A stretch of DNA of 64,000 nucleotides from contig OY970340.1 in NCBI GenBank assembly GCA_963717465.1, forward strand, positions 2,592,001-2,656,000, given 5' to 3'. How positions within the stretch are numbered: the first letter of the stretch is position 1; every line of letters begins with the position of its first letter. Below the pieces are notes generated by a model. The model made no database searches. It had not been told where the DNA came from and worked only from the letters and a program-made list of their open reading frames with translations. Shown in pieces: positions 1-64,000 of the stretch. This DNA is from Candidatus Bathyarchaeota archaeon. GTDB taxonomy: Archaea; Thermoproteota; Bathyarchaeia; Bathyarchaeales; Bathycorpusculaceae. The translations under genes were made by a program, and so were the position numbers.

Positions 1-372
1 TGTTGGTTTTTTCTCATAAAAGTATCTAAAATATAGGTAAAAGAACGCACCCATAAATAATGACATGAACACTCCTTGAAACAGATTATAAAGCAAGCCA
101 CAATTATCATATAAGTTAGAAATTAAACCAAAGCTTATGAAAAAGGATATCATCAAAATAATAGTTCCTATGTAAGCAGTCCTCAAGCTTATAACCTATT
201 TACTTGTATTCATTTTCCCTCTTAAAGTTTAGCTATCGAGAAATCATGATAAAAGATTTGATAAACAAAAACTATAAATGTGCATAGTATGAAAATATTA
301 CAATTGGAAGAAAAGTAACGCTAACAGTTACTAAGTAACTTTTTCCATTATTTTATGGACAATGCTTTCGTT

Positions 373-558
373 CTAATCCTTATTTCTTTGTATAGTTAAC
401 AAAATGTAAATACCCCACGTAACACCAAAGATTATCACAAAAGGCAAAGCAGCAGCTGATAACTCACCATTATTGATATAAATACCATCATAATAAGCCA
501 GTAAAGATATCGCAAACACCACCGCCAATGTGATATGTGCTCTAAAGTTGATACTCAT
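373..558 (-). CDS. small two-TM membrane protein, hypothetical
   Basis: 61-aa ORF with two hydrophobic segments. Confidence 0.5.
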   Translation of the reverse strand: MSINFRAHITLAVVFAISLLAYYDGIYINNGELSAAALPFVIIFGVTWGIYILLTIQRNKD

Positions 559-741
559 AAATTAGAAATGCAGTGATTTAGATATAAAAATTTTTTCTAA
601 AGCGACTATGGGTTATATGGACTTTGATGGGCTTATGTTACTTTTCATAGTAACAACAGGATATTTAGTATTTAGCTAATTTTTCGTAAAGATAAATCGA
701 AGAAATAGAGGATTTTATTAAAAGAGTATAGCTTCAATTTA

Positions 742-858
742 TTAGGTAGCACCATGAATACCCGTCGTTAAGTTGTCTAACCTATGCATCCTTTTTATGT
801 GGTCTTCCAATTCATCCTCGCTATTGAAAGAGTTATTACAAAGCTTGCATTTTGGCAA
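742..858 (-). CDS. 38-aa C2H2 zinc-finger microprotein (not in ORF track)
   Basis: Manual translation MPKCKLCNNSFNSEDELEDHIKRMH...; CxxC-x12-H-x4-H; GGGGTGA SD just upstream of the TTG start. Confidence 0.7.
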   Translation of the reverse strand: MPKCKLCNNSFNSEDELEDHIKRMHRLDNLTTGIHGAT

Positions 859-1117
859 ATTATTTCACCCCCAATAACAAATTATTCTTAACATAGCGCA
901 AGTTATTTAGTTTGTAACCTTATGAAAACTTGTGGTTGTGTCCAGACTATCACATTATACAAAAAGAGACAGAGAGATTAAACAAGTAGAAGACATAAAT
1001 CAGTAATTACCGATTTCTCAAAGTTTTCATAGATAAATCTTAAATCTGCATAGCGTAGAAACAGTCAAACACTATAAATAAGGTAAATGAACTGTAAATA
1101 GAGTAAACGTGAAAAAC

Positions 1118-1249
1118 TTGAATAGCGTTTTATGTGTAAAGTGCCCACATTGTGGTAGCACCCACCTTGAAGAAGATGAAGATATCATTAAGTGTCTTGA
1201 TTGTGGCATGGGCAAGTATAAGAAAGGCAGGCATAAGAATTATTCTTAA
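1118..1249 (+). CDS. 43-aa zinc-ribbon microprotein (not in ORF track)
   Basis: Manual translation ...KCPHCGSTHLEEDEDIIKCLDCG...; two CxxC motifs. Confidence 0.6.
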   Translation: MNSVLCVKCPHCGSTHLEEDEDIIKCLDCGMGKYKKGRHKNYS

Positions 1250-1452
1250 AAAATAATTAAATAATCCTTGTTCTCTTCATATGAGAACCCTCTATTCTTT
1301 AAAAATATTTCAATCTGTTTAGTGTCATGATTACCTTTAATCTCCAATTGAAATCTATCGGTTGTTCTCTTTTTTATAAGAACTAAAGAGGGGACGATTA
1401 AATTTTCTTCACTTAATTCTTTGAATAGAGCTACAGCTTCTCGCCTATCCAA
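1246..1452 (-). CDS. small hypothetical protein
   Basis: 68-aa ORF, GGGG-type SD upstream, protein-like composition. Confidence 0.6.
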   Translation of the reverse strand: MDRREAVALFKELSEENLIVPSLVLIKKRTTDRFQLEIKGNHDTKQIEIFLKNRGFSYEENKDYLIIF

Positions 1453-1884
1453 TAGATTTACCCCTTAGTCCACTGGCAAACATATCAGACAAATAACATT
1501 TTTCATGCATTCAATTAATTTTCTAAATGCAGTTAACAGTTAGGGCTATTGCCGAGTGCATTCAAGGGTTAAGGTAGTGCTGTTTATCATTAAACTATTG
1601 GCTAAAAACTCCTATTAATTAGCCAGTTAAGCACAATTTAAACATTAAAAAGAAAAAATAAATGTTACAAACTAAACATTAGCGAAACGTTGCAAAGTGG
1701 ACATATGGTAAACGTTTTCTGCTGCTTAGATAGCGCGCAGATAAGTGCAGGTCAAATAATATACAATCATATCAAGTATATATTGTAAATAATACATATA
1801 TAGTAGCTGTTAAGTACAGAAAAATTGAATTATTATTACTAGACGATTTATATAGATGTTTTATCTGTTTTTTGCACCCTTCTA

Positions 1885-2367
1885 ATGGAAGGGCTTGGAT
1901 GGAGAAGGGGATCGGAAGCAATCAAACAGCAAAGCTCACATACGAAACGTTTCTATCCGCTCCTGTCAGGGAGGGAAACTACAGCAAAGGCTCCAGACCA
2001 AAAAGAAATGGTTGACCAGCTTAAAATCGAATGGAAACGACTATGGATTGAGCGGATGGACGATAAAGTCAGAGCAGAAGGTATTGCCACTCAAGATTAT
2101 TTGTCACTTTTTGTTGACAGAGGAACTGTAATTCACGCAACAAAAGACTACAAAGCATTAAATTTTAGAGAAATTTTAGAGCAACATCAAATTCTTGAAA
2201 TCGAGAGATTTATTCAACCAAGTCCAGAAGTCGGCGGATGGAAAAAATTTGTGAAAACAAAGGTAACACAAAATCCTCCAAATAAAAAGAGAGCGCAAAC
2301 TTATTGTGAAGAGAAGAAAGAAAAACAACAGTCAAAAAAAGGCGGCAGAGGCTGGCTTCACAAGTAA
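1885..2367 (+). CDS. hypothetical protein with basic C-terminus
   Basis: 160-aa ORF; true start may be the ATG near 2008. Confidence 0.65.
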   Translation: MEGLGWRRGSEAIKQQSSHTKRFYPLLSGRETTAKAPDQKEMVDQLKIEWKRLWIERMDDKVRAEGIATQDYLSLFVDRGTVIHATKDYKALNFREILEQHQILEIERFIQPSPEVGGWKKFVKTKVTQNPPNKKRAQTYCEEKKEKQQSKKGGRGWLHK

Positions 2368-2528
2368 GTCATTCTGAGAATCAATTAAACCGGCTTCAAT
2401 ATTGCCTGGAATAGTCAGGCAAAGTCGATTTGAGAAGTTTAATAAGTTAATACTTGAAACATTTGACATAATCTTTGTTTTTTGCGGTTGTAAACAAGAA
2501 AGTTTATTGTTAAAGAGTTGACATAATT

Positions 2529-3293
2529 GTGAAAAAAAGAGAAGTTGATGAACTCCCATCGACACAGGTTGTCATAGCAGCTTTGAACGAGGAAGAAGGA
2601 ATTGGGAAAACTATAGCTGAACTCTGCGCTTACCTGAAAAAACCAAGTATTTTGGTGGTTGATGGCAGAAGCTCTGATAGAACAGTTGAGATAGCTAAGG
2701 ATATGGGGGCTGATATCGCTTTTCAAAATGGGCTAGGCAAAGGAGATGCGTTAGCAAAAGCATTTGAACATTCAAAATTAACAATGGACTACATAGTCAT
2801 AATCGATGCTGATTATACTTATCCCGCACAATACATTCCGCAGATGGTTAGAATACTTGAGGAAAACCCTAATGTTGGCATGGTTCTTGGCAATCGCTTC
2901 AATGGGCATTTGGATCATAAGGCTTTGCCTGGCGTACTCTATTTCGGAAATAGACTTGTGTCACTGACACATAACCTGCTTAATGACACATACTTGGATG
3001 ATCCCCTGAGTGGGCTGCGCGTTGTGCGTGCTGAAATCTTGAAACATTGGGACGTAAAATCTAAGGGTTTCGACATTGAAGTTGAGTTGAATCATCATGT
3101 CGAACAAAAAGGTTTGGGCATCATCGAAATCCCCATTCACTATAGGCAACGTTTAGGGGAAAAGAAGCTAAAAACTAAGCATGGCGCAGCCATTTTAAAG
3201 CGAATGGTGATTGAACACCTAATCACTTCGGGTTTTCGTCTTCGATCTTTAAATGAGAAATTAAGAACCTTGAATGAAAGACTAAGTCATTGA
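2529..3293 (+). CDS. GT2 glycosyltransferase, dolichol-phosphate glycosyltransferase-like
   Basis: VVIAALNEE, VVDGRSSDRT, GKGDA, DAD motif, GFDIEVE. Confidence 0.9.
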   Translation: MKKREVDELPSTQVVIAALNEEEGIGKTIAELCAYLKKPSILVVDGRSSDRTVEIAKDMGADIAFQNGLGKGDALAKAFEHSKLTMDYIVIIDADYTYPAQYIPQMVRILEENPNVGMVLGNRFNGHLDHKALPGVLYFGNRLVSLTHNLLNDTYLDDPLSGLRVVRAEILKHWDVKSKGFDIEVELNHHVEQKGLGIIEIPIHYRQRLGEKKLKTKHGAAILKRMVIEHLITSGFRLRSLNEKLRTLNERLSH

Positions 3294-3373
3294 ACTTGTC
3301 GCTTGTTTTCCGAATGAGAAATGTTACCTTCAACTTTCCATAGAACGAAAATTTTTCTTCAGTATTAGCACGG

Positions 3374-4438
3374 ATGAGCATGAACGAAATTATTGATAAG
3401 CGTCCTTTCTTGAATGAACGACGAATACTCGTCACTGGCGGAGCTGGCTTCATTGGCTCCCATTTAGTAGATGAACTCCTTTCAAGAGGACACTCCGTAA
3501 TGGTGCTTGATAATTTATCAAGCGGTTTTCGCGATAATCTCAGGTGCCATCCATCGCTGAAGTTTGTCCGAGGAAATATATCTAATTTGAATCTTGTTGA
3601 CAGGTTAGTAAAAAATTCAGATATGGTTTTTCATTTGGCTGAGTATATTCCGACAACCAAGGTTTTTGGCAGTGGTCATGTTGTAAAGTTCTCGGTTGAT
3701 GCGCCCCTTCAGGATTTTGATACGAGTGCTCGCGGCACTCTAGTGGTTCTTAATAGTGCAAGGAAATACAATAAAAAATTCGTTTTTACGTCCACTGCAG
3801 CAGTTTATGGAGAATCTAATCTTTTATTGAAAGAGAACACACAGCCTATGCCTGTCTCGCCATATGGTCTGTCAAAGCTTTGCGCTGAAGAATACGTTAG
3901 GTTGTATTCACGCCTTCACAACTTACCAGCATCAATTGTGAGATTTTTTAATGTTTACGGACCAAGACAGCTCAAGTATGTAATGTACGATTTAATGTTA
4001 AGAATCAAGCAAAACCCCGCGCACATAGAAATTCTCGGCACTGGCGAAGAAATGAGAGACTTTGTTTACGTTTCAGACGCCGTTAAAGCCTTGCTATTAA
4101 TAGCTCAAGATGAATTTGCAAACGGCGAAATATACAACGTTGCATCTGGCCATCAAACCCGAATATGCGAGCTAGTTGACGCCTTGCTAAAAACTTGTGA
4201 CACAAATCCAAAAATTATTTTTAAAGGATCAAGCTGGAAAGGTGACGTCAAACACCTCGTCGCGGACATCTCCAAGATCTCTGCAATAGGCTATAGACCT
4301 TCGCTCACTTTGGAGCAAGGATTAAACAAATTTGTTAACTGGTTTAAGGCAACAGAACTTAACCAGGCTAAACAACCAAAAATGGGCTGGAACAGGAATC
4401 GTCTATATCTGACCTTAGAAAAGCCTAATCAAACGTAG
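3374..4438 (+). CDS. NAD-dependent nucleotide-sugar epimerase/dehydratase (GalE-like)
   Basis: VTGGAGFIGS, YGLSK (YxxxK), NVYGP. Confidence 0.9.
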   Translation: MSMNEIIDKRPFLNERRILVTGGAGFIGSHLVDELLSRGHSVMVLDNLSSGFRDNLRCHPSLKFVRGNISNLNLVDRLVKNSDMVFHLAEYIPTTKVFGSGHVVKFSVDAPLQDFDTSARGTLVVLNSARKYNKKFVFTSTAAVYGESNLLLKENTQPMPVSPYGLSKLCAEEYVRLYSRLHNLPASIVRFFNVYGPRQLKYVMYDLMLRIKQNPAHIEILGTGEEMRDFVYVSDAVKALLLIAQDEFANGEIYNVASGHQTRICELVDALLKTCDTNPKIIFKGSSWKGDVKHLVADISKISAIGYRPSLTLEQGLNKFVNWFKATELNQAKQPKMGWNRNRLYLTLEKPNQT

Positions 4439-4446
4439 ATTGATTT

Positions 4447-5697
4447 TTGCGAACCGAAGGTTTTTTTCAAATGAAGATTGGAATAATAGCGCCAGAGTTT
4501 TTGCCAAATTGGGGTGGAGTTGGCACTTACTGCGTTGAACTATCTAAGCATTTGGCGGAAAACCCACAATTTGAAGTTCATGTTATTACTCTTCTTAGAA
4601 GCATAAAAGCTCTTAACGGCTCAAATATTTCCTATTCTAAGGACGACATTCTAGGTTACTTTAAAAACAAAATCAATCTGCACGTAATTTCAAATGCATC
4701 AGAGACTTTCTTGTATAATTGCTCGTTTCAGTACCAACTTTTCCATAAACTTCCTGGAATTGTTAAGGAAAATGGCATTCAATTATTGCACAGTCAACAC
4801 GCTCACATGTCTGACATATACAGCAAACTAAGAATGACAATTCCAAAAGTAACAACTATACACAGCACAATAAAAAATCAAGTCGAAGGCATAAAAGACA
4901 CAAACCAGAAATGGTCCGAAATGGATAGATCCGAGAAATGCGAACTAGCCATGTACCCAATGCTCAGGTTAGCGGAAAGATTCTATTTAGCCAAAAATGA
5001 GCGAGAAACCAACATTTTTGTTTCACAATGGACGAAAAACCATGTTAAAGCAAATTATAACTTTGCTCAAATTGAAGGACCCGTCATTTATAATGGCGTT
5101 GACGCAGATCAATTTAGTCCCTGCAAAATCGCAGATTCCCAAATTCTGAACAACATTTCAGAGCCGATAGTTCTCTATGCATCGAGACTTACAGTAGCTC
5201 GGGGAGCTCACGTCTTGGCACATGCCATTCCTGAAATATTAAAAGCAAATAAAGAAGTTCACTTTGTTTTTGCTGGATCAGGATTCACTAAACCATTGCA
5301 TGATGTACTAGATGCGAATAGTGTGCCAAAGGAAAAATATACAGTTTTGGGCTACGTGGATTATAAGGACCTGCCATCGCTCTACGCTAGGGCATACACT
5401 TATGTCATGCCTACTTCATGGGAAAATCTTCCTTTTAAGCTCCTAGAAGCGATGAGTTGTGCCAAGCCAGTAGTAACTACTGCAATGGGGGGAATACCGG
5501 AAGTCGTCCAAAATGGTTATAACGGGTTATTCATCCTTAGAAAGCCTGAAGATGTTGCAGCAAAAATAATTCAACTTCTGGAGGATAGAAAACTCGCTAA
5601 TAAACTGGGAAGTAATGCTCGAAAAACTATCCTGGAAAAATTTACTTGGGACATAACTTCGAAAAGAACACAGCAAGTTTACAAAGAGTTAGCTTAA
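4447..5697 (+). CDS. GT4 glycosyltransferase
   Basis: GGV N-terminal motif, IYNGVD, ENLPFKLLEAM (Ex7E); start probably the ATG at 4471. Confidence 0.9.
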   Translation: MRTEGFFQMKIGIIAPEFLPNWGGVGTYCVELSKHLAENPQFEVHVITLLRSIKALNGSNISYSKDDILGYFKNKINLHVISNASETFLYNCSFQYQLFHKLPGIVKENGIQLLHSQHAHMSDIYSKLRMTIPKVTTIHSTIKNQVEGIKDTNQKWSEMDRSEKCELAMYPMLRLAERFYLAKNERETNIFVSQWTKNHVKANYNFAQIEGPVIYNGVDADQFSPCKIADSQILNNISEPIVLYASRLTVARGAHVLAHAIPEILKANKEVHFVFAGSGFTKPLHDVLDANSVPKEKYTVLGYVDYKDLPSLYARAYTYVMPTSWENLPFKLLEAMSCAKPVVTTAMGGIPEVVQNGYNGLFILRKPEDVAAKIIQLLEDRKLANKLGSNARKTILEKFTWDITSKRTQQVYKELA

Positions 5698-6854
5698 CCG
5701 TTGAAATTAATATTCTAAGGCGCTATACAATGCGAATGCTTTTTGTGTCTTCTGAAAAGTCTTCAGACACGACTGCCTATAATCATAGAATATTCAATCT
5801 CGAAAAGCACTGTAGAGAAGAAGGAGCCAAAACGGAACACATTTACTTAGGCGACATGTTTTTCCATTCCCCAGTCTTTATTCAGGTTCTTAATACTCCA
5901 TTTATTCTAAAAAAACTAGCAAACTTTGACGTTATACATGCAGGAGGAAACGGGGCAGCCTATTTCTTTGCTATTGCCAAACCATTCATAGGAAGAAAAA
6001 CTATTGTAGTTTATGATGTGCATAGCGACGCAATCACCGAGAGTCACTTAATGATGAAAAACCGATTCGACTTAGCTGGATTTTTTGCAAAATTTCAGAT
6101 GACATTCATGGAAATCATTGCAACGCAACGCATTAATTATTTTGCAGCTTCCTCCCATGAAATAAAAAAAAGACTGATCAAAAGAGCCAATCAAATTGAG
6201 TCTGATAACATTGAGGTAATCATAAACGGAGTAGACTTACGAGAATTCAAGCCTCAAGAAAATAGTTCATCCATTAATTCGCACTTTTTTACTGTAACTT
6301 ACGCAGGATCATTTGGGCCAATAGAAGCAGTCGATAACTTGATTCGCGCAGCAGAAATACTGAAAGATGAAAACATCTGCTTTAAGTTAATTGGTTTTAG
6401 AAAAACAGATCAACGCATGAAAAACGAAATTAAGACTAAACTAGGCAATAGAGCATTGCTGATTGATTGGCTGCCTAGAAATGACCTTATAGCTGAACTT
6501 CAAAAATCGGATGTTTTAGTAATTCCAGCTGATGCAAGCAATTATCTTCAATCTCAAAATAGATCTGCAGTGTACGTAACGAAATTCGCTGAATTTTTAG
6601 CCACTGGAAAACCTGTCATAATAACAAGAATTGACTTGCCTTCGATGATAATTGAAAACTTTGATTGCGGTTTTGTTTGTGAACCAACAGCTGATTCTAT
6701 TGCAGAAACCATACGCAAGGCAAAAAATTGTCCTGCAGATTTACTCAGCATGAAAGGCAGAAACGGTAGGCAATTTGCCGAAAGAGAACTTGACCAAAAA
6801 TTAATTTGCAAAAAATACTTGGAGTTTCTGAATGCAATTTCAAAAAAGGATTAA
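5646..6854 (+). CDS. GT4 glycosyltransferase
   Basis: INGVD, YAGSFG, TKFAEFLATGKPV; start probably the ATG near 5730. Confidence 0.85.
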   Translation: MGHNFEKNTASLQRVSLTVEINILRRYTMRMLFVSSEKSSDTTAYNHRIFNLEKHCREEGAKTEHIYLGDMFFHSPVFIQVLNTPFILKKLANFDVIHAGGNGAAYFFAIAKPFIGRKTIVVYDVHSDAITESHLMMKNRFDLAGFFAKFQMTFMEIIATQRINYFAASSHEIKKRLIKRANQIESDNIEVIINGVDLREFKPQENSSSINSHFFTVTYAGSFGPIEAVDNLIRAAEILKDENICFKLIGFRKTDQRMKNEIKTKLGNRALLIDWLPRNDLIAELQKSDVLVIPADASNYLQSQNRSAVYVTKFAEFLATGKPVIITRIDLPSMIIENFDCGFVCEPTADSIAETIRKAKNCPADLLSMKGRNGRQFAERELDQKLICKKYLEFLNAISKKD

Positions 6855-6930
6855 AAACTGATTTTTTGTTCGATCAGTCTTGAATTTCAGCAGCTTCTTT
6901 TAGAAGGCGACTCAACTGAACAAGAGCATA

Positions 6931-9066
6931 TTGATCGTACCCGCGATTACTTTATTGCTAATAACTTCAATTATACTCAACAACCCTATTTTCAGGAACA
7001 TTATAGTTTTCGTATATTTGTCATTTGTCCCTGGTTTCGTTATTCTTAAAATATTTAAACTTGAAACACTTAGCCTCCTTAGCACTATTCTGATGTCAAT
7101 TGGCTTAAGCTTAGTTGCTTCTATGCTTGTCGGGTTAGCTATTAACGAGCTTTATCTTGCTTTAGGGCTTTCGCAGCCGTTATCAATAGTCCCTGTTACA
7201 GCAGGTATATCGATTTTCACTTTAATAATGTTCCTTGTAGCTTACCGAAAAGACTTTTCAATAAATTTCGCAAACATCAATGATACCTTAACGATAGGTA
7301 GATATTGGCCATTAATTATTGCCTTAGCTATTCTCCCAATCCTTAGTGTTTTGGGTGCTGTTTTTGCGAATGTTTCAATAATGATTATTGTAAGTCTTGC
7401 AATAGCTTTTTTGGCCATAGCGAGTGCTGCATCTAGGAAGTTTATCCCAACCAAGTTTTACCCATTGGTTATTTTTTCCATTTCGCTGTCTATTTTATTA
7501 TTAAACGTGCTGATCTCAAGGTATATAATCGGCGACGATGCTAGCTTAGAATTTTATGTTTTTAAGATTACTCAAATCAGGGGTTTTTGGGGTTCTATCG
7601 ATGCGACAACGAATGATACGCCTGTGCTTTTCTATAACTCTATGCTGTCCGTCACTGTGTTGCCAGACGTATACTCTATCCTTATGAATGTTAAAGATGA
7701 ATTACTTTTCAAGATTTTGTACCCATTTATCTTTTCTTTAGTTCCACTAGTTTTATACAAAGTGTATAAGAATGAGATTGGAAACCAAATTGCATTGTTG
7801 TCAACATTTTTCTTTGTTTTCACAGTAAATGCCTTTTTTGGGGAGCTAATAAGCGTTAACAGACAAATTGTTGGAGAATTTTTCCTCGTCCTTTCAATAC
7901 TCGTCTGGTTAGAAAAAAACTTGCCTATTAGAGAAAAGAGAATTCTTCTAGTAATTTTTGGTATAGCAATTGCTTTTTCGCATTATTCAATAGCCATAAT
8001 ATACTTAGTTTTTGTATCTGCAATAATAATCATATCTAGTTTCAGGCCAAAGCTCGATAATGTTTTTAATGCACCAACAGTTTTGTCTATTTTTGTCTTT
8101 ACAATCCTATGGTTCACATTTAGCACCGAGTCTATTATAGATCGGATCATAAGTACAATCCAAACAACATTTAGCCAATTAAATGGGTTTAAATATAATA
8201 TCGGCGCGGGAAGTGTCGGCGCTGTCACTACTATTCCACAAGTTTTCACTATAGCAAGCTGGGTGAATTTATCATTATCAGTCTTAGTAAACGTACTATT
8301 AGCAGAAGGAATACTTTCAATTATAATTCTTCACAAAACAATAAAAATATCAAATAAATTCAAATCGCTGATAATATTTGCCACAATAATTCTTACTATC
8401 GCTTTGCTTTTCCCAACTTTTGCCGAAACTTTGAATTTCACGCGTTTTTACGCAATTTCTTTGTTGTTTTTATCTCCTTGTCTAGTCATCGGTGCATTGT
8501 CTTTAGGGAAATTATTTAAAGCACTAGGAAAGAAGCTAAAATCCAGTCATCTTGCAGCATTTTCAAAGATAGGCGAAAAAGCTATCGTACTAGTTGCTAT
8601 TCTCTTGAGTGCTTACTTTTTATCTCAGTCAGGTTTCACAAATTATGTTACAGGTGGCGCTATTCATTCTCAAACATTCGACTACTATAGAATATTAAAT
8701 TCCGACGATCCCCAGGTTAGCTATCAATTTTATGGTGCAGTAATTCAAGAACAAGATGCCTGTAGCGCAAATTGGATAGGGAAATATACGAATGATTCTT
8801 TGACTGTTTACTCTTCACTAGATAATCACGCTTTGATTACTCATGCGTTGATTCCAAATAAACTTATCATTCCTTTGACTGACGAAACAAACCCAGAGGC
8901 AGGCAGCTCGGTATACTTTGACAGCTTGAATTTAGTTAAAGGAGTTTTTCCCTCATCAAATGGATTGTTAAATACTTCCCAAATCGAAACGTCTCAATTA
9001 AACAGCAGTGACTTAGTATATTCAAACGGCAACAGTGAAGTGTGGGCACCAGTAGGATCCGGCTAA
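6931..9066 (+). CDS. DUF2206-like polytopic membrane protein of archaeal glycosylation loci
   Basis: 711 aa, many TM segments, FVPG, NSMLSVTVLP, SHYS, C-terminal LVYSNG motif. Confidence 0.75.
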   Translation: MIVPAITLLLITSIILNNPIFRNIIVFVYLSFVPGFVILKIFKLETLSLLSTILMSIGLSLVASMLVGLAINELYLALGLSQPLSIVPVTAGISIFTLIMFLVAYRKDFSINFANINDTLTIGRYWPLIIALAILPILSVLGAVFANVSIMIIVSLAIAFLAIASAASRKFIPTKFYPLVIFSISLSILLLNVLISRYIIGDDASLEFYVFKITQIRGFWGSIDATTNDTPVLFYNSMLSVTVLPDVYSILMNVKDELLFKILYPFIFSLVPLVLYKVYKNEIGNQIALLSTFFFVFTVNAFFGELISVNRQIVGEFFLVLSILVWLEKNLPIREKRILLVIFGIAIAFSHYSIAIIYLVFVSAIIIISSFRPKLDNVFNAPTVLSIFVFTILWFTFSTESIIDRIISTIQTTFSQLNGFKYNIGAGSVGAVTTIPQVFTIASWVNLSLSVLVNVLLAEGILSIIILHKTIKISNKFKSLIIFATIILTIALLFPTFAETLNFTRFYAISLLFLSPCLVIGALSLGKLFKALGKKLKSSHLAAFSKIGEKAIVLVAILLSAYFLSQSGFTNYVTGGAIHSQTFDYYRILNSDDPQVSYQFYGAVIQEQDACSANWIGKYTNDSLTVYSSLDNHALITHALIPNKLIIPLTDETNPEAGSSVYFDSLNLVKGVFPSSNGLLNTSQIETSQLNSSDLVYSNGNSEVWAPVGSG

Positions 9067-9132
9067 TTCTAATCACTTTAAATTTTCATTAAGAGCTTTA
9101 GGAGCAATCACTGAAAACAGGTTGAAAAATGC

Positions 9133-10027
9133 ATGATCCCGAAAGTAACTATTGGATTATGTGTAAAGAACGGCGAGAAAGTAGTCAATACAGCATTTGA
9201 AAGTATTTCAATTCAAAATTATCAACATCAATCAATGAAAGTTGTGATCGTCGATGACGGAAGCGCTGACAGAACGTTATCATTAGCTTTAGATTTCTCT
9301 AAAAAAACGGATATACAGACTTTCGTAACTACCAACAAAAATCCTGGTCTTGGCAACGCTAGACAAATCGTTGTTGAAAACACAGAGGGCGACTACATTT
9401 TGTGGATCGATGATGACCTGGTGCTAACACAAGATTACCTTAAAAGTCAAGTAACATTTATGGAAAACGACGCAAAAGTAGCTGTTGCTAAAGGCCGCGA
9501 AAGAGTGACTCTTGAGTTAGCTGAAATTGACATGTTCAATTTCGTAAATTTGATGCCTCCCAAGAAGCCATTAAAACAAATTGGCATGGGTGGCAGCATC
9601 TGTTCGTCTTAAGCCTCTGAAAGAAATTAATGGTTTTGACGTTAGGATAAAAGGAGCAGGGGAAGATATTGATATTTCAAGAAGAATTAGCGCTTCTGGC
9701 TGGACTTTAGAGATTAATCCATTGGTGCAATTTCATCAAAGGGGTAGACCGGGAACTTTCATGGCTTTATGGAAAAGAAATTTTGGTTATGGATATGGGA
9801 ATCACTATCTTTTCCATAAATTCAAAGATTTAAAAATTATTATGGGATACTTTCTTCCTTACGCTTTAGTGGGTAGCATAAAAATGTCAAATAAAATTTA
9901 CCAAATTACAAAATGTAAAAAAGTGTTCGTCTTCTCGTTAATGCTTCAGTTTAGCAAAATCGCTGAAGCTATCGGTTTCGCCTCTGCCCACATAAATCAT
10001 TACGGTCATTTAATAGACTCTTATTAA
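9133..10027 (+). CDS. GT2 glycosyltransferase, split by a frameshift near 9600
   Basis: VTIGLCVKN, VDDGS, WIDDD in the first frame; GEDID in the second. Confidence 0.8.
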
Positions 10028-10100
10028 TGTCATCGTTAAGTTTTTGAAGTGTCTTTTCTAATTCGCTTTCTAAATTTATTTTGTTTGCAAGGTCAAAAAA

Positions 10101-11183
10101 ATGATTAAAGTCTTGCTATTTGTTAATTGGCCGGTTTACACTGTCAAAAGGTTTGAAGATACTCTTAGAAATCCTGATCAAGTTATTTTTGGTGAGCGCT
10201 ATTGGTTTTCTAAATATTGGCCAAATAATGTCAAGGTAAATGTGTTAGGCATACAACAGGGAATTCTCTTCGACATAATTGAGAGAGTCACACGGATTCA
10301 CCTTCAACCTTTAGAAACCTTGGCTCAAATAAAGAATCATGATCTTATCTTAACTTATGATTCTACAAGTGCTTTTCAATTGGCTTTGCTTAGGTCAAAG
10401 TTTGGATTCTGCAAGTCGATTCCTAATATAATGATTGATGTTGGAATGCCTAGAGCTGTTGAGCAGATTTATGAAAATGTTCCTCCTAAGCTATTGTGTG
10501 CATTATTAAAGCAAACTTTTAATCCGAAAAGTGTTTCCCACATTATTTTTCATTCATCATGCCAGCGATCATTTTATAGAGATATCCTTGGTTTTTCAGA
10601 AAATATGTTATCATACGTTCCTTTCGGTGTTGAAACAGAATACTTCAAACCAAAATTGGATGAAACTGAGGATTACATATTTGCCTCAGGGGAGTTTCGT
10701 GATTTTGAAACTCTTCTAAGATTATACGAAAAAAAACATTATTGTTTACCTGAATTGAGAATCCGCAGCGCACTTTCTCCTCCAAAGCTTCTTCCACCAA
10801 AAGTTAAGTGGCTACCAAGAGCTCCAATCTCAACCTTTAAGAATGAAGCTCTAAGATCAAGATTTGTAATAGTGCCTTTGCACTTAACAATCAGATCAAC
10901 TGGTGTTATGTCTTGCCTTCAATCAATGGCTTTGGGAAAAACCGTTCTTACCTCCAGGGTTCCTCCGATAGAGGGATATGTAATAAACGGAAAAACTGCT
11001 CTTTACTATGAACCCTATAATCAAACGGACCTGTTCAATAAAATAACTTTTCTCTTAGAACAGGACAAACTAGTTAGAGAGATAGGAATGAATGCGAGAC
11101 TATCCGTCGAAAAAGATTTCACCGTAAAGAATTTCGGAACAAGACTCTGGAATTGCATTGCAAACGTGCTAGAAAACAATTAA
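10101..11183 (+). CDS. GT4-like glycosyltransferase
   Basis: PFGVETEYF, RDFETL, QSMALGKTV. Confidence 0.8.
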   Translation: MIKVLLFVNWPVYTVKRFEDTLRNPDQVIFGERYWFSKYWPNNVKVNVLGIQQGILFDIIERVTRIHLQPLETLAQIKNHDLILTYDSTSAFQLALLRSKFGFCKSIPNIMIDVGMPRAVEQIYENVPPKLLCALLKQTFNPKSVSHIIFHSSCQRSFYRDILGFSENMLSYVPFGVETEYFKPKLDETEDYIFASGEFRDFETLLRLYEKKHYCLPELRIRSALSPPKLLPPKVKWLPRAPISTFKNEALRSRFVIVPLHLTIRSTGVMSCLQSMALGKTVLTSRVPPIEGYVINGKTALYYEPYNQTDLFNKITFLLEQDKLVREIGMNARLSVEKDFTVKNFGTRLWNCIANVLENN

Positions 11184-11281
11184 GTACGATTAAACTAAAC
11201 GACTTCAATTATCAATTTACACGCAATTTGATAAACCAAATTGTTTTTAGCAGCTCTAACGGGTTGCCAGGAGAACCCTAA

Positions 11282-12457
11282 ATGAAGGTTTGTTTTGTGA
11301 CGAGTATTTATCCTCCAAATCATTATGGTGGACCTGGAGAAGTCGTATCAAATCTTCAAAAATATTTTCTAAGTAATGGGATAGACTCATACGTTCTTAC
11401 CTGCGGGAGTGAAGATGGAAATTATCCCAAAACCTTTCGCAGCCTTGGTGGAAAACGCTTATTTCCCATAACAAGTCTACCTAAGTATCTTGGAAAAATT
11501 CGAAAGTTTAATTTTGATATTATCAGTCTCCATGGGGAAAGTGGAATGGGTATAGCCCCATTCCTTTTTCTAAATAAAAATTCCAAAGTAGTAACGACGC
11601 TACACACTGAATACTTAGCTGAAAGCCAAGCGACGAAAAATCAAGCCGTTAAGGGATTGGCAACTACTGCACTCAGCACTGAAGAGTTGCTAGTTAAGTA
11701 TTTTTTTACCCCATTAAAACTGATTGGTACGTACTTAGACATTTCTGTATCTGACAGAATCATTGCTGTTTCCAATCAAACTAAAAAGAACTATTTGCGC
11801 CAACACAACATGCATGGAAACAAGATTACTGTTATTCCCAATGGCGTTAATTGCGAAAAATTCAACCCTAATATTCCTGGAGACACAGTGAGAGAAAAAT
11901 ACAACATTGGCAACTCCTTTCTCGTCCTTCTCGTAGGTGGAGAATTAATTTTGAAAGGGATACCATTTGCACTTTCTGCAATTAATGAAGTTAAAAAAGT
12001 TATTCCTTCGGCAAAATTAATGATTGTCGGAATGAACTCCAAAAACAAAGCACGTATCGCTAGTACCATTAAAACCTTGAATAATCAGAAGGACGTTATT
12101 TTGGTAAATCGTATTCCAAATGAGCAGATGGCTTTATTTTATGCGGCTTCGGACATTGTGATTCTCCCCTCATTTTTCGAAAACTTTCCAGTTTCATTGT
12201 TGGAAGCAATGGCGTGTGCAAAGCCAATCGTCGCCTCTCAGGTTGGAGGAATACCCGAACTCGTCAAGAATTACGAAAATGGAATGTTAGTTGAGAGTGG
12301 TGATTTAAGCGAATGGACTAAAGCGATCATCTACCTCTTTCAAAATCCTTCCGAACGCAGGAGAATGGGTGAAAAGGGTAGAAAGACGGTTGAGGACAAA
12401 TATGACTGGAAAATAATAGGCAGCGCATACCTGAAAGAGTTCGAAAATTTAATTTAG
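11282..12457 (+). CDS. GT4 glycosyltransferase
   Basis: IPNGVN, KG motif, ENFPVSLLEAM. Confidence 0.9.
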   Translation: MKVCFVTSIYPPNHYGGPGEVVSNLQKYFLSNGIDSYVLTCGSEDGNYPKTFRSLGGKRLFPITSLPKYLGKIRKFNFDIISLHGESGMGIAPFLFLNKNSKVVTTLHTEYLAESQATKNQAVKGLATTALSTEELLVKYFFTPLKLIGTYLDISVSDRIIAVSNQTKKNYLRQHNMHGNKITVIPNGVNCEKFNPNIPGDTVREKYNIGNSFLVLLVGGELILKGIPFALSAINEVKKVIPSAKLMIVGMNSKNKARIASTIKTLNNQKDVILVNRIPNEQMALFYAASDIVILPSFFENFPVSLLEAMACAKPIVASQVGGIPELVKNYENGMLVESGDLSEWTKAIIYLFQNPSERRRMGEKGRKTVEDKYDWKIIGSAYLKEFENLI

Positions 12458-12565
12458 ATACGTTAATGATTTTGTCGCAATACAGTTTTACGTTCGTGTG
12501 TTAGATATCTTATCACCAAAGTGCTGATTAAAAAGTTAGTTTTTAGCAGGGTGGGAGAACCAGTT

Positions 12566-14035
12566 TTAGTTATTTAAAACGTTATTATTGGGATTGTTAG
12601 CATCATAAATGTTGTAATCAACGAGATTCGAAAAAGTATTTCCTGTATATACGTTACCTATTGAAGAAGCCCATGAGGGTAGCATTATGCCAACTAGTTG
12701 GGTTCTGCAAGAGCCTGATCTATCATCGCTTACAAAGTTCGCCGTAATACTGTTGTAATCTCCACAAATAAGTATGCCTGATTGCTCGTTAATATCTCCA
12801 ACATTTACCAATCCGTTATCAATAACGTAGTTTTCTATAACGTTATTATTGGTGCTGCCTGCTGCGATTTCTATTCCCCAACAATCACTTTGTGAAATGT
12901 GGTTTCCATTAATAATGTTGAAACTTCCGTTATCATCCAAGCAAATGCCAGCTGTGTTATAAGAAGCATTGGAACGAATTACTTTGGAAATCGTATTATT
13001 ATTCAAAGCATTAAATGATGAACCTACTTCTATTCCGTCGAAGCGGCTGTTTGTGATGTAATTGTTCAAAAGGTTGTTATTGTTGTAAGGTTCTGGAATA
13101 CCACTTGTGTTAATCACTATTCCGTCATTAGTGCTATTGATTTGGTTGTTGCATATTAGTGCTCCATAGCCATATGAAGCGCCATCACCCTCAACTGCAA
13201 TTCCGTATTCTGCGTTGCCGCCAATCCCCGTAGTTCCATTCAAGTCGTGGATATAGTTGGCTGCAATCGTTGAGTTGGCTTCATAAGTGCTTATTCCCAC
13301 ATCGCTGCAGCCGTAAATGTTATCGTTTATTGCATAATCACTTGAATATCCACTTAGTTGCACGCCATTTGCGCCGCAATTATAAATTGTGCTGTATATA
13401 ACGCCACTTCTTGTTGAGTTTACGGTGGTTGCGATTGCCCATGTACTTATTGTTACTCCGAAAACACGAACATCATAAACAGTGGCATTTTGCACCAAAT
13501 CGTTTGAGCCGGCAATCCAAATGCCTGATGGCGAACCGTCTAAAGAGGGGTTATTTGCTGCATTTCCATCAAGCGTAACACCGCTTATTACATCGTTATT
13601 GCTATTACTTAATTCTAAAACGCTTGCATTAAGGCCATTTGCGGCCAGAAGTTTTGTACCACTTTCAAAGTTTAAGAATACATTGTCAACATTTTGTATG
13701 ATCCAAGTTGATTGCACCAAATAGATTCCGCTTGTAACATCAATGCTGTAGCCAGCTGAGCAATTTCCTATGACATTACTAAACACTTGATAAGAAGACT
13801 CGCTTTGGAACAATACTTGCCCCGTTGTTCCGTTTACCATTTGGTAGTTTGAGCCAGAAACATTTATGACATAGTTGAAAGACTGCGGGATTGTTTGCTG
13901 CACGACCCTAAAGGATGAGATTGGAATATTTGATTCTGCTGTCGCATACGAAGGGCTTAATAGTAGAGTCACTATGCATAAGGCGCCTACCATTAAGCAA
14001 ATTTTAGTATTCAATCGGCTAAATCCTCTTGGCAA
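12566..14035 (-). CDS. secreted right-handed parallel beta-helix (pectin lyase-like) protein
   Basis: N-terminal signal/TM segment; repeated GI-x-I and N-N-x-I units; Asn/Gly/Ser rich. Confidence 0.8.
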   Translation of the reverse strand: MPRGFSRLNTKICLMVGALCIVTLLLSPSYATAESNIPISSFRVVQQTIPQSFNYVINVSGSNYQMVNGTTGQVLFQSESSYQVFSNVIGNCSAGYSIDVTSGIYLVQSTWIIQNVDNVFLNFESGTKLLAANGLNASVLELSNSNNDVISGVTLDGNAANNPSLDGSPSGIWIAGSNDLVQNATVYDVRVFGVTISTWAIATTVNSTRSGVIYSTIYNCGANGVQLSGYSSDYAINDNIYGCSDVGISTYEANSTIAANYIHDLNGTTGIGGNAEYGIAVEGDGASYGYGALICNNQINSTNDGIVINTSGIPEPYNNNNLLNNYITNSRFDGIEVGSSFNALNNNTISKVIRSNASYNTAGICLDDNGSFNIINGNHISQSDCWGIEIAAGSTNNNVIENYVIDNGLVNVGDINEQSGILICGDYNSITANFVSDDRSGSCRTQLVGIMLPSWASSIGNVYTGNTFSNLVDYNIYDANNPNNNVLNN

Positions 14036-14242
14036 TCGGTGTCGTATGCAACATTTCAGGTTATCTTTTTTATTGCTATTAATACTTACTACTTAAGACT
14101 TCCCATGCCCGTGTCCAACACAAATACATTAACAAACAACATAGCCAAATTACCCAAAATCAAACCATAGCAAATTATTCGCCAGGGAGCAACTGTCTGG
14201 TTTTTCTAAAGAGGAAATGCGGCGCTTCGGGAGCAAAATCAA

Positions 14243-14857
14243 ATGGACCTTCAAAAGTATAAAGTTGTACTCGTAACCATCATTCTCATAGTTGCATTGT
14301 TTGTTTCTTCTTCTGCGTTGGAGATGATTTTAGCATATCCCTCAGCGCAATCAGCTTCATTCACTGAACTTTGGCTTTTAGGTCCAGAGCACAAAGCAGA
14401 AAATTACCCTTACGATATTACATTGAATGAGAACTATTCAGTGTACTTAGGCATCGCTGACCAATTGGGATATTACGCTTACTATCAAGTTGAAGTTAAA
14501 TTCTGCAACCTAACTCAGCAAGCCCCAAATACTCTTAATGATTCTTCAAGCAGTCAACCGTCACTCTACAACATGAGCCTTTGCGTTCCAAACGATCAAA
14601 GCTTAGAAATACCAATAACATTCTCCTTCAACTACACTTACGACCCATTCAGCGCACAAATCAATTTTAACCAATTAACATTTAATGGTTTGCCCCTGGA
14701 CCTTGAAGGATACTCAACAACATGGAATTCACAAAGAAGCGCTTTCTATGGCATTTTATTCTTTGAACTATGGATATACAACAGCACCACAGGCACCTTC
14801 CAGTATAACGACCGCTACGTCAGCATACAACTTAACATGACGGAGACGGAGGAATAG
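14243..14857 (+). CDS. DUF1616-like membrane-anchored protein
   Basis: N-terminal TM, FTELWLLGP...AENYP motif. Confidence 0.7.
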   Translation: MDLQKYKVVLVTIILIVALFVSSSALEMILAYPSAQSASFTELWLLGPEHKAENYPYDITLNENYSVYLGIADQLGYYAYYQVEVKFCNLTQQAPNTLNDSSSSQPSLYNMSLCVPNDQSLEIPITFSFNYTYDPFSAQINFNQLTFNGLPLDLEGYSTTWNSQRSAFYGILFFELWIYNSTTGTFQYNDRYVSIQLNMTETEE

Positions 14858-15040
14858 CAATAACAAAATAGAAACTTCCTTACCGTGTTGAATGCTTTTT
14901 TTGATTTTCAACGTTTTATATTTTTAAAAATTGCTCGATCATTCTTGAAAAATAACTTTGAGTTTAAACTTTGTTTAATCCACTGTTTTTAAGAAGTTAG
15001 TAACTTTCTCGCGTATTTCATTGTCTTGGCAGACCATGTT

Positions 15041-15334
15041 TTACTCGTGGATTTTTGTTTTAACACTAAAATCGGCCTCAAAGTTCCTTGGGCTAATCTG
15101 CCGCGTTTTGGCATCCGTCAGCTCAAATTTGCCGCTTAAAGCTTTAAACTGTTTCTTAAAACCGTCCACATAGTCCAATACGCCGCATCCATAACAGAAA
15201 CCGCCAGTAAACGAAATTGTTAGCGTTGATTTCGAGATAAAAACGAGCTTAGCAGTGACTTGAGGGCTTTTTAGCCTATTAAATAGTAGGATTGCTTTGC
15301 GAACAATGCTCTCTAGCTCTGTATCTGATTGCAT
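15041..15334 (-). CDS. hypothetical protein with CxxC-like (CYGC) motif
   Basis: 97-aa ORF downstream of pyrK, FTGGFCYGCG. Confidence 0.7.
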   Translation of the reverse strand: MQSDTELESIVRKAILLFNRLKSPQVTAKLVFISKSTLTISFTGGFCYGCGVLDYVDGFKKQFKALSGKFELTDAKTRQISPRNFEADFSVKTKIHE

Positions 15335-15352
15335 GATTGCTTGATCACAAGA

Positions 15353-16180
15353 CTATACGGGGATTCTGCTGCCGTCAAAGCTGAGTTTGGACATGCCTAA
15401 TTCATCTTTGATTTCATTCAGTTGGGCAGAGGTGAAAATTGGGCCATCCCTGCAAACGCGGTATTTTCCAATCATGCAGCTTCCGCATAGACCGATTCCA
15501 CAGCGCATTAACCGTTCTAAGCTTGCTTCCATCGGCAATTTAAGATGCCGTGTGGCGTCAAAAATTTTTTTTATCATTGTTTCTGGACCGCAAGTGTATA
15601 TCATGTCAAATTTTTCTTGCCGCAATAATTCGGTGACAGGTTCGGTTACTAAGCATTGCAATCCATAGGTTCCGTCTTCTGTGGCGGTTACAAGGCTTTT
15701 TGTAGAGCACACTCCGTTAAGCTCATCTAGAAATAAGAGTTCATCTTTGGTTTTGGCACCAACAGCAAAGTGTAAACGTTCAGTTTTCTGTGAAAGTTGT
15801 TTTGCGAGAAATAAAAGTGGTGCAGTACCTGTTCCTCCACCAATAAGAAGGACTCGACCTCGACTCTGAGTGAAACTGTTTCCAAAGGGTCCACGTATGC
15901 CCACTGTTTCGCCAGCTTGCATGTTGTGAAGATGTCTTGTTGCATCGCCTACAGCCTTGACTGATACAGAAATCAACCTATCATGGGCATCTAGAACGCT
16001 TAATGGAATTTCATCTACGCCTGGAATCCAGAGCATGATAAATTGTCCAGGTTTAGCTCTGGCACAGAGCTTGTCAGGCATAACAAACGTTTTTACTGTT
16101 GGACTTTCTGTTTCTATTCGAACTATTTGAGTCATTCTTAAAGTATTATTTGCGGTGAGATAAGTTGACATTAACATCAC
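15353..16180 (-). CDS. pyrK: dihydroorotate dehydrogenase electron transfer subunit
   Basis: PGQF, RGPFG, GGGTG, CGP, CGIGLCGSC...VC 2Fe-2S motif; near pyrD. Confidence 0.9.
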   Translation of the reverse strand: MMLMSTYLTANNTLRMTQIVRIETESPTVKTFVMPDKLCARAKPGQFIMLWIPGVDEIPLSVLDAHDRLISVSVKAVGDATRHLHNMQAGETVGIRGPFGNSFTQSRGRVLLIGGGTGTAPLLFLAKQLSQKTERLHFAVGAKTKDELLFLDELNGVCSTKSLVTATEDGTYGLQCLVTEPVTELLRQEKFDMIYTCGPETMIKKIFDATRHLKLPMEASLERLMRCGIGLCGSCMIGKYRVCRDGPIFTSAQLNEIKDELGMSKLSFDGSRIPV

Positions 16181-16350
16181 TCTTTATGATACTGCATCCT
16201 TTCTTTAGGCATTCGCAAGGATAAAAAAAATTACGTTAACGTCGTAATATGCCTTTGCTTTAAGATGTTTTAATGCATGAAAGAAGTTATTTTGGGTTGA
16301 TTTCATTCTAGTCTTATTTGCGTACGATATAAAATTTTAGTTTACTTTTA

Positions 16351-16445
16351 AAAAGTTATAAAGTTGACTATATACAAAAGTTATAAAGAAGTTAAATACA
16401 TATTTACTATACACATTAATATTTAGTTTGTGAAAGGAGGTTGAA
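16351..16445 (+). promoter_or_regulatory. duplicated BRE-TATA element and SD upstream of the SDR gene
   Basis: AAAAGTTATAAAG at 16351-16363 and 16376-16388; AGGAGG before ATG 16448. Confidence 0.55.
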
Positions 16446-16447
16446 GA

Positions 16448-17215
16448 ATGGGAAAATTAGATAATAAAGTGTGCATTATAACTGGTGCTGGTTCTGGGAT
16501 TGGAAAGGAAATTGCGATGCTGTTTGCTGCTGAAGGCTGTAAGGTTGTCGGCACTGATATTTTTCAGGACAGGCTTGATGAGCTTAAAGCTGAAATTAAA
16601 GCGAAAGGTGGAGAAATAACAACGCTCATTTCAAATGTAGCAAAAGAAGAAGACGTAGAAAACATGATAAAAGTCGCAACAACCACTTATGGAACATTAG
16701 ATATCTTAGTAAACAATGCTGGCATCATGGATTATTTTGGCGCAGTTCATGAAGTTGATAATGCGATGTTGGAAAGACTAATGAAAATTAATTTTGAGGG
16801 CCCCTTCAAAGCAATGCGCAGTGCTATTAAAAATGTTTTTCTTCCGAAAGGCTCTGGCGTCATAGTTAATCTTGCTTCAAAGGCTGGTATTAGCGGAGGT
16901 ACAGGTGGTGCAGCATATACTGCAAGCAAATGGGCAATAGTCGGGTTAACAAAAAATACAGGATTTTTATACCGCAACTCAGGCATACGATGTAACGCAA
17001 TCGCTCCAGGCGCTGTTCAAACGAATATTGATTCAAGTATAGATCACAGTAGAGAGGGCATGTTTGTTGAAGACATCAATTATGGAGTAGCAATGAGCCC
17101 AGGAATGGCCCAACCTGACCAAATAGCAAAAGTTGCATTGTTCTTAGCGAGCGACGATTCTGCGTTCATGAATGGTCAAATTCTTCCAGTAGATGGCGGC
17201 TGGAGTGCTTATTAA
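16448..17215 (+). CDS. classical SDR oxidoreductase
   Basis: TGAGSGIG, NNAG, YTASK, VDGG. Confidence 0.9.
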   Translation: MGKLDNKVCIITGAGSGIGKEIAMLFAAEGCKVVGTDIFQDRLDELKAEIKAKGGEITTLISNVAKEEDVENMIKVATTTYGTLDILVNNAGIMDYFGAVHEVDNAMLERLMKINFEGPFKAMRSAIKNVFLPKGSGVIVNLASKAGISGGTGGAAYTASKWAIVGLTKNTGFLYRNSGIRCNAIAPGAVQTNIDSSIDHSREGMFVEDINYGVAMSPGMAQPDQIAKVALFLASDDSAFMNGQILPVDGGWSAY

Positions 17216-17379
17216 GGCACATAAATAGAATCATATTTTTCTTTTTTTCTATTTTATAGAACTTTGCAAGCCTAATTACTTATTGATTCAGAGCTTTTAA
17301 AGGTAAAACAACAAATGGAAGCATATGTGTAATGTCTTTATTTTGTTGGATCGACAGCCGGCACCCTAGAACTAGGGTT

Positions 17380-18315
17380 TTACCCGTTCTTGTGTGCTAA
17401 GCCGATAGCTTCTTCGATGTTTTTTAAATGCTTCTTTCTTAAATAAGCATCTATTCCTTTGTTTATTTCTTGGAAAACCTGCATGCCTTCAAAGGCTATT
17501 GCAGTGCCAATTTGAACTGCGCAGGCTCCGGCTAATAGAAACTCGATTGCGTCTTGCCAATTTGATATTCCACCGCAGCCTATTATTGGCGTGTTTAATT
17601 TTTCATGTATTTCATATACGCATCTTAGCGCTATTGGTTTTATGGCTGGACCTGACAGCCCACCTTTAATGTTACTTAATATTGGATGAGTTGTTTCGGC
17701 ATCAATAGCCATTGCTTTTACAGTGTTAACCGCGGTTATTGCGTCTGCTCCAGCTTTAACTGCGACTTCAGCGATTTCAACGATGTCAGAAACGTTGGGT
17801 GAAAGCTTTACAATTATTGGCTTTTGGACTGACGACCTGACTTTTTCAACTACTTCTTTTAGAATTTTCGGGTTTGCACCTATTTCTGAACCAGTCTGCT
17901 TCACATGCGGACATGAAACGTTTAGTTCAATAGCGTCTGCACCTGCTTCAACTGTTTTTTGAGCAACCGTGGCATATTCTTCCGCAGTATAACCGAAGAC
18001 ACTCACTATTAGGGGCGCATGCACAAGAGTTTTAATGTATTTTATTTCACCTGCAAACTCAGCTATGCCGGGGTTTGGCAAGCCCATAGCGTTGATTAAT
18101 CCATTTTCAGTTTGAACCACAGTTGGATTAGCGTAGCCAATTCTTGGCTCCAGTCCGACTGATTTGGAGACCACTGCTCCTGCACCGCTTTTTACGATTT
18201 GCAACATAGATTCTGCGGTGTAACCGAGTATTCCGGAAGCTAGAATAGTCGGATTTTTAAGCTCTAATGAACATATTTTTGTGCTTAAAGGATTGTTTTG
18301 CAATTTTTCACTCAT
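17380..18315 (-). CDS. pyrD: dihydroorotate dehydrogenase (family 1B) catalytic subunit
   Basis: NAMGLPNPG, ELNVSCPH, KLSPN, GGLSG. Confidence 0.93.
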   Translation of the reverse strand: MSEKLQNNPLSTKICSLELKNPTILASGILGYTAESMLQIVKSGAGAVVSKSVGLEPRIGYANPTVVQTENGLINAMGLPNPGIAEFAGEIKYIKTLVHAPLIVSVFGYTAEEYATVAQKTVEAGADAIELNVSCPHVKQTGSEIGANPKILKEVVEKVRSSVQKPIIVKLSPNVSDIVEIAEVAVKAGADAITAVNTVKAMAIDAETTHPILSNIKGGLSGPAIKPIALRCVYEIHEKLNTPIIGCGGISNWQDAIEFLLAGACAVQIGTAIAFEGMQVFQEINKGIDAYLRKKHLKNIEEAIGLAHKNG

Positions 18316-18420
18316 TCACAATTAATTCAAGTATATTTAAAGAAATAAATGTTCGTTAGCTAAGAAAATGATTTTTCCTTAGCGGAAAATGATAAGCTTG
18401 CTCGTGATTTCTGGGGGAAG

Positions 18421-18636
18421 CTATTTTTTCTTTTTGAACTGGTCCGCTTCTAATTCTTCGCCGCTTAGGAGAAATTTCAACGATTTGACTTCATCCCGTA
18501 GCATGGTGATTTCGCTTTCCAAAGCTTTTGCTTTTGCTTCCGCCATTCTTTTTAATTCTTCAATTTCAACAAGAAGATTTTTTCTTTCAGCTTCTAAAGC
18601 TTTTATACGTTCCACTGTAGTTTTAAAATTACTCAT
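18421..18636 (-). CDS. small coiled-coil protein
   Basis: 71 aa with heptad E/K/L pattern. Confidence 0.65.
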   Translation of the reverse strand: MSNFKTTVERIKALEAERKNLLVEIEELKRMAEAKAKALESEITMLRDEVKSLKFLLSGEELEADQFKKKK

Positions 18637-18805
18637 TATTCCCCACTCGGCACTACACCTAATTGCTTGGTAAAACTTAAGACTTTTGGGTTTAGGGACT
18701 TGTTTAACCTCGGAAAAGAGTTATTATTTTAAAGAATACTACATTTTTATATGAGAATAAGCAGTTTTAATTAACTGTTTATGCTTACTTGTTGGATGAA
18801 CCTAA

Positions 18806-20113
18806 ATGAGGAAAACCATATTCAAGAAGCTTGAAGCCCAGGGGCTAATAGCAAATTATAATAGGTTAAGAAAAAATTTGCCACCTAAACTCCCTGAGCG
18901 AACATTCATTTGGGATGAAACATTCAAAGAAGGCATAAAATCACCCACGATTTACTTGACTTATTTTGAACAGGTTAAGCTTGCAAAGTTAATGGATGAA
19001 GTGGGTATTTCTATCATCAACGTTGGTTTTCCAGCCTTATCTGAAGAGGAAAAACGTAATGTTAAACGCATCGTAAATGAAAGTTTTTCCCACGCTAAAC
19101 TTACAGCTTCAGCAGACCCAACAAAGAACAGCATTGATGCATGTTTAGAATGCGGTATAAAGGAGATAACCATTGAATCGCCCGTTAATGGTTTAAATCT
19201 TCAATACCGGTTAAAAACTACTAAAGCGCAAATTCTAAAAAAAATTGAAGAAAGCATCGATTACGCTCGAAAACATGGTGCAGAAGTAAATTTCGTCTTA
19301 ATTGACGGCACGAGAACGCCGCTTGAAGACATTTTAGAAACGTTTCAGTTAGCAGTTAAAGCTGGAGCAACCAAACTGGTAATTGCTGATTCTGTTGGTT
19401 TTATAAGACCATTATCGATGCGTTACCTCATATCACACATCAGTGATGGGTTGCCTGATTCAATCCGAAAAAAGGTGCCGCTTTCAATTCACTGCCACAA
19501 TGATTTCGGTTTGGCAACGGCAAACACGCTAGCTGCCGTGGAGGAAGGCGTATCTTACTTACATACGTGCATCGCTGGGTTTTGGGGGACGCGCAGGAAT
19601 AGCACCGTTTGAAGAGGTTGTTACAGCAACAGAACTGCTCTATAATATTGACACAGGAATTGATCTTGGAAAAATAACTAGGCTAGCTCAAGCTGCCGAA
19701 AAAGGATTTGCCTTGCCCATTCAATTTCACAAGCCGATAATCGGCGAAAACATCTTCGCCCAAGAAGTAGAAAAAGAAGTTGACGAAATGTTAGAGCATC
19801 CATTGGTTTATGTGCCATATCCGCCTGAAATTGTTGGGACGAGAAACAAGTGTTTTTATCGGAAGAAACACTAGTCACGCTGTTAATTCAGCAACTTTTG
19901 GAAAAAGCAGGAATTAGAGCATCACCTCGGCAAATGGATGAGGTATTTAGGCGTATTAAAGGTCCTAGTGAAGGCTTAGATAAAGGCGAAGCCCAAATGA
20001 CCTATTACCAAGTGAAAAAGTTAATGAAAGATTTGCAGAAGGGGTATACGATGGATGAATTCTGGCGTTTAGTGGAGCAAGTAACAAGGCAAAAACCAAA
20101 GCTGCTTACCTAA
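18806..20113 (+). CDS. homocitrate/isopropylmalate synthase-like (DRE-TIM) protein, split by several frameshifts, divergent active site
   Basis: ADSVG, HCHNDFGLATANTLAA; other frames give APFEEVV, HKPIIGENIF, YVPYPPEIVG. Confidence 0.8.
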
Positions 20114-20141
20114 AACATCGCCAAAAGAATTATCCATGCAA

Positions 20142-21173
20142 TCATCTGAAGCAAGTCCAAGCTAACTTAAAGCCTAATTGCTGTTTTATTTTTTCTTTTT
20201 CTTTAAAGGACATAATTTTGGGATAATTGTAGAATGGCCCGCTTGGCTTTTCGTTATAGAAGGGGCGGTTACAATTGGGACATCCTGAAGTTAAGAAAGG
20301 AACTCCAGTTTCAACTATTTTTTCTAACTGCCCTTTTTTAAGCCCGAAACTCGTTATTTTTCCTGCTTCGTCGAAGCCAAAACTTTCGCAGCGTGATGAG
20401 CCTTTAACTATCAAGAATCTAGCTAATTGCACTCGTCGGTAAGCTTCAATTTTAGGCTGAGCACTATTTTCCAGCGCTGTGCCTTTTATGGGTGTAAAAG
20501 CAAACAAGGCAGGCAAAACATTCATATCAAAACATGCCTGAATAGCTGTAACAGCGTCTTTCTCAGTTTCACCCAAACCCACAATCAAATGTGTGCTTAC
20601 GTTTCCTTTTCCCAAGAGTTTAGTCGCCATTTCTAATTGTTTAAACTGGTTTTGCCAAGTGTAACAGCCTCCAGCATCTAAACCCTTAACTTTATTGAAT
20701 AAAACCTCTGATGATGCATCTAAAGCGATTCCAAGACGGTTTACGCCTGCTTGTACAAGGAGCTGAATGTTTTTCGCAGTTTGAGGTTGGCATGAAACTG
20801 AAACTTCAATTGAAGACTTATTCTTTAATTCTTTAACTATTGCTTCAAGATGTTGGAAAACATTAGGATAATTCAGTGCTTGAATACACACACGTTTTAT
20901 TTTGCCTTGTTCAAACGCAGTTTTAATCGCAATTATCACGTTTAATGTTGGAAACGTTGGCCATGAAACTCTTGAAAGCAGTTCTGCTTTGCTTTGGCTT
21001 TTTCTGGCTTGAGGGCAAAATCCACAGTTTGCAGTACACTTGCCAGCATTATAAGTCATCAAGTATGCTGCTGTAGGTTCAGCATCAAGTTTACCCTCTG
21101 CCAAGCCTATGACAATAGCTGTCCCCGTTGAAACCCGTATTTGCAAAGGCAAACTTGTTTCTTTTTCAAGCAA
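20142..21173 (-). CDS. lipS2: radical SAM protein, archaeal lipoyl synthase subunit LipS2 type
   Basis: CTANCGFC (CxxxCxxC) plus TSGCPNCNRP, matching the TxGCPxC(N/D)RP LipS2 signature. Confidence 0.8.
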   Translation of the reverse strand: MLEKETSLPLQIRVSTGTAIVIGLAEGKLDAEPTAAYLMTYNAGKCTANCGFCPQARKSQSKAELLSRVSWPTFPTLNVIIAIKTAFEQGKIKRVCIQALNYPNVFQHLEAIVKELKNKSSIEVSVSCQPQTAKNIQLLVQAGVNRLGIALDASSEVLFNKVKGLDAGGCYTWQNQFKQLEMATKLLGKGNVSTHLIVGLGETEKDAVTAIQACFDMNVLPALFAFTPIKGTALENSAQPKIEAYRRVQLARFLIVKGSSRCESFGFDEAGKITSFGLKKGQLEKIVETGVPFLTSGCPNCNRPFYNEKPSGPFYNYPKIMSFKEKEKIKQQLGFKLAWTCFR

Positions 21174-21311
21174 TATGGTACACCGCTGGACTTATGAGAA
21201 GTGTACAAGTGGAATGTATATTAGTTTTAGGTTAAGAATGAGCGTTTTCCTATTGTTTTTGAATAAAAAAGATGATATGTGAGCACTTATAAGATAATTT
21301 TACCTACGTAA

Positions 21312-21707
21312 TTAGTATTCAACGTCTGGGAGAGCTTTTGCAAGGTCAGCCATGTGTCCTAAAGCTTTAACATTCTTCATCATCTTGGAGAACGGTCCTT
21401 CAATCTTGTATTTTCCGGTAACTGATGCCTTCTGAGCATTAATAGTACCTTGAATTACTCCAGCCCAAGTTATGTAGTCAGCCTTAAACTTGAAGTCAAC
21501 TGGCTCCTCAGCATTCCCCGGCTTAACAGAAACCTTACCATGATCCCACGTAGCAATCCAAGTCATCGGACCAGTATCTGTTGGTTTATCAGTGAAGATA
21601 TAAGCCCACTTCTCCGTCATATTCGCCTCATTCATAATCTTATCATCACTCATAGCCTTAGACCATAAATCATAATACGCTTGCGTAGCATACTTTACTT
21701 TCGCCAT
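21312..21707 (-). CDS. SCP2 sterol/acyl-chain-binding domain protein
   Basis: VDFKFKADYITW...GTINAQKASVTGKYKIEG; strong AGGAGGTGA SD. Confidence 0.8.
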   Translation of the reverse strand: MAKVKYATQAYYDLWSKAMSDDKIMNEANMTEKWAYIFTDKPTDTGPMTWIATWDHGKVSVKPGNAEEPVDFKFKADYITWAGVIQGTINAQKASVTGKYKIEGPFSKMMKNVKALGHMADLAKALPDVEY

Positions 21708-21849
21708 CTTGTCACCTCCTCAACTATCCAACCAATGGTTGCCTATCGCTTATTCTAAAAAGCAAATATAAGGCTTACTTTAGTTAGCGCTTGCAGAAAA
21801 GCACTAACCAAGCTTTTTTACTGTATATTGGTTTAATCTGAATATTGTG

Positions 21850-22836
21850 TTAGTCTTCTTTTTCGGTTTTGTCTTCTTGTGTACGTCGAGCCCACTCAGT
21901 TCTTCTATCAGTCATTAAAAAGTAGCGTGCCTCTCCTTTGGCAGCCTTGGGAATATAAGCACGCGGTAAAGTCCCAACGCCTCGTATTAGGATCAATCGA
22001 GCGGCTTCTTTGGTTCTATTACATGCCATGAGTTCAACTTCTCCGTACGGGCACCACACTTTACATAAATCACCCAGAGGACATTGAACTCTAACGCTAC
22101 CATCTTTGCGGAGAAATAGAACAGCATCAACGTCGACGGCTGAAGGAGCGCACTCGCATATTACCATTCTTGCGCACTCAAGTTTGTTGCTTTCTTGAGG
22201 AGAAATAGAAAATGGAGGATACTCTTTATGAAATCTTGTGTAGCCAATCGTTCTTGCTTTTTCAGCAGCTTCCTCTTTGGAAGTTCCAGTTGCAACTACA
22301 TGCAATGACTCCCTGTCTCTGCAAACCCAAAAAGCATCAAAACCTCGATATTTCGAGAATACAGGATACAGGTAAGCTTCTTTGTCCTTCAAGACAGGTC
22401 TTTCTTGGGTTGCTGATAACTCTTTTCCGAAAATGACCGAAAGCTTTTCTGGAGAAACGGTTTCTTTTTCTGACAAAATCGCGCTAGTTGCGGAGCCACC
22501 TTCGCCTAACACTTTTTTTAAAGCGTGTGAAAAAGTAGGCAGGGACTTGTATTCTCCCTCCATTTGGAGAAAGCCTCTGTATATCCTATGTAACCCAACA
22601 CGTGATCCACGAATTTTCACGAAAATTGCGTAAGGATCAATTTTTCGCAGCTCTTTTACGGAGTTCTCAACATCGTTTCTTTTTCCTCTTATCACTATGC
22701 CACTACAGGTTTCTCTCACGTTAACTGGCAGAGGCATTGTGGCGCCGTGGAGATAGGCAGGAGTTACCCAAGAATCGGGAGAGATAACAATCTCCATCGA
22801 TATTACATCGTCTTTGTTATCATCATTTTTACTCAT
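21850..22836 (-). CDS. methanogenesis marker protein 6 (Mmp6)-like N-terminal domain fused to a Cys-rich C-terminal extension
   Basis: VRETCSG, IFVKIRG and GFLQMEGE align by eye to Mmp6 IKETCFG, IFVKDRG and GFHQLEAE; ~200 extra residues. Confidence 0.7.
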   Translation of the reverse strand: MSKNDDNKDDVISMEIVISPDSWVTPAYLHGATMPLPVNVRETCSGIVIRGKRNDVENSVKELRKIDPYAIFVKIRGSRVGLHRIYRGFLQMEGEYKSLPTFSHALKKVLGEGGSATSAILSEKETVSPEKLSVIFGKELSATQERPVLKDKEAYLYPVFSKYRGFDAFWVCRDRESLHVVATGTSKEEAAEKARTIGYTRFHKEYPPFSISPQESNKLECARMVICECAPSAVDVDAVLFLRKDGSVRVQCPLGDLCKVWCPYGEVELMACNRTKEAARLILIRGVGTLPRAYIPKAAKGEARYFLMTDRRTEWARRTQEDKTEKED

Positions 22837-24076
22837 TGTTTTTTTCTCCTGAAGCTAATATTGCAGCGCCTACAGCACCAGCATACTGCGGAAATTTTGG
22901 AACCAAAACTTTCGCGTTTATAACGTTTTCAAATGCTGCAACTAAACCCTTGTTCAAAGAAGCCCCTCCAGTTACAATCACCGGTTCCCGCAAATCTATT
23001 TCCTGCAACTGTTGTTCGAAAAACTGTTCAGCAACACTTTGACAAGCTGCTGCTGCTACATCCTCTCTTCGTATGCCTGAAGCCAAAGCACCAGCGATAT
23101 CCTGCATTCCAAAAACAATGCAATAAGCATTCATAACAACACTCTTTGGATCGCCTTGTAATGCTAAATCACCCAGACTGTTAATATCAACGCCGATTCG
23201 GTTGGCAGCAACTTCCAAGAACCTGCCCGAGCCTCCTGCACATATGCTTCCGACCGTGAAACAATCAGGAACACCATTGTGAATAGACATGGCTTTGCTA
23301 TCTGTACCTCCTATGTCAATTATAGTAGCGTACCCATCCTGTTTATTAGCGAGAAAAGAGGCTCCTTTCGCACTTACTGTAATTTCTTCCAACGCAACAT
23401 TGGCATTAAACACTTTGCCCAAAATTTCCCGGCCATAACCAGTGACGCCCACTGCATCCAACTGGTTCATTTTCAGTGATGCTTTCTTAAGGGCTTCTTC
23501 AGCTGCTTTACGACCAGTTTCTAATATATCAGTTGTGGGAAGCCACGCTAAGCTGACTATTTGCCCGTCTTTCATAACTGCGGCCTTAGTCATGGTTGAA
23601 CCGGAGTCTACGCCTAAGGTAATGCCAACTTGTTTCTGCGTTGATAGGAGTTTTCTTTGATTAACTAAATTAGCGAGCGCTTCCATTCTGAGAAGCAAGT
23701 TTCGCTTCATGGTTCGCTCAGTGAATGAATAAACCATGACTGGGATATCGAGTTTGGATTGAAGGTACTTCCTAATTATATGCTTTACAAGGGCTCCTTC
23801 ACCGCAACGGAAACAGGTTAAAATCATTGCTGCATCAACCCAGAAACCGGCTGAATCAGGTCTTTTTTCAACAAGAGATAGAGCTTGGCCAAGCATAACT
23901 TTCAATGCATTGCTGGCGGGAACAAAACCTAACTGTTCTTCTGCACGTTTTATCTCTCCAGTAGTGGTTTCTGGAATGGAAATATCAGCATTAGCGGTTG
24001 CTGCTGCCTTATCAACTTCATTTTGGATGCCGCTCCATTCGGTGCCGCATGAAATCTGTGCAATTTTGATGGTCAC
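22829..24076 (-). CDS. methanogenesis marker protein 15 (Mmp15)-like ASKHA ATPase / CoA-dehydratase activator
   Basis: KIAQISCGTEWSG, CFRC, YSFTERT, RMEAL, GVDSGSTMTK, TGYGR, DIGG, CAGGSGRF, YCIVFG. Confidence 0.88.
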   Translation of the reverse strand: MTIKIAQISCGTEWSGIQNEVDKAAATANADISIPETTTGEIKRAEEQLGFVPASNALKVMLGQALSLVEKRPDSAGFWVDAAMILTCFRCGEGALVKHIIRKYLQSKLDIPVMVYSFTERTMKRNLLLRMEALANLVNQRKLLSTQKQVGITLGVDSGSTMTKAAVMKDGQIVSLAWLPTTDILETGRKAAEEALKKASLKMNQLDAVGVTGYGREILGKVFNANVALEEITVSAKGASFLANKQDGYATIIDIGGTDSKAMSIHNGVPDCFTVGSICAGGSGRFLEVAANRIGVDINSLGDLALQGDPKSVVMNAYCIVFGMQDIAGALASGIRREDVAAAACQSVAEQFFEQQLQEIDLREPVIVTGGASLNKGLVAAFENVINAKVLVPKFPQYAGAVGAAILASGEKNNE

Positions 24077-24522
24077 TGCTTCAACTCCTTTTCAGGCTGT
24101 TTAAGGAAGTTAACTACTTTTTGAACAAAAACCACTGCTTCCTCTTCATTGCGTGGATAACTTAGCGAAAGAATCGGAATATCTCGCTGTCTAACCATGT
24201 ATTTCGCGAATTCATTTGCTCTAGCACAACCTGAACTGCCAAAGGCTATTTCAGAATTTTCCACAAGAATTGCAACATCAGCCTGCTGCACCAAGGGCGC
24301 CAGCACATTTATTCTTCCTCTGACCCCGGATGGGACATCAACCGAACAATATTTTAGAGCTTCTCGCGGCTCTTTGTAAGTTATGCCGTATGGTGGCGAA
24401 TCAAAAGTGGCAATTTTTGCACGTTTACTAATTTCTTCCATTATAGCTAAAGGCTCATGACCAAGCCTTTTCACCATATCATACAAAACCAGACTATTGT
24501 ACGGGAAAATGAAGACCTTCAA
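24073..24522 (-). CDS. methanogenesis marker protein 5 (Mmp5)-like protein
   Basis: KVFIFPYNSL, GHEPL, DSPP, VPSGVRGR, GCARANE. Confidence 0.85.
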   Translation of the reverse strand: MKVFIFPYNSLVLYDMVKRLGHEPLAIMEEISKRAKIATFDSPPYGITYKEPREALKYCSVDVPSGVRGRINVLAPLVQQADVAILVENSEIAFGSSGCARANEFAKYMVRQRDIPILSLSYPRNEEEAVVFVQKVVNFLKQPEKELKQ

Positions 24523-24804
24523 ACACCTGACCTCTAGTTAACGTCTCAAAAGCTCATTAAAGATTATTTCGGTATTTTCATGTATTTCCTTATCGTAAAA
24601 GTTTCTAGATGATTTAGACAAAAATGGACCTGATAAGTTTTTACAGTGGATTCATTAAGGAAACTTAAATAACGATTGTTTACTTGCAAAAACTTGCATA
24701 TTACACTATTGTTTAGTTTTGACGGAAAGTTATAAATTGTTAAGATGCTATTAGGAGTAAATATATAGTATTTGAGCTATTGATGTAAAAAAGAGGATAG
24801 GAAA

Positions 24805-25552
24805 TTGAGCACTCACGCAGAAGATTTGAAGCTTCGGTTAATGACGATTGAACTTTTAAGAACTGCCAAGTATAAACGTAATATTACTTATCGAGAATTA
24901 GCTTCCAAAACAGGTTTACCAGTCACCGTTTTAAGCCGATACGCAAAAGGACACGTTTTACCCAACACCACACGCGCAAGACAACTTGGACGGATTCTTA
25001 CTAAACTAGTGGGTTTAGAAGCAGAGTTGCGGAGCAGAATAAAATTTGATGACACAGGATATTTCGATAACACTGAAATAGTGGGTGACTACAACATCCT
25101 TCAGCAAGCAGCAAATCATGCTCTTGCCAATTTTGCTGGAAAAAGAGTAACAAAAGTATTAACTGCCGCCGTAGATGGCATTCCGTTAGCCACCATGGTT
25201 GCTAACTCATTAGGAGTTAATCTTAATCGTCGCAAAAAGAAACAAGGAAGTAGGCGTTAAAGCCTTCCTTGAAGAAACATACATTCTAGGAAGAGATTCC
25301 GGAGTAACAGTGACACTTTACATTCCAAAAGAAGCAATAAAAAAACGTGACAGCGTTCTCGTAGTAGACGACATGATTAAAAGCGGAGAAACCCAGGAAG
25401 CACTAGTTAACCTCGTTAAAAAATCGAAGGCTGAGATTTCAGGCGTTTTCTCGCTCATCGCCGTCGGTGAGGAATGGAAGAAACGACTCAAATTCGGCGA
25501 CGACGCTCCAGTTGAAGTAGTCACTTACCTCAAATCACCAATCGACAACTAA
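24805..25552 (+). CDS. HTH-phosphoribosyltransferase fusion protein (archaeal Apt/PurR-like), frameshift near 25225
   Basis: TYRELASKTGLPVTVLSRY HTH; AVDGIPLA; VLVVDDMIKSGET PRPP loop. Confidence 0.8.
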
Positions 25553-25599
25553 AATAAACAATTTTTAACGACCAATTTCGTTCATTTGAGGTTTAGCAA

Positions 25600-26599
25600 T
25601 TGAGAACTATAGAGTGGAAAAATGGAACAGTTATAACCATTGACCAAACAAAACTGCCCAATGAAACAGTAACTTTAAAAATCAAAACAGTTGAAGAAAT
25701 GGCTGAAGCAATAAAAACTCTGCGCATCCGTGGTGCTCCATTGCTGGGGGCAGCAGCTGCATTCGGTGTTGCGTTGGCGGCTTACAATTCAAAAACACAA
25801 AATAAAGAAGAATTGCTAGCTGAATTAGAGGACGCTGGTGCAGTAATTAAGCGCCAAAGACCAACAGCTGTAAACCTTTTTTGGGGTGTTGATCGCGTCT
25901 TTAAAAAAGCACACGAATTTTCAGGAAGCACGGATGAATTAAGAGCATTGGTTATTGCTGAAGCACAAAAGATTCTTGAGGAAGATGCAGAACAGAACCG
26001 TGCAATCGGTCGAAACGGTGCAGTACTTATTAAAGATGGTGATACAATTTTAACTCATTGCAATGCGGGCGAACTGGCAACTGTTGAATATGGCACTGCG
26101 TTGGGAGTTATTACGGGCTGCTTGGGAACAAGGCAAAAAAATCAAGGTTATTGCTGATGAAACTCGGCCGCTACTGCAAGGTGCAAGGCTAACAACTTAT
26201 GAGCTTAAACGTGCAGGTATACCTGTGACTTTGATTACTGATAACATGGCTGGCTTTATCATGCAAAAAGGGCTTGTTGACAAGGTTATTGTTGGCGCAG
26301 ACCGGATTGTTCAGGATGCTGTTATTAATAAAATTGGTACTTTTTCAGTTGCCGTGTTAGCGCATGAACATAAATTGCCTTTTTATGTTGCGGCGCCAAA
26401 ATCCACGTTTGACTTAGCCCATAAGGCTGCTGATGTTACAATAGAAGAGCGAAAACCTGAAGAAGTTACACACATTGGTAATCAAAGGATCGCTACAGAA
26501 GGCGTAGCAGTTTATAATCCTGCTTTTGATATAACACCGTTGAAATATGTCTCGGCAATTATCTGTGAAAGTCAGAGTCTATTACCAAAAAGATTTTAG
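25600..26599 (+). CDS. mtnA: S-methyl-5-thioribose-1-phosphate isomerase, frameshift near 26115
   Basis: [37 protein letters not shown]. Confidence 0.9.
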
Positions 26600-26668
26600 T
26601 AAATTCAAGAACAGAAAAGGAATTGCCCAAAAATCAAAGAAGCCAATAAAATCAAGTTGATTATTCAA

Positions 26669-27224
26669 ATGAGCAAAAACGAAAAGACTACACCTGTCGA
26701 ATTCAAGACCAGCGGCGTCCTCTTAGAAAAAGGAAGTAAAAATAAAAGAAAAAAGCAGCATTGATGCGCTCTCCAGCCGCGGATACGGAACTATGGAGAA
26801 CGATGTTTTTAAGCTAACGTTTTACGAAGCGTTATATCTTTTAGATAAGGGCATGCTTGAGGTTAAAGATAAGAAAGATAACGTTTTGGATTTTCAGAGT
26901 CTTCTCCATTGTTACGAGGCTGTTGATGAGAATGCTTGGGTTAACTACTTGGTTTACAGAGACCTTCGCAGTCGAGGTTACGTTGTCAGGGAAGGATTCG
27001 GCGCTGGAACGGATTTTCGGATTTACGAACGGGGAGCATACGGGAAAGAAACTGCTTCGTACTTGGTTTTAAGTTGTCAAGAGGGAAAACCCTTGGTGAT
27101 TGATGATTTAGCCAATGCCCTATCACAGTGTCAAAGCCAAAAAAAGGAATTAGTATTAGCTGTAATGAATCGTCGGGGCGAAATAGTGCATTATTCTGTT
27201 TCTGAATTAAAATTTGGCAAATAA
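26669..27224 (+). CDS. endA: tRNA-splicing endonuclease subunit, frameshift near 26735
   Basis: EALYL, VYRDLRSRGY, DFRIYERG; upstream ATG at 26669 joins by a frameshift. Confidence 0.8.
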
Positions 27225-28082
27225 CTTTTCATCGACCTGTCGTAACAAACCATTGAGAACTAAAATTTTTAGCTTTTGCTTCTTTAAGTTTTTTGCGGCT
27301 GCGTCTATTTGTTGTCCAAGAATTCTTGCGTTGATATTGCCTATGCCTTTCTCACTCGCTTTGCACAAGTACTTAATGTTGCTTGGGTCATAACCCATAA
27401 CTCTGGACGCGACTGCATCTGTTGCAACGACATCGTCTCCCGCGACAATTAAGTCGTTCTTTATCGATTTTCCGCTGTCAACTTTTCCTTCCAAGCCAAA
27501 AAAACCGCTTATAACGGTTAGCTTAGGTTTAATAACAGTGTTGATGTCGACAGCCACATTTTCTATTCCTTTTGCATAATACTTTGTTTTAGCCTTATCC
27601 ATTATCAGTCCAAATAGGTTTTTCATGCCCAGAGTAGCCCTTGTTCCAGCGCTGATTATTGCTGATTCCGTCACTAATCGGGGAACAGTTACAGTTTTTA
27701 GTTTTTCCGGATTGGGAATTGTCAGTTTTACTTTCTTTTTAGCATCGCTTAAGTCAATGCACTCAACGCCGTTTCGGGTACACATTTCTTTTAATCTGGT
27801 TGCTTCGAAAAGCTCATTAGCGTTAGTCAGTGCTGACTCTGATTCCGCAACATAAATCTCTTTTATTTTCAAATCCTTTAACTTTAGAATAATTGCTTCG
27901 ATTACTAATGGATCTGCGGTTGCACTGCTGTCCATTAATTTGCTAACGATAAAGTTTATTTTAATAAGTACTTTATCAAAGCCCGCCAGAGCCTTTTTGT
28001 AATCGATTAAATCAAGGGCTTCAAAAACTGGTTTGTGCCCAAACTCTCCTTCAACAATTGCAACATTAGGCAAATTTTCCAT
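27207..28082 (-). CDS. DUF362-family protein, divergent
   Basis: KVLIKIN, TLGMKNLFG, DVVATDAV...MGYDP. Confidence 0.75.
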   Translation of the reverse strand: MENLPNVAIVEGEFGHKPVFEALDLIDYKKALAGFDKVLIKINFIVSKLMDSSATADPLVIEAIILKLKDLKIKEIYVAESESALTNANELFEATRLKEMCTRNGVECIDLSDAKKKVKLTIPNPEKLKTVTVPRLVTESAIISAGTRATLGMKNLFGLIMDKAKTKYYAKGIENVAVDINTVIKPKLTVISGFFGLEGKVDSGKSIKNDLIVAGDDVVATDAVASRVMGYDPSNIKYLCKASEKGIGNINARILGQQIDAAAKNLKKQKLKILVLNGLLRQVDEKLFAKF

Positions 28083-28333
28083 AGGGGCTGGTATATTGAA
28101 GTTACTTATAAATTGTTTCTACGTTATTTCAAACGTTTATCGAAGCCATAAAATCAATTCAAAAAATCTGAATTATTTCATGGGTTGTCATGAGCAATCT
28201 CGCTGCTTTGAATTCGTAATAGAAATTCAAGTGTTAAAAAAAATAATCAAATTATTGATCCAGTATGAGAAAAGCAAGTTTTTTACCTCAGCAGTTACTC
28301 AATTAAAGTTCAAAAATAAGGAAATCGATAAAG

Positions 28334-29141
28334 TTGGCCAAGTCAAAGAATTATTCGTGGGATGCTAAAGATTACTCTAAGAATTCTGCCAACCAGTTAC
28401 AATGGGCAAAAGAGTTAATTCCTAAACTAAAATTGTCTGGGAAAGAAAAACTTGCTCGATATAGGTTGCGGCGATGGAAAAGTCACTGCTGAACTTGCTC
28501 AAAACCTTCCTAACGGCAGCGTAATCGGTATTGATAATTCGGAAGCGATGATAAATCTAGCTAAAACTTCTTTTGCCGAGAAATCGTACCCAAATCTTTC
28601 CTTTCAAAGAATGGATGCTAGGGAATTAAAATTTGTTGAACAATTTGATCGAGTTTTTTCTAATGCTGCTCTGCATTGGATTATTGATCATCGACCTGTT
28701 CTAAATGGAGTTTATAAAAGCCTGAAGATGTCAGGCAAACTTCTTTTTCAGATGGGTGGAAAAGGCAACGCTCAAGACATACTTGGCATTATAGATGAGC
28801 TAGTACTTGAAAAGGCATGGAAAGAATTCTTTGTAGATTTCTCATTCCCTTATGGATTTTACGAGCCACAGGAGTATGCAGCTTGGCTAAAGGAAGCTAA
28901 TTTGAAACCGGAAAGAGTGGAGCTTATCCCAAAGGAAATGAAGCTATCTGGCGTGCAGGGATTAGAAGGCTGGATTAGGACCACATGGTTGCCATATACT
29001 GAAAGGTTGCCAGTTAAACGTAGAGACGAATTCATTAAAGAAATTGTTGATCGATACCTTGCTAGGCATCCAATGAGTGATGAAGGCATCGTCAATTTGA
29101 AGATGATGCGGCTTGAAGTAGAAGCAGCCAAGACTTGTTGA
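28334..29141 (+). CDS. class I SAM methyltransferase (trans-aconitate methyltransferase-like), frameshift near 28450
   Basis: WDAKDY...QLQWA upstream; LDIGCGDG, FSNAALHW. Confidence 0.85.
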
Positions 29142-29209
29142 GGATAGTTTAAAAGATAAATATGTGCCTTCTTAATTGCTAAGCGTTCAAAGGGCAAAGG
29201 AGAAAATGT

Positions 29210-30484
29210 ATGCCGACTTTCCAGACTGTTCGCGGAATGAGAGATATTCTGAATGAAGAAGCAGAAATATTCACAAGAGTAATAGCTAAGGCTAAAGAAA
29301 CAGCGGCACTATTTGGGTACAAAGAGGTTATTACACCGGTCGTTGAACCGCTTGAGCTTTTAAGCGCTAAGTCAGGAGAAGAAATTCGTCAGCGCATGTT
29401 TATTTTCAAGGATCTTGGGGATCGCACAGTAGCTTTAAGGCCAGAGTTTACTGCGTCAATTGCAAGGTTAGCCACCACAGCGCTTAGAACAGAACCTAAA
29501 CCCCTGCGTCTATTTTCATCGGGAAGCGTTTACCGTTATGATGAACCCCAACGGGGACGTTACAGGGAGTTTTGGCAATCAAACTTTGAATTAATGGGGT
29601 CCGAGAAGCCTGAAGCAGACGCAGAAATAGTCCTGTTAACCAATAATCTAATGAAAAGTTTAGGTTTACAGGGCTACGCTTTCAAGATCGGACATGTTGG
29701 CGTGTTGCGTGGCATTCTTAGTCAGGAAAACGTTGATGAAAAAACTCAAAATGCCATATTGCAGAGGATGGATAAGAAAGAGTACGAGGAAGCCTTTAAG
29801 CTAATTCAATCGGACAAGTGCCGCAACGTGCTTGAAGGTTTATTGCAGCTTAAAAGTAAAGATTGCTTTGAAACAGTCCAAAAAATCAAGTCACACGTTG
29901 AAGGGTATGAAAAGGCACTCAAAGCAGTTGAAAACCTGCATGAAATACTGAAGTTTATCGTAGAAAGCGGCTGTCCAGTTGAGACTGTTGAGCCAGCGTT
30001 TGCTAGAGGCTTAGAATATTATACTGGCATAATTTTTGAAGTGTACATTCCCCAGTTGGAAATAGCCTTAGGCGGCGGCGGACGATACGACAGACTTATT
30101 GAAGTATTCGGAGGTGAACCAACACCCGCTATAGGTGCAGCTCACGGCGTTGATCGAATTGTGCTTGCAATGCAAATGCAGAAAACCGCTTTAACAGGCA
30201 GGCAAAGCAAACGAGTTGCAGTGGTTCCAGTAAATGAAGCGGTTAAAGTTGAAGCACTAAAAATTTCCCAAACGCTTAGAAATGCTGGTGTTTGCGTTGA
30301 GTTTGAGGTTATGGGTCGCAAAATGGCTAAGGCATTGGAAGATGCAGATAAACGCAAAGTTGATTTTGCCATAATCGTTGGTGAAAGAGAATTAAAAGTC
30401 AACTCAGTAGTTCTTAGGAACTTAGCTACGCGTGAACAAACGATCGTTCCTTTGGAAAGAATTGTTGAGAAAATAAAAGAATAA
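29210..30484 (+). CDS. hisS: histidine--tRNA ligase
   Basis: LRPEFT, RYDEPQRGRYREF, RGLEYY, GGGRYD. Confidence 0.96.
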   Translation: MPTFQTVRGMRDILNEEAEIFTRVIAKAKETAALFGYKEVITPVVEPLELLSAKSGEEIRQRMFIFKDLGDRTVALRPEFTASIARLATTALRTEPKPLRLFSSGSVYRYDEPQRGRYREFWQSNFELMGSEKPEADAEIVLLTNNLMKSLGLQGYAFKIGHVGVLRGILSQENVDEKTQNAILQRMDKKEYEEAFKLIQSDKCRNVLEGLLQLKSKDCFETVQKIKSHVEGYEKALKAVENLHEILKFIVESGCPVETVEPAFARGLEYYTGIIFEVYIPQLEIALGGGGRYDRLIEVFGGEPTPAIGAAHGVDRIVLAMQMQKTALTGRQSKRVAVVPVNEAVKVEALKISQTLRNAGVCVEFEVMGRKMAKALEDADKRKVDFAIIVGERELKVNSVVLRNLATREQTIVPLERIVEKIKE

Positions 30485-30514
30485 AAAGAAAAAAGTACCT
30501 AATTCAAGGCGGCT

Positions 30515-31880
30515 TTAGAGCCGTGCGATGTATCTTTTGACTTCCCACTCGGTTACTTGAGTTTTGTATAGGTCCCATTCTCTGCGTTTCTCAATTAAGA
30601 AGTTTTCGAATGCAGTTGGGCCTAAGGTTTCACGCATTAGATCGCTTGTTTCCAGTTCATCCAAAGCTTCTTTAAGCGACTCTGGCAGGGATATTATGCC
30701 TCGTTCTTTACGCTCCTCGTACGTCATGTGGTAAACGTTCAGTTCAACTGGGTCTCCAGGATCAGTCCTGTTTTTAATGCCGTCTAGTCCTGCTGCCAGC
30801 AGCACTGCAAACTGCAAGTAGGGGTTTCCTGCTCCGTCAGGGTTAGCGTATTTCGCATCGCGCTGCAGCTTTTCTTCCTCCAAAGTTAGGCACTCTAATG
30901 AGCGGCGACCTGTTCTTGTGCGCCCAAGCCAAGTAAACTGGTGCCTCGTAGCCGGGGACTAAACGTTTGTAGGAGTTTGGCCAAGAGTTCAAAATCGCCG
31001 TCATTTTGCGTCCATGAGCTAATTGTCCACCGATAAAGTTTCTTGCGAGGTCGGAGATGTAGCCGTCTTTTGCATTGTCAGAGAAGAAGAGGTTTTGGGT
31101 AACGTCTTTGTTCCATAGGCTTTGGTGTGTGTGCATTCCTGAACCGTTTATTCCTTGGAATGGTTTTGGCATGTGTGTTGCTAAGTAACCGTTGCGGGCT
31201 GCAACGACTTTTGTCACCATTTTCATGGTTATTGTGCGGTCAGCTGTGTCCAAGACTTCGCCGTATTTGAAGTCTATTTCGTTTTGTCCCAGCGCGACCT
31301 CGTGATGGCTAATTTCGATTTCAATTCCGAAAGGTTCTGCCATATCAGCGATTTCTCTACGTAGATCGTCGGTTAAGTCGCTCGGGTGGAAATCAAAGTA
31401 GCCAGCCATATCAATCGGCGTAGGTAAACCGCCGTTTTCGGCTTCTTTAACTATGAAGAATTCAAGTTCTGGTGCGCATACGTAAGTGAAGCCTGCTTTG
31501 TTGGCTTTTTCGACGGCTCTTTCAAGTATGTATCTTGGATCTCCTTCGAAACGTTTGTTTTGTGGAGTATATATGTCACATAGTAATCGGCAAGAAGATT
31601 TTTCTTTTGGCCTCCAAGGCAATACGGCGAATGTTGTCGGGTCTGGATAAAGAACCATATCCGATTCTTCGATTGGCCTGTAACCGGTTATGGATGAACC
31701 ATCAAAGGATTGCCCGTGTTCAAAGATGCCTTCGATGTTTTTTGAACTGACGGCCAAGTTTTTTAGCATCCCGTTAATGTCGGTAAATTGCAGTCTAACA
31801 AATTTCAAGTCTTGTTCCTGTATCTGTTGAACAACTTTTGTAACGTTCGCCTTCCAAGTTGAATCCTTGAAGTTTCTCAT
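30515..31880 (-). CDS. glnA: type I glutamine synthetase, frameshift near 30845
   Basis: FDGSSI, PELEFF, HHEVA, GINGSGMH, YKRLVPGYEAP, NPYL. Confidence 0.95.
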
Positions 31881-32027
31881 GTATTATTCATCCTTTCTTT
31901 TTAGCGTTAAAGTTTTTGGTTTATTAAGTTTAAATAGCATACCTAACGATATATTAAGGTTTATTAGCGAAAGTTTCCCAAATATGTATATTCATAGAAG
32001 TTGAAGGGAAAATTTTGAACCAGCATC

Positions 32028-32112
32028 CAATTTAATTCTAAATTACTGAACAAAAGAATAGGCAAATTTTTGCCCAGAATTTTTGTTCAATTTAATTCTA
32101 AATTACTGAACA
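32028..32112. repeat. two exact 25-bp direct repeats upstream of glnA
   Basis: CAATTTAATTCTAAATTACTGAACA at 32028-32052 and 32088-32112. Confidence 0.9.
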
Positions 32113-32330
32113 TTAGAACATGAATTTTCCTTAAGAAACTATGAAAAGTTTCTTTCCTATTTTGTGGTTTTTGGCTTTTGCTTCGTTAGTAGGTTTCTAA
32201 AATAAAAGTTATTAAGAAAAAAGCTAACCAAAAACATTCTGACAATTTTAGGAACAGCCGTGCACGCTTTTCAGAATAGTCTTTAGCGAGAAAATAATTC
32301 GAGACCTGGCGAGTTCAGATAGATACCGTC

Positions 32331-32525
32331 TTATCCTCTATTTGGAGCAAGTTTGAATTGGCGTCTTTGTTTTTTGCCACGGGACCTCCTTGATCCTGCT
32401 TCTTGCTCATCAAATTTCTCAGGTACTTTTTTGTTCTCACCAGTGTGCTTCTTCTCTACCTTTTTTTCGTAAGTTCGCGGCTTTGTTTCCTGTTCAGTCT
32501 TTTTCACATTTTCTTTCTCACTCAT
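32331..32525 (-). CDS. small charged hypothetical protein
   Basis: 64 aa, GAGGTGA SD upstream. Confidence 0.6.
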   Translation of the reverse strand: MSEKENVKKTEQETKPRTYEKKVEKKHTGENKKVPEKFDEQEAGSRRSRGKKQRRQFKLAPNRG

Positions 32526-32606
32526 TTTCTTTCACCTCAGTTGCGAGGATTGTTTTCTTTTGGAAAAATATTAACTGAGTAATCGCTATTTTAGAGCCTT
32601 GCCCGT

Positions 32607-32915
32607 TTAGGGCTTTTGTTCTCTATCTTCACTGTAATCTCTATCCTCATGGGTTTCTTCTTCAGCTTCATCTTCGATTTCTTCTTCAGTCTCGCTTGCC
32701 GCTTCACCCTCAGCCATTGATTTGTCTTCAGCTTCACCTTTTGGCGGATAAGCCTTGTCCAACCAGACTTCAAATTGTATCTTGCTGTCAGAGCTAGATA
32801 AAGCCCAGTTACACAATTCATTAATAACCTTGCTAACGTCAATTTCGTGGTCGTCAGCTAAACGTGTCAAAAGTTCCTCCCAATTTATTTGTAAAGACAC
32901 TGAAAAACTACCCAT
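32607..32915 (-). CDS. hypothetical protein with acidic tail
   Basis: 102 aa, GGAG upstream, E/D-rich C-terminus. Confidence 0.6.
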   Translation of the reverse strand: MGSFSVSLQINWEELLTRLADDHEIDVSKVINELCNWALSSSDSKIQFEVWLDKAYPPKGEAEDKSMAEGEAASETEEEIEDEAEEETHEDRDYSEDREQKP

Positions 32916-33195
32916 CTAAAACGATCTCCGCAGTGTTTGTTAGTGCAAAGCAATATTTAAACTTCAAATATACTTGAGAATTTACTTTTCAGTTTTTTGA
33001 TTCTTTGCTACTGAACCCTTTTCCAAATCGCTCTATGGGCAATTAATACTTGAATAGTCAACTATGGACTAAGTTACCTTTAGCTCTTTTATCAGTTTCA
33101 GTTGTTTTGAGACCACAGTATGAGCAGTTTTGTATTAGGACAAGGGAAGCGGTTAACTATGCAATGTTTGGATTTATTTAAAAAAAGAAAGTAAT

Positions 33196-34839
33196 TTATT
33201 CTTCAGGCATACCACGCGGCATTCCTCCGCCTGGGCCACCTTTGGGGCCTTTGGCAGTTATGATGTCGTCTACTCGCAATATCATGGTCACTGATTCGGC
33301 TGCTGATTTAATAGCTTGCTCTTTAACAACGATTGGTTCGATGACTCCGTTTTCAATGCTGTCTTGCAGTTTACCTGTAAATAAGTTAATGCCAATATAC
33401 TTGCCATCCTCTTTATCATGCATTTGACGTAGTTCCATTAGTGTGTCTATTTGGTCCAAACCGCCGTTCTCTGCAAGCGTACGTGGAATTACTTCAACTG
33501 CATCTGCGAAAGCTTCTACTGCAAGTTGCTGCCTTCCTCCGACTTTGGTTGAGTAGTTGTGTAATCCTTTAGCGATTTCAATTTCGATTGCCCCGCCGCC
33601 AGCTACGATTTTGTTGTTTTCTGTAACATCTGAAATTACTGACAAGGCATCGATTAGTACTCTTTCAGCTTCATCCACCATTCTTTCAAGCCCTGCACGT
33701 ATCAGTATGGCTACTGAGTGTGGATCCTTGCATTTTTCAACGAAAATCATTTTGTCCTCGCCGATTTTGCGTTCTTCTACTAAGCCGGCAAAACCCAAGT
33801 CTGCTGTCATTAAATCATTCAAATTGGATGTCACTTTTCCGCCTGTGGCTCTAGCGAGTTTTTCCATATCTGACTCTTTGACGCGTTGTGCGGCCATTAT
33901 GCCCTCTTTAGAAAGATGATGTTGTACCATGTCGTCGATTCCTTTTTGGCAGAACACAACGTTTGCACCTGAAGCTTTGATCTTGGTTGTCATCATCTTA
34001 AGTGTGCTGTCCTCTTGATCGAGGAAAGCTTTCATCTGATTTGGCTCATGTATGCGTATTTCTGCGCTCATTTCGGTTTTTTCAATTTCTAGCGCCATAT
34101 CTAAAAGTACGATTTTCGCGTTCTCTATCTTTCTGGGCATCCCCGAATTGACGACTTCTTTGTCTATGATTATGCCTCTAATGAGTTGCGTCTCGATGAG
34201 GCTCCTGCCCGCCTTTTTTACCAGTTGTATGTTATCTATGTCGGCTATAATCCGTTCTCCTTGCTTCTGGGCTACCTGCTTTACAGCTTTTAGAGCTATT
34301 TCTGCAAAGTGCTCTTTAGCACTACCCACAGATTTGCTTCCCATTGACGTTAAAGCAACTTTCATCATCATTTTGTGATCCTCAACGTCAATATCCACTC
34401 CGTTTTTAGCTATGATTTCGATTGCTTTTTGGGCTGCTTTTCGGTATCCGCTTACTAGTACTGTTGGGTGAACGTTTTGGTCTAGTAGTTCTTCAGCTTT
34501 TTTGAGAAGTTCGCTTGATAATATTACTGCTGTAGTTGTTCCGTCGCCAACCATGTCATCTTGTGTTTTGGCGATTTCGATCATCATTCTTGCTGCTGGA
34601 TGCTCCGCGTCCATTTCCTTGAGAATTGTGGCGCCGTCGTTCGTTATAGTGATGTCACCTAAGCTATCAATTAGCATTTTGTCCATGCCTCGTGGGCCTA
34701 GAGTTGTTTTGAGTATTTCACCGATCACTTGGGCTGCCATAATGTTGTCTCGTTGGGCTTCTCTCCCTCTGCTTCGGGTTGTTCCTTCCTTTAAGATGAT
34801 TACTGGTTGACCACTTTGGGTTTGCGTTAAATATGCCAT
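33196..34839 (-). CDS. ths: thermosome (group II chaperonin) subunit
   Basis: [26 protein letters not shown]-rich tail. Confidence 0.96.
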
Positions 34840-35714
34840 TTTATTTATACCTCAATATTATTCAAATAGTCTTTCTTTAGCTTAGTCAGCGTTTTTTAGA
34901 AAATCGTGGTGCTCGTTCATACCTCTGAGTTATATCGATTTTAGTTTGACCCAGAAGAGACTGGAGACTTGACACTTTGACTGCTGCAAAACTGCTGACT
35001 TTGCAACTTATACATTGTTACACAGGGATTTAAACTCGTTACAACTCATTTTATAATTCAAAACAAGTTAGTCATGGGTAAGCAATAGAGTAACTAAGTA
35101 TGATCACTTGGCAGACTTATTCCAGGGCAAGTACAGATATTGAAGTTAGTGGTGTTGGCCTTCTAGCAAATTGGCAGGAACGCGAGTCTATCATTTTTAA
35201 TACTAATACTCATTTTCGTTAACAGGGTAATTTTTTCGTTCAAAAATAACATCGCCGAGTTGCAGACCTGAACAGGTTCAAATGTTTTTTATCGAAGCAA
35301 TATTTTTTCAAAAATCAGCATTTCTCCCTTATCAGTGGTCCGCTGGGCTTTGCTACTCTAGAAGAGCATTTATTCTGTTTTTTCCCTTCTTTTTACCTTT
35401 TTTGTTAATAGTTGAAGTGCACTCAACTTTTCAGCTGCGCTCATCCGCATCTATTCGCTCGACTGAGAAGCGATTGGCTAGAAAATTTATAAACTTGAAT
35501 TTAAGGCAAAGAGTAACAGAAAAATTGAATAAACAATTAAGTTATGAAAAATAAGAAACTTAATTATATTCTTCTTACTAGAGATAGTTGTTAGCCAATT
35601 CGATTGTGCTGAATATATAAATTTATGAATTGCACCTGAAATATTTTTTAGAAAAGGGTCATCAAGTTAATATCGTAGAATTTAAATGTAAATTGAAAAA
35701 AAAAGGTTTGAATC

Positions 35715-38700
35715 TTGGGTTCTTCTGAGGATAAAAGCACGTTCGAGTTTCCGATTGTAGGAATTGGTGCTTCTGCAGGCGGCTTAGATCCAATCAGAAA
35801 ACTGCTTGAGGACTTGCCCGTTGACACAGGCATGGCGTTTGTAGTTATTCAGCATTTAGCTGCCGGACAGGAAAGTATGCTTCCTGAAATCCTCTCACGG
35901 TCCACCGAAATGAGAGTTCTTCAAGTCAAAGACGGCATGAAGGTTGAAAAAAATCAAGTTTATGTAATAACTCCCGGAACCACGATGACGTTGCAAAAGG
36001 AATATCTTAGAGTTATTCCAAAAGGAATAGCGCTCAAACCGATCAACGATTTTATGGTTTCCTTAGCCTTGGAGCGAAAAGCCCAAGCAATCGGAATTGT
36101 GTTATCAGGAACAGGTAATGATGGAACTGAAGGGTTGAAAGCAATTAAATCTGAAGGTGGCATAACATTTGTACAGGACCCAGAAACTGCCCAATACGCT
36201 GATATGCCTCGCAATGCAATAGAAGCCCAAATTGCATATTTTATTCTTTCACCAGAAAACATCGTGAAAGATCTAGTGAGAATCGCCAAGAACCCTCAAA
36301 TTCGTTTTGAAACAGAAGCTCCTGAGCTAAATAAAACTGAAAGTTCACTGAAGAAAATTCTCACAATGCTTAATGTCTCATTCGGCATTGATTTTACTCA
36401 CTATAAGGCAACTACCATAAACAGACGTTTGGCACGGCGTATGGTGATTAACAAGATTGAAACAGACAAGGAATATATTGCGTTTCTGCGATCGCATCCC
36501 AAAGAACTAGACGAGTTGTTTGATGACTTGCTTATAGGTGTTACAAGTTTCTTTAGAGAATCCCAAACATTTGAAGTTTTAAAGAAAAAAGTGTTTCCCG
36601 AGCTAGTCAAAAACAGATCAGTTAATGACTCAATACGTATCTGGGTTCCTGGATGTTCCACAGGTGAAGAAGTATATTCTCTTGCGATAGCAATACTGGA
36701 ATTTCTTGAAGAAAAATCCATTACAAGTCTGCGGGTTCAGATTTTTGGCACTGATGCAAATGAAAAAAATATTGACAAAGCGCGACATGGGCTGTATCCA
36801 AAGACAATAGATGAACAGGTTGCTCAAGACAGGCTTAAAAGGTTCTTTGAAGTACAAAATGGAAATTACCAAATATCTAAACTCATCAGGGATATGTGTA
36901 TATTCGCAAAGCAGGATATAACCAATGATCCACCTTTCTCTAACTTAGACCTCATAATGTGCCGGAACGTTCTCATCTATTTTGATTCACTTCTCCATGA
37001 AAAGATGTTCCCAATCTTTCATTATGGGCTAAAAAACAACGGTTTTCTTGTTATCGGCGAATCCGAAAGCATTGGAAAATACAATTATTTGTTTGAACAA
37101 ATTACGTCTAAAGGCTTAATTTTCAAGAAGAAACATGCTCAACCCCAAGTCTTTTTACGTCCAGATACATTTGTTCCATACTCTCCCGCTAAGAAGGCTA
37201 AACAGCTTGAAAAACCCAATGCTATGGTTTTGCTGAAAGAGGAAACCGACCGTATATTAATGGCTGAGTATGTTCCCGCATCTTTGCTAATAAATAATAA
37301 TTTGGAGATTTTATTTTTTCGTGGTCAGGTTAACCCATTTCTTGCTCACGAACCAGGAGCAGCAAGTTTGAATGCGGCAAAGCTTGTCCGAAAAGAGTTG
37401 AGAACAGATGTTCAAACCATGATTTACCGCGCGAGAAAAGAGAATAAGGCTCTTAAAGAAAAAGTACAGTTGAAACTTGAAGAACAACAAAAAAACATTA
37501 CTATTCAAGTTAAACCTTTAAAATTAGCGGATTATGAAGAGCCGTTCTTTTTGATAACCTTTGAAGAACAGCCGTTACCTCGCATGCTTTCAGGTAAAGA
37601 AGCCAAATATCCTACACCTGCTAAAAATGAAACTGCCAAAGATAAACAGATTCAAGAGCTTAGAGAGGATTTGGAGTCAACTAAGCAGTCTTTGCAAACT
37701 ATTATTGAAGCGCAAGAGGCAACCAACGAAGAGTTGCGGTCAACAATGGAAGAATCGCAATCTAGCAATGAAGAATTGCAGAGCACTAACGAGGAGTTGG
37801 AAACGGCAAAGGAGGAGCTGCAGTCAAGTAATGAGGAATTGCAGACGCTTAATGAAGAGCTCAATAACCGAAATTTAACTCTTGGCCGCTTGAATGATGA
37901 TTTAACTAATCTGCAAACAAATATCGATCTTCCAGTGGTTATTGTCGATAGAGACTTGAGAATTAGGCGCTTTACAAGCTCGGCTCAAGAGCTTTTCAAG
38001 ATTTCGCCATCTGATGTTGGGCGTTCAATTATCACCATTAATTCAGTAGTTTATAATGCAAATTTAGAAAAGATAATAGCGGATGTGATTTCCAAACTTT
38101 CGCCGGTCAACCTGAGAAGTTACCTGTGCTGGCGACCGTTTATTTGAAATGAGGGTTCGACCGTACTTATCCAACGAAAAAAAAATTGATGGCGCAGTCT
38201 TAACCTTCTCAGACATTACCGAACGCAAGAAAGCTGAATTGATGCTTGAAGAGTACAAGATTAGCTTAGAGAAGCTTGTTGAAGAGCGAACAAAGAAACT
38301 TGAAATCATCGCGTTATATGCTCGAAATTTAATTGAAGCAAGTCTTGACCCTTTGGTAACTATTAGCGTTGAAGGTAAAATTACTGACGTTAACAAATCC
38401 ACAGAGATGGTCACTGGCTGCCAAAGAAAAGAATTAATTGGCAGCGACTTCTCGAATTACTTTACTGACCAAGAAAAAGCAACGAGCGGATACAAGCAAG
38501 TCTTAACCAAAGGCTTTGTGAAAGATTACCCCTTGGTAATTAAACATAAATCTGGAAAAACTACTGAAGTATTGTACAATGCCACCGTTTACACGAATAA
38601 TGCGGGCGAAATACAAGGCGTTTTTGCGGCGGCAAGAGACATTACTGAGCTTAGAAAGGCAGAAAAAGAGGCTCAGGAAGCAGCAAAGAAACTAAAAGAT

Positions 38701-39366
38701 TCTGAGCGTTTAGCAACTATAGGTATTACAGCTGGTATGGTAGGTCATGATATTCGTAACCCATTGCAGGCTATAAGTGGCGATGTATATTTGGCGAAAA
38801 CCGAGTTGGCTTCAACGCCTGAGAGCGAAGCTAAAAAGACCGCATTGGAAAGTTTGGATGAGATTGAAAAGAGCATTTCTTATATTAATAAGATCATAGT
38901 TGATCTGCAAGATTTCGCTAAGCCGTTAGCTCCAAAACTTGAGGAAATTGATCTTGAACAAACAGTTCACTTGGTCTTAGCTACACTGGATATGCCTGAA
39001 AAAATAGACTTTTCGCTGGCTATCAGCGAGGGTTTTCCAAAACTTAAAACTGATCCAACATACATCCGAAGAATACTGACAAATTTATCCAACAATGCCA
39101 TTCAAGCAATGCCAAAAGGAGGCAAACTTGCAATAACTGCGGCTATCATAAGTGGCAAAGCCGTTATTACTGTTGAAGATACAGGTGAGGGCATAGCTGA
39201 AAGCGTCAGAAGCAAAATATTCACACCACTAGAGACGACAAAAGCCAAAGGTCAAGGCTTTGGCTTAGCCGTGGTTAAAAGGTTTACAGAAGCATTGGGT
39301 GGAACAGTCAGGTTTGAAAGTGAGGTTGGAAAAGGAACTAAATTTATTGTCGAATTTACTGTCTAA
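35715..39366 (+). CDS. CheB methylesterase - CheR methyltransferase - coiled coil - PAS - histidine kinase fusion, frame break near 38110-38148
   Basis: GASAGG/IQHL/GNDG (CheB), GCSTGEE and CRNVLIYF (CheR), SSNEELQ repeats, PAS, HDIRNPL, DTGEG, GFGL. Confidence 0.88.
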
Positions 39367-39574
39367 TTTTATGGATACAACGATTAAATTTTTTGCGTGC
39401 AGTTTAGCCAGCGTTAACTTGGGATTGGATTCCGAGACTCATCCTTTCATCAATGTCTTCAGTTTGTTTATCTCATTAAAGCGCGTCGCGCTAATAAAAA
39501 ATTCAAGTGCCACGCCACAAAATTCGTTAAATAATCTTTTTTAACAAAAAAGAAGGGGAGTGGTGTTTTTAGGT

Positions 39575-40378
39575 TTACCTGAAGAGTCTCCAGACGATTG
39601 CAGCTATGATTCCGCCGATAATCGGTGCGACTATGAAAATCCACAGTTGACTGAGAGCTGTGCCGCCGACGAAAACTGCTGGTCCCAGGCTTCTTGCGGG
39701 GTTCACTGAGGTTCCATCGATTGGTATTCCGACAAGATGCACCATCGTTAAAGTTAATCCGATTGCTAATCCTGCAAATCCTTTAGGTGCCCGTTCATGT
39801 GTAGCGCCGTGAACAACAAGCACGAAAATAAAAGTTAGCACAACTTCTGCAAGAAAGACAGCTGCCAAAGAGGAGTTAGTTAACGAAGCGCTTCCATAGC
39901 CATTTTGACCTAGACCGACTTGAGCTAAAGAGTAAAATTGACTTCCTGTGCCTATCACGTAGAGTATGCCTGCTCCGATTATTGCGCCTATGCATTGAAA
40001 GATAATGTAAAATACTGTATCTTTGACGCTTATTTTTCCTGCAATCAGCATTGAAATTGAAATTGCTGGGTTAATGTGGCATCCTGAAATTCCGCCTATC
40101 GCGTAAACCATGGTTAAAACTGCTAGACCAAAAGCAAAAGCTACTCCAAAATAAACATAAAAAAGACCGCCAGTAACTCCGAAAATACTAATAGAGTACG
40201 TTTTTGCGACAACCGCACTGCCGCAGCCTATAAGCACTAGCACCATAGTTCCTATCAGTTCAGCTGTATACTTTTTTATCGGCGCAATCGCGGGTACAGG
40301 TGACGGTGGCTCAGATACCTTTGATATCTTCTCTTTTACTTCTTCGCCTGCTGATAATTTATTTTCCATTTCCTTCAC
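39575..40378 (-). CDS. MIP-family aquaporin (AqpZ-like)
   Basis: HINPA and VNPARS motifs, six TM segments. Confidence 0.92.
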   Translation of the reverse strand: MKEMENKLSAGEEVKEKISKVSEPPSPVPAIAPIKKYTAELIGTMVLVLIGCGSAVVAKTYSISIFGVTGGLFYVYFGVAFAFGLAVLTMVYAIGGISGCHINPAISISMLIAGKISVKDTVFYIIFQCIGAIIGAGILYVIGTGSQFYSLAQVGLGQNGYGSASLTNSSLAAVFLAEVVLTFIFVLVVHGATHERAPKGFAGLAIGLTLTMVHLVGIPIDGTSVNPARSLGPAVFVGGTALSQLWIFIVAPIIGGIIAAIVWRLFR

Positions 40379-40665
40379 CTTTTTTAGTCTTTAGTTAGCG
40401 CTTATAATAGTATCTATCTGGGGTTCTGTTAAGCTCCTAAGGGATGGGCGTTTCCCCGCGCGCTCCGTCGGCGGCGTCAGAAACAAAACTTTTGCGAACT
40501 TCGCCATTAACCGCCACCGGACTGGGTTTCACAAGAGCACCAAGAGTCATAGACGCACGCTTGCTCTACTTGCACGCTAAGTGCATTCTGCCGTCACTTG
40601 TTGTAGTTGCTTGACAGTCACATATGCTTAATTGCTATACAACCAAGCTATAAGTTGTGAGTTAA

Positions 40666-40902
40666 ATGGCTTTTAGTAATAGATTAGGAATTATGTCTCA
40701 TATTATCCGTCTCTGCGGAACAGCGAAAGACAAGGGTAGGATTATGAACAGGTTAGGTTTGAATGATGTTCAAGCAGAATCCTATTTGACAATTCTCATG
40801 CAGCAAAGCATGATTATGCAAAACAACGGCAGATATGTCATAACAACAAAAGGACAAGGTTACATCTCATCCTACAATAGACTTAGAAAAATGGTGCTCT
40901 AA
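40666..40902 (+). CDS. small winged-helix DNA-binding protein
   Basis: IM...L...YL..L...Y.IT.KG pattern of archaeal wHTH proteins. Confidence 0.75.
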   Translation: MAFSNRLGIMSHIIRLCGTAKDKGRIMNRLGLNDVQAESYLTILMQQSMIMQNNGRYVITTKGQGYISSYNRLRKMVL

Positions 40903-40947
40903 GTGTTAGCTAGCGCTTTTGAATCATGATTTAGAGGCAAATTATAT

Positions 40948-41934
40948 ATGAGAACAATTGGACTTGAAGAAACTTATGCTACTCCTAAATTAATAAAAGC
41001 TCAAGCTGAAGCAGCAAAAAAAAATTTTGGTGGGGAAGTACCACGGATGGATTCGCAGATTGATGTTATGATGAAGCAGTTGATTGACATTGGTGAAGGC
41101 AGGATTAAAATTTTGGATCAAGCAGGTATAGACGTCCAGGTGTTATCGTTGTTTGCTGCAACAGTGCAACTGGACGCATCTTCGATGATGGATTTATCAA
41201 TAGATGCGAACGATTATCTTGCTAATGCTATACAAAAATATCCAACTCGTTTTGCAGGATTCGCAGCTTTACCAATGGCTTTTCCAGAAAAAGCAGCTGA
41301 TGAGTTAGAACGAAGGGTTAAAGAAAATGGTTTCAAAGGTGCAATAATCAATGGACATGTTAATGGCCGCTATTTGGATGATGAATTCTTCTGGCCTATT
41401 CTTGAGCGTGCCGAAGAACTAAGAGTTCCAATTTACCTTCACCCTACAATTCCACCGCAACCTGTGATCCAAGCCTCATATACTGGAAACTTTTCACCTG
41501 AAGTATCTTCTATTTTGCAACGTTATGCTTGGGGCTGGCACATTGAAACCGGAACACATATCCTTAGAATTATTCTAAGCGGAGCATTTGATAAATACCC
41601 TAATTTACAATTTATAATCGGTCACATGGGTGAAGCGCTCCCATTCATGCTACCAAGAATCGATGATTCATTAACCAAGGAAACGACTAAGCTAAAACAT
41701 TCAATGAGTACATACCTTCGTGAAAATATTTTTTACACATTCAGTGGCATGAACTACAATCAAACATTCCTTAACTTATTGCTCGAAGTGGGAGCAGATC
41801 GTATCATGTTCTCAACCGATTACCCCTTTGTCGAATGGGATAAAGCACGCGCTTTCTTAGATCAACTTCCAGTGAGCACTGCTGATAAAGAAAAAATTGC
41901 ACATGGCAATGCAGAGCGCCTACTACGAATGTGA
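40948..41934 (+). CDS. amidohydrolase-2 family protein (aromatic acid decarboxylase-like)
   Basis: GLEE, YLHP, GHMGE, FSTDYP. Confidence 0.85.
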   Translation: MRTIGLEETYATPKLIKAQAEAAKKNFGGEVPRMDSQIDVMMKQLIDIGEGRIKILDQAGIDVQVLSLFAATVQLDASSMMDLSIDANDYLANAIQKYPTRFAGFAALPMAFPEKAADELERRVKENGFKGAIINGHVNGRYLDDEFFWPILERAEELRVPIYLHPTIPPQPVIQASYTGNFSPEVSSILQRYAWGWHIETGTHILRIILSGAFDKYPNLQFIIGHMGEALPFMLPRIDDSLTKETTKLKHSMSTYLRENIFYTFSGMNYNQTFLNLLLEVGADRIMFSTDYPFVEWDKARAFLDQLPVSTADKEKIAHGNAERLLRM

Positions 41935-42218
41935 TTAAGCACTCGAACTTAAAGACAGGGGTATAATACCTCCATTTAACACAAGTAAAGCAGATATGCA
42001 GTCGCTAAATCCTTCTAGCCTGTCTATGTTTCTAGCGCCCGCTACAAGCATGCTTTTTACTAACGTAAGATTTAGATTGGAAAAAGCACTCATTGCATCA
42101 CTAAAATTTTTTCCTAACATTATGTATACTTTAACTTGTCTCTCTGCTTATTGGTAGGGTCGTTTTATGAATCGTCTTTTTTATATTTTTAACTATTCAG
42201 AAATTGTCGTGAGCCAAA

Positions 42219-42431
42219 ATGGATGAAAAATGTAAGGTTATAACTGAGGATGATTTGCTTGTAGATTTGACTTTTCAGGGTTTTTCTGCAAGTTTACTTA
42301 AAGATTTTGCTTCAATAGTTAATCCTTATTTCAATAATAACTTGAATGCTGCAATCGTAAGTCTAATGGAGAAAGCCATCAAAGAAGAAACTATTGCTTT
42401 ACGAGCGCTATGTGTTGAGGATGATGGTTGA
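42219..42431 (+). CDS. small hypothetical protein
   Basis: 70-aa ORF with TATA-like element upstream. Confidence 0.6.
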   Translation: MDEKCKVITEDDLLVDLTFQGFSASLLKDFASIVNPYFNNNLNAAIVSLMEKAIKEETIALRALCVEDDG

Positions 42432-42595
42432 CCTTCTAGCTTGTCCTTGCGATGCATGCGGTAAACCTATTGGCGGTGGCTTTAGTTACTGCCTAAATGC
42501 AACATTTACTTTTGTTTTCTATGTCATTATCGGCTTATGATTTATCAGAACAATTTCCCCACTAAATGTCCAATATGTGTGGGAGATTCGAGTAA
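42424..42595 (+). CDS. Cys-rich zinc-finger microprotein, frameshifted (not in ORF track)
   Basis: Joining frames gives CDAC...CPKC...CFLC...CPIC; start overlaps the previous stop. Confidence 0.55.
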
Positions 42596-42725
42596 CAAGT
42601 TAGCGCTCGCTGATCAGATCAAAAAAAATCCTCAAAATAACTGATTTTGAAATTTTGCGAAATCTTTTTCGCAAACAGGTAAACGCTATCTCTCCAGACT
42701 ATTTATACGATTAACGAGTAAGTGA

Positions 42726-43316
42726 TTGTTTAGCAGAAGAAAGGGAAAAAGTTTAATGCTGAAAGAAAAAATCAAGAATTCACGTATTTATATTCTTATT
42801 CGTCAATTCAGCGAGTTCATCGTAAAAAATCTAGTTATGAGACCTTTAAACAAGCGTTTTATTATACTTATTTTAGGTATATTTTGTGTTTTAAGCTTAT
42901 TATCCGGGGTTATTGCTTCAAGCAATATTTCAGGTTTACTGAGCACTACTTCCTTCGCAAGCAAAGGATTAGTAAATACTCTAGCCACAACAGGAGACAT
43001 TAACGTTTATTGGAATAGTAATCTGACCAACAAGGTTTCAACTATAAATTGGGGAACAATATCTCCAGGCGCGTTTAGCAACATTACTATTTACGTCCAG
43101 AACATTGCAAGCACACCCGTGACCTTGAATCTATCTGCAACCGATTGGAACCCGACCAGTTGCTCCTCATACATGACCTTAACTTGGAATTATCTCCAAG
43201 GACAAGAATTACTAGCAGGTCAAAGCATCTTGATCGTCATTACCTTGCAAGTTTTAAGCAATATTACAGACATTACCAACTTTAGCTTCAACACCATGAT
43301 CAACGCAAATGCTTAG
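42726..43316 (+). CDS. secreted or membrane-anchored beta-sandwich-like protein
   Basis: Hydrophobic segment followed by a Ser/Thr/Asn-rich domain with many N-x-S/T sequons; start likely the ATG near 42838. Confidence 0.7.
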   Translation: MFSRRKGKSLMLKEKIKNSRIYILIRQFSEFIVKNLVMRPLNKRFIILILGIFCVLSLLSGVIASSNISGLLSTTSFASKGLVNTLATTGDINVYWNSNLTNKVSTINWGTISPGAFSNITIYVQNIASTPVTLNLSATDWNPTSCSSYMTLTWNYLQGQELLAGQSILIVITLQVLSNITDITNFSFNTMINANA

Positions 43317-43930
43317 GCTTAAGGCAATTAGCGCGCTAGAATAATGGATATACCCAAAAAGGTACTTTTGATTCTGGAAGAGCATGTGAAGTTAAGAGAT
43401 TTCATCGTAAAAAATTTTTAATTAGTGATGCGGCTTTTGGAACTTAAAGAATTAGTGTGTGCTGGAAAACCTAGTTAAGCAAATTAACTTCGTGTTTGAG
43501 CCAAGTTTTTGAGTTTTGATAAGTCGTTTATAGCAGGTTGAGTCTAAGCCTTTAGGCGTTTACCAGCTCGTATATTATAGCGTGCTTTCGCATTGCTTGC
43601 CAGCTCTTAGCTGTTTAAATTGACAAGCCCTATGATTTACGAACGTCTTGAGCTTTCTTCTCAACCTGCAATTTATAAATATGTTAAATAAATCAATAAA
43701 TTTTTGTGACTGTTTAGCTACAGTCAATTAGCGCGCAGGGTTCTTCCCAATCGTTATAACGTAGTTTTTGGTCAAATTTCTTTTAAGATCTTGTTTAACA
43801 TAGAAAACTGTTTTTAGGGAGTGAAAGCAAAAAAAAGAAATTAAAACCAAGATTGAATTTAGGGACAAGCCGCGTGTTAAGTCAGTTTACCTCTTCTTGT
43901 TTGAGAAGAAAAAAAAGAAGGTTATTTTTT

Positions 43931-44473
43931 CTAAGGGGACTTGTAAAACTTCCATTTAGGCGCGCCGCATATGGGACAGTTATCAGGAGGTGAACCTTCT
44001 ACCGTGTTTCCGCAGACACCGCAAATATAATAGTCCATATCTTCAGTTGGTTTCTTTTTATTCATTGCGTCTAATGCCTTCTGGAAAAGATTAGCATGCA
44101 CTTTTTCAACCTCATTTGCCATTTCAAAGCTCCAAACAGCAGGTTTTTTACCTTCCTTCTTAGCTGTGTCTATGAATTCTGGGTACATGCTCTTGAACTC
44201 AGCCGTTTCGCCAGATACTGCCGCACTGAGATTTTCAAGAGTTGATTTCACCTGTCCAGTTATTCTCACTTGAATCAGCGCATGTACAGCTTCTGCCTCT
44301 GCTGCCGCTTTGAAAAGTTTGGCAATCTGAGTGAAGCCTTCTTCTTCAGCCTTTAGTGCAAACGCCAAGTATCGCCTGTTCGCTTGTGACTCACCAGCAA
44401 ATGCAGTTTTCAGATTCTCATCAGTTTTTGTCATATCAATTAACCTTGCAAAGGTAATTGCAAAGTCACACAT
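43931..44473 (-). CDS. rbr: rubrerythrin
   Basis: AFAGESQA, EAVH and EKVH diiron motifs, CGVC...CPIC rubredoxin domain; start likely the ATG at 44434. Confidence 0.93.
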   Translation of the reverse strand: MCDFAITFARLIDMTKTDENLKTAFAGESQANRRYLAFALKAEEEGFTQIAKLFKAAAEAEAVHALIQVRITGQVKSTLENLSAAVSGETAEFKSMYPEFIDTAKKEGKKPAVWSFEMANEVEKVHANLFQKALDAMNKKKPTEDMDYYICGVCGNTVEGSPPDNCPICGAPKWKFYKSP

Positions 44474-44507
44474 AATAAGCTACAATAACCGTTTCTAACG
44501 CGCGTTA

Positions 44508-44643
44508 GTCGTGGAAAGCCTGACCCAGAAGCTATGGTTGGAAGAGATGGAAAAACCTTCAAGCTTGGCTACAAGCTGCACATGGTTACGGACGCGAAGC
44601 CAGAGCTGCCTTTGCTATGATTGCTACGCCTGCGAACGATAAC
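44508..44643 (+). mobile_element. DDE transposase fragment (IS4/IS5-like), pseudogene
   Basis: Manual translation SRGKPDPEAMVGRDGKTFKLGYKLHMVTDAKPELPL, then AMIATPANDN after a frameshift. Confidence 0.75.
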
Positions 44644-44809
44644 ACGCGCGACAGAACTACCACCAAAGGCGGCGCACTAATAAATGAAACGAACCCCAAG
44701 ATTCATACCGAAGAACATGACAGATGAGAATAATTCCCAAAACAAAATCTGTAGTTTTAAAAATGGTCTTTGAAGCAACTAAAGTCATCAACCCGATTTT
44801 TCACAAAGG

Positions 44810-45055
44810 CTACTCTACTTGGAAGACGTTTCCGCATTTTGTGCATCTGACGCTTTGCTTCTCAGTTCCTTTGGAAATTATCAAAAGGTAACCGCAAGAA
44901 GGGCACTTGATTGACTCTACCTTATAGTTCACTGATTCCGTTCTCGCAACTGTTTCTGTCCTGGGCGCTGGTTCGGTTCGGGGTTCCAGCTCTGTTCTAG
45001 GGGCTGGTTCGGTTCTAGCCTCGGGTTCCGATTTGTTTTCTTGAACGTTTGTCAA
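44810..45055 (-). CDS. zinc-ribbon protein with N-terminal hexapeptide repeats
   Basis: CPSC...CTKC; five E-x-x-x-R-T units; GGGGATGA-type SD. Confidence 0.75.
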   Translation of the reverse strand: MTNVQENKSEPEARTEPAPRTELEPRTEPAPRTETVARTESVNYKVESIKCPSCGYLLIISKGTEKQSVRCTKCGNVFQVE

Positions 45056-45343
45056 CTAATTCATCCCCCTAATAATGCCTTACTCATTTCAATTCCTGTG
45101 CTCTTATTGTTGCTGTCTAGTTATAAACCTTCCCTGTAAATAGCACGCGCTCTTCTGCTCGATATTAAGAACAAGACTATCTATGCACCATAGCTAACAC
45201 GATATATGCTATAGCTTAAGCTAAGTTTATAGCGCGTGCGAAAAAAATTGATATAATATAATGTAACGGTTAAAAAATTGTTAGAACAATTTGGTGCACG
45301 CGCAAGACTTATGGTTAAAAAAATTGAGGTAGCTCGTTGAGTG

Positions 45344-45517
45344 CTAAACCATAACGTGTGCGCATTTTTTTCTGTGAGCTACAGCTTTCCTTGCAATCGC
45401 TGATCGATCAGCCTTGGCTTTCATTGCTGTATCCATAATTCGTTGTGAACCAGTACGGAAACGATTTACACCAAACATTTTTTTCTTTGAAAGAATACTT
45501 TTCTTTTTCGAACTCAA
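45344..45517 (-). CDS. possible small basic protein (57 aa, not in ORF track)
   Basis: Manual translation MSSKKKSILSKKKMFGVNRFRTG...; TATA-like element ~30 bp upstream. Confidence 0.35.
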   Translation of the reverse strand: MSSKKKSILSKKKMFGVNRFRTGSQRIMDTAMKAKADRSAIARKAVAHRKKCAHVMV

Positions 45518-46013
45518 TTCATTTCAACTCTGAAGTTATGCTGTGTGAATAAATAAAGATAGCATTTATGAAACAAGAATTCATATTCTAACTTAACAGT
45601 CTCTGCAAGCGCGCACTCTGTTTTTGTGTTAGCATGAGGCTTGAAGGTTAGTCTATGTGTCTTAATAATGAGTGATTGAAACTGACTTAACTAGAAGTGA
45701 AGAGAGACTTCTTAAAGTGAAAGAAGTTTTGCAACAGTCTGTTTTGTAATGCTTATAATTTAACAAAAGTATTGTTAGTTGAATTAACCCTGTTTTAATC
45801 CAAGAGAAAATAAAAATGAGTGGTAGAGGGGGACTGGTGATTTTTTCATCATTTTTTTAGCAATCTATAGTGTATGCTCGATTCTGACATATCACGCTGT
45901 ATACTGGATTTAGCTATGTTATACTTAGTATGTTATGTTTAGAGTACCTTACCAATTGATTAGTATCTAAACCTAGTATGCACTAGGTAATTTTCTATGA
46001 TTTTTAATTGGTG

Positions 46014-46032
46014 TGGGATTAAAATTTAATCC
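46014..46032. repeat. palindromic element, copy 1
   Basis: TGGGATTAAAATTTAATCC, identical to 51944-51962. Confidence 0.85.
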
Positions 46033-46367
46033 CCCCCCCCCCCCGATTAGTTTACGGTAACCTGCCTTGCCTGAATAAGCATGAGAAGGCAGGTGTATTG
46101 TTAGTCTGCCCCCTAAAACTATGCTTTATGCCCCCCACAGAGGGGGGGAAGTAAAGTGCGTAACAAAAGAGTTGAGTAAGGCAGGGGACTTTTGTTACCT
46201 TACCTTATACCTATATAATATATGATATAAGGTACTTTTTTTACCGAGGTACAAAAGTAAGACTTTTTAGGGCTACAATCAAGTAAAATTAACGTATATC
46301 ACTAAGGGAAAAAGGATATACTCGCAAAAACAACAAAAAACATTATTATTGCTAAGTCTGTTCTTTT

Positions 46368-46715
46368 TTAATTGGGACAGTTGGAGCGGCGCTCTGCTAA
46401 ATTTGTTCCGCAATAAGGGCACCTTATCCAACTTTCTTCAAGACCTTTTCCACATTGTGGACAGCGTAAGCCTTGATATATTTGTGGCTGTTGGGGAATT
46501 TGGAGTATCTGTTGTTTGTGTTCTTTTAGAACTAACCCAAGGACTAACATGATGAAGGCTACAAACCATAAACCCAATCCGCCTAAGACAATTATAACCA
46601 TTGCTATTGCTGTAGACAGGTTTTCGTTTGGTGATGTCCCTGCGCTTGATGCCCAGACTAAAAGTAATCCGAACAAGAAAAGCACTAAACTTGCTATTAG
46701 CAACCTTTTGTGCAT
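46368..46715 (-). CDS. two-TM membrane protein with C-terminal zinc ribbon
   Basis: Two TM segments, CPQC...CPYC. Confidence 0.8.
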   Translation of the reverse strand: MHKRLLIASLVLFLFGLLLVWASSAGTSPNENLSTAIAMVIIVLGGLGLWFVAFIMLVLGLVLKEHKQQILQIPQQPQIYQGLRCPQCGKGLEESWIRCPYCGTNLAERRSNCPN

Positions 46716-46866
46716 TACATCAGAGCCTTAACCTATCTATTTATCTAGAAACTTCAGTTTTGATCGTCTTATATAAAAATTTAGGATTATTATTCTATTA
46801 GCTAAATTATAACAAGTTTATGTGGAAAATAATTCATAAGACCCGATTTACTTTTATTATTAAATA

Positions 46867-47673
46867 TCATCTTTCAACGCTTAGAATTGTAATGTTAGGA
46901 TAATAGTATTCGTCTAAACCAGAATTCCAAGTTTCTACAAACTGTTGATACCCAACAGGCATGCTCAGGGTAAAAGTTTGGGTATCCCCATTTCCACCAT
47001 ATACTTCAACCGTTACGTTGCAGCTTGAAGAGCCAAAGTTATAGAGGTCAATTGTACCAGTGTACCAAACCGTCATCCCCTGCAATCCTTCAGTATATGT
47101 GTAGTTTGTTACCGCAACTTCGTTTGAATACGCCAAGAATGTGCCGTTATTTATTCCAAGGATACCTGTAAGTTCATCTTGTAACTCAGCATATTGATTA
47201 TTAAGCGTGTTATAGGTAGAGTTTAATTCATCATATTGCAAGTTTAAAGTGTTAAGTTGTGAGGTTAAGTTATTTACTTGTTCTTCAAGTTGGTTATTTT
47301 GAGAAGTTAGACTACTATTTAGTGAATTTAAAAGGGCAAGCTGAGAGGTAAGATTGCTGATTTGATTTTGAAGTGCTAAGTTTTGAGTACTCAATGAACT
47401 ATTTGTAGCCTGGAGAAATGATATCTGGTCATTTAGGTTTGTGATTTCAGAATTTAAGTCATCCATTGTTGAATTGTCAAGCAAAATTGTGTTGTTCAAG
47501 TTAGAGTTTTGAGAATTCAAAGAGTTTACTTGGCTGTTAAGATTTGAAATTGTTGAATCTTTGCTGGTTAAAACTGATAATGCGAATGCACCACTAACTG
47601 CTGCTATAATACATATAGTAATACTTATCACGATTATTTTTCTAGTTGCGCCTATTTTTTGATTCATTTGCAT
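46867..47673 (-). CDS. membrane-anchored coiled-coil surface protein
   Basis: N-terminal TM, long L/N/Q heptad region, beta-rich C-terminal domain. Confidence 0.8.
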   Translation of the reverse strand: MQMNQKIGATRKIIVISITICIIAAVSGAFALSVLTSKDSTISNLNSQVNSLNSQNSNLNNTILLDNSTMDDLNSEITNLNDQISFLQATNSSLSTQNLALQNQISNLTSQLALLNSLNSSLTSQNNQLEEQVNNLTSQLNTLNLQYDELNSTYNTLNNQYAELQDELTGILGINNGTFLAYSNEVAVTNYTYTEGLQGMTVWYTGTIDLYNFGSSSCNVTVEVYGGNGDTQTFTLSMPVGYQQFVETWNSGLDEYYYPNITILSVER

Positions 47674-47773
47674 TCACTGCTTGCCTGCTTGTATTTGTTT
47701 TCTGAATTTAAAGCTTGCTGTTTGACTTACATAACAACGATAAGAAGATGCGTGGGCGAGCACCCCAGTAACA

Positions 47774-47801
47774 ACTCTTTTTTGGATTAAATTTAATCCA
47801 A
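47774..47801. repeat. palindromic element, copy 2
   Basis: Perfect 20-bp palindrome TTGGATTAAATTTAATCCAA (47782-47801); the left flank ACTCTTTTTT is the inverted near-match of the flank at 51963-51971. Confidence 0.85.
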
Positions 47802-47929
47802 CCCAACCACTAGTTCAAAAAATTAACATATGGATAACTAACGTTTTGGTCTATTGGTAGAAAGCTTATCTTTTAGAAAAGACAAAAATCCTTTATCATA
47901 CTTCAATACGAACAGTTAAGGAATACAGT

Positions 47930-48685
47930 TTGTCTACAAACTACGATAAAGGGCAAGAAGCAGAGAAAATCGCCAAAATCTGGTTACAACAGAAATTCCC
48001 TTACAAATTCGAACAAAGAGCACTGCAAGTTGGAATTACTTCCGATGGGAAACCAGCTATGCATAATTTTGACCTTGTCTCCCCGATAGTCGAATTATTG
48101 CAGAAGTAAAAGCTCATACGATGACCAAAAGTGGAAATGTGCCTTCAGCGAAAATTGCTGATGCTTATTACGCTTGTTTAATGCTTGAGGAAAGTCTCTG
48201 CTGAAAAGAAATATCTTCTGTTAACGGACATTGACTTCTACAGGATATTCAGAAAGTATTCTGATGGAAAGATTGATAATAAAATAATAATTCAGCTTGT
48301 TCCTAATGCGATAATAGATGAGACAAATGATAAAACGAGAAAATCACGAGTTTTGTGTGGAGCACCCATAATACCAACAGAGATGAGCTTTGATGCTTTT
48401 TGGGCTGACCTCAAATCTTTTCTGTCAAGTAGGCGATTGATTAGAAATTGGACCGCTCAAAAAGGCTACATAGGAGAAGATTTTGAAGCAATATACGATT
48501 TTGGATATGTAGTCATCTATCCAGCGTCAGCAACCACGCAGAAAGTTCGGAGACAGGACTTTAAGCTTGTTTTTGATAATTGGCAAGGATACATAAATGG
48601 TGTGGTTTCTCGGGAAGCGCTCTGCGAATCCAGCCGATTTACGAAATATACCATAAGCATTACACATGAGTATCTAGTTAAATGA
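47930..48685 (+). CDS. PD-(D/E)XK nuclease-like protein with an extra C-terminal domain, two frameshifts
   Basis: Manual joining gives MSTNYDKGQEAE...HNFDLVSP/DSRIIAEVK...; continues into track ORF 48185-48685. Confidence 0.6.
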
Positions 48686-48725
48686 ACAAAATAGCGAAAT
48701 AGTAGTTACCATCTAATAGCTATCC

Positions 48726-49553
48726 ATGAAACTGCTCTTTAAGGAAGCCATTCAAACCTGTTTCGACCCACCAGAAGAACGGTCAAAAAAGTTGATAACA
48801 TGGGTTGAAAACTCAAACTCTGCAAGAAACACTGAAGACCTAAACAAAAAACTTAACCAGTATGATAAAGCGGAAGAACTCATAACATTTTACACCTTTG
48901 CACCCTTAGTGTTAAGCTTAAACAGGGTGGGATTAGTTAACAGAATCCTTTCCTTAGCGAAAGTAAGCGCACACGAAGAAAACGTTGCAAATGTAAAACT
49001 GGAAAAGCTATTCCCAAGTCCAAAAGGTTACCTCAAATGGATAAAAGAAGAAGTGAAAAAGCATCCTGTAAAATACATCAGAGACCAAGCTGACGCACAT
49101 AAGCCAAATCAACGATTAGAGTCAGATACACATGTTGATGCTTTCATAGAAACCGACAAGTTACTAATCCTTTTTGAAATCAAATTCACTTCAGACATAG
49201 CCTACGAAACGACCTTCAATCCCACAAGAAACCAGTTGGCAAGACTTGTTGATGTCGGATTAGAAGTCAATGAACATAATGGCAAAGAAGTACTTGTTAT
49301 TCTTTCAACACCACACAGATTCTTCTATAGCAAGAGCAGACTCTATTACTACAAAATCAAGGAGTACACTGACCCAGTAAAGATAGCGGAAGACATCGAG
49401 TGGAGAAACGTTTCAACCATAAGAGACAATGTCTTAGCTGTAACATGGATTGCATTGGAAGACCTCATTGATGTACTCTACAAAGACTTTGAGCATAAAG
49501 ATAAGGAAGAAGCATTAGAATTCTTCAAAGAGAGGAACTTGATTCGCTCATAA
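48726..49553 (+). CDS. PD-(D/E)XK restriction-endonuclease-like protein
   Basis: THVDAFI...LILFEIKF...RNQLARLVD (D...ExK...QxxR). Confidence 0.65.
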   Translation: MKLLFKEAIQTCFDPPEERSKKLITWVENSNSARNTEDLNKKLNQYDKAEELITFYTFAPLVLSLNRVGLVNRILSLAKVSAHEENVANVKLEKLFPSPKGYLKWIKEEVKKHPVKYIRDQADAHKPNQRLESDTHVDAFIETDKLLILFEIKFTSDIAYETTFNPTRNQLARLVDVGLEVNEHNGKEVLVILSTPHRFFYSKSRLYYYKIKEYTDPVKIAEDIEWRNVSTIRDNVLAVTWIALEDLIDVLYKDFEHKDKEEALEFFKERNLIRS

Positions 49554-49591
49554 ACCCTAAAATGTTATTATAATAAAAGCAACAATATGAT

Positions 49592-50510
49592 TTGAGGAAA
49601 TTATTGATTGATTACCTTGTTGGGACAGGTGGATGGAGTTACTTTAATGTTCCAAATAAGCCTCAACTGAAATCTTATAGTGAAATATTCAACTTTGTAG
49701 AAGTAAACTACACATTTTATGAGTATCCAACTGTTCAAACTGTAGAGCAATGGAGAAGAACTGTTCCAAAGGACTTCACTTTCTCAGTTCGATGCCACCA
49801 AGACCTAACTCACAAAATAGGCTTAAAACCAGTAGATGAAGCCTACGAAGTATTCTATAAAGCCAAAACCTATGCTGACATCCTTCAAACTCCTTATGTG
49901 GTGTTAGAGACACCTACTAGTTACACAATAAATAGCGATGCAAGAGGTTTTCTTTCTACATTAAACTTGAAAGGTATTCAGCTTGTTTGGGAATACAGAG
50001 CACCCATCACACCAGAAGTAACTAATCTCATGCAAGACTTCAACATAATACAATGTGTTGACTTATCAGAGCAAAAACCAAGCTACAACTTAGATGTAAC
50101 CTATTCAAGACTGTTTGGGAAAGGACAACATAACATCTATCAATTCACCGATGGCGAACTATCAGAAATACAGCATCAAGCCGAAGAAACCTAATTCAAA
50201 GCAAGTAATACTAGCATATCATGGAGCACGGATGAATAGTGACGCTTTGAGGTTTCAACAGCATTTGAAAACTGGGAATTATTTACCTGTAACTTCTGCT
50301 ACTGGTGCAGATTCAGCGAAAGAAGTCTTAGCTGAAGACGCAACATTCCCCTCTTCTAAGGCAGAACTAATTAAGAAGCAAGGTTGGAAAGTCATAGATG
50401 TCAAACAAAACCAGACAGCTCACTTATCCGAATTTCTAAGTAGCATTCCAGACAAAAAATACAACAGTGTCAACGAAGTGGTAAAGGAGTTAGAAGCAGT
50501 CATTGGGTAA
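49592..50510 (+). CDS. DUF72 protein with C-terminal DUF2795-like domain, frameshift near 50190
   Basis: VGTGGWSY, FVEVNYTFY; second frame FPSSKAEL...IPDKKYNSVNEV. Confidence 0.75.
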
Positions 50511-51331
50511 AGATAACATTATCTTAGGAACTTGCGGATGGAGTTACAAAGAGTGGGAAGGGAACTTCTATCGGATTAAAAGTGGTCAGAGCAAACTTCG
50601 AGCTTACTCAAGAGTTTTCAAAACTGCTGAAATAGACTCTACGTTCTATCGCAATCCATCTAAAGGTACAGTTATGGGGTGGCTGAAGTATTCACCAAGC
50701 GACTTTTTATTCAGTGCTAAACTGCCTAAGACAATAACGCATGATAACATGCTTGGTTTAAGGAAAGACGTTAAGGCTAATTTGGAAGTGTTCTTGGATT
50801 TAATGAGACCTCTACAGTTAGGTGGAAAACTCGCATGTTTGCTCATACAGTTACCACCAAAGTACACGTATAATCCGAGAATCTTGAAGAATTCTTCAAA
50901 ATGCTTGACCCAACTTTTAGGTATGCAGTAGAATTTAGAAATATTACATGGTTGCTTCCTGAAACTGTGACTTTTAAGCTCTTAGAGCAATATGGGGTAG
51001 CTTATACTATTGTTGATGAACCGCTGTCTGCCACCAGAAGTGCATGTAACTACTGATTTTGCTTATTTCAGGTGGCATGGCAAAGGAGAAGATATCTGGT
51101 TTGACTACAGGTACAGCACGGAAGAGTTAGATGCTTGGATTCCAAAAGTGCAAGAAACCTCTAACAAAGTCAAAAAAATCTATCGGGTACTTTAACAATC
51201 ACTATCATGGTTATGCACCAGAGAATTGTCTACAGCTAATTGAGAAGTTAGGGTTAACAACTGAAGAACAAAAAAAAGCAAAGTCGAAAAACACTGTTAA
51301 ACAATCACAGTTAGGCTCATTCTTTAAGTGA
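50503..51331 (+). CDS. DUF72 protein, split by several frameshifts
   Basis: GTCGWSY, EIDSTFY, LIQLPP, YFRWHG, YFNNH. Confidence 0.85.
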
Positions 51332-51410
51332 ACCTTCCACTACACATAGGCATTCAACTGGTTAATCCTTCTAAGTCCTTGCTTTTTCTTTATGGTGAAA
51401 GATGGAGTCT

Positions 51411-51837
51411 TTAATCTCGTCTTGCCAATCTTTTCTTCATGCATTCTTCACAAAAATTGTTCTTGAACCTTCTTAAACGCTTGGGCTGAAATAACTTTCC
51501 GCAACCACTGCACTTTATTTGATTAACCTGTTTGGACTCAAGCAGTCTTAGTCTTCGCTCTATCTCAAATTTAACCTCAGAAATCATCAACTGTTTTCAA
51601 AGCATCAGTTAACAAAAGCTTTGCCTGTTCAACACTATTTTCACCAAAAACTCTTCCAAAACCATTCTCACTCTTGCCTTTTCGAACTTCCATTGGCAAC
51701 ATGCAAACAAAATTTGAAGGATAACTCTTAGACTTGCGCACATCAATTACGGCAAAGCGAATGCGATTCCTTTGAGAATAATCCAAAATGTCTTCTCGCT
51801 TAATGATATGCAACTTAAAGTCCATGTCAATCAACAC
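51411..51837 (-). CDS. hypothetical protein with C-terminal zinc ribbon, frameshift near 51580
   Basis: Track ORF continues in another frame to CSGC...CEEC and a stop at 51411. Confidence 0.65.
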
Positions 51838-51943
51838 TTAGAACTGAGAGATTAAGAATGCAAACTAATAATTGTAACCTATGGATTTTTCAAAAATATG
51901 TTGTCTGGTTTGAAACTTGTCACTCGAATTTTCCACACCACAT

Positions 51944-51971
51944 TGGGATTAAAATTTAATCCAAAAAGAGT
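51944..51971. repeat. palindromic element, copy 3
   Basis: TGGGATTAAAATTTAATCCAAAAAGAGT. Confidence 0.85.
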
Positions 51972-52009
51972 GCTGAGAAAAAGCAAGTTACTTATCAAGG
52001 TTAATCTTT

Positions 52010-52459
52010 CTATTGCACAACTAAGACAGGGCATTTAGCTAAATTAACAATTCTTTCACTTGTGGTTCCCATGAAAGCCTCATGCACTCTACTCACCCCT
52101 TTATGACCAACCACGATTAAATCAAAATCTCGTGATGCGTCAACGATTTCGCGGACCGGATTACCTTCTTTTACTAAAGGCAAAAGAGTCATGTTTGGCT
52201 TGAGTTCTTTAACCTTATTAATGACATTAGCTATTGACTGTTCACTCTTCTTTTTTAATTCGTCGTAGAATAATGGATCGAAGTAGACTGGTACGTCTCC
52301 ACTGAAAAAACCTATGGAACCAGCCATAGAGGGCGGCGTTTGAATGACATTTAAAATAGTGATGGAGGCATTCAGTTTTTCAGCTAAGTCTACAGCTGCA
52401 TCCAAAGCTCTTTTTGAGTTTTCAGAAAAATCAACTGCTACCAATATTTTACTTATCAT
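52010..52459 (-). CDS. universal stress protein
   Basis: ILVAVDFS, DLIVVG, GTTSERIV...CPVLVV. Confidence 0.92.
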   Translation of the reverse strand: MISKILVAVDFSENSKRALDAAVDLAEKLNASITILNVIQTPPSMAGSIGFFSGDVPVYFDPLFYDELKKKSEQSIANVINKVKELKPNMTLLPLVKEGNPVREIVDASRDFDLIVVGHKGVSRVHEAFMGTTSERIVNLAKCPVLVVQ

Positions 52460-52687
52460 AAAAAGAGTTAGGCGTTAATCGCTTAATAAATTTTTTTACC
52501 CTGAGCATTTTTAATCCGAGTGAAAACAAAATAACTGTACTCAAGATGTCAGAGAGGGAATTAGCGTTTTTTTTAATTAAAATTTAAGCCCCAAGTGTGA
52601 TATCTACACATTATCACATATGCTTATAGATGATGCAGGGTTTATGTATAGTGCTGAAAAAATGTAAAAGTTTTTGGAGGTGATTGT

Positions 52688-53212
52688 ATGGTTATGTCAG
52701 GTCAGCGGACTGTTATGTATGGTCCGATGCAATTATTTGTGATAGGCTTTCCAGGAAACAAGTTTAGCGGCGAAATACTTCCAGCGATAAATGATGCCAG
52801 AGATACAGATTTGATTAGGATGATTGATTACTTATTTATATTTAAGGATAAGAACGGTAGAGTCAGTTCTGTTAAGGGTACCGATTTAGGCAAAAAAGAG
52901 GTTAAGCAGCTTGATTCGGTTCTTGGTGCTTTGATAGGTTTAGGCGCGGGCGGCATAAAAGGTGCAAAAGCTGGGGCCGAAGAGGGTGCTCGTTTTGGTG
53001 AACGCGACATGGGATTATCAAAGAAAGATATCAGAGAAATCGCCGAGAACTTTCCTATCAATAGTTCTGCATTGCTCATGATTGTTGAGCATTTGTGGGC
53101 TAAGGGTATCAAGCAGGCGTTGGTTAATTCTGGCGGAATAATGCTGGCACAGGGAATGGTAACACCCGAAGTTGTGGCTGAAATTGGTATGGCATTGAGA
53201 GCGCAAGCTTAA
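52688..53212 (+). CDS. DUF1269/DUF6325-like protein
   Basis: GPMQLFVIGFPG, Gly-rich segment, SSALLMIVEHLWA; GGAGGTGA SD. Confidence 0.7.
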   Translation: MVMSGQRTVMYGPMQLFVIGFPGNKFSGEILPAINDARDTDLIRMIDYLFIFKDKNGRVSSVKGTDLGKKEVKQLDSVLGALIGLGAGGIKGAKAGAEEGARFGERDMGLSKKDIREIAENFPINSSALLMIVEHLWAKGIKQALVNSGGIMLAQGMVTPEVVAEIGMALRAQA

Positions 53213-53343
53213 CTTTTAAAAGGCTAATACTACCTTTAACCACAGAACCCGTTTGTTTCACGATAAATGTTTACCGCAAACTCAATGTTAACTTTTTAAG
53301 ATTGTTGAAAGCTATTTCTCATTAGCAGACTTGGGATTAATTC

Positions 53344-54355
53344 TTGAAAAATAAGGCACATGTTTATCGGGAAACAATAAGGGAAGGTCTTAGACTATAC
53401 CGTGGATTGTTTTTAAACTCTCTTGGAATAAAGGCTCCCTTGTTTGGTGGCCATAAGTTAACCTATAATTGTAACCTTAAGTGTAAAATGTGTCCTTTTT
53501 GGAAGAGACCAAGCAAAAATTTAAGCACCCAACAAGAAAAAGAAATTCTAAATCAAATTTATAACGCAGGACTTTTTGCGGTTGGATTTGAAGGCGGAGA
53601 ACCGCTCTTACGAAAAGACTTGCCTGAAATTTTGGCTTATTCTCGTTCTCTGCCTCTACATACAAATCTTGTCACCAATGGTACTCTTCTCAAATCCAGG
53701 ATAGATGAAATAGCACCGTATCTCAATGGTATCCTCTTTGTTTCTTTAGATGGTTTGGCGAAAACTCATGACCAGATAAGGGGTGTTAATGGGTGTTTCA
53801 AACAAGCAGTACAGGGCATAACTGAAGCAAGAAGTAAGGCTTCCGTAACAATCAATACAACTATACAGTCTGATAACATCCATGAAATAGATGACATGGT
53901 ACAATTGGCAAAGGATTTAGGCGTAAGAATAACCTTTTCTCTTGCCCACGAGTACTATAACATAGAGGCTATCGACGCCTCAAGAAGATGAAGTCAAAAA
54001 GGTAGCAAAACGACTCCTGGAGTTTAAGAAAAAAGGCTATCCTATTTTTAATTCAACCAATTATTTCAAAGCAATGGCTAAAGAAAAAAACTGGAAATGC
54101 AAGCCCTGGGCGGTAATCAATATTGGCGTAGATGGCCAGTTGGTTCTGCCTTGTTATGTTCATAACCAGTACAAGACTAGCACGTCTGTTTTTGAGAATA
54201 GCATCAAAGAGGTCATTTCAAGTTATAATTGGAAAGCAACGCAAAACTGTGTAAAATGTAATCTTCAATGTTATGTAGAACCTTCTCTGGTGCTTTCATG
54301 GGATTTGCGCAGTATTAAGGATTGGGCTTTGCCAGCTAGGCCTAATTTGGCATAG
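53344..54355 (+). CDS. radical SAM protein (PTO1314-like) with C-terminal Cys cluster, frameshift near 53980
   Basis: GHKLTYNCNLKCKMC, GGEP; downstream CKPW...PC...CVKCNLQC. Confidence 0.8.
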
Positions 54356-54515
54356 TAATTTTCCTTTAGAGCCCACAAGACATATCTGTTGAAGTGAGAT
54401 CTTATCCCCTGCAAAATTTCATTTTTAAATTAGCGCCCTAAAAATATTTGATCGATGCCTATCGATAGTCTCAGCGCGTCAAAAACAAACAGATTTGCGG
54501 CGCAATCTATTTTCA

Positions 54516-55920
54516 TCAAAAATTGGTAGCGTTCAGGAGGATGAACGATGTGAATTTTCTTAACTCATTAATTTTATGTATCTCTATCGAGTTGCTGGCG
54601 TGTTCCATTGTGGTTCTCATACCCTCCGTGAATAAGACAGTGTCTTCATCATTAATCATACACATCTTGTAAAGTTGGTTTGTAACTGCGGATATTCTGT
54701 CTTTTTCTTGATGATAGTCTATTAAAACTGGGTATACTCCGAATATGAGTTCCATTTGTTTTTTTGACTTTGATTTCATGAGTGACTGCAATTATCGGTT
54801 GCGCTATCTTGAAACGTGCTATCATTCGGGCAGTGTAGCCTGATCGTGTCAAAGGGATAACTTTGTGAACTGGCATAGTTTGACATATTCTCTGAATCGC
54901 TCTGCTCACCGTATCAGAGATGTTGATGAATGTGGTATCTTCAACGTTGCTCTTGACGGCAGTCTCCGTTTGGTTTGCTATTCGAGTCATCATCTCAACG
55001 GCTTCCACAGGATAGTTACCAACCGCGGTCTCTCCAGAAAGCATAACGGCGTCAGATCCGTCTAGTATGGCGTTTGCCACGTCGCTGACTTCAGCCCTGG
55101 TTGGATTGGGTTGGTGAATCATCGATTCAAGCATCTCAGTAGCAGTAATAACAAGCTTACCCTTCTGATTACATAATTTGATGAGAGATTTCTGAACCAG
55201 CGGCACTCTTTCAGGCTCGATTTCAACCCCTAAATCCCCGCGGGCAACCATTAATCCGCTAGATGCTTCCAAAATTTCTTTGACATTTTGAACGCCTTCA
55301 AAGTTTTCAATTTTAGCGATTATTCCGCCTTTAAAACCATTAGTTTGAGACAGGTTTTTCACGTCTTCTACATTTCGTGTAAATGAAAGTGCGACATATT
55401 CAGCGTCAAATTTTTTTGCAAACGCTATTATCTCTAAGTCTTTCTCAGGGAAAGTTGGAACTGAAAGATGCTTATTTGGAATGTTAACACCTTTTCCATC
55501 TTCGAGGACGCCACTGTCTAAGGTCAGAAGAAAAAGTTTTCGATTTTTCTTTTCAACTACGCACGTTCTAATTTTTCCATTATCAAAATATACTTTGTCG
55601 TTAACCCCTATTTCGTCATAAAAATCGTGGTTAAAACTGACCTCTTCTCCATTAAAGCCTACTTCTAAAATGTCTCCTTTGCTGAATACCTTTTGTTGAG
55701 TTGCCCTGAGTCTGATTTCTGGGCCTTTGATGTCAAGTATTATGGGGATATCTGCAACTTCTCTTACTGTTTCTATTACTGATTGGTATTGTGCTAAGTT
55801 TCCGTAAGCTGTGTTTATTCTTGCGCCGTTCATGCCTGCTTGGAACATTTTTTCAAGTACCTGCTTTGAAGAGTTAGCTGGACCCACGGTGCAAATGATC
55901 TTTGTTTTCTTCAACAACAA
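54516..55920 (-). CDS. pyk: pyruvate kinase, frameshift near 54780
   Basis: KTKIICTVGP, AKIE, MVARGDLGVE, PTRAEVSDVANA, LSGETA. Confidence 0.95.
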
Positions 55921-56023
55921 AACATTTTCCTTCTACAGCCTTAAATAGTGTGCATTCCAAGTTAAGGTTAACCCTACGCAAACATGCGTAAGCTAATGCT
56001 ATACAGGTTGTTAGGAGAAAACG

Positions 56024-56714
56024 ATGATTTGTAAACTGTTTGTGTTCAGACATGCCGAGACAACTGATAACAGTCGTGGAATATTCTCCGGCTGGCGCGA
56101 CCCAGACTTAACTTCAAAAGGACTTTTGCAGGCCAAAGAGGTTGCTCAACAGCTGAAACAAGAAAAAATTGATTACGCATTCACATCACACCTTTTGAGA
56201 GCCCAAAGAACTCTTGAAATTGTTCTTAAACCACACCTCAACATCCCTGTTTTCGTGGATGACCGATTGATAGAGCGTTGTTATGGTACATTGCAGGGCA
56301 AAAGCAAGATTACGACTGCAACCGAGAAACCGGAATGGTTTGCCAAAGGTTCATCGAAGCTACGATTTTCCGCCTCCTGACGGGGAAAGCCTAAAGATGG
56401 TTGAAAACCGCACCTTGCCCTTTATTGTGCAGCTTGAAAGGTGGCTTCGACAGCATCAAGGAAATGTAGCTATCTCGTGCCATGGCAACTCGATGCGTCC
56501 TATTAGGCGAGTCTTTGAACACTTAAGTCTTAAGCAAATGCTTCAGCTTGAGAACCCGCAAGACCAAGCAATGAAATATGCTCTTCACATACACCAAGTC
56601 AAAGTTGACGAAGTTGAGGAACACAAACCGGAAACGACTTGGCAAAGCGTTACAATCCCTTCGTCGGTAAAGTTGGCATCGGACCCACGAAACCAATTAA
56701 AGCAATACTATTAA
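56024..56714 (+). CDS. gpmA: histidine phosphatase / cofactor-dependent phosphoglycerate mutase, frameshift near 56348
   Basis: FRHAE, FSGW, ERCYGTLQG, GESL, HGNS; divergent from pyk. Confidence 0.75.
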
Positions 56715-57234
56715 GTCGCTTCAAGCTTTTCTAACGTGCATCTATTTTTTGGAAACCAGTCAGCCTAAATTGTTCTGCTCCGATGTTTAGTACTTGTGAT
56801 AGTTTTAAACTATCCGCGAATATTAACAAATTGTGTTAATGGACATAACTATTGCCTCTGCAAGGTTTCTTTTGTGTTTCAGGCTCCTCGGAATCTGTTT
56901 GAACCATATTTTTGCCTAAATTCATCTGAGTTTTTGTATGATTGAAGCTATAGCGGTTAATTGTTTAACTTGAGTCTTTTTAATTTTTTTATCTTGTCTG
57001 ATTTGGGCAGATATCCATTTTTAATTAAGGCTTTTCAAGTTCACTTATTCTTTTTTGAAAAAACGGTAATTTAGCTCTTTTGTTCTTGCGCTGTGCAGCG
57101 ATATTGCACGCTTTCCAATTGTTTTAAGCGTTTATTATATTTTCCAGATAAATTATTTTGAGGTAAAGGTTAGCCTTTTTTCAGTTGTTCTAATGGACCT
57201 CTATGCGCAGTCTGTTCAGCGTTTTTGTGGTTTT

Positions 57235-57657
57235 TTAGATGTGGGGGAAGAAGGTTCCTGGAACTACTATACCGAAAAGGGCTCCGAATATTATGCTTAT
57301 TACGACGAAGATTATCCAGGCCAGTATGGCTACTGCGATGGCGCCTAGCCAGCCTGTTCTGAAGCTTGCTTTGTAGACCCATATCCAGGCTAAGAGAGCT
57401 AAGATTAATGCGATTATGTATGCCGTTGAGCCGATTAGGGTTCCCACAAAGTAACCCACAATAATCAATGTAACAGCGTAAACTATTGGACCAAACAGCG
57501 TAGCAATCATGGCTTCGCCAAAGGTGGCTTTTCCGCCGGTTACTGTTTTACCAGCTAACCACACGGGTATTGAGACTATTATCCATAGAATAATCAAGCC
57601 AATTATGGTTAAAAGTACACTTGTTAAACTCATATTTCCAATAATCAGATTGCTCAA
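57235..57657 (-). CDS. four-TM membrane protein
   Basis: 140 aa, hydrophobic throughout. Confidence 0.75.
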   Translation of the reverse strand: MSNLIIGNMSLTSVLLTIIGLIILWIIVSIPVWLAGKTVTGGKATFGEAMIATLFGPIVYAVTLIIVGYFVGTLIGSTAYIIALILALLAWIWVYKASFRTGWLGAIAVAILAWIIFVVISIIFGALFGIVVPGTFFPHI

Positions 57658-57910
57658 AAGCTACACCTGTTAAGTTACATAGGCGTACAAGATAATTATT
57701 AAACTTGTGTAGCTGTAGCCTTCCAGCAACAGAGCGGTTGCTATATTTTCGGAACAGGAGCCGGGCCAAGTAGCCTTCAAATATGCTATCGTAAAACTTA
57801 GGTTCTGACTCATAACCCAAATGGTCATTATTTGATTGAAAAAATCCGATTTTTAGATTAAACTGACATGTTTAAATATAAACCTGCGCAATCAGTTTGC
57901 TGATGCCAAA

Positions 57911-58510
57911 ATGTCCATTTCGAATGAATGGTGTGTAGCAGTTTTCAAATGCAGACCTAACTATGTGAAAAAGGTTCTTGTTGAAGTTTATAAGTTTGCT
58001 GATGTCCTGAAGGGTGTGCGAAGTCTACATTTCATGGCAAGAGATAGAATTGAAGATGAAGTTGTTTTCAGTTTCAGAGTAATGGTTGAACCAAAATTCA
58101 AAGAAATAGTCAAAAATAATCTGTCTTGCAAACTGGGTACATTACTATCCGAAGACAAGTATGTCATTGACCCAGCTGAAGGAAATTGTCTTGAGAAGTA
58201 TGTTGCTTGGCTACCTGAAAAGCGTATTGCAGATTTTGGACAAATCAAGTTTAGCCGATTCATTGATCTTCTCAAAAATGTGAGCACCATTGTTGTTAAT
58301 TTAATTGAGAATGACTACTTCGCTTCAAATGAGAGAGTTGAACTAGCACACGTCATTTCTTGGATGCTTGGATGCACAGAATATGGGTTGCTTAGTACCT
58401 TAGGAATGGAAGTTGGGTATTATGATCGTTTGGAAGATAAGTATTGTTCGTATTTAAGAGAAGACTTCCTAAAATCAAGTGACCAAAAGAAAACAGAAGG
58501 TATGCCCTGA
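57911..58510 (+). CDS. hypothetical protein
   Basis: 199-aa ORF, TATA (TTTAAATATAA) upstream. Confidence 0.7.
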   Translation: MSISNEWCVAVFKCRPNYVKKVLVEVYKFADVLKGVRSLHFMARDRIEDEVVFSFRVMVEPKFKEIVKNNLSCKLGTLLSEDKYVIDPAEGNCLEKYVAWLPEKRIADFGQIKFSRFIDLLKNVSTIVVNLIENDYFASNERVELAHVISWMLGCTEYGLLSTLGMEVGYYDRLEDKYCSYLREDFLKSSDQKKTEGMP

Positions 58511-58809
58511 GACAAGTTTATTCTTTTCTTAAAGCGTAGAAAACAGTTATTAATTTTCTAATTTTCTAATTTCTAAGCACAGTAAAGCAAACAAGCCACT
58601 ATAGCAAAAGCGAAATTCAAGAAATCAAGCCTTTCAGCCTAAACGCTCTTCCCGCCCATTGGCTTTTGAACATAAACAAATGATTAAAGATTATCTGAAA
58701 CTGGTAAAGAAAAAAGCAACCAGCAAAAATTCATGAGAACCAGCCGGTCCTGACTAGCCGATTATATGAACAATTCTAAGAGTTTTGAGAAGCGGGGATT
58801 TTGTTCTTT

Positions 58810-59010
58810 TTATACTTCTTTCTTGAGGCCTTTCTTTATTCCTTTCCCAAAGTCACTTAAAGCTTTAGCACCTTTCTTGACGCTGTTGCCGATTGCTTCT
58901 CCAGTTTTTTCGAAATCATTTTCAACTTTTTTCTTCTCTTCCGACATTTCTTTCATCTCTATCGCTAAGTCGTCATTTACAAACTTAAACGTGTGTGACT
59001 GTGAAGTCAC
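58810..59010 (-). CDS. small hydrophilic stress-protein-like ORF
   Basis: Amphipathic K/G-rich repeats; start likely internal. Confidence 0.5.
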   Translation of the reverse strand: MTSQSHTFKFVNDDLAIEMKEMSEEKKKVENDFEKTGEAIGNSVKKGAKALSDFGKGIKKGLKKEV

Positions 59011-59227
59011 AGCAACCGCTGTGTATTAACGAAGGTTTTGCTTTGAATGTTCATTTATAAGGGAACTTGAAGTCTACATAACTATACAGTTCAACCAGTT
59101 CTCGTTGCGATTGAAGCTTTTAAACTCATATTATCGATTATGTAAAATTTCGGTCAGAGAATTTATTAAATATTCTCGGTCCCGTATGCTTAGCTTGCAA
59201 GGTAGCTCGCTAACGCACACTGATCCA

Positions 59228-60160
59228 TTAAACTGCATATGGATCACCGCCATTTCTCATTTTCGTAGCTGACTTTGAAGAATAGATTTTAAGCACAACG
59301 AAGGCAATTACAAATATTAACAAGGTTCCTGCCGCCAGATAGAGAAGATTGTTAGCAAATTGGATATCTAAACTCGGGTTGAGGTAGATTCCAAGCCCAA
59401 CCCCAAAGGCAATTAAGGATAGCGAGAGAGAGAAGGATATCTTATACAGCATCGGCGGTTTCCGAGAAGCTCTTTTCGCTTCTATATGCCTCTTTATTTC
59501 ACCTAAGCCCAAAACTAGAGAAATACCTAAAGCACCGATAGAAAAAGGACCAATAAAGTTGAAGCTAAGTGGGGGTTGATAAAAATCGATAAATGTTCTA
59601 ACCCCAAACACAGACAGAAGAGACAAAAACAGGATAAGTACAGTTGAACCGACAAAAATTCCCATGTCCAGGATACCGCCAGAATTGAATGGACCATATA
59701 TCCTTCTCCAAGGCCTTAGAGTATAATCTTTCATATCCTCAGCGGTTTTTCTGGTGAGTTCAACTGGGTCGTTTTGATACATATATACATTGGTTTTAAC
59801 ATCTGGTGTAATTTTTTTGCCCTCGTGATCATACTTAGCTTTCTTCACTAGCCTTGAGAAAGGATAAAGCCACTCCACCCCACGATCTTTCGCTGTGTTG
59901 ATGCTATCAAGAAGAGTATGACAGAAAGCACCTAATGCAAGGTAAGGATTAAACAGATAAAGGATCCCGATGAAAAAGAAATTGTGGTATAACGCCCGAT
60001 GGAACTGGTGGTCGCGGAAGTAGTTTTTGCTGAAGAAACCATATTCCCTGTCCAAATCAGGGAGGACTGAACCGATGGCAACTAGCAAAACGATGTCCCA
60101 CCTTCCAAAGAAAAGAGCTCCGATTAATGCACCAAACACTATATGTGTAGTAAGATTCAT
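59228..60160 (-). CDS. membrane-bound metal-dependent hydrolase (YdjM/DUF457-like)
   Basis: TH, LPDLD, HRALYH, HTLLD, LYPFS. Confidence 0.85.
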   Translation of the reverse strand: MNLTTHIVFGALIGALFFGRWDIVLLVAIGSVLPDLDREYGFFSKNYFRDHQFHRALYHNFFFIGILYLFNPYLALGAFCHTLLDSINTAKDRGVEWLYPFSRLVKKAKYDHEGKKITPDVKTNVYMYQNDPVELTRKTAEDMKDYTLRPWRRIYGPFNSGGILDMGIFVGSTVLILFLSLLSVFGVRTFIDFYQPPLSFNFIGPFSIGALGISLVLGLGEIKRHIEAKRASRKPPMLYKISFSLSLSLIAFGVGLGIYLNPSLDIQFANNLLYLAAGTLLIFVIAFVVLKIYSSKSATKMRNGGDPYAV

Positions 60161-60258
60161 GTTAGTTTGCCTACTCTCTTTTCGTTAAGGAACTTGATTT
60201 GAAAAACTTTCCACAGACGTTTTAATATACCAAATTTTATTTTATCTCCTCTCCCAAG

Positions 60259-60888
60259 CTACTCCGAAGAGCAGTTTCCCGCAGCATTCTTTTCAGGATA
60301 GTGACACATGACTTGCCTCAGCTTCTTCTCGCCTAATCGCGCTATATAGCAAATTGGAAGTTCCCGAATTGAGGCGCCACATCGTTTTACATGATGGTTC
60401 AGTTCGACTTCAACGTCAAAGCCTTTGGATTTCACAATCCAACCGCGCAGAGCGTCAGTGCGGATTATCCGTAATCCTATTAAGGGGTCCTGAAGGGTTA
60501 TGCCGTTGAGCATTTTATGTGCAAAAGCCAATAGTCTATTTCCAATATTGAACACGCTATGCAATGCTTCCCCGTCAATGTGCCCGTTTAATCTGTTACC
60601 GCAAACCATTCCAACAAGCGGGTTTTCCTCCATTATTTTGATCATGTCGGGAACGTATTAGCGGGGTGAGTGTAATCGACATTAGTGAGAATGATGTATT
60701 CTGCGTTTAAATCTGCCTGCATGATCAAGCGCTTTAGCTAAAGGGCACCTTCACCGTTGCCGGCTTGGCAAACAACTTTTGCGCCCAAGTCCTTAGCTAT
60801 CTCAACAGTTCTATCTGTGCTTTTGCCGTTAACCACAAGAACCGAGACATCCCCCAAAGTATCTTTCATATCAGCTATTGTAAGCCCG
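60259..60888 (-). pseudogene. degenerate GT2 glycosyltransferase, paralogue of 2529-3293
   Basis: GLTIAD...VVNGKSTDRTVEIAKDLGA...TNVDYTHPA...EENP...KSKGFDVEVELNHHV; multiple frameshifts, 5' end missing. Confidence 0.8.
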
Positions 60889-60891
60889 TGA

Positions 60892-61308
60892 TTATTTAGT
60901 AGCACTCACAGCATTAGGTGTGTTGAGGACACTAGCATATCCGGTTGAAAGCGGTGTTTGGAATTTGCTAATGTTCTCTCTGATAATTCCATAGGCTTTT
61001 TCCGCTTCAGCGTTAGGCAAGTCGCCCAAGGCTAGCGGTTCTCCACCGAGTCTGAGCGTGCATTTTATGGTTGATCGCAGTATTCCCTTGTCTAACACCA
61101 CGTTAGCTATGTCCCTGTAATTGTAATCGGTGTAGTCTTTCTTCAGACCAAGCGCGTGAGGATGCCGCAGAATCATACGTTCATTCGTAAAGACTGCGGA
61201 GTCAATATTAATTTGAGGATGGTAGATTTTTTGTTTAATGTATAACTCGATCTTCTCGTTTGGACCAAGTATGTTCGTTATATCGTCAGGAGTAGCCATT
61301 ATTATCAA
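60892..61308 (-). CDS. bacterial-type PH domain protein
   Basis: LGPNEKI, VFTNERMI, DYNYRDI. Confidence 0.8.
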   Translation of the reverse strand: MIIMATPDDITNILGPNEKIELYIKQKIYHPQINIDSAVFTNERMILRHPHALGLKKDYTDYNYRDIANVVLDKGILRSTIKCTLRLGGEPLALGDLPNAEAEKAYGIIRENISKFQTPLSTGYASVLNTPNAVSATK

Positions 61309-61477
61309 CCAATTTATATGTTGCCTGCTTGGCTAAATAGCTGTGTGACTGCGAGGCTACATCTACAAGGATTGTGATTATTTCATTGACTCTTCAAAAC
61401 GCGTCCAATATTCTGCGAGATTCACATGCTGTCCACCTGAACTTAATAAAATGTGGGGATTCTTTAGCCCGTTCAGG

Positions 61478-61864
61478 CTATGCTTTTTTGAGTAGCACTG
61501 TAATGAGTCCAAGTATTCCACCAAGTGCAACAAGCAATCCGCCAAGTCCACCGCCAATAATTCCAACTATTATGAGTACGATGGCCCAAACTAGAGTACT
61601 TGAGCTTTTTGCACCGATGATTGCTATCACACCGCAAATGATCGTAACGATACCGCCATAAGCATATCCCCAATAGAGGAAGGGCCCAAAAGAAGATCCG
61701 ATGAGTCCTATTACCCCAAAGATCACCATTAGTATTCCGCCTATAAGTACTAAGATATAAGCTATACGCGAAACAGGAATTTCAGACATATTCTGATTCA
61801 CCCCCCTATTCTTTGGTTGTAAGGTATGATCTAACCCCAAAATCATTGTTTTTATTCCCTGCAT
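61478..61864 (-). CDS. small Gly-rich membrane protein
   Basis: LIGGIL and GGILG TM motifs; likely start ATG near 61789 after GGGGGTGA. Confidence 0.75.
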   Translation of the reverse strand: MQGIKTMILGLDHTLQPKNRGVNQNMSEIPVSRIAYILVLIGGILMVIFGVIGLIGSSFGPFLYWGYAYGGIVTIICGVIAIIGAKSSSTLVWAIVLIIVGIIGGGLGGLLVALGGILGLITVLLKKA

Positions 61865-62211
61865 AGAATCTTCATTTGCAGATTTAGGTGTATGTAGCTG
61901 GGATGCTACAGCTACATTCTGGCGTCTGCCTGCTTACTCTTATTTCTCAACGTATTCTAAATTGTGTTGATTCGAATTTACTTGTTACTTATTAGTCAGA
62001 AAGGGTCAACCTTTGATAGAGAACTATCCTTGTAGTCGAGTTTGCAATCATTCATCAGTACATGAGTCTATTCTGCCATTAATAATACAGGGGAATTTGC
62101 GTCAACTGAGATAATGAATAAATGGTTAGACCGTTTTTGCCTTTAAAGAGGTCTTTAATTGAACCAAAATCTGAGTTGGTTGGACTAAAATTAAATAAAA
62201 AGGGCGCGTAG

Positions 62212-62394
62212 TTATTTCCACAGCTTTTTGCCGGTGAACAGCCAAACAACAACAAGGACTACCGCGATTACAAGCAGTATATTTATCAAAAAGCCTACAC
62301 CAGGCAAAGCAAATAACCCAACCAACCAAAGTAACACAATAATAAGGGCAATCGTCAATAACGTATTCATAGTAAACGCCCTACTAAGCCTCAA
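62212..62394 (-). CDS. small membrane protein (lmo0937/DUF5670-like)
   Basis: LLTIALIIVLLWLVG...INILLVIAVV; start likely the ATG near 62370. Confidence 0.7.
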   Translation of the reverse strand: MRLSRAFTMNTLLTIALIIVLLWLVGLFALPGVGFLINILLVIAVVLVVVWLFTGKKLWK

Positions 62395-62683
62395 CTGCTA
62401 AAACTACTGGTCTTAGGTACATGTGAAGTTGATCTTTTGATACTTTTAAGTGTAGTCCCTTGTCTGTCCAACGTGCTACTCCTTTCTCTAGGGCTGAAAT
62501 GGCCAACATGTTTCGTACTCCACCTTTTTTTGCGCCAAGTACATATTCAGCTATATTTTTTTCCAATTCGATTTCAAGGTGATTTATTTTCCATTCGTCC
62601 GGATCCATTTCTATCTCTTTGATTTTGCCGATTTTCTCGTCTAATGCAAACACATCTTTATCAATAAACTCTTTACTTTTCAT
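62384..62683 (-). CDS. PRC-barrel domain protein
   Basis: FIDKDV...KIGKIKEIEMD..EWKI; GGAGGG SD. Confidence 0.75.
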   Translation of the reverse strand: MKSKEFIDKDVFALDEKIGKIKEIEMDPDEWKINHLEIELEKNIAEYVLGAKKGGVRNMLAISALEKGVARWTDKGLHLKVSKDQLHMYLRPVVLAVEA

Positions 62684-62850
62684 ATAATATCCCTCCTTTC
62701 TGCATTCATAATTTGAGCTACCTTATAAGTGGTCATTAGCAGAGTTAAGCACATGTGAATGTAAGCCCACACCGACATTCTAATCCTTGTACCTGCACTA
62801 ATCAATTCAATTGCTAAAGAATTTGAAACTCGAAACAAGAAAAATGAAAG

Positions 62851-63642
62851 TTAATCTTCAGCTTTTTTCCAGTCAGATTCAAAACCTGTCCTTAATACAC
62901 CTATAAGGTTACGGTTGTTTGTCCACAAAGAAGGACTTTCGCCAAGTCCGCTTTCTTTAGAAGTGGTAATCAACGCTTCTTTATCATCAGACATTATAAA
63001 GTGATTTAAAGCTTCACGATGAAACCTGATTTGAACCGAAGCGACACCAACGAGTTTTTTCACTTTTTCTTTGACCGAATCATCAGGAATGTCCCCTTCG
63101 AAAAGGAGTCGAACTTGAGTACCTTTCTTTATTGCAGTTTTGTATTCATCCGAAAACTGAGCCAAAACGGGTATAATTCTTATCTTGTCTGCAATCATCG
63201 CGAATTCTTTTGTTGAGTTTTTGATCAATTCTGAAGTCTTTGCCAAAATTGCTTTCTTTTCCGCTATCAATATGTAAATGCTTTCTTCTCCAAGAGGCGG
63301 TTGCTTCCAATCTTTGAGGGATAGCTTCTGAACCATGCTCTGCATACTCATCAACCGTTCTTCGGATCTATTTTTTTCTTCTGCCACTAGTGAAGTTAAG
63401 GAATCTGAAATAATAGTGGCACGGATCTCTGTTGGTTTGCCCAGCAATCTTTCAACCAATCCCATTTTTTCGAGTGCTGGCAGAAGTCTATAGACGTCTT
63501 CCCTGCGCACTTTTGAAAACTTCGCTACCTGACCCACAGTAGTTTTTTCCAGTTTAAGTATCGCCACATAAACCTTTGCCTGATTAAGAGTCAAACCCAA
63601 ACCAAGCAGGAGATCCGTGTTCTCGTCGTTAGACATTATCAA
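62851..63642 (-). CDS. TrmB-family transcriptional regulator
   Basis: LGLTLNQAKVY, VYRLLPALEKMGLV, PLD-like C-terminal domain (MSDDKE). Confidence 0.88.
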   Translation of the reverse strand: MIMSNDENTDLLLGLGLTLNQAKVYVAILKLEKTTVGQVAKFSKVRREDVYRLLPALEKMGLVERLLGKPTEIRATIISDSLTSLVAEEKNRSEERLMSMQSMVQKLSLKDWKQPPLGEESIYILIAEKKAILAKTSELIKNSTKEFAMIADKIRIIPVLAQFSDEYKTAIKKGTQVRLLFEGDIPDDSVKEKVKKLVGVASVQIRFHREALNHFIMSDDKEALITTSKESGLGESPSLWTNNRNLIGVLRTGFESDWKKAED

Positions 63643-63906
63643 CTCCCTATTTATTTTTTGTACAATTTATTTTTAAAGGTTTAGGTTTTTTTTCGGAAAA
63701 TATGTATAACTATTTTGCTTTTAGATAGCTGTTTGTTCTGCTTTCAAAGGTTTTCCGCTCGTGCTCCAAAGTGCAAAAATTCCCTGATGAAGCAAGCGTA
63801 CGCAGGGCTAGCTTTTCCTTTTGAACCTTAAAAATTGGCAACTATGAGCTGTCGTATTTGAACGATTTGGGTGTGGGACCTAGCGGTCCAAAAAAAGGAA
63901 CATGTG

Positions 63907-64000
63907 TTTGATACATATATCCAAGTTTTATTATCGAATGCAATTTTCTTACCTCGTGATCATACTTAGCTTTTGTCAATAGCCTTGAGAAAGGATAAAG
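63907..64000 (-). pseudogene. truncated paralogue of the 59228-60160 hydrolase, running off the window edge
   Basis: High nucleotide similarity to 59773-59869; encodes LYPFSRLLTKAKYDHE, then indels and loss of similarity. Confidence 0.75.

Follow-up and report, generated by a model that had tools for sequence, protein, structure and literature searches.

The methanogenesis marker proteins Mmp5, Mmp6 and Mmp15 (TIGR03271, TIGR03272 and TIGR03286; markers m6, m5 and m7 of Borrel, in cluster m4–m9) belong to the same physiological system as the solved MCR activation complex, which comprises A2, McrC, Mmp3, Mmp7, Mmp17 and MCR (PMC12176620). In the accessible main text of that study, the names Mmp5, Mmp6 and Mmp15 occur 0 times, and the same portion treats further Mmp proteins clustered with nifB as presumably required in vivo (PMC12176620). 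According to the accessible part of a recent preprint, Mmp15 may be a transiently associating ATPase, and attempts to delete mmp5, mmp6 and mmp15 in Methanosarcina gave wild-type or mixed populations only (bioRxiv 10.64898/2026.03.18.712670). The available portions of these sources also propose Mmp15 as a missing ATPase or electron-input component (bioRxiv 10.64898/2026.03.18.712670; PMC12176620).

We analyzed a locus in 64,000 nucleotides of bathyarchaeal DNA (the window, meaning the whole stretch) for which a sequence-only reading had proposed an Mmp5–Mmp15–Mmp6 operon outside an MCR context. New here is a diverged second Mmp5–Mmp15–Mmp6-like set with a four-cysteine tail, which occurs in a few other archaeal groups as well and may illuminate the function of these helper proteins.

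Three overlapping genes related to Mmp5, Mmp15 and Mmp6

The locus comprises three minus-strand genes, here termed the trio, with the following features.

24073..24522, minus strand: Mmp5 gene (DUF2112), 149 aa, TTG start, first gene of the predicted operon
22829..24076, minus strand: Mmp15 gene, 415 aa, GTG start, second gene
21850..22836, minus strand: Mmp6-like gene, 328 aa, ATG start, third gene
23627–24076, minus strand: Mmp15 N-terminal domain, aa 1–150, with invariant Cys10, Cys88 and Cys91
22847–23623, minus strand: Mmp15 HgdC/BcrAD-type ATPase, aa 152–410, with Cys279 and Cys319
22519..22791, minus strand: DUF2102 (Mmp6) N-terminal domain of the third gene, aa 16–106, from Pfam and a predicted ferredoxin-like beta-alpha-beta-beta-alpha-beta fold
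22222..22389, minus strand: middle domain of the third gene (FWVCRD...GY), aa about 150–205, from alignments and predicted structure
22021..22191, minus strand: four-cysteine tail of the third gene (...VRCP...C...CPYG), aa 216–272, with Cys227, Cys252, Cys258 and Cys262
24523..24600, minus strand: upstream region with a ribosome-binding-like GAGGT and an A/T-rich TTTAAT element, a putative promoter proposed from sequence

The coordinates and junctions agree with those first described: the Mmp5 stop and Mmp15 start are joined by GTGA, and the Mmp15 stop overlaps the third-gene start by 8 bp (ATGAGTAA). The unusual order 5-15-6 likewise holds. The three genes form a predicted translationally coupled operon. 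A ribosome-binding-like GAGGT lies 8–10 nt ahead of the Mmp5 start and the A/T-rich TTTAAT element ~40 nt ahead of it; the promoter scan of this region was of a bacterial type and is not informative for archaea.

Two of the proposed gene identities were borne out in full. Mmp5 reached 184.8 bits against TIGR03271 (cut-off 140.25; profile positions 1–141 of 142) and 181.1 bits against the Pfam family DUF2112, while Mmp15 scored 547 bits against TIGR03286 (cut-off 455.75; profile positions 1–403 of 404), 198.9 bits against BcrAD_BadFG (PF01869) and 280.2 bits against TIGR00241 (cut-off 125.4). The third protein, named Mmp6 in the sequence-only reading, reached 54 bits against TIGR03272, below the cut-off of 125.95 and over residues 33–134 of 328 only, and 56.4 bits against Pfam DUF2102 (cut-off 25). 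Because it failed the former threshold and passed the latter, we call it Mmp6-like. It is ~190 aa longer than Mmp6, with the extra, unexplained residues at the C-terminus. No assembly-factor family appeared among the family-scan matches of any of the three proteins, and a PDB sequence search with Mmp5 and the third protein yielded no significant match to solved structures.

For Mmp15, the best E-values were obtained with HadI (1e-34) and HgdC (1.3e-32), and the nucleotide motifs of its ATPase are invariant in 17 sequences. In alignments to 1HUX and 4EHT, Cys279 and Cys319 correspond to HgdC positions 127 and 166. We take these two positions to be the ligands of the inter-subunit [4Fe-4S] cluster in the HgdC structure. 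Mmp5 reads FGSSGC at the position of the canonical CxxC; DUF2112 has been noted for its single CxxC motif (PMC9425974).

The host genome encodes a complete canonical MCR system elsewhere

Mcr, A2, Mmp3, Mmp7 and Mmp17 were absent from the annotated window ORFs (10–42 kb plus neighbors), and the earlier description of the trio as an orphan outside an MCR context therefore stands for the window. It fails for the genome as a whole: ~930 kb from the trio, the 3.05-Mb host genome carries mcrB, D, C, G and A together with component A2 (762 bits, above cut-off), and the same region contains Mmp3-6-5-15-17-NifB-like-7-8. From such a complete mcr/A2/Mmp3/7/17 set, the sequence-only reading would have concluded that the trio is an ordinary split cluster, a consequence that does not follow, since the canonical cluster possesses its own Mmp5, Mmp6 and Mmp15. 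For the same reason, we read the trio as a second paralogous set, neither a split cluster nor a relic. Relative to the host’s canonical copies, identities are 50% for Mmp5, 56% for Mmp15 and 38% for the third gene, the last value covering aa 16–109 only; on TIGR03286, the canonical Mmp15 outscores that of the trio (654.9 versus 547 bits). An AcsV-like gene lies near the host mcr operon.

The mcr operon carries four frame breaks in this assembly. Throughout the genome, they occur at ~1 per 10.7 kb (by the proxy of 286 ORF pairs flagged as candidate splits over 3.05 Mb), and they look like assembly errors because they are genome-wide and also affect housekeeping genes. That none of the three trio genes is frameshifted, as pointed out earlier, is true but uninformative; we rejected the contrast between an unbroken trio and frameshifted neighbors as evidence of selection, because an intact stretch of 2.67 kb is expected with P about 0.78. 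Among the sequencing runs, 22% of sampled words were present in one DNA run, and no RNA run was listed.

The genes flanking the trio are housekeeping genes that differ in each lineage, and no MCR-linked genes were detected up to 10 kb around trio-type loci (defined below). As the trio is never beside MCR genes and its neighbors vary, nothing in the gene context points to MCR. There is no CoA-ester enzyme gene near the trio and no corrinoid protein gene adjoining it, and its surroundings lack tRNAs, Rfam families and meaningful flanking repeats. Across three congeners, the left flank (pyrK, pyrD, HMGL, orf87 and LipS2) is conserved; the region past LipS2 varies among them, so no clean insertion site can be defined.

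A monophyletic trio-type subfamily under purifying selection

We refer to a locus as trio-type when its Mmp15 falls in the trio clade, its genes are in the order 5-15-6 or have a 5-15 fusion, and its third gene combines DUF2102 with the four-cysteine tail; the window trio has this clade placement, order and tail. In an Mmp15 tree of 54 rows, all 21 of 21 trio-type sequences formed one clade apart from 32 canonical ones (SH-aLRT 99.6), including the four fused forms, although these had not been used in defining the group; an earlier 69-row tree gave a split of 17 versus 52, both trees being quick searches with SH-aLRT support only. By this phylogeny, the trio type is an anciently diverged, monophyletic Mmp5/Mmp15/Mmp6 lineage that probably goes back to one duplication among TACK archaea, with a very long outgroup branch and an uncertain root.

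Among 44 metagenome loci, nine had the trio order 5-15-6 and 25 a canonical context (Mmp3/6 before Mmp15 or Mmp17/7 after it); a locus cut by its contig end (L079) had trio-type Mmp5-Mmp15 only, eight were undetermined and one was unusable. Natural Mmp5–Mmp15 fusions of 578–588 aa, followed by an Mmp6-like gene, are present in four genomes of family f67, a group whose homologs are called Nezhaarchaeota or Nezhaarchaeales by their sources. Such fusions argue for both proteins acting as one unit. The first cysteine of the Mmp5 CxxC is absent from 10/10 trio-type and present in 11/11 canonical-context copies.

The trio type is under purifying selection. In one trio lineage, dN/dS was 0.03–0.07 for Mmp5, about 0.10 for Mmp15 and 0.11–0.23 for the third gene, with values of 0.07–0.13 for the neighboring rpS2 and mevalonate kinase genes. 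Close relatives share 86–90% identity in Mmp15.

A four-cysteine tail distinguishes the third gene

Across 38 third-gene sequences, C227, C252, C262 and G265 are invariant, and C258 is conserved in at least 90%. The spacing in the window copy, C-x(24)-C-x5-C-x3-C, is variable in relatives. An HMM of the tail matched 13 third genes, all of trio-type loci: the window, all four fused loci and eight of ten metagenome loci of the trio type; contig ends truncate the remaining two. The HMM matched none of the 25 canonical loci and nothing further in the host genome. Judged by these cysteines, the tail is probably a metal or Fe-S site. It shows no ferredoxin-family match and no CxxCxxCxxxCP motif, and its only resemblance in a PDB sequence search was a non-significant one to HycB (E 0.55).

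With the C-terminal 193 residues alone, no Pfam family was matched at E up to 10, and the protein atlas contained no usable match to residues 140–328. Apart from the window clade, the middle domain occurs only in a few long, distant forms and is absent from forms of 170–180 aa; only five relatives have a length similar to the third gene. When the third gene by itself or its six-sequence alignment served as the query, locus searches retrieved nothing in genome or metagenome contigs. A first AlphaFold model from six sequences was unusable (mean pLDDT 41), and a second reached 72.5 overall, with 87–94 for aa 11–70 and about 90 for a middle domain modeled as strands at 152–184 and a helix at 187–197. 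Foldseek with this second model returned nothing at E <= 0.001. VIA-align gave generic ferredoxin-like matches only, to residues 6–88 (best Z 6.8), a comparison that barely tested the C-terminal parts.

Distribution of the trio and its co-occurrence with MCR

The third gene was found in 0/300 other genomes of the host family and 0/100 of the host order, and true Mmp15 occurred in 1/101 genomes of the order and 2/401 of the class. Compared with 300 other sampled genomes of its family, the host was the only one with MCR-system genes. All three well-assembled trio carriers (G000, G781 and G787) contain mcrA and the canonical set. Most sampled MCR-bearing genomes lack the trio (32/32 in family f46, and G385), from which we conclude that it is dispensable for MCR activation in general.

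Two cases of possible carriers outside this pattern were inspected. In G843 (88% complete, 240 contigs), which has the trio and retains Mmp8 homologs, mcrA, Mmp7, A2, Mmp3 and canonical Mmp15 were not found. We rejected it as an MCR-free carrier, as the assembly is fragmented and, in its congener G787, a single 16-kb stretch contains all of the missing genes. The second case is a trio-bearing lineage on contigs of ~48% GC with the NCBI label Thaumarchaeota/Nitrososphaerota. Assignment of its trio contigs and the canonical clusters of the same two metagenomes to one organism was rejected on GC content (48% versus 65–67%), and a second phylum sample (n=333), aimed at this lineage, added no further genomes, with a best identity of 59%. 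Markers m15–m17 of Borrel in non-methanogens were also considered and discarded, being MtxX, AIR-synthase-like and Zn-ribbon proteins rather than Mmp5, Mmp6 and Mmp15.

Proposed mechanism and alternative explanations

The three-component ATP-driven low-potential electron generator suggested in the sequence-only reading is, in our assessment, the best mechanistic reading of the protein sequences. We lean narrowly towards the trio being an HgdC-type, ATP-driven injector of low-potential electrons that feeds MCR activation. An Mmp15 ATPase dimer would hold a bridging [4Fe-4S] cluster on Cys279 and Cys319, as in HgdC, and accept an electron from ferredoxin or another donor of this kind. ATP binding and hydrolysis would then send a very-low-potential electron into a site of the Mmp15 N-domain cysteines and Mmp5, and the four-cysteine site of the Mmp6-like protein could provide an extra relay, as entry or exit, the cluster content of all three proteins being deduced from cysteine patterns only. 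The most likely recipient would be the MCR activation machinery A2–McrC–Mmp3/7/17, to which the trio may supply electrons by an alternative route or under specific conditions. A predicted complex of Mmp15, Mmp5 and the third protein scored 0.80, 0.66 and 0.68, compared with 0.53 for a control in which chain 1 had been substituted; we weigh this prediction neither for nor against the mechanism.

A less probable but serious alternative is that the trio is a self-contained ATP-driven injector for a non-MCR target, such as another low-potential metalloenzyme, and that its co-occurrence with MCR in some hosts is incidental, in line with the repurposing proposed in the sequence-only reading. Its constant separation from MCR genes among lineage-specific housekeeping neighbors, its clade distinct from canonical Mmp15, its own extra cysteine site and its presence under strong purifying selection on the Thaumarchaeota/Nitrososphaerota-labeled contigs are all in keeping with this idea, as is G843 with its trio and undetected MCR genes. 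In the literature, a single-cell genome of an MCR-less Thaumarchaeota from a hot spring was described as having m4–m9 homologs, termed ‘putative remnants’ (PMC9635834 supplement), and Aigarchaeota MAGs were reported with methane-related genes ‘excluding mcr’ (PMC6783470). Against it, the trio occurs in 0/300 MCR-free genomes of the host family and in its sole MCR-bearing genome, MCR accompanies it in all three well-assembled carriers, the evidence from G843 is weakened by fragmentation, the retained Mmp8 homologs and the single 16-kb stretch, and MCR absence is established for no trio-bearing organism. It is likewise possible, although we would not expect it, that strong selection maintains the trio, as a self-sufficient ATP-driven injector independent of MCR, in archaea lacking methane metabolism (the Thaumarchaeota/Nitrososphaerota-labeled lineage and possibly G843), where it would reduce another hard-to-reduce metal center, and that in the present host it stands beside the canonical set by coincidence of descent.

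We consider it unlikely that the module uses ATP to build or insert a metal cofactor, whether F430 or a cluster of the Fe-S or L type, as an assembly or chaperone system in which the cysteine tail would be scaffold or carrier. Canonical Mmp5/6/15 do adjoin a NifB-like radical SAM gene in the host and in three metagenome loci (L047, L048 and L050), the activation complex requires NifB-type clusters according to the accessible text (PMC12176620), the predicted small ferredoxin-like fold of the Mmp6 N-domain is common in ligand- and metal-binding proteins, and the four cysteines have a non-ferredoxin spacing. However, the ATPase half is closest to the electron-transferring activators HadI, HgdC and MbdQ, Mmp15 retains both cluster-ligand positions, and the assembly-factor families are missing from the matches of the trio proteins.

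Two further explanations carry almost no weight. An ordinary split of the canonical cluster by movement of the same genes would fit the presence of the remaining partners elsewhere in the genome but is highly improbable given that cluster’s own Mmp5, Mmp6 and Mmp15 and window copies that are only 38–56% identical and in a different clade. A decaying relic, proposed earlier as a remnant of lost methane/alkane metabolism and superficially in line with the many frame breaks, four of them in the mcr operon, is scarcely credible for a conserved monophyletic subfamily with three intact ORFs, conserved catalytic and cysteine motifs, dN/dS of 0.03–0.23 and 86–90% Mmp15 identity in relatives, the breaks being genome-wide, in housekeeping genes too, and looking like assembly errors.

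Discussion

The trio variant offers three natural handles on the role of Mmp5, Mmp6 and Mmp15 in methane biology. Besides the Mmp5–Mmp15 fusions, these are the gain of four cysteines in Mmp6 together with the cysteine loss in Mmp5, a pointer to the positions of metal sites and their possible sharing, and the existence of hosts with both sets, which permit a within-organism comparison of trio and canonical proteins. If the trio does work without MCR, it would represent a new stand-alone member of a small group of ATP-driven systems for ‘uphill’ electron transfer.

Among known systems, the corrinoid activases RACo/AcsV and RamA combine an ASKHA-type ATPase with Fe-S-mediated uphill electron transfer; their families differ from those of the trio, and the resemblance is a functional analogy only. 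Closer in sequence are HgdC (1HUX), HadI (4EHT) and MbdQ/MbdP (9GAI), which the ATPase half of Mmp15 matches over ~255 residues at 1e-31 to 1e-34. Unlike these activators, Mmp15 begins with an additional domain of 150 aa that contains three invariant cysteines, and, whereas HgdC-type activators pair with a dehydratase or reductase, its predicted partners are Mmp5 and the Mmp6-like protein. All components of the solved MCR activation complex, as given in the accessible text (PMC12176620), are encoded by the host.

The nearest relatives are canonical Mmp5, Mmp6 and Mmp15, with which the trio shares its domain families. The N-domain cysteines of canonical Mmp15 are conserved in the trio, and the trio type nests in the Mmp15 family tree. 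The canonical cluster has the order 6-5-15 together with Mmp3, Mmp17 and Mmp7 and often A2, NifB or McrC, whereas the trio has the order 5-15-6 and is never beside Mmp3, Mmp17, Mmp7, A2 or NifB. Canonical Mmp5 has a CxxC, of which trio Mmp5 lacks the first cysteine, and, compared with canonical Mmp6, the third protein scores under the cut-off and carries in addition the four-cysteine tail and sometimes the middle domain.

Genes, families and surroundings of the trio

Three minus-strand ORFs were found exactly where the sequence-only reading had placed an Mmp5-Mmp15-Mmp6 operon, with the overlaps it had claimed. These and the next genes downstream on the same strand are:

24073-24522, minus strand, Mmp5-type ORF, 149 aa
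22829-24076, minus strand, Mmp15-type ORF, 415 aa
21850-22836, minus strand, Mmp6-like ORF (third gene), 328 aa
20142-21707, minus strand, SCP2-fold gene, then LipS2-type lipoyl synthase gene (gaps after the trio, 142 and 138 bp)

The Mmp5 stop and Mmp15 start overlap in the sequence GTGA, Mmp15 and the third gene share 8 bp (ATGAGTAA) and GAGGT stands upstream of the start codon of Mmp5, the first gene. NCBIfam searches upheld two of the three proposed marker names: the first gene is methan_mark_5 (184.8 bits, cut-off 140.25) and the second methan_mark_15 (547 bits, cut-off 455.75), but the third scored 54 bits against methan_mark_6 over residues 33-134, below the cut-off of 125.95. Pfam assigned DUF2112, BcrAD_BadFG and DUF2102 to genes 1, 2 and 3, respectively. 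Because the third gene matches DUF2102 while falling under the methan_mark_6 cut-off, we call it Mmp6-like; the protein has ~190 extra residues.

The trio is located at a synteny breakpoint, since three congeners keep LipS2 and what lies beyond it but lack SCP2 and the trio. The wider neighborhood consists of housekeeping genes. Frame breaks split three of these (an HTH-phosphoribosyltransferase, an IF-2B/MtnA-like gene and glutamine synthetase; 24805-25552, 25600-26599 and 30515-31880), and a proxy returned eight candidate split pairs across the entire window. Further along, 35715-39366 encodes an 810-aa PAS-containing CheB-CheR fusion, which unusually combines a chemotaxis-type methylesterase and methyltransferase in one protein, and, after it, a PAS histidine kinase.

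The host genome encodes a separate canonical MCR system

The window belongs to a single 3.05-Mb contig, and at the genome level the premise that the trio is an orphan operon fails: mcrBDCGA, component A2 and Mmp3, 5, 6, 7, 8, 15 and 17 are encoded ~930 kb away. Two features of this region (host genome G000, contig C1; fetched as locus L012) are:

G000:C1:1660046-1665079 (L012:5047-10079), mcrBDCGA operon, four frame breaks in total (mcrB, 1; mcrC, 1; mcrA, 2)
G000:C1:1672111-1673091 (L012:17112-18092), minus strand, NifB-like radical SAM gene (TIGR01290, 317 bits, cut-off 343.65)

The minus-strand canonical cluster comprises Mmp3, Mmp6, Mmp5, Mmp15, Mmp17, the NifB-like gene, Mmp7 and Mmp8, with component A2 (761-762 bits) divergent to it. 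Its own Mmp6 (159 aa, 150.7 bits), Mmp5 (153 aa) and Mmp15 (654.9 bits) stand in the usual order 6-5-15 and are 50% (Mmp5), 56% (Mmp15) and 38% (third gene, N-domain only) identical to the trio; no second copy of the C-terminal part of the third protein was found in the host genome. Given these separate copies and low identities, the trio is a second, old paralogous set. The separate canonical genes rule out an ordinary split cluster, and the suggested relic of a lost system is likewise dismissed, as the same genome holds a complete MCR/Mmp set of which the trio is a conserved paralogue.

The position of the NifB-like gene between Mmp17 and Mmp7 recurs in metagenome loci L047, L048 and L050 and is in line with reports that the MCR activation complex needs NifB-type clusters. 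The breaks in mcrB and mcrC lie outside long homopolymers, and enrichment of breaks in the operon is weak (2 observed versus 0.48 expected, P ~0.08) when set against a proxy for the entire genome, 286 candidate split ORF pairs over 3.05 Mb. We regard the breaks in the mcr operon as probable assembly errors, although real decay of MCR could also account for them. A few kilobases upstream of the operon lies another ATP-dependent reductive activase, an AcsV-like corrinoid activation/regeneration protein (L012:443-2359, G000:C1:1655442-1657358; 478.9 bits, cut-off 800).

The trio represents a distinct cysteine-tailed subfamily

A 69-row Mmp15 tree was built from the first 61 among 120 matches listed of 1,283, plus five named ones and three sequences taken from genomes. 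It placed the window clade within a 17-row set separated from the other 52 rows with an SH-aLRT of 99, the 52-row side containing every named canonical Mmp15 and the host canonical copy. A second tree of 54 rows, rooted on a single generic activase, combined 16 earlier-grouped rows, the window, four Mmp5-Mmp15 fusions and 32 canonical rows. It united the 21 trio-type Mmp15 sequences in one clade apart from the canonical ones (SH-aLRT 99.6); since the fused forms had not been used to define the group, they provide an independent test of it. The clade is nested among TACK-type canonical Mmp15s, with a very long outgroup branch and an unsure root.

A profile of the third-gene tail was run on every ORF of the host genome and all fetched loci. 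It matched third genes in 8/10 metagenome trio-type loci, in all four fused loci and in the window, the two unmatched trio-type loci being cut by contig ends; no match came from the 25 canonical loci or from anywhere else in the host genome. Across 38 aligned sequences, no variation is seen at C227, C252, C262 or G265, and at least 90% have C258. Cysteines also differ in Mmp5: the first Cys of its CxxC, a motif noted for DUF2112 in excerpts of PMC9425974, is missing in 10/10 distinct trio-type copies versus present in 11/11 canonical-context copies and one of unassigned context. Among three contigs of a Thaumarchaeota-labelled lineage, Mmp5 had a pairwise dN/dS of 0.03-0.07, Mmp15 one of ~0.10 and the third gene one of 0.11-0.23; the neighboring rpS2 and mevalonate kinase had 0.07-0.13. 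The trio is a paralogue of the Mmp5/Mmp15/Mmp6 module that is distinct, conserved and marked by a cysteine tail.

Recurrence of the trio type

Relatives of the third protein are scarce: five of comparable length in a set of 5.8 billion proteins, plus a few distant long forms that an exhaustive HMMER search brought in. The family profile was matched by only 22 clusters. The closest Mmp15 relatives (P0051, P0052 and P0053; 86-90% identity) lie on contigs of 128,899, 7,676 and 7,294 bp, sizes also given for the contigs of three third-protein relatives, and another pair, P0109 and P0009, likewise agrees in contig size (32,223 bp).

Searching metagenomes with the 17-row Mmp15 alignment yielded 44 loci, which were mapped with host-genome reference proteins. 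Canonical context, with Mmp3/6 before or Mmp17/NifB/Mmp7 after Mmp15, was seen in 25. Nine showed the order Mmp5-Mmp15-Mmp6-like, and a further trio-type contig, L079, ends within Mmp15, past its start; over distances of up to 10 kb these held no additional MCR-linked genes. Eight carried Mmp15 with or without Mmp5 in unassigned context, and one was unusable. The eight (L060-L064, L066, L074 and L077) encode Mmp15s 45-54% identical to the queries without recognizable Mmp/Mcr neighbors and may represent a third kind of context. Every complete third gene of the trio loci encodes DUF2102 followed by the same four-Cys motif (...RC...VRCP...C...CPYG...), with or without the middle domain of the window protein; one (L044:3116-4222, 368 aa) has two tandem DUF2102 domains ahead of the tail.

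In a phylum sample, 41/401 genomes contained true Mmp15. Four genomes of one family (f67) encode an Mmp5-Mmp15 fusion (578-588 aa) followed by a Cys-tailed third gene of 170-172 aa. Names given at source assign the fused form to Candidatus Nezhaarchaeota or Nezhaarchaeales. A Nezhaarchaeota third gene lies on a contig of 1,029,192 bp, also the size of the contig with that organism's canonical Mmp15. Another trio lineage is labelled Thaumarchaeota or Nitrososphaerota archaeon.

Among its relatives, the host is an outlier. The third protein matched 0/100 other genomes of the order and 0/300 of the family (88 of the same genus). Mmp15 exceeded the family cut-off in the host only among 101 genomes of the order, and among 401 of the class in the host (two copies) and G385 (one). 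The G385 protein, identical to one labelled Candidatus Bathyarchaeota by NCBI, belongs to a single canonical cluster and is about equidistant from both host copies (54.5% and 57.3%). From this distribution, the host either acquired the trio and its entire MCR system by transfer or is alone in having kept them.

Probable link to MCR activation

We lean slightly towards a role in MCR activation, with the trio as an ATP-driven electron injector. The trio belongs to the Mmp15 family and, within the host's MCR-free family, occurs only in the MCR-bearing genome. Each of the three well-assembled carriers (the host, G781 and G787) encodes mcrA together with the canonical set, and G938 (72% complete) has A2, Mmp3, Mmp7 and fragments of canonical Mmp15. 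The main rival, a role independent of MCR, appears rather unlikely, although the trio never lies near MCR genes, its neighbors vary by lineage and most MCR-bearing genomes lack it (32/32 in family f46, plus G385). One carrier, G843, yielded no MCR gene; however, this assembly comprises 240 contigs, its missing genes fall in one 16-kb stretch of a congener and Mmp8 homologues are kept. A 48%-GC trio lineage is absent from both phylum samples; the metagenomes that contain it also yielded canonical clusters, but these, at 65-67% GC, belong to other organisms.

A link to MCR activation can be set beside published work. A2, Mmp3, Mmp7 and Mmp17 co-purify with McrC (PMC9584954). The main text of PMC12176620 contains no occurrence of the names Mmp5, Mmp6 or Mmp15 and states that physiological activation presumably needs extra Mmp proteins clustered with nifB. 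Passages of a preprint (bioRxiv 10.64898/2026.03.18.712670) suggest transient association of Mmp15 with the complex and report that mmp deletion attempts in M. acetivorans gave wild-type or mixed populations only. Two AtwA homologues have been described, with no paralogous m5-m7 set (Mmp6, Mmp5 and Mmp15) mentioned alongside in the sections concerned. Excerpts of PMC6783470 describe one deep Thaumarchaeota MAG containing mcr and some Aigarchaeota MAGs with methane-related genes 'excluding mcr'. No description of the Cys-tailed subfamily was found in literature on Mmp5/6/15, the activation complex, Methylarchaeales/Thaumarchaeota or DUF2102/DUF2112, on which supplements and figures may also bear. 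The trio type overturns nothing; its value lies in the natural experiments that fusion, cysteine redistribution and dual sets in one host provide for an open question.

Proposed mechanism and comparison with known activators

In a second model of the third protein's structure (pLDDT 72.5), the N-domain is ferredoxin-like and predicted with confidence, the middle domain is small and beta-rich and the tail is compact; no informative structural relative of the model was found. In trio-clade Mmp15, the nucleotide-binding motifs and N-domain C10, C88 and C91 are invariant, and natural fusions join it to Mmp5. An Mmp15 ATPase dimer would hold a cluster and take up an electron, which ATP binding and hydrolysis would pass at low potential to a site formed by the N-domain cysteines and Mmp5, with the four-Cys site of the third protein as a possible added relay. 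Over its C-terminal half, Mmp15 matches three activators, HadI, HgdC and MbdQ (1e-31 to 1e-34), and its Cys279 and Cys319 align to HgdC positions 127 and 166, which we take to hold the inter-subunit [4Fe-4S] cluster. Mmp15 thus resembles these activators in its ATPase half and keeps both HgdC cysteine positions.
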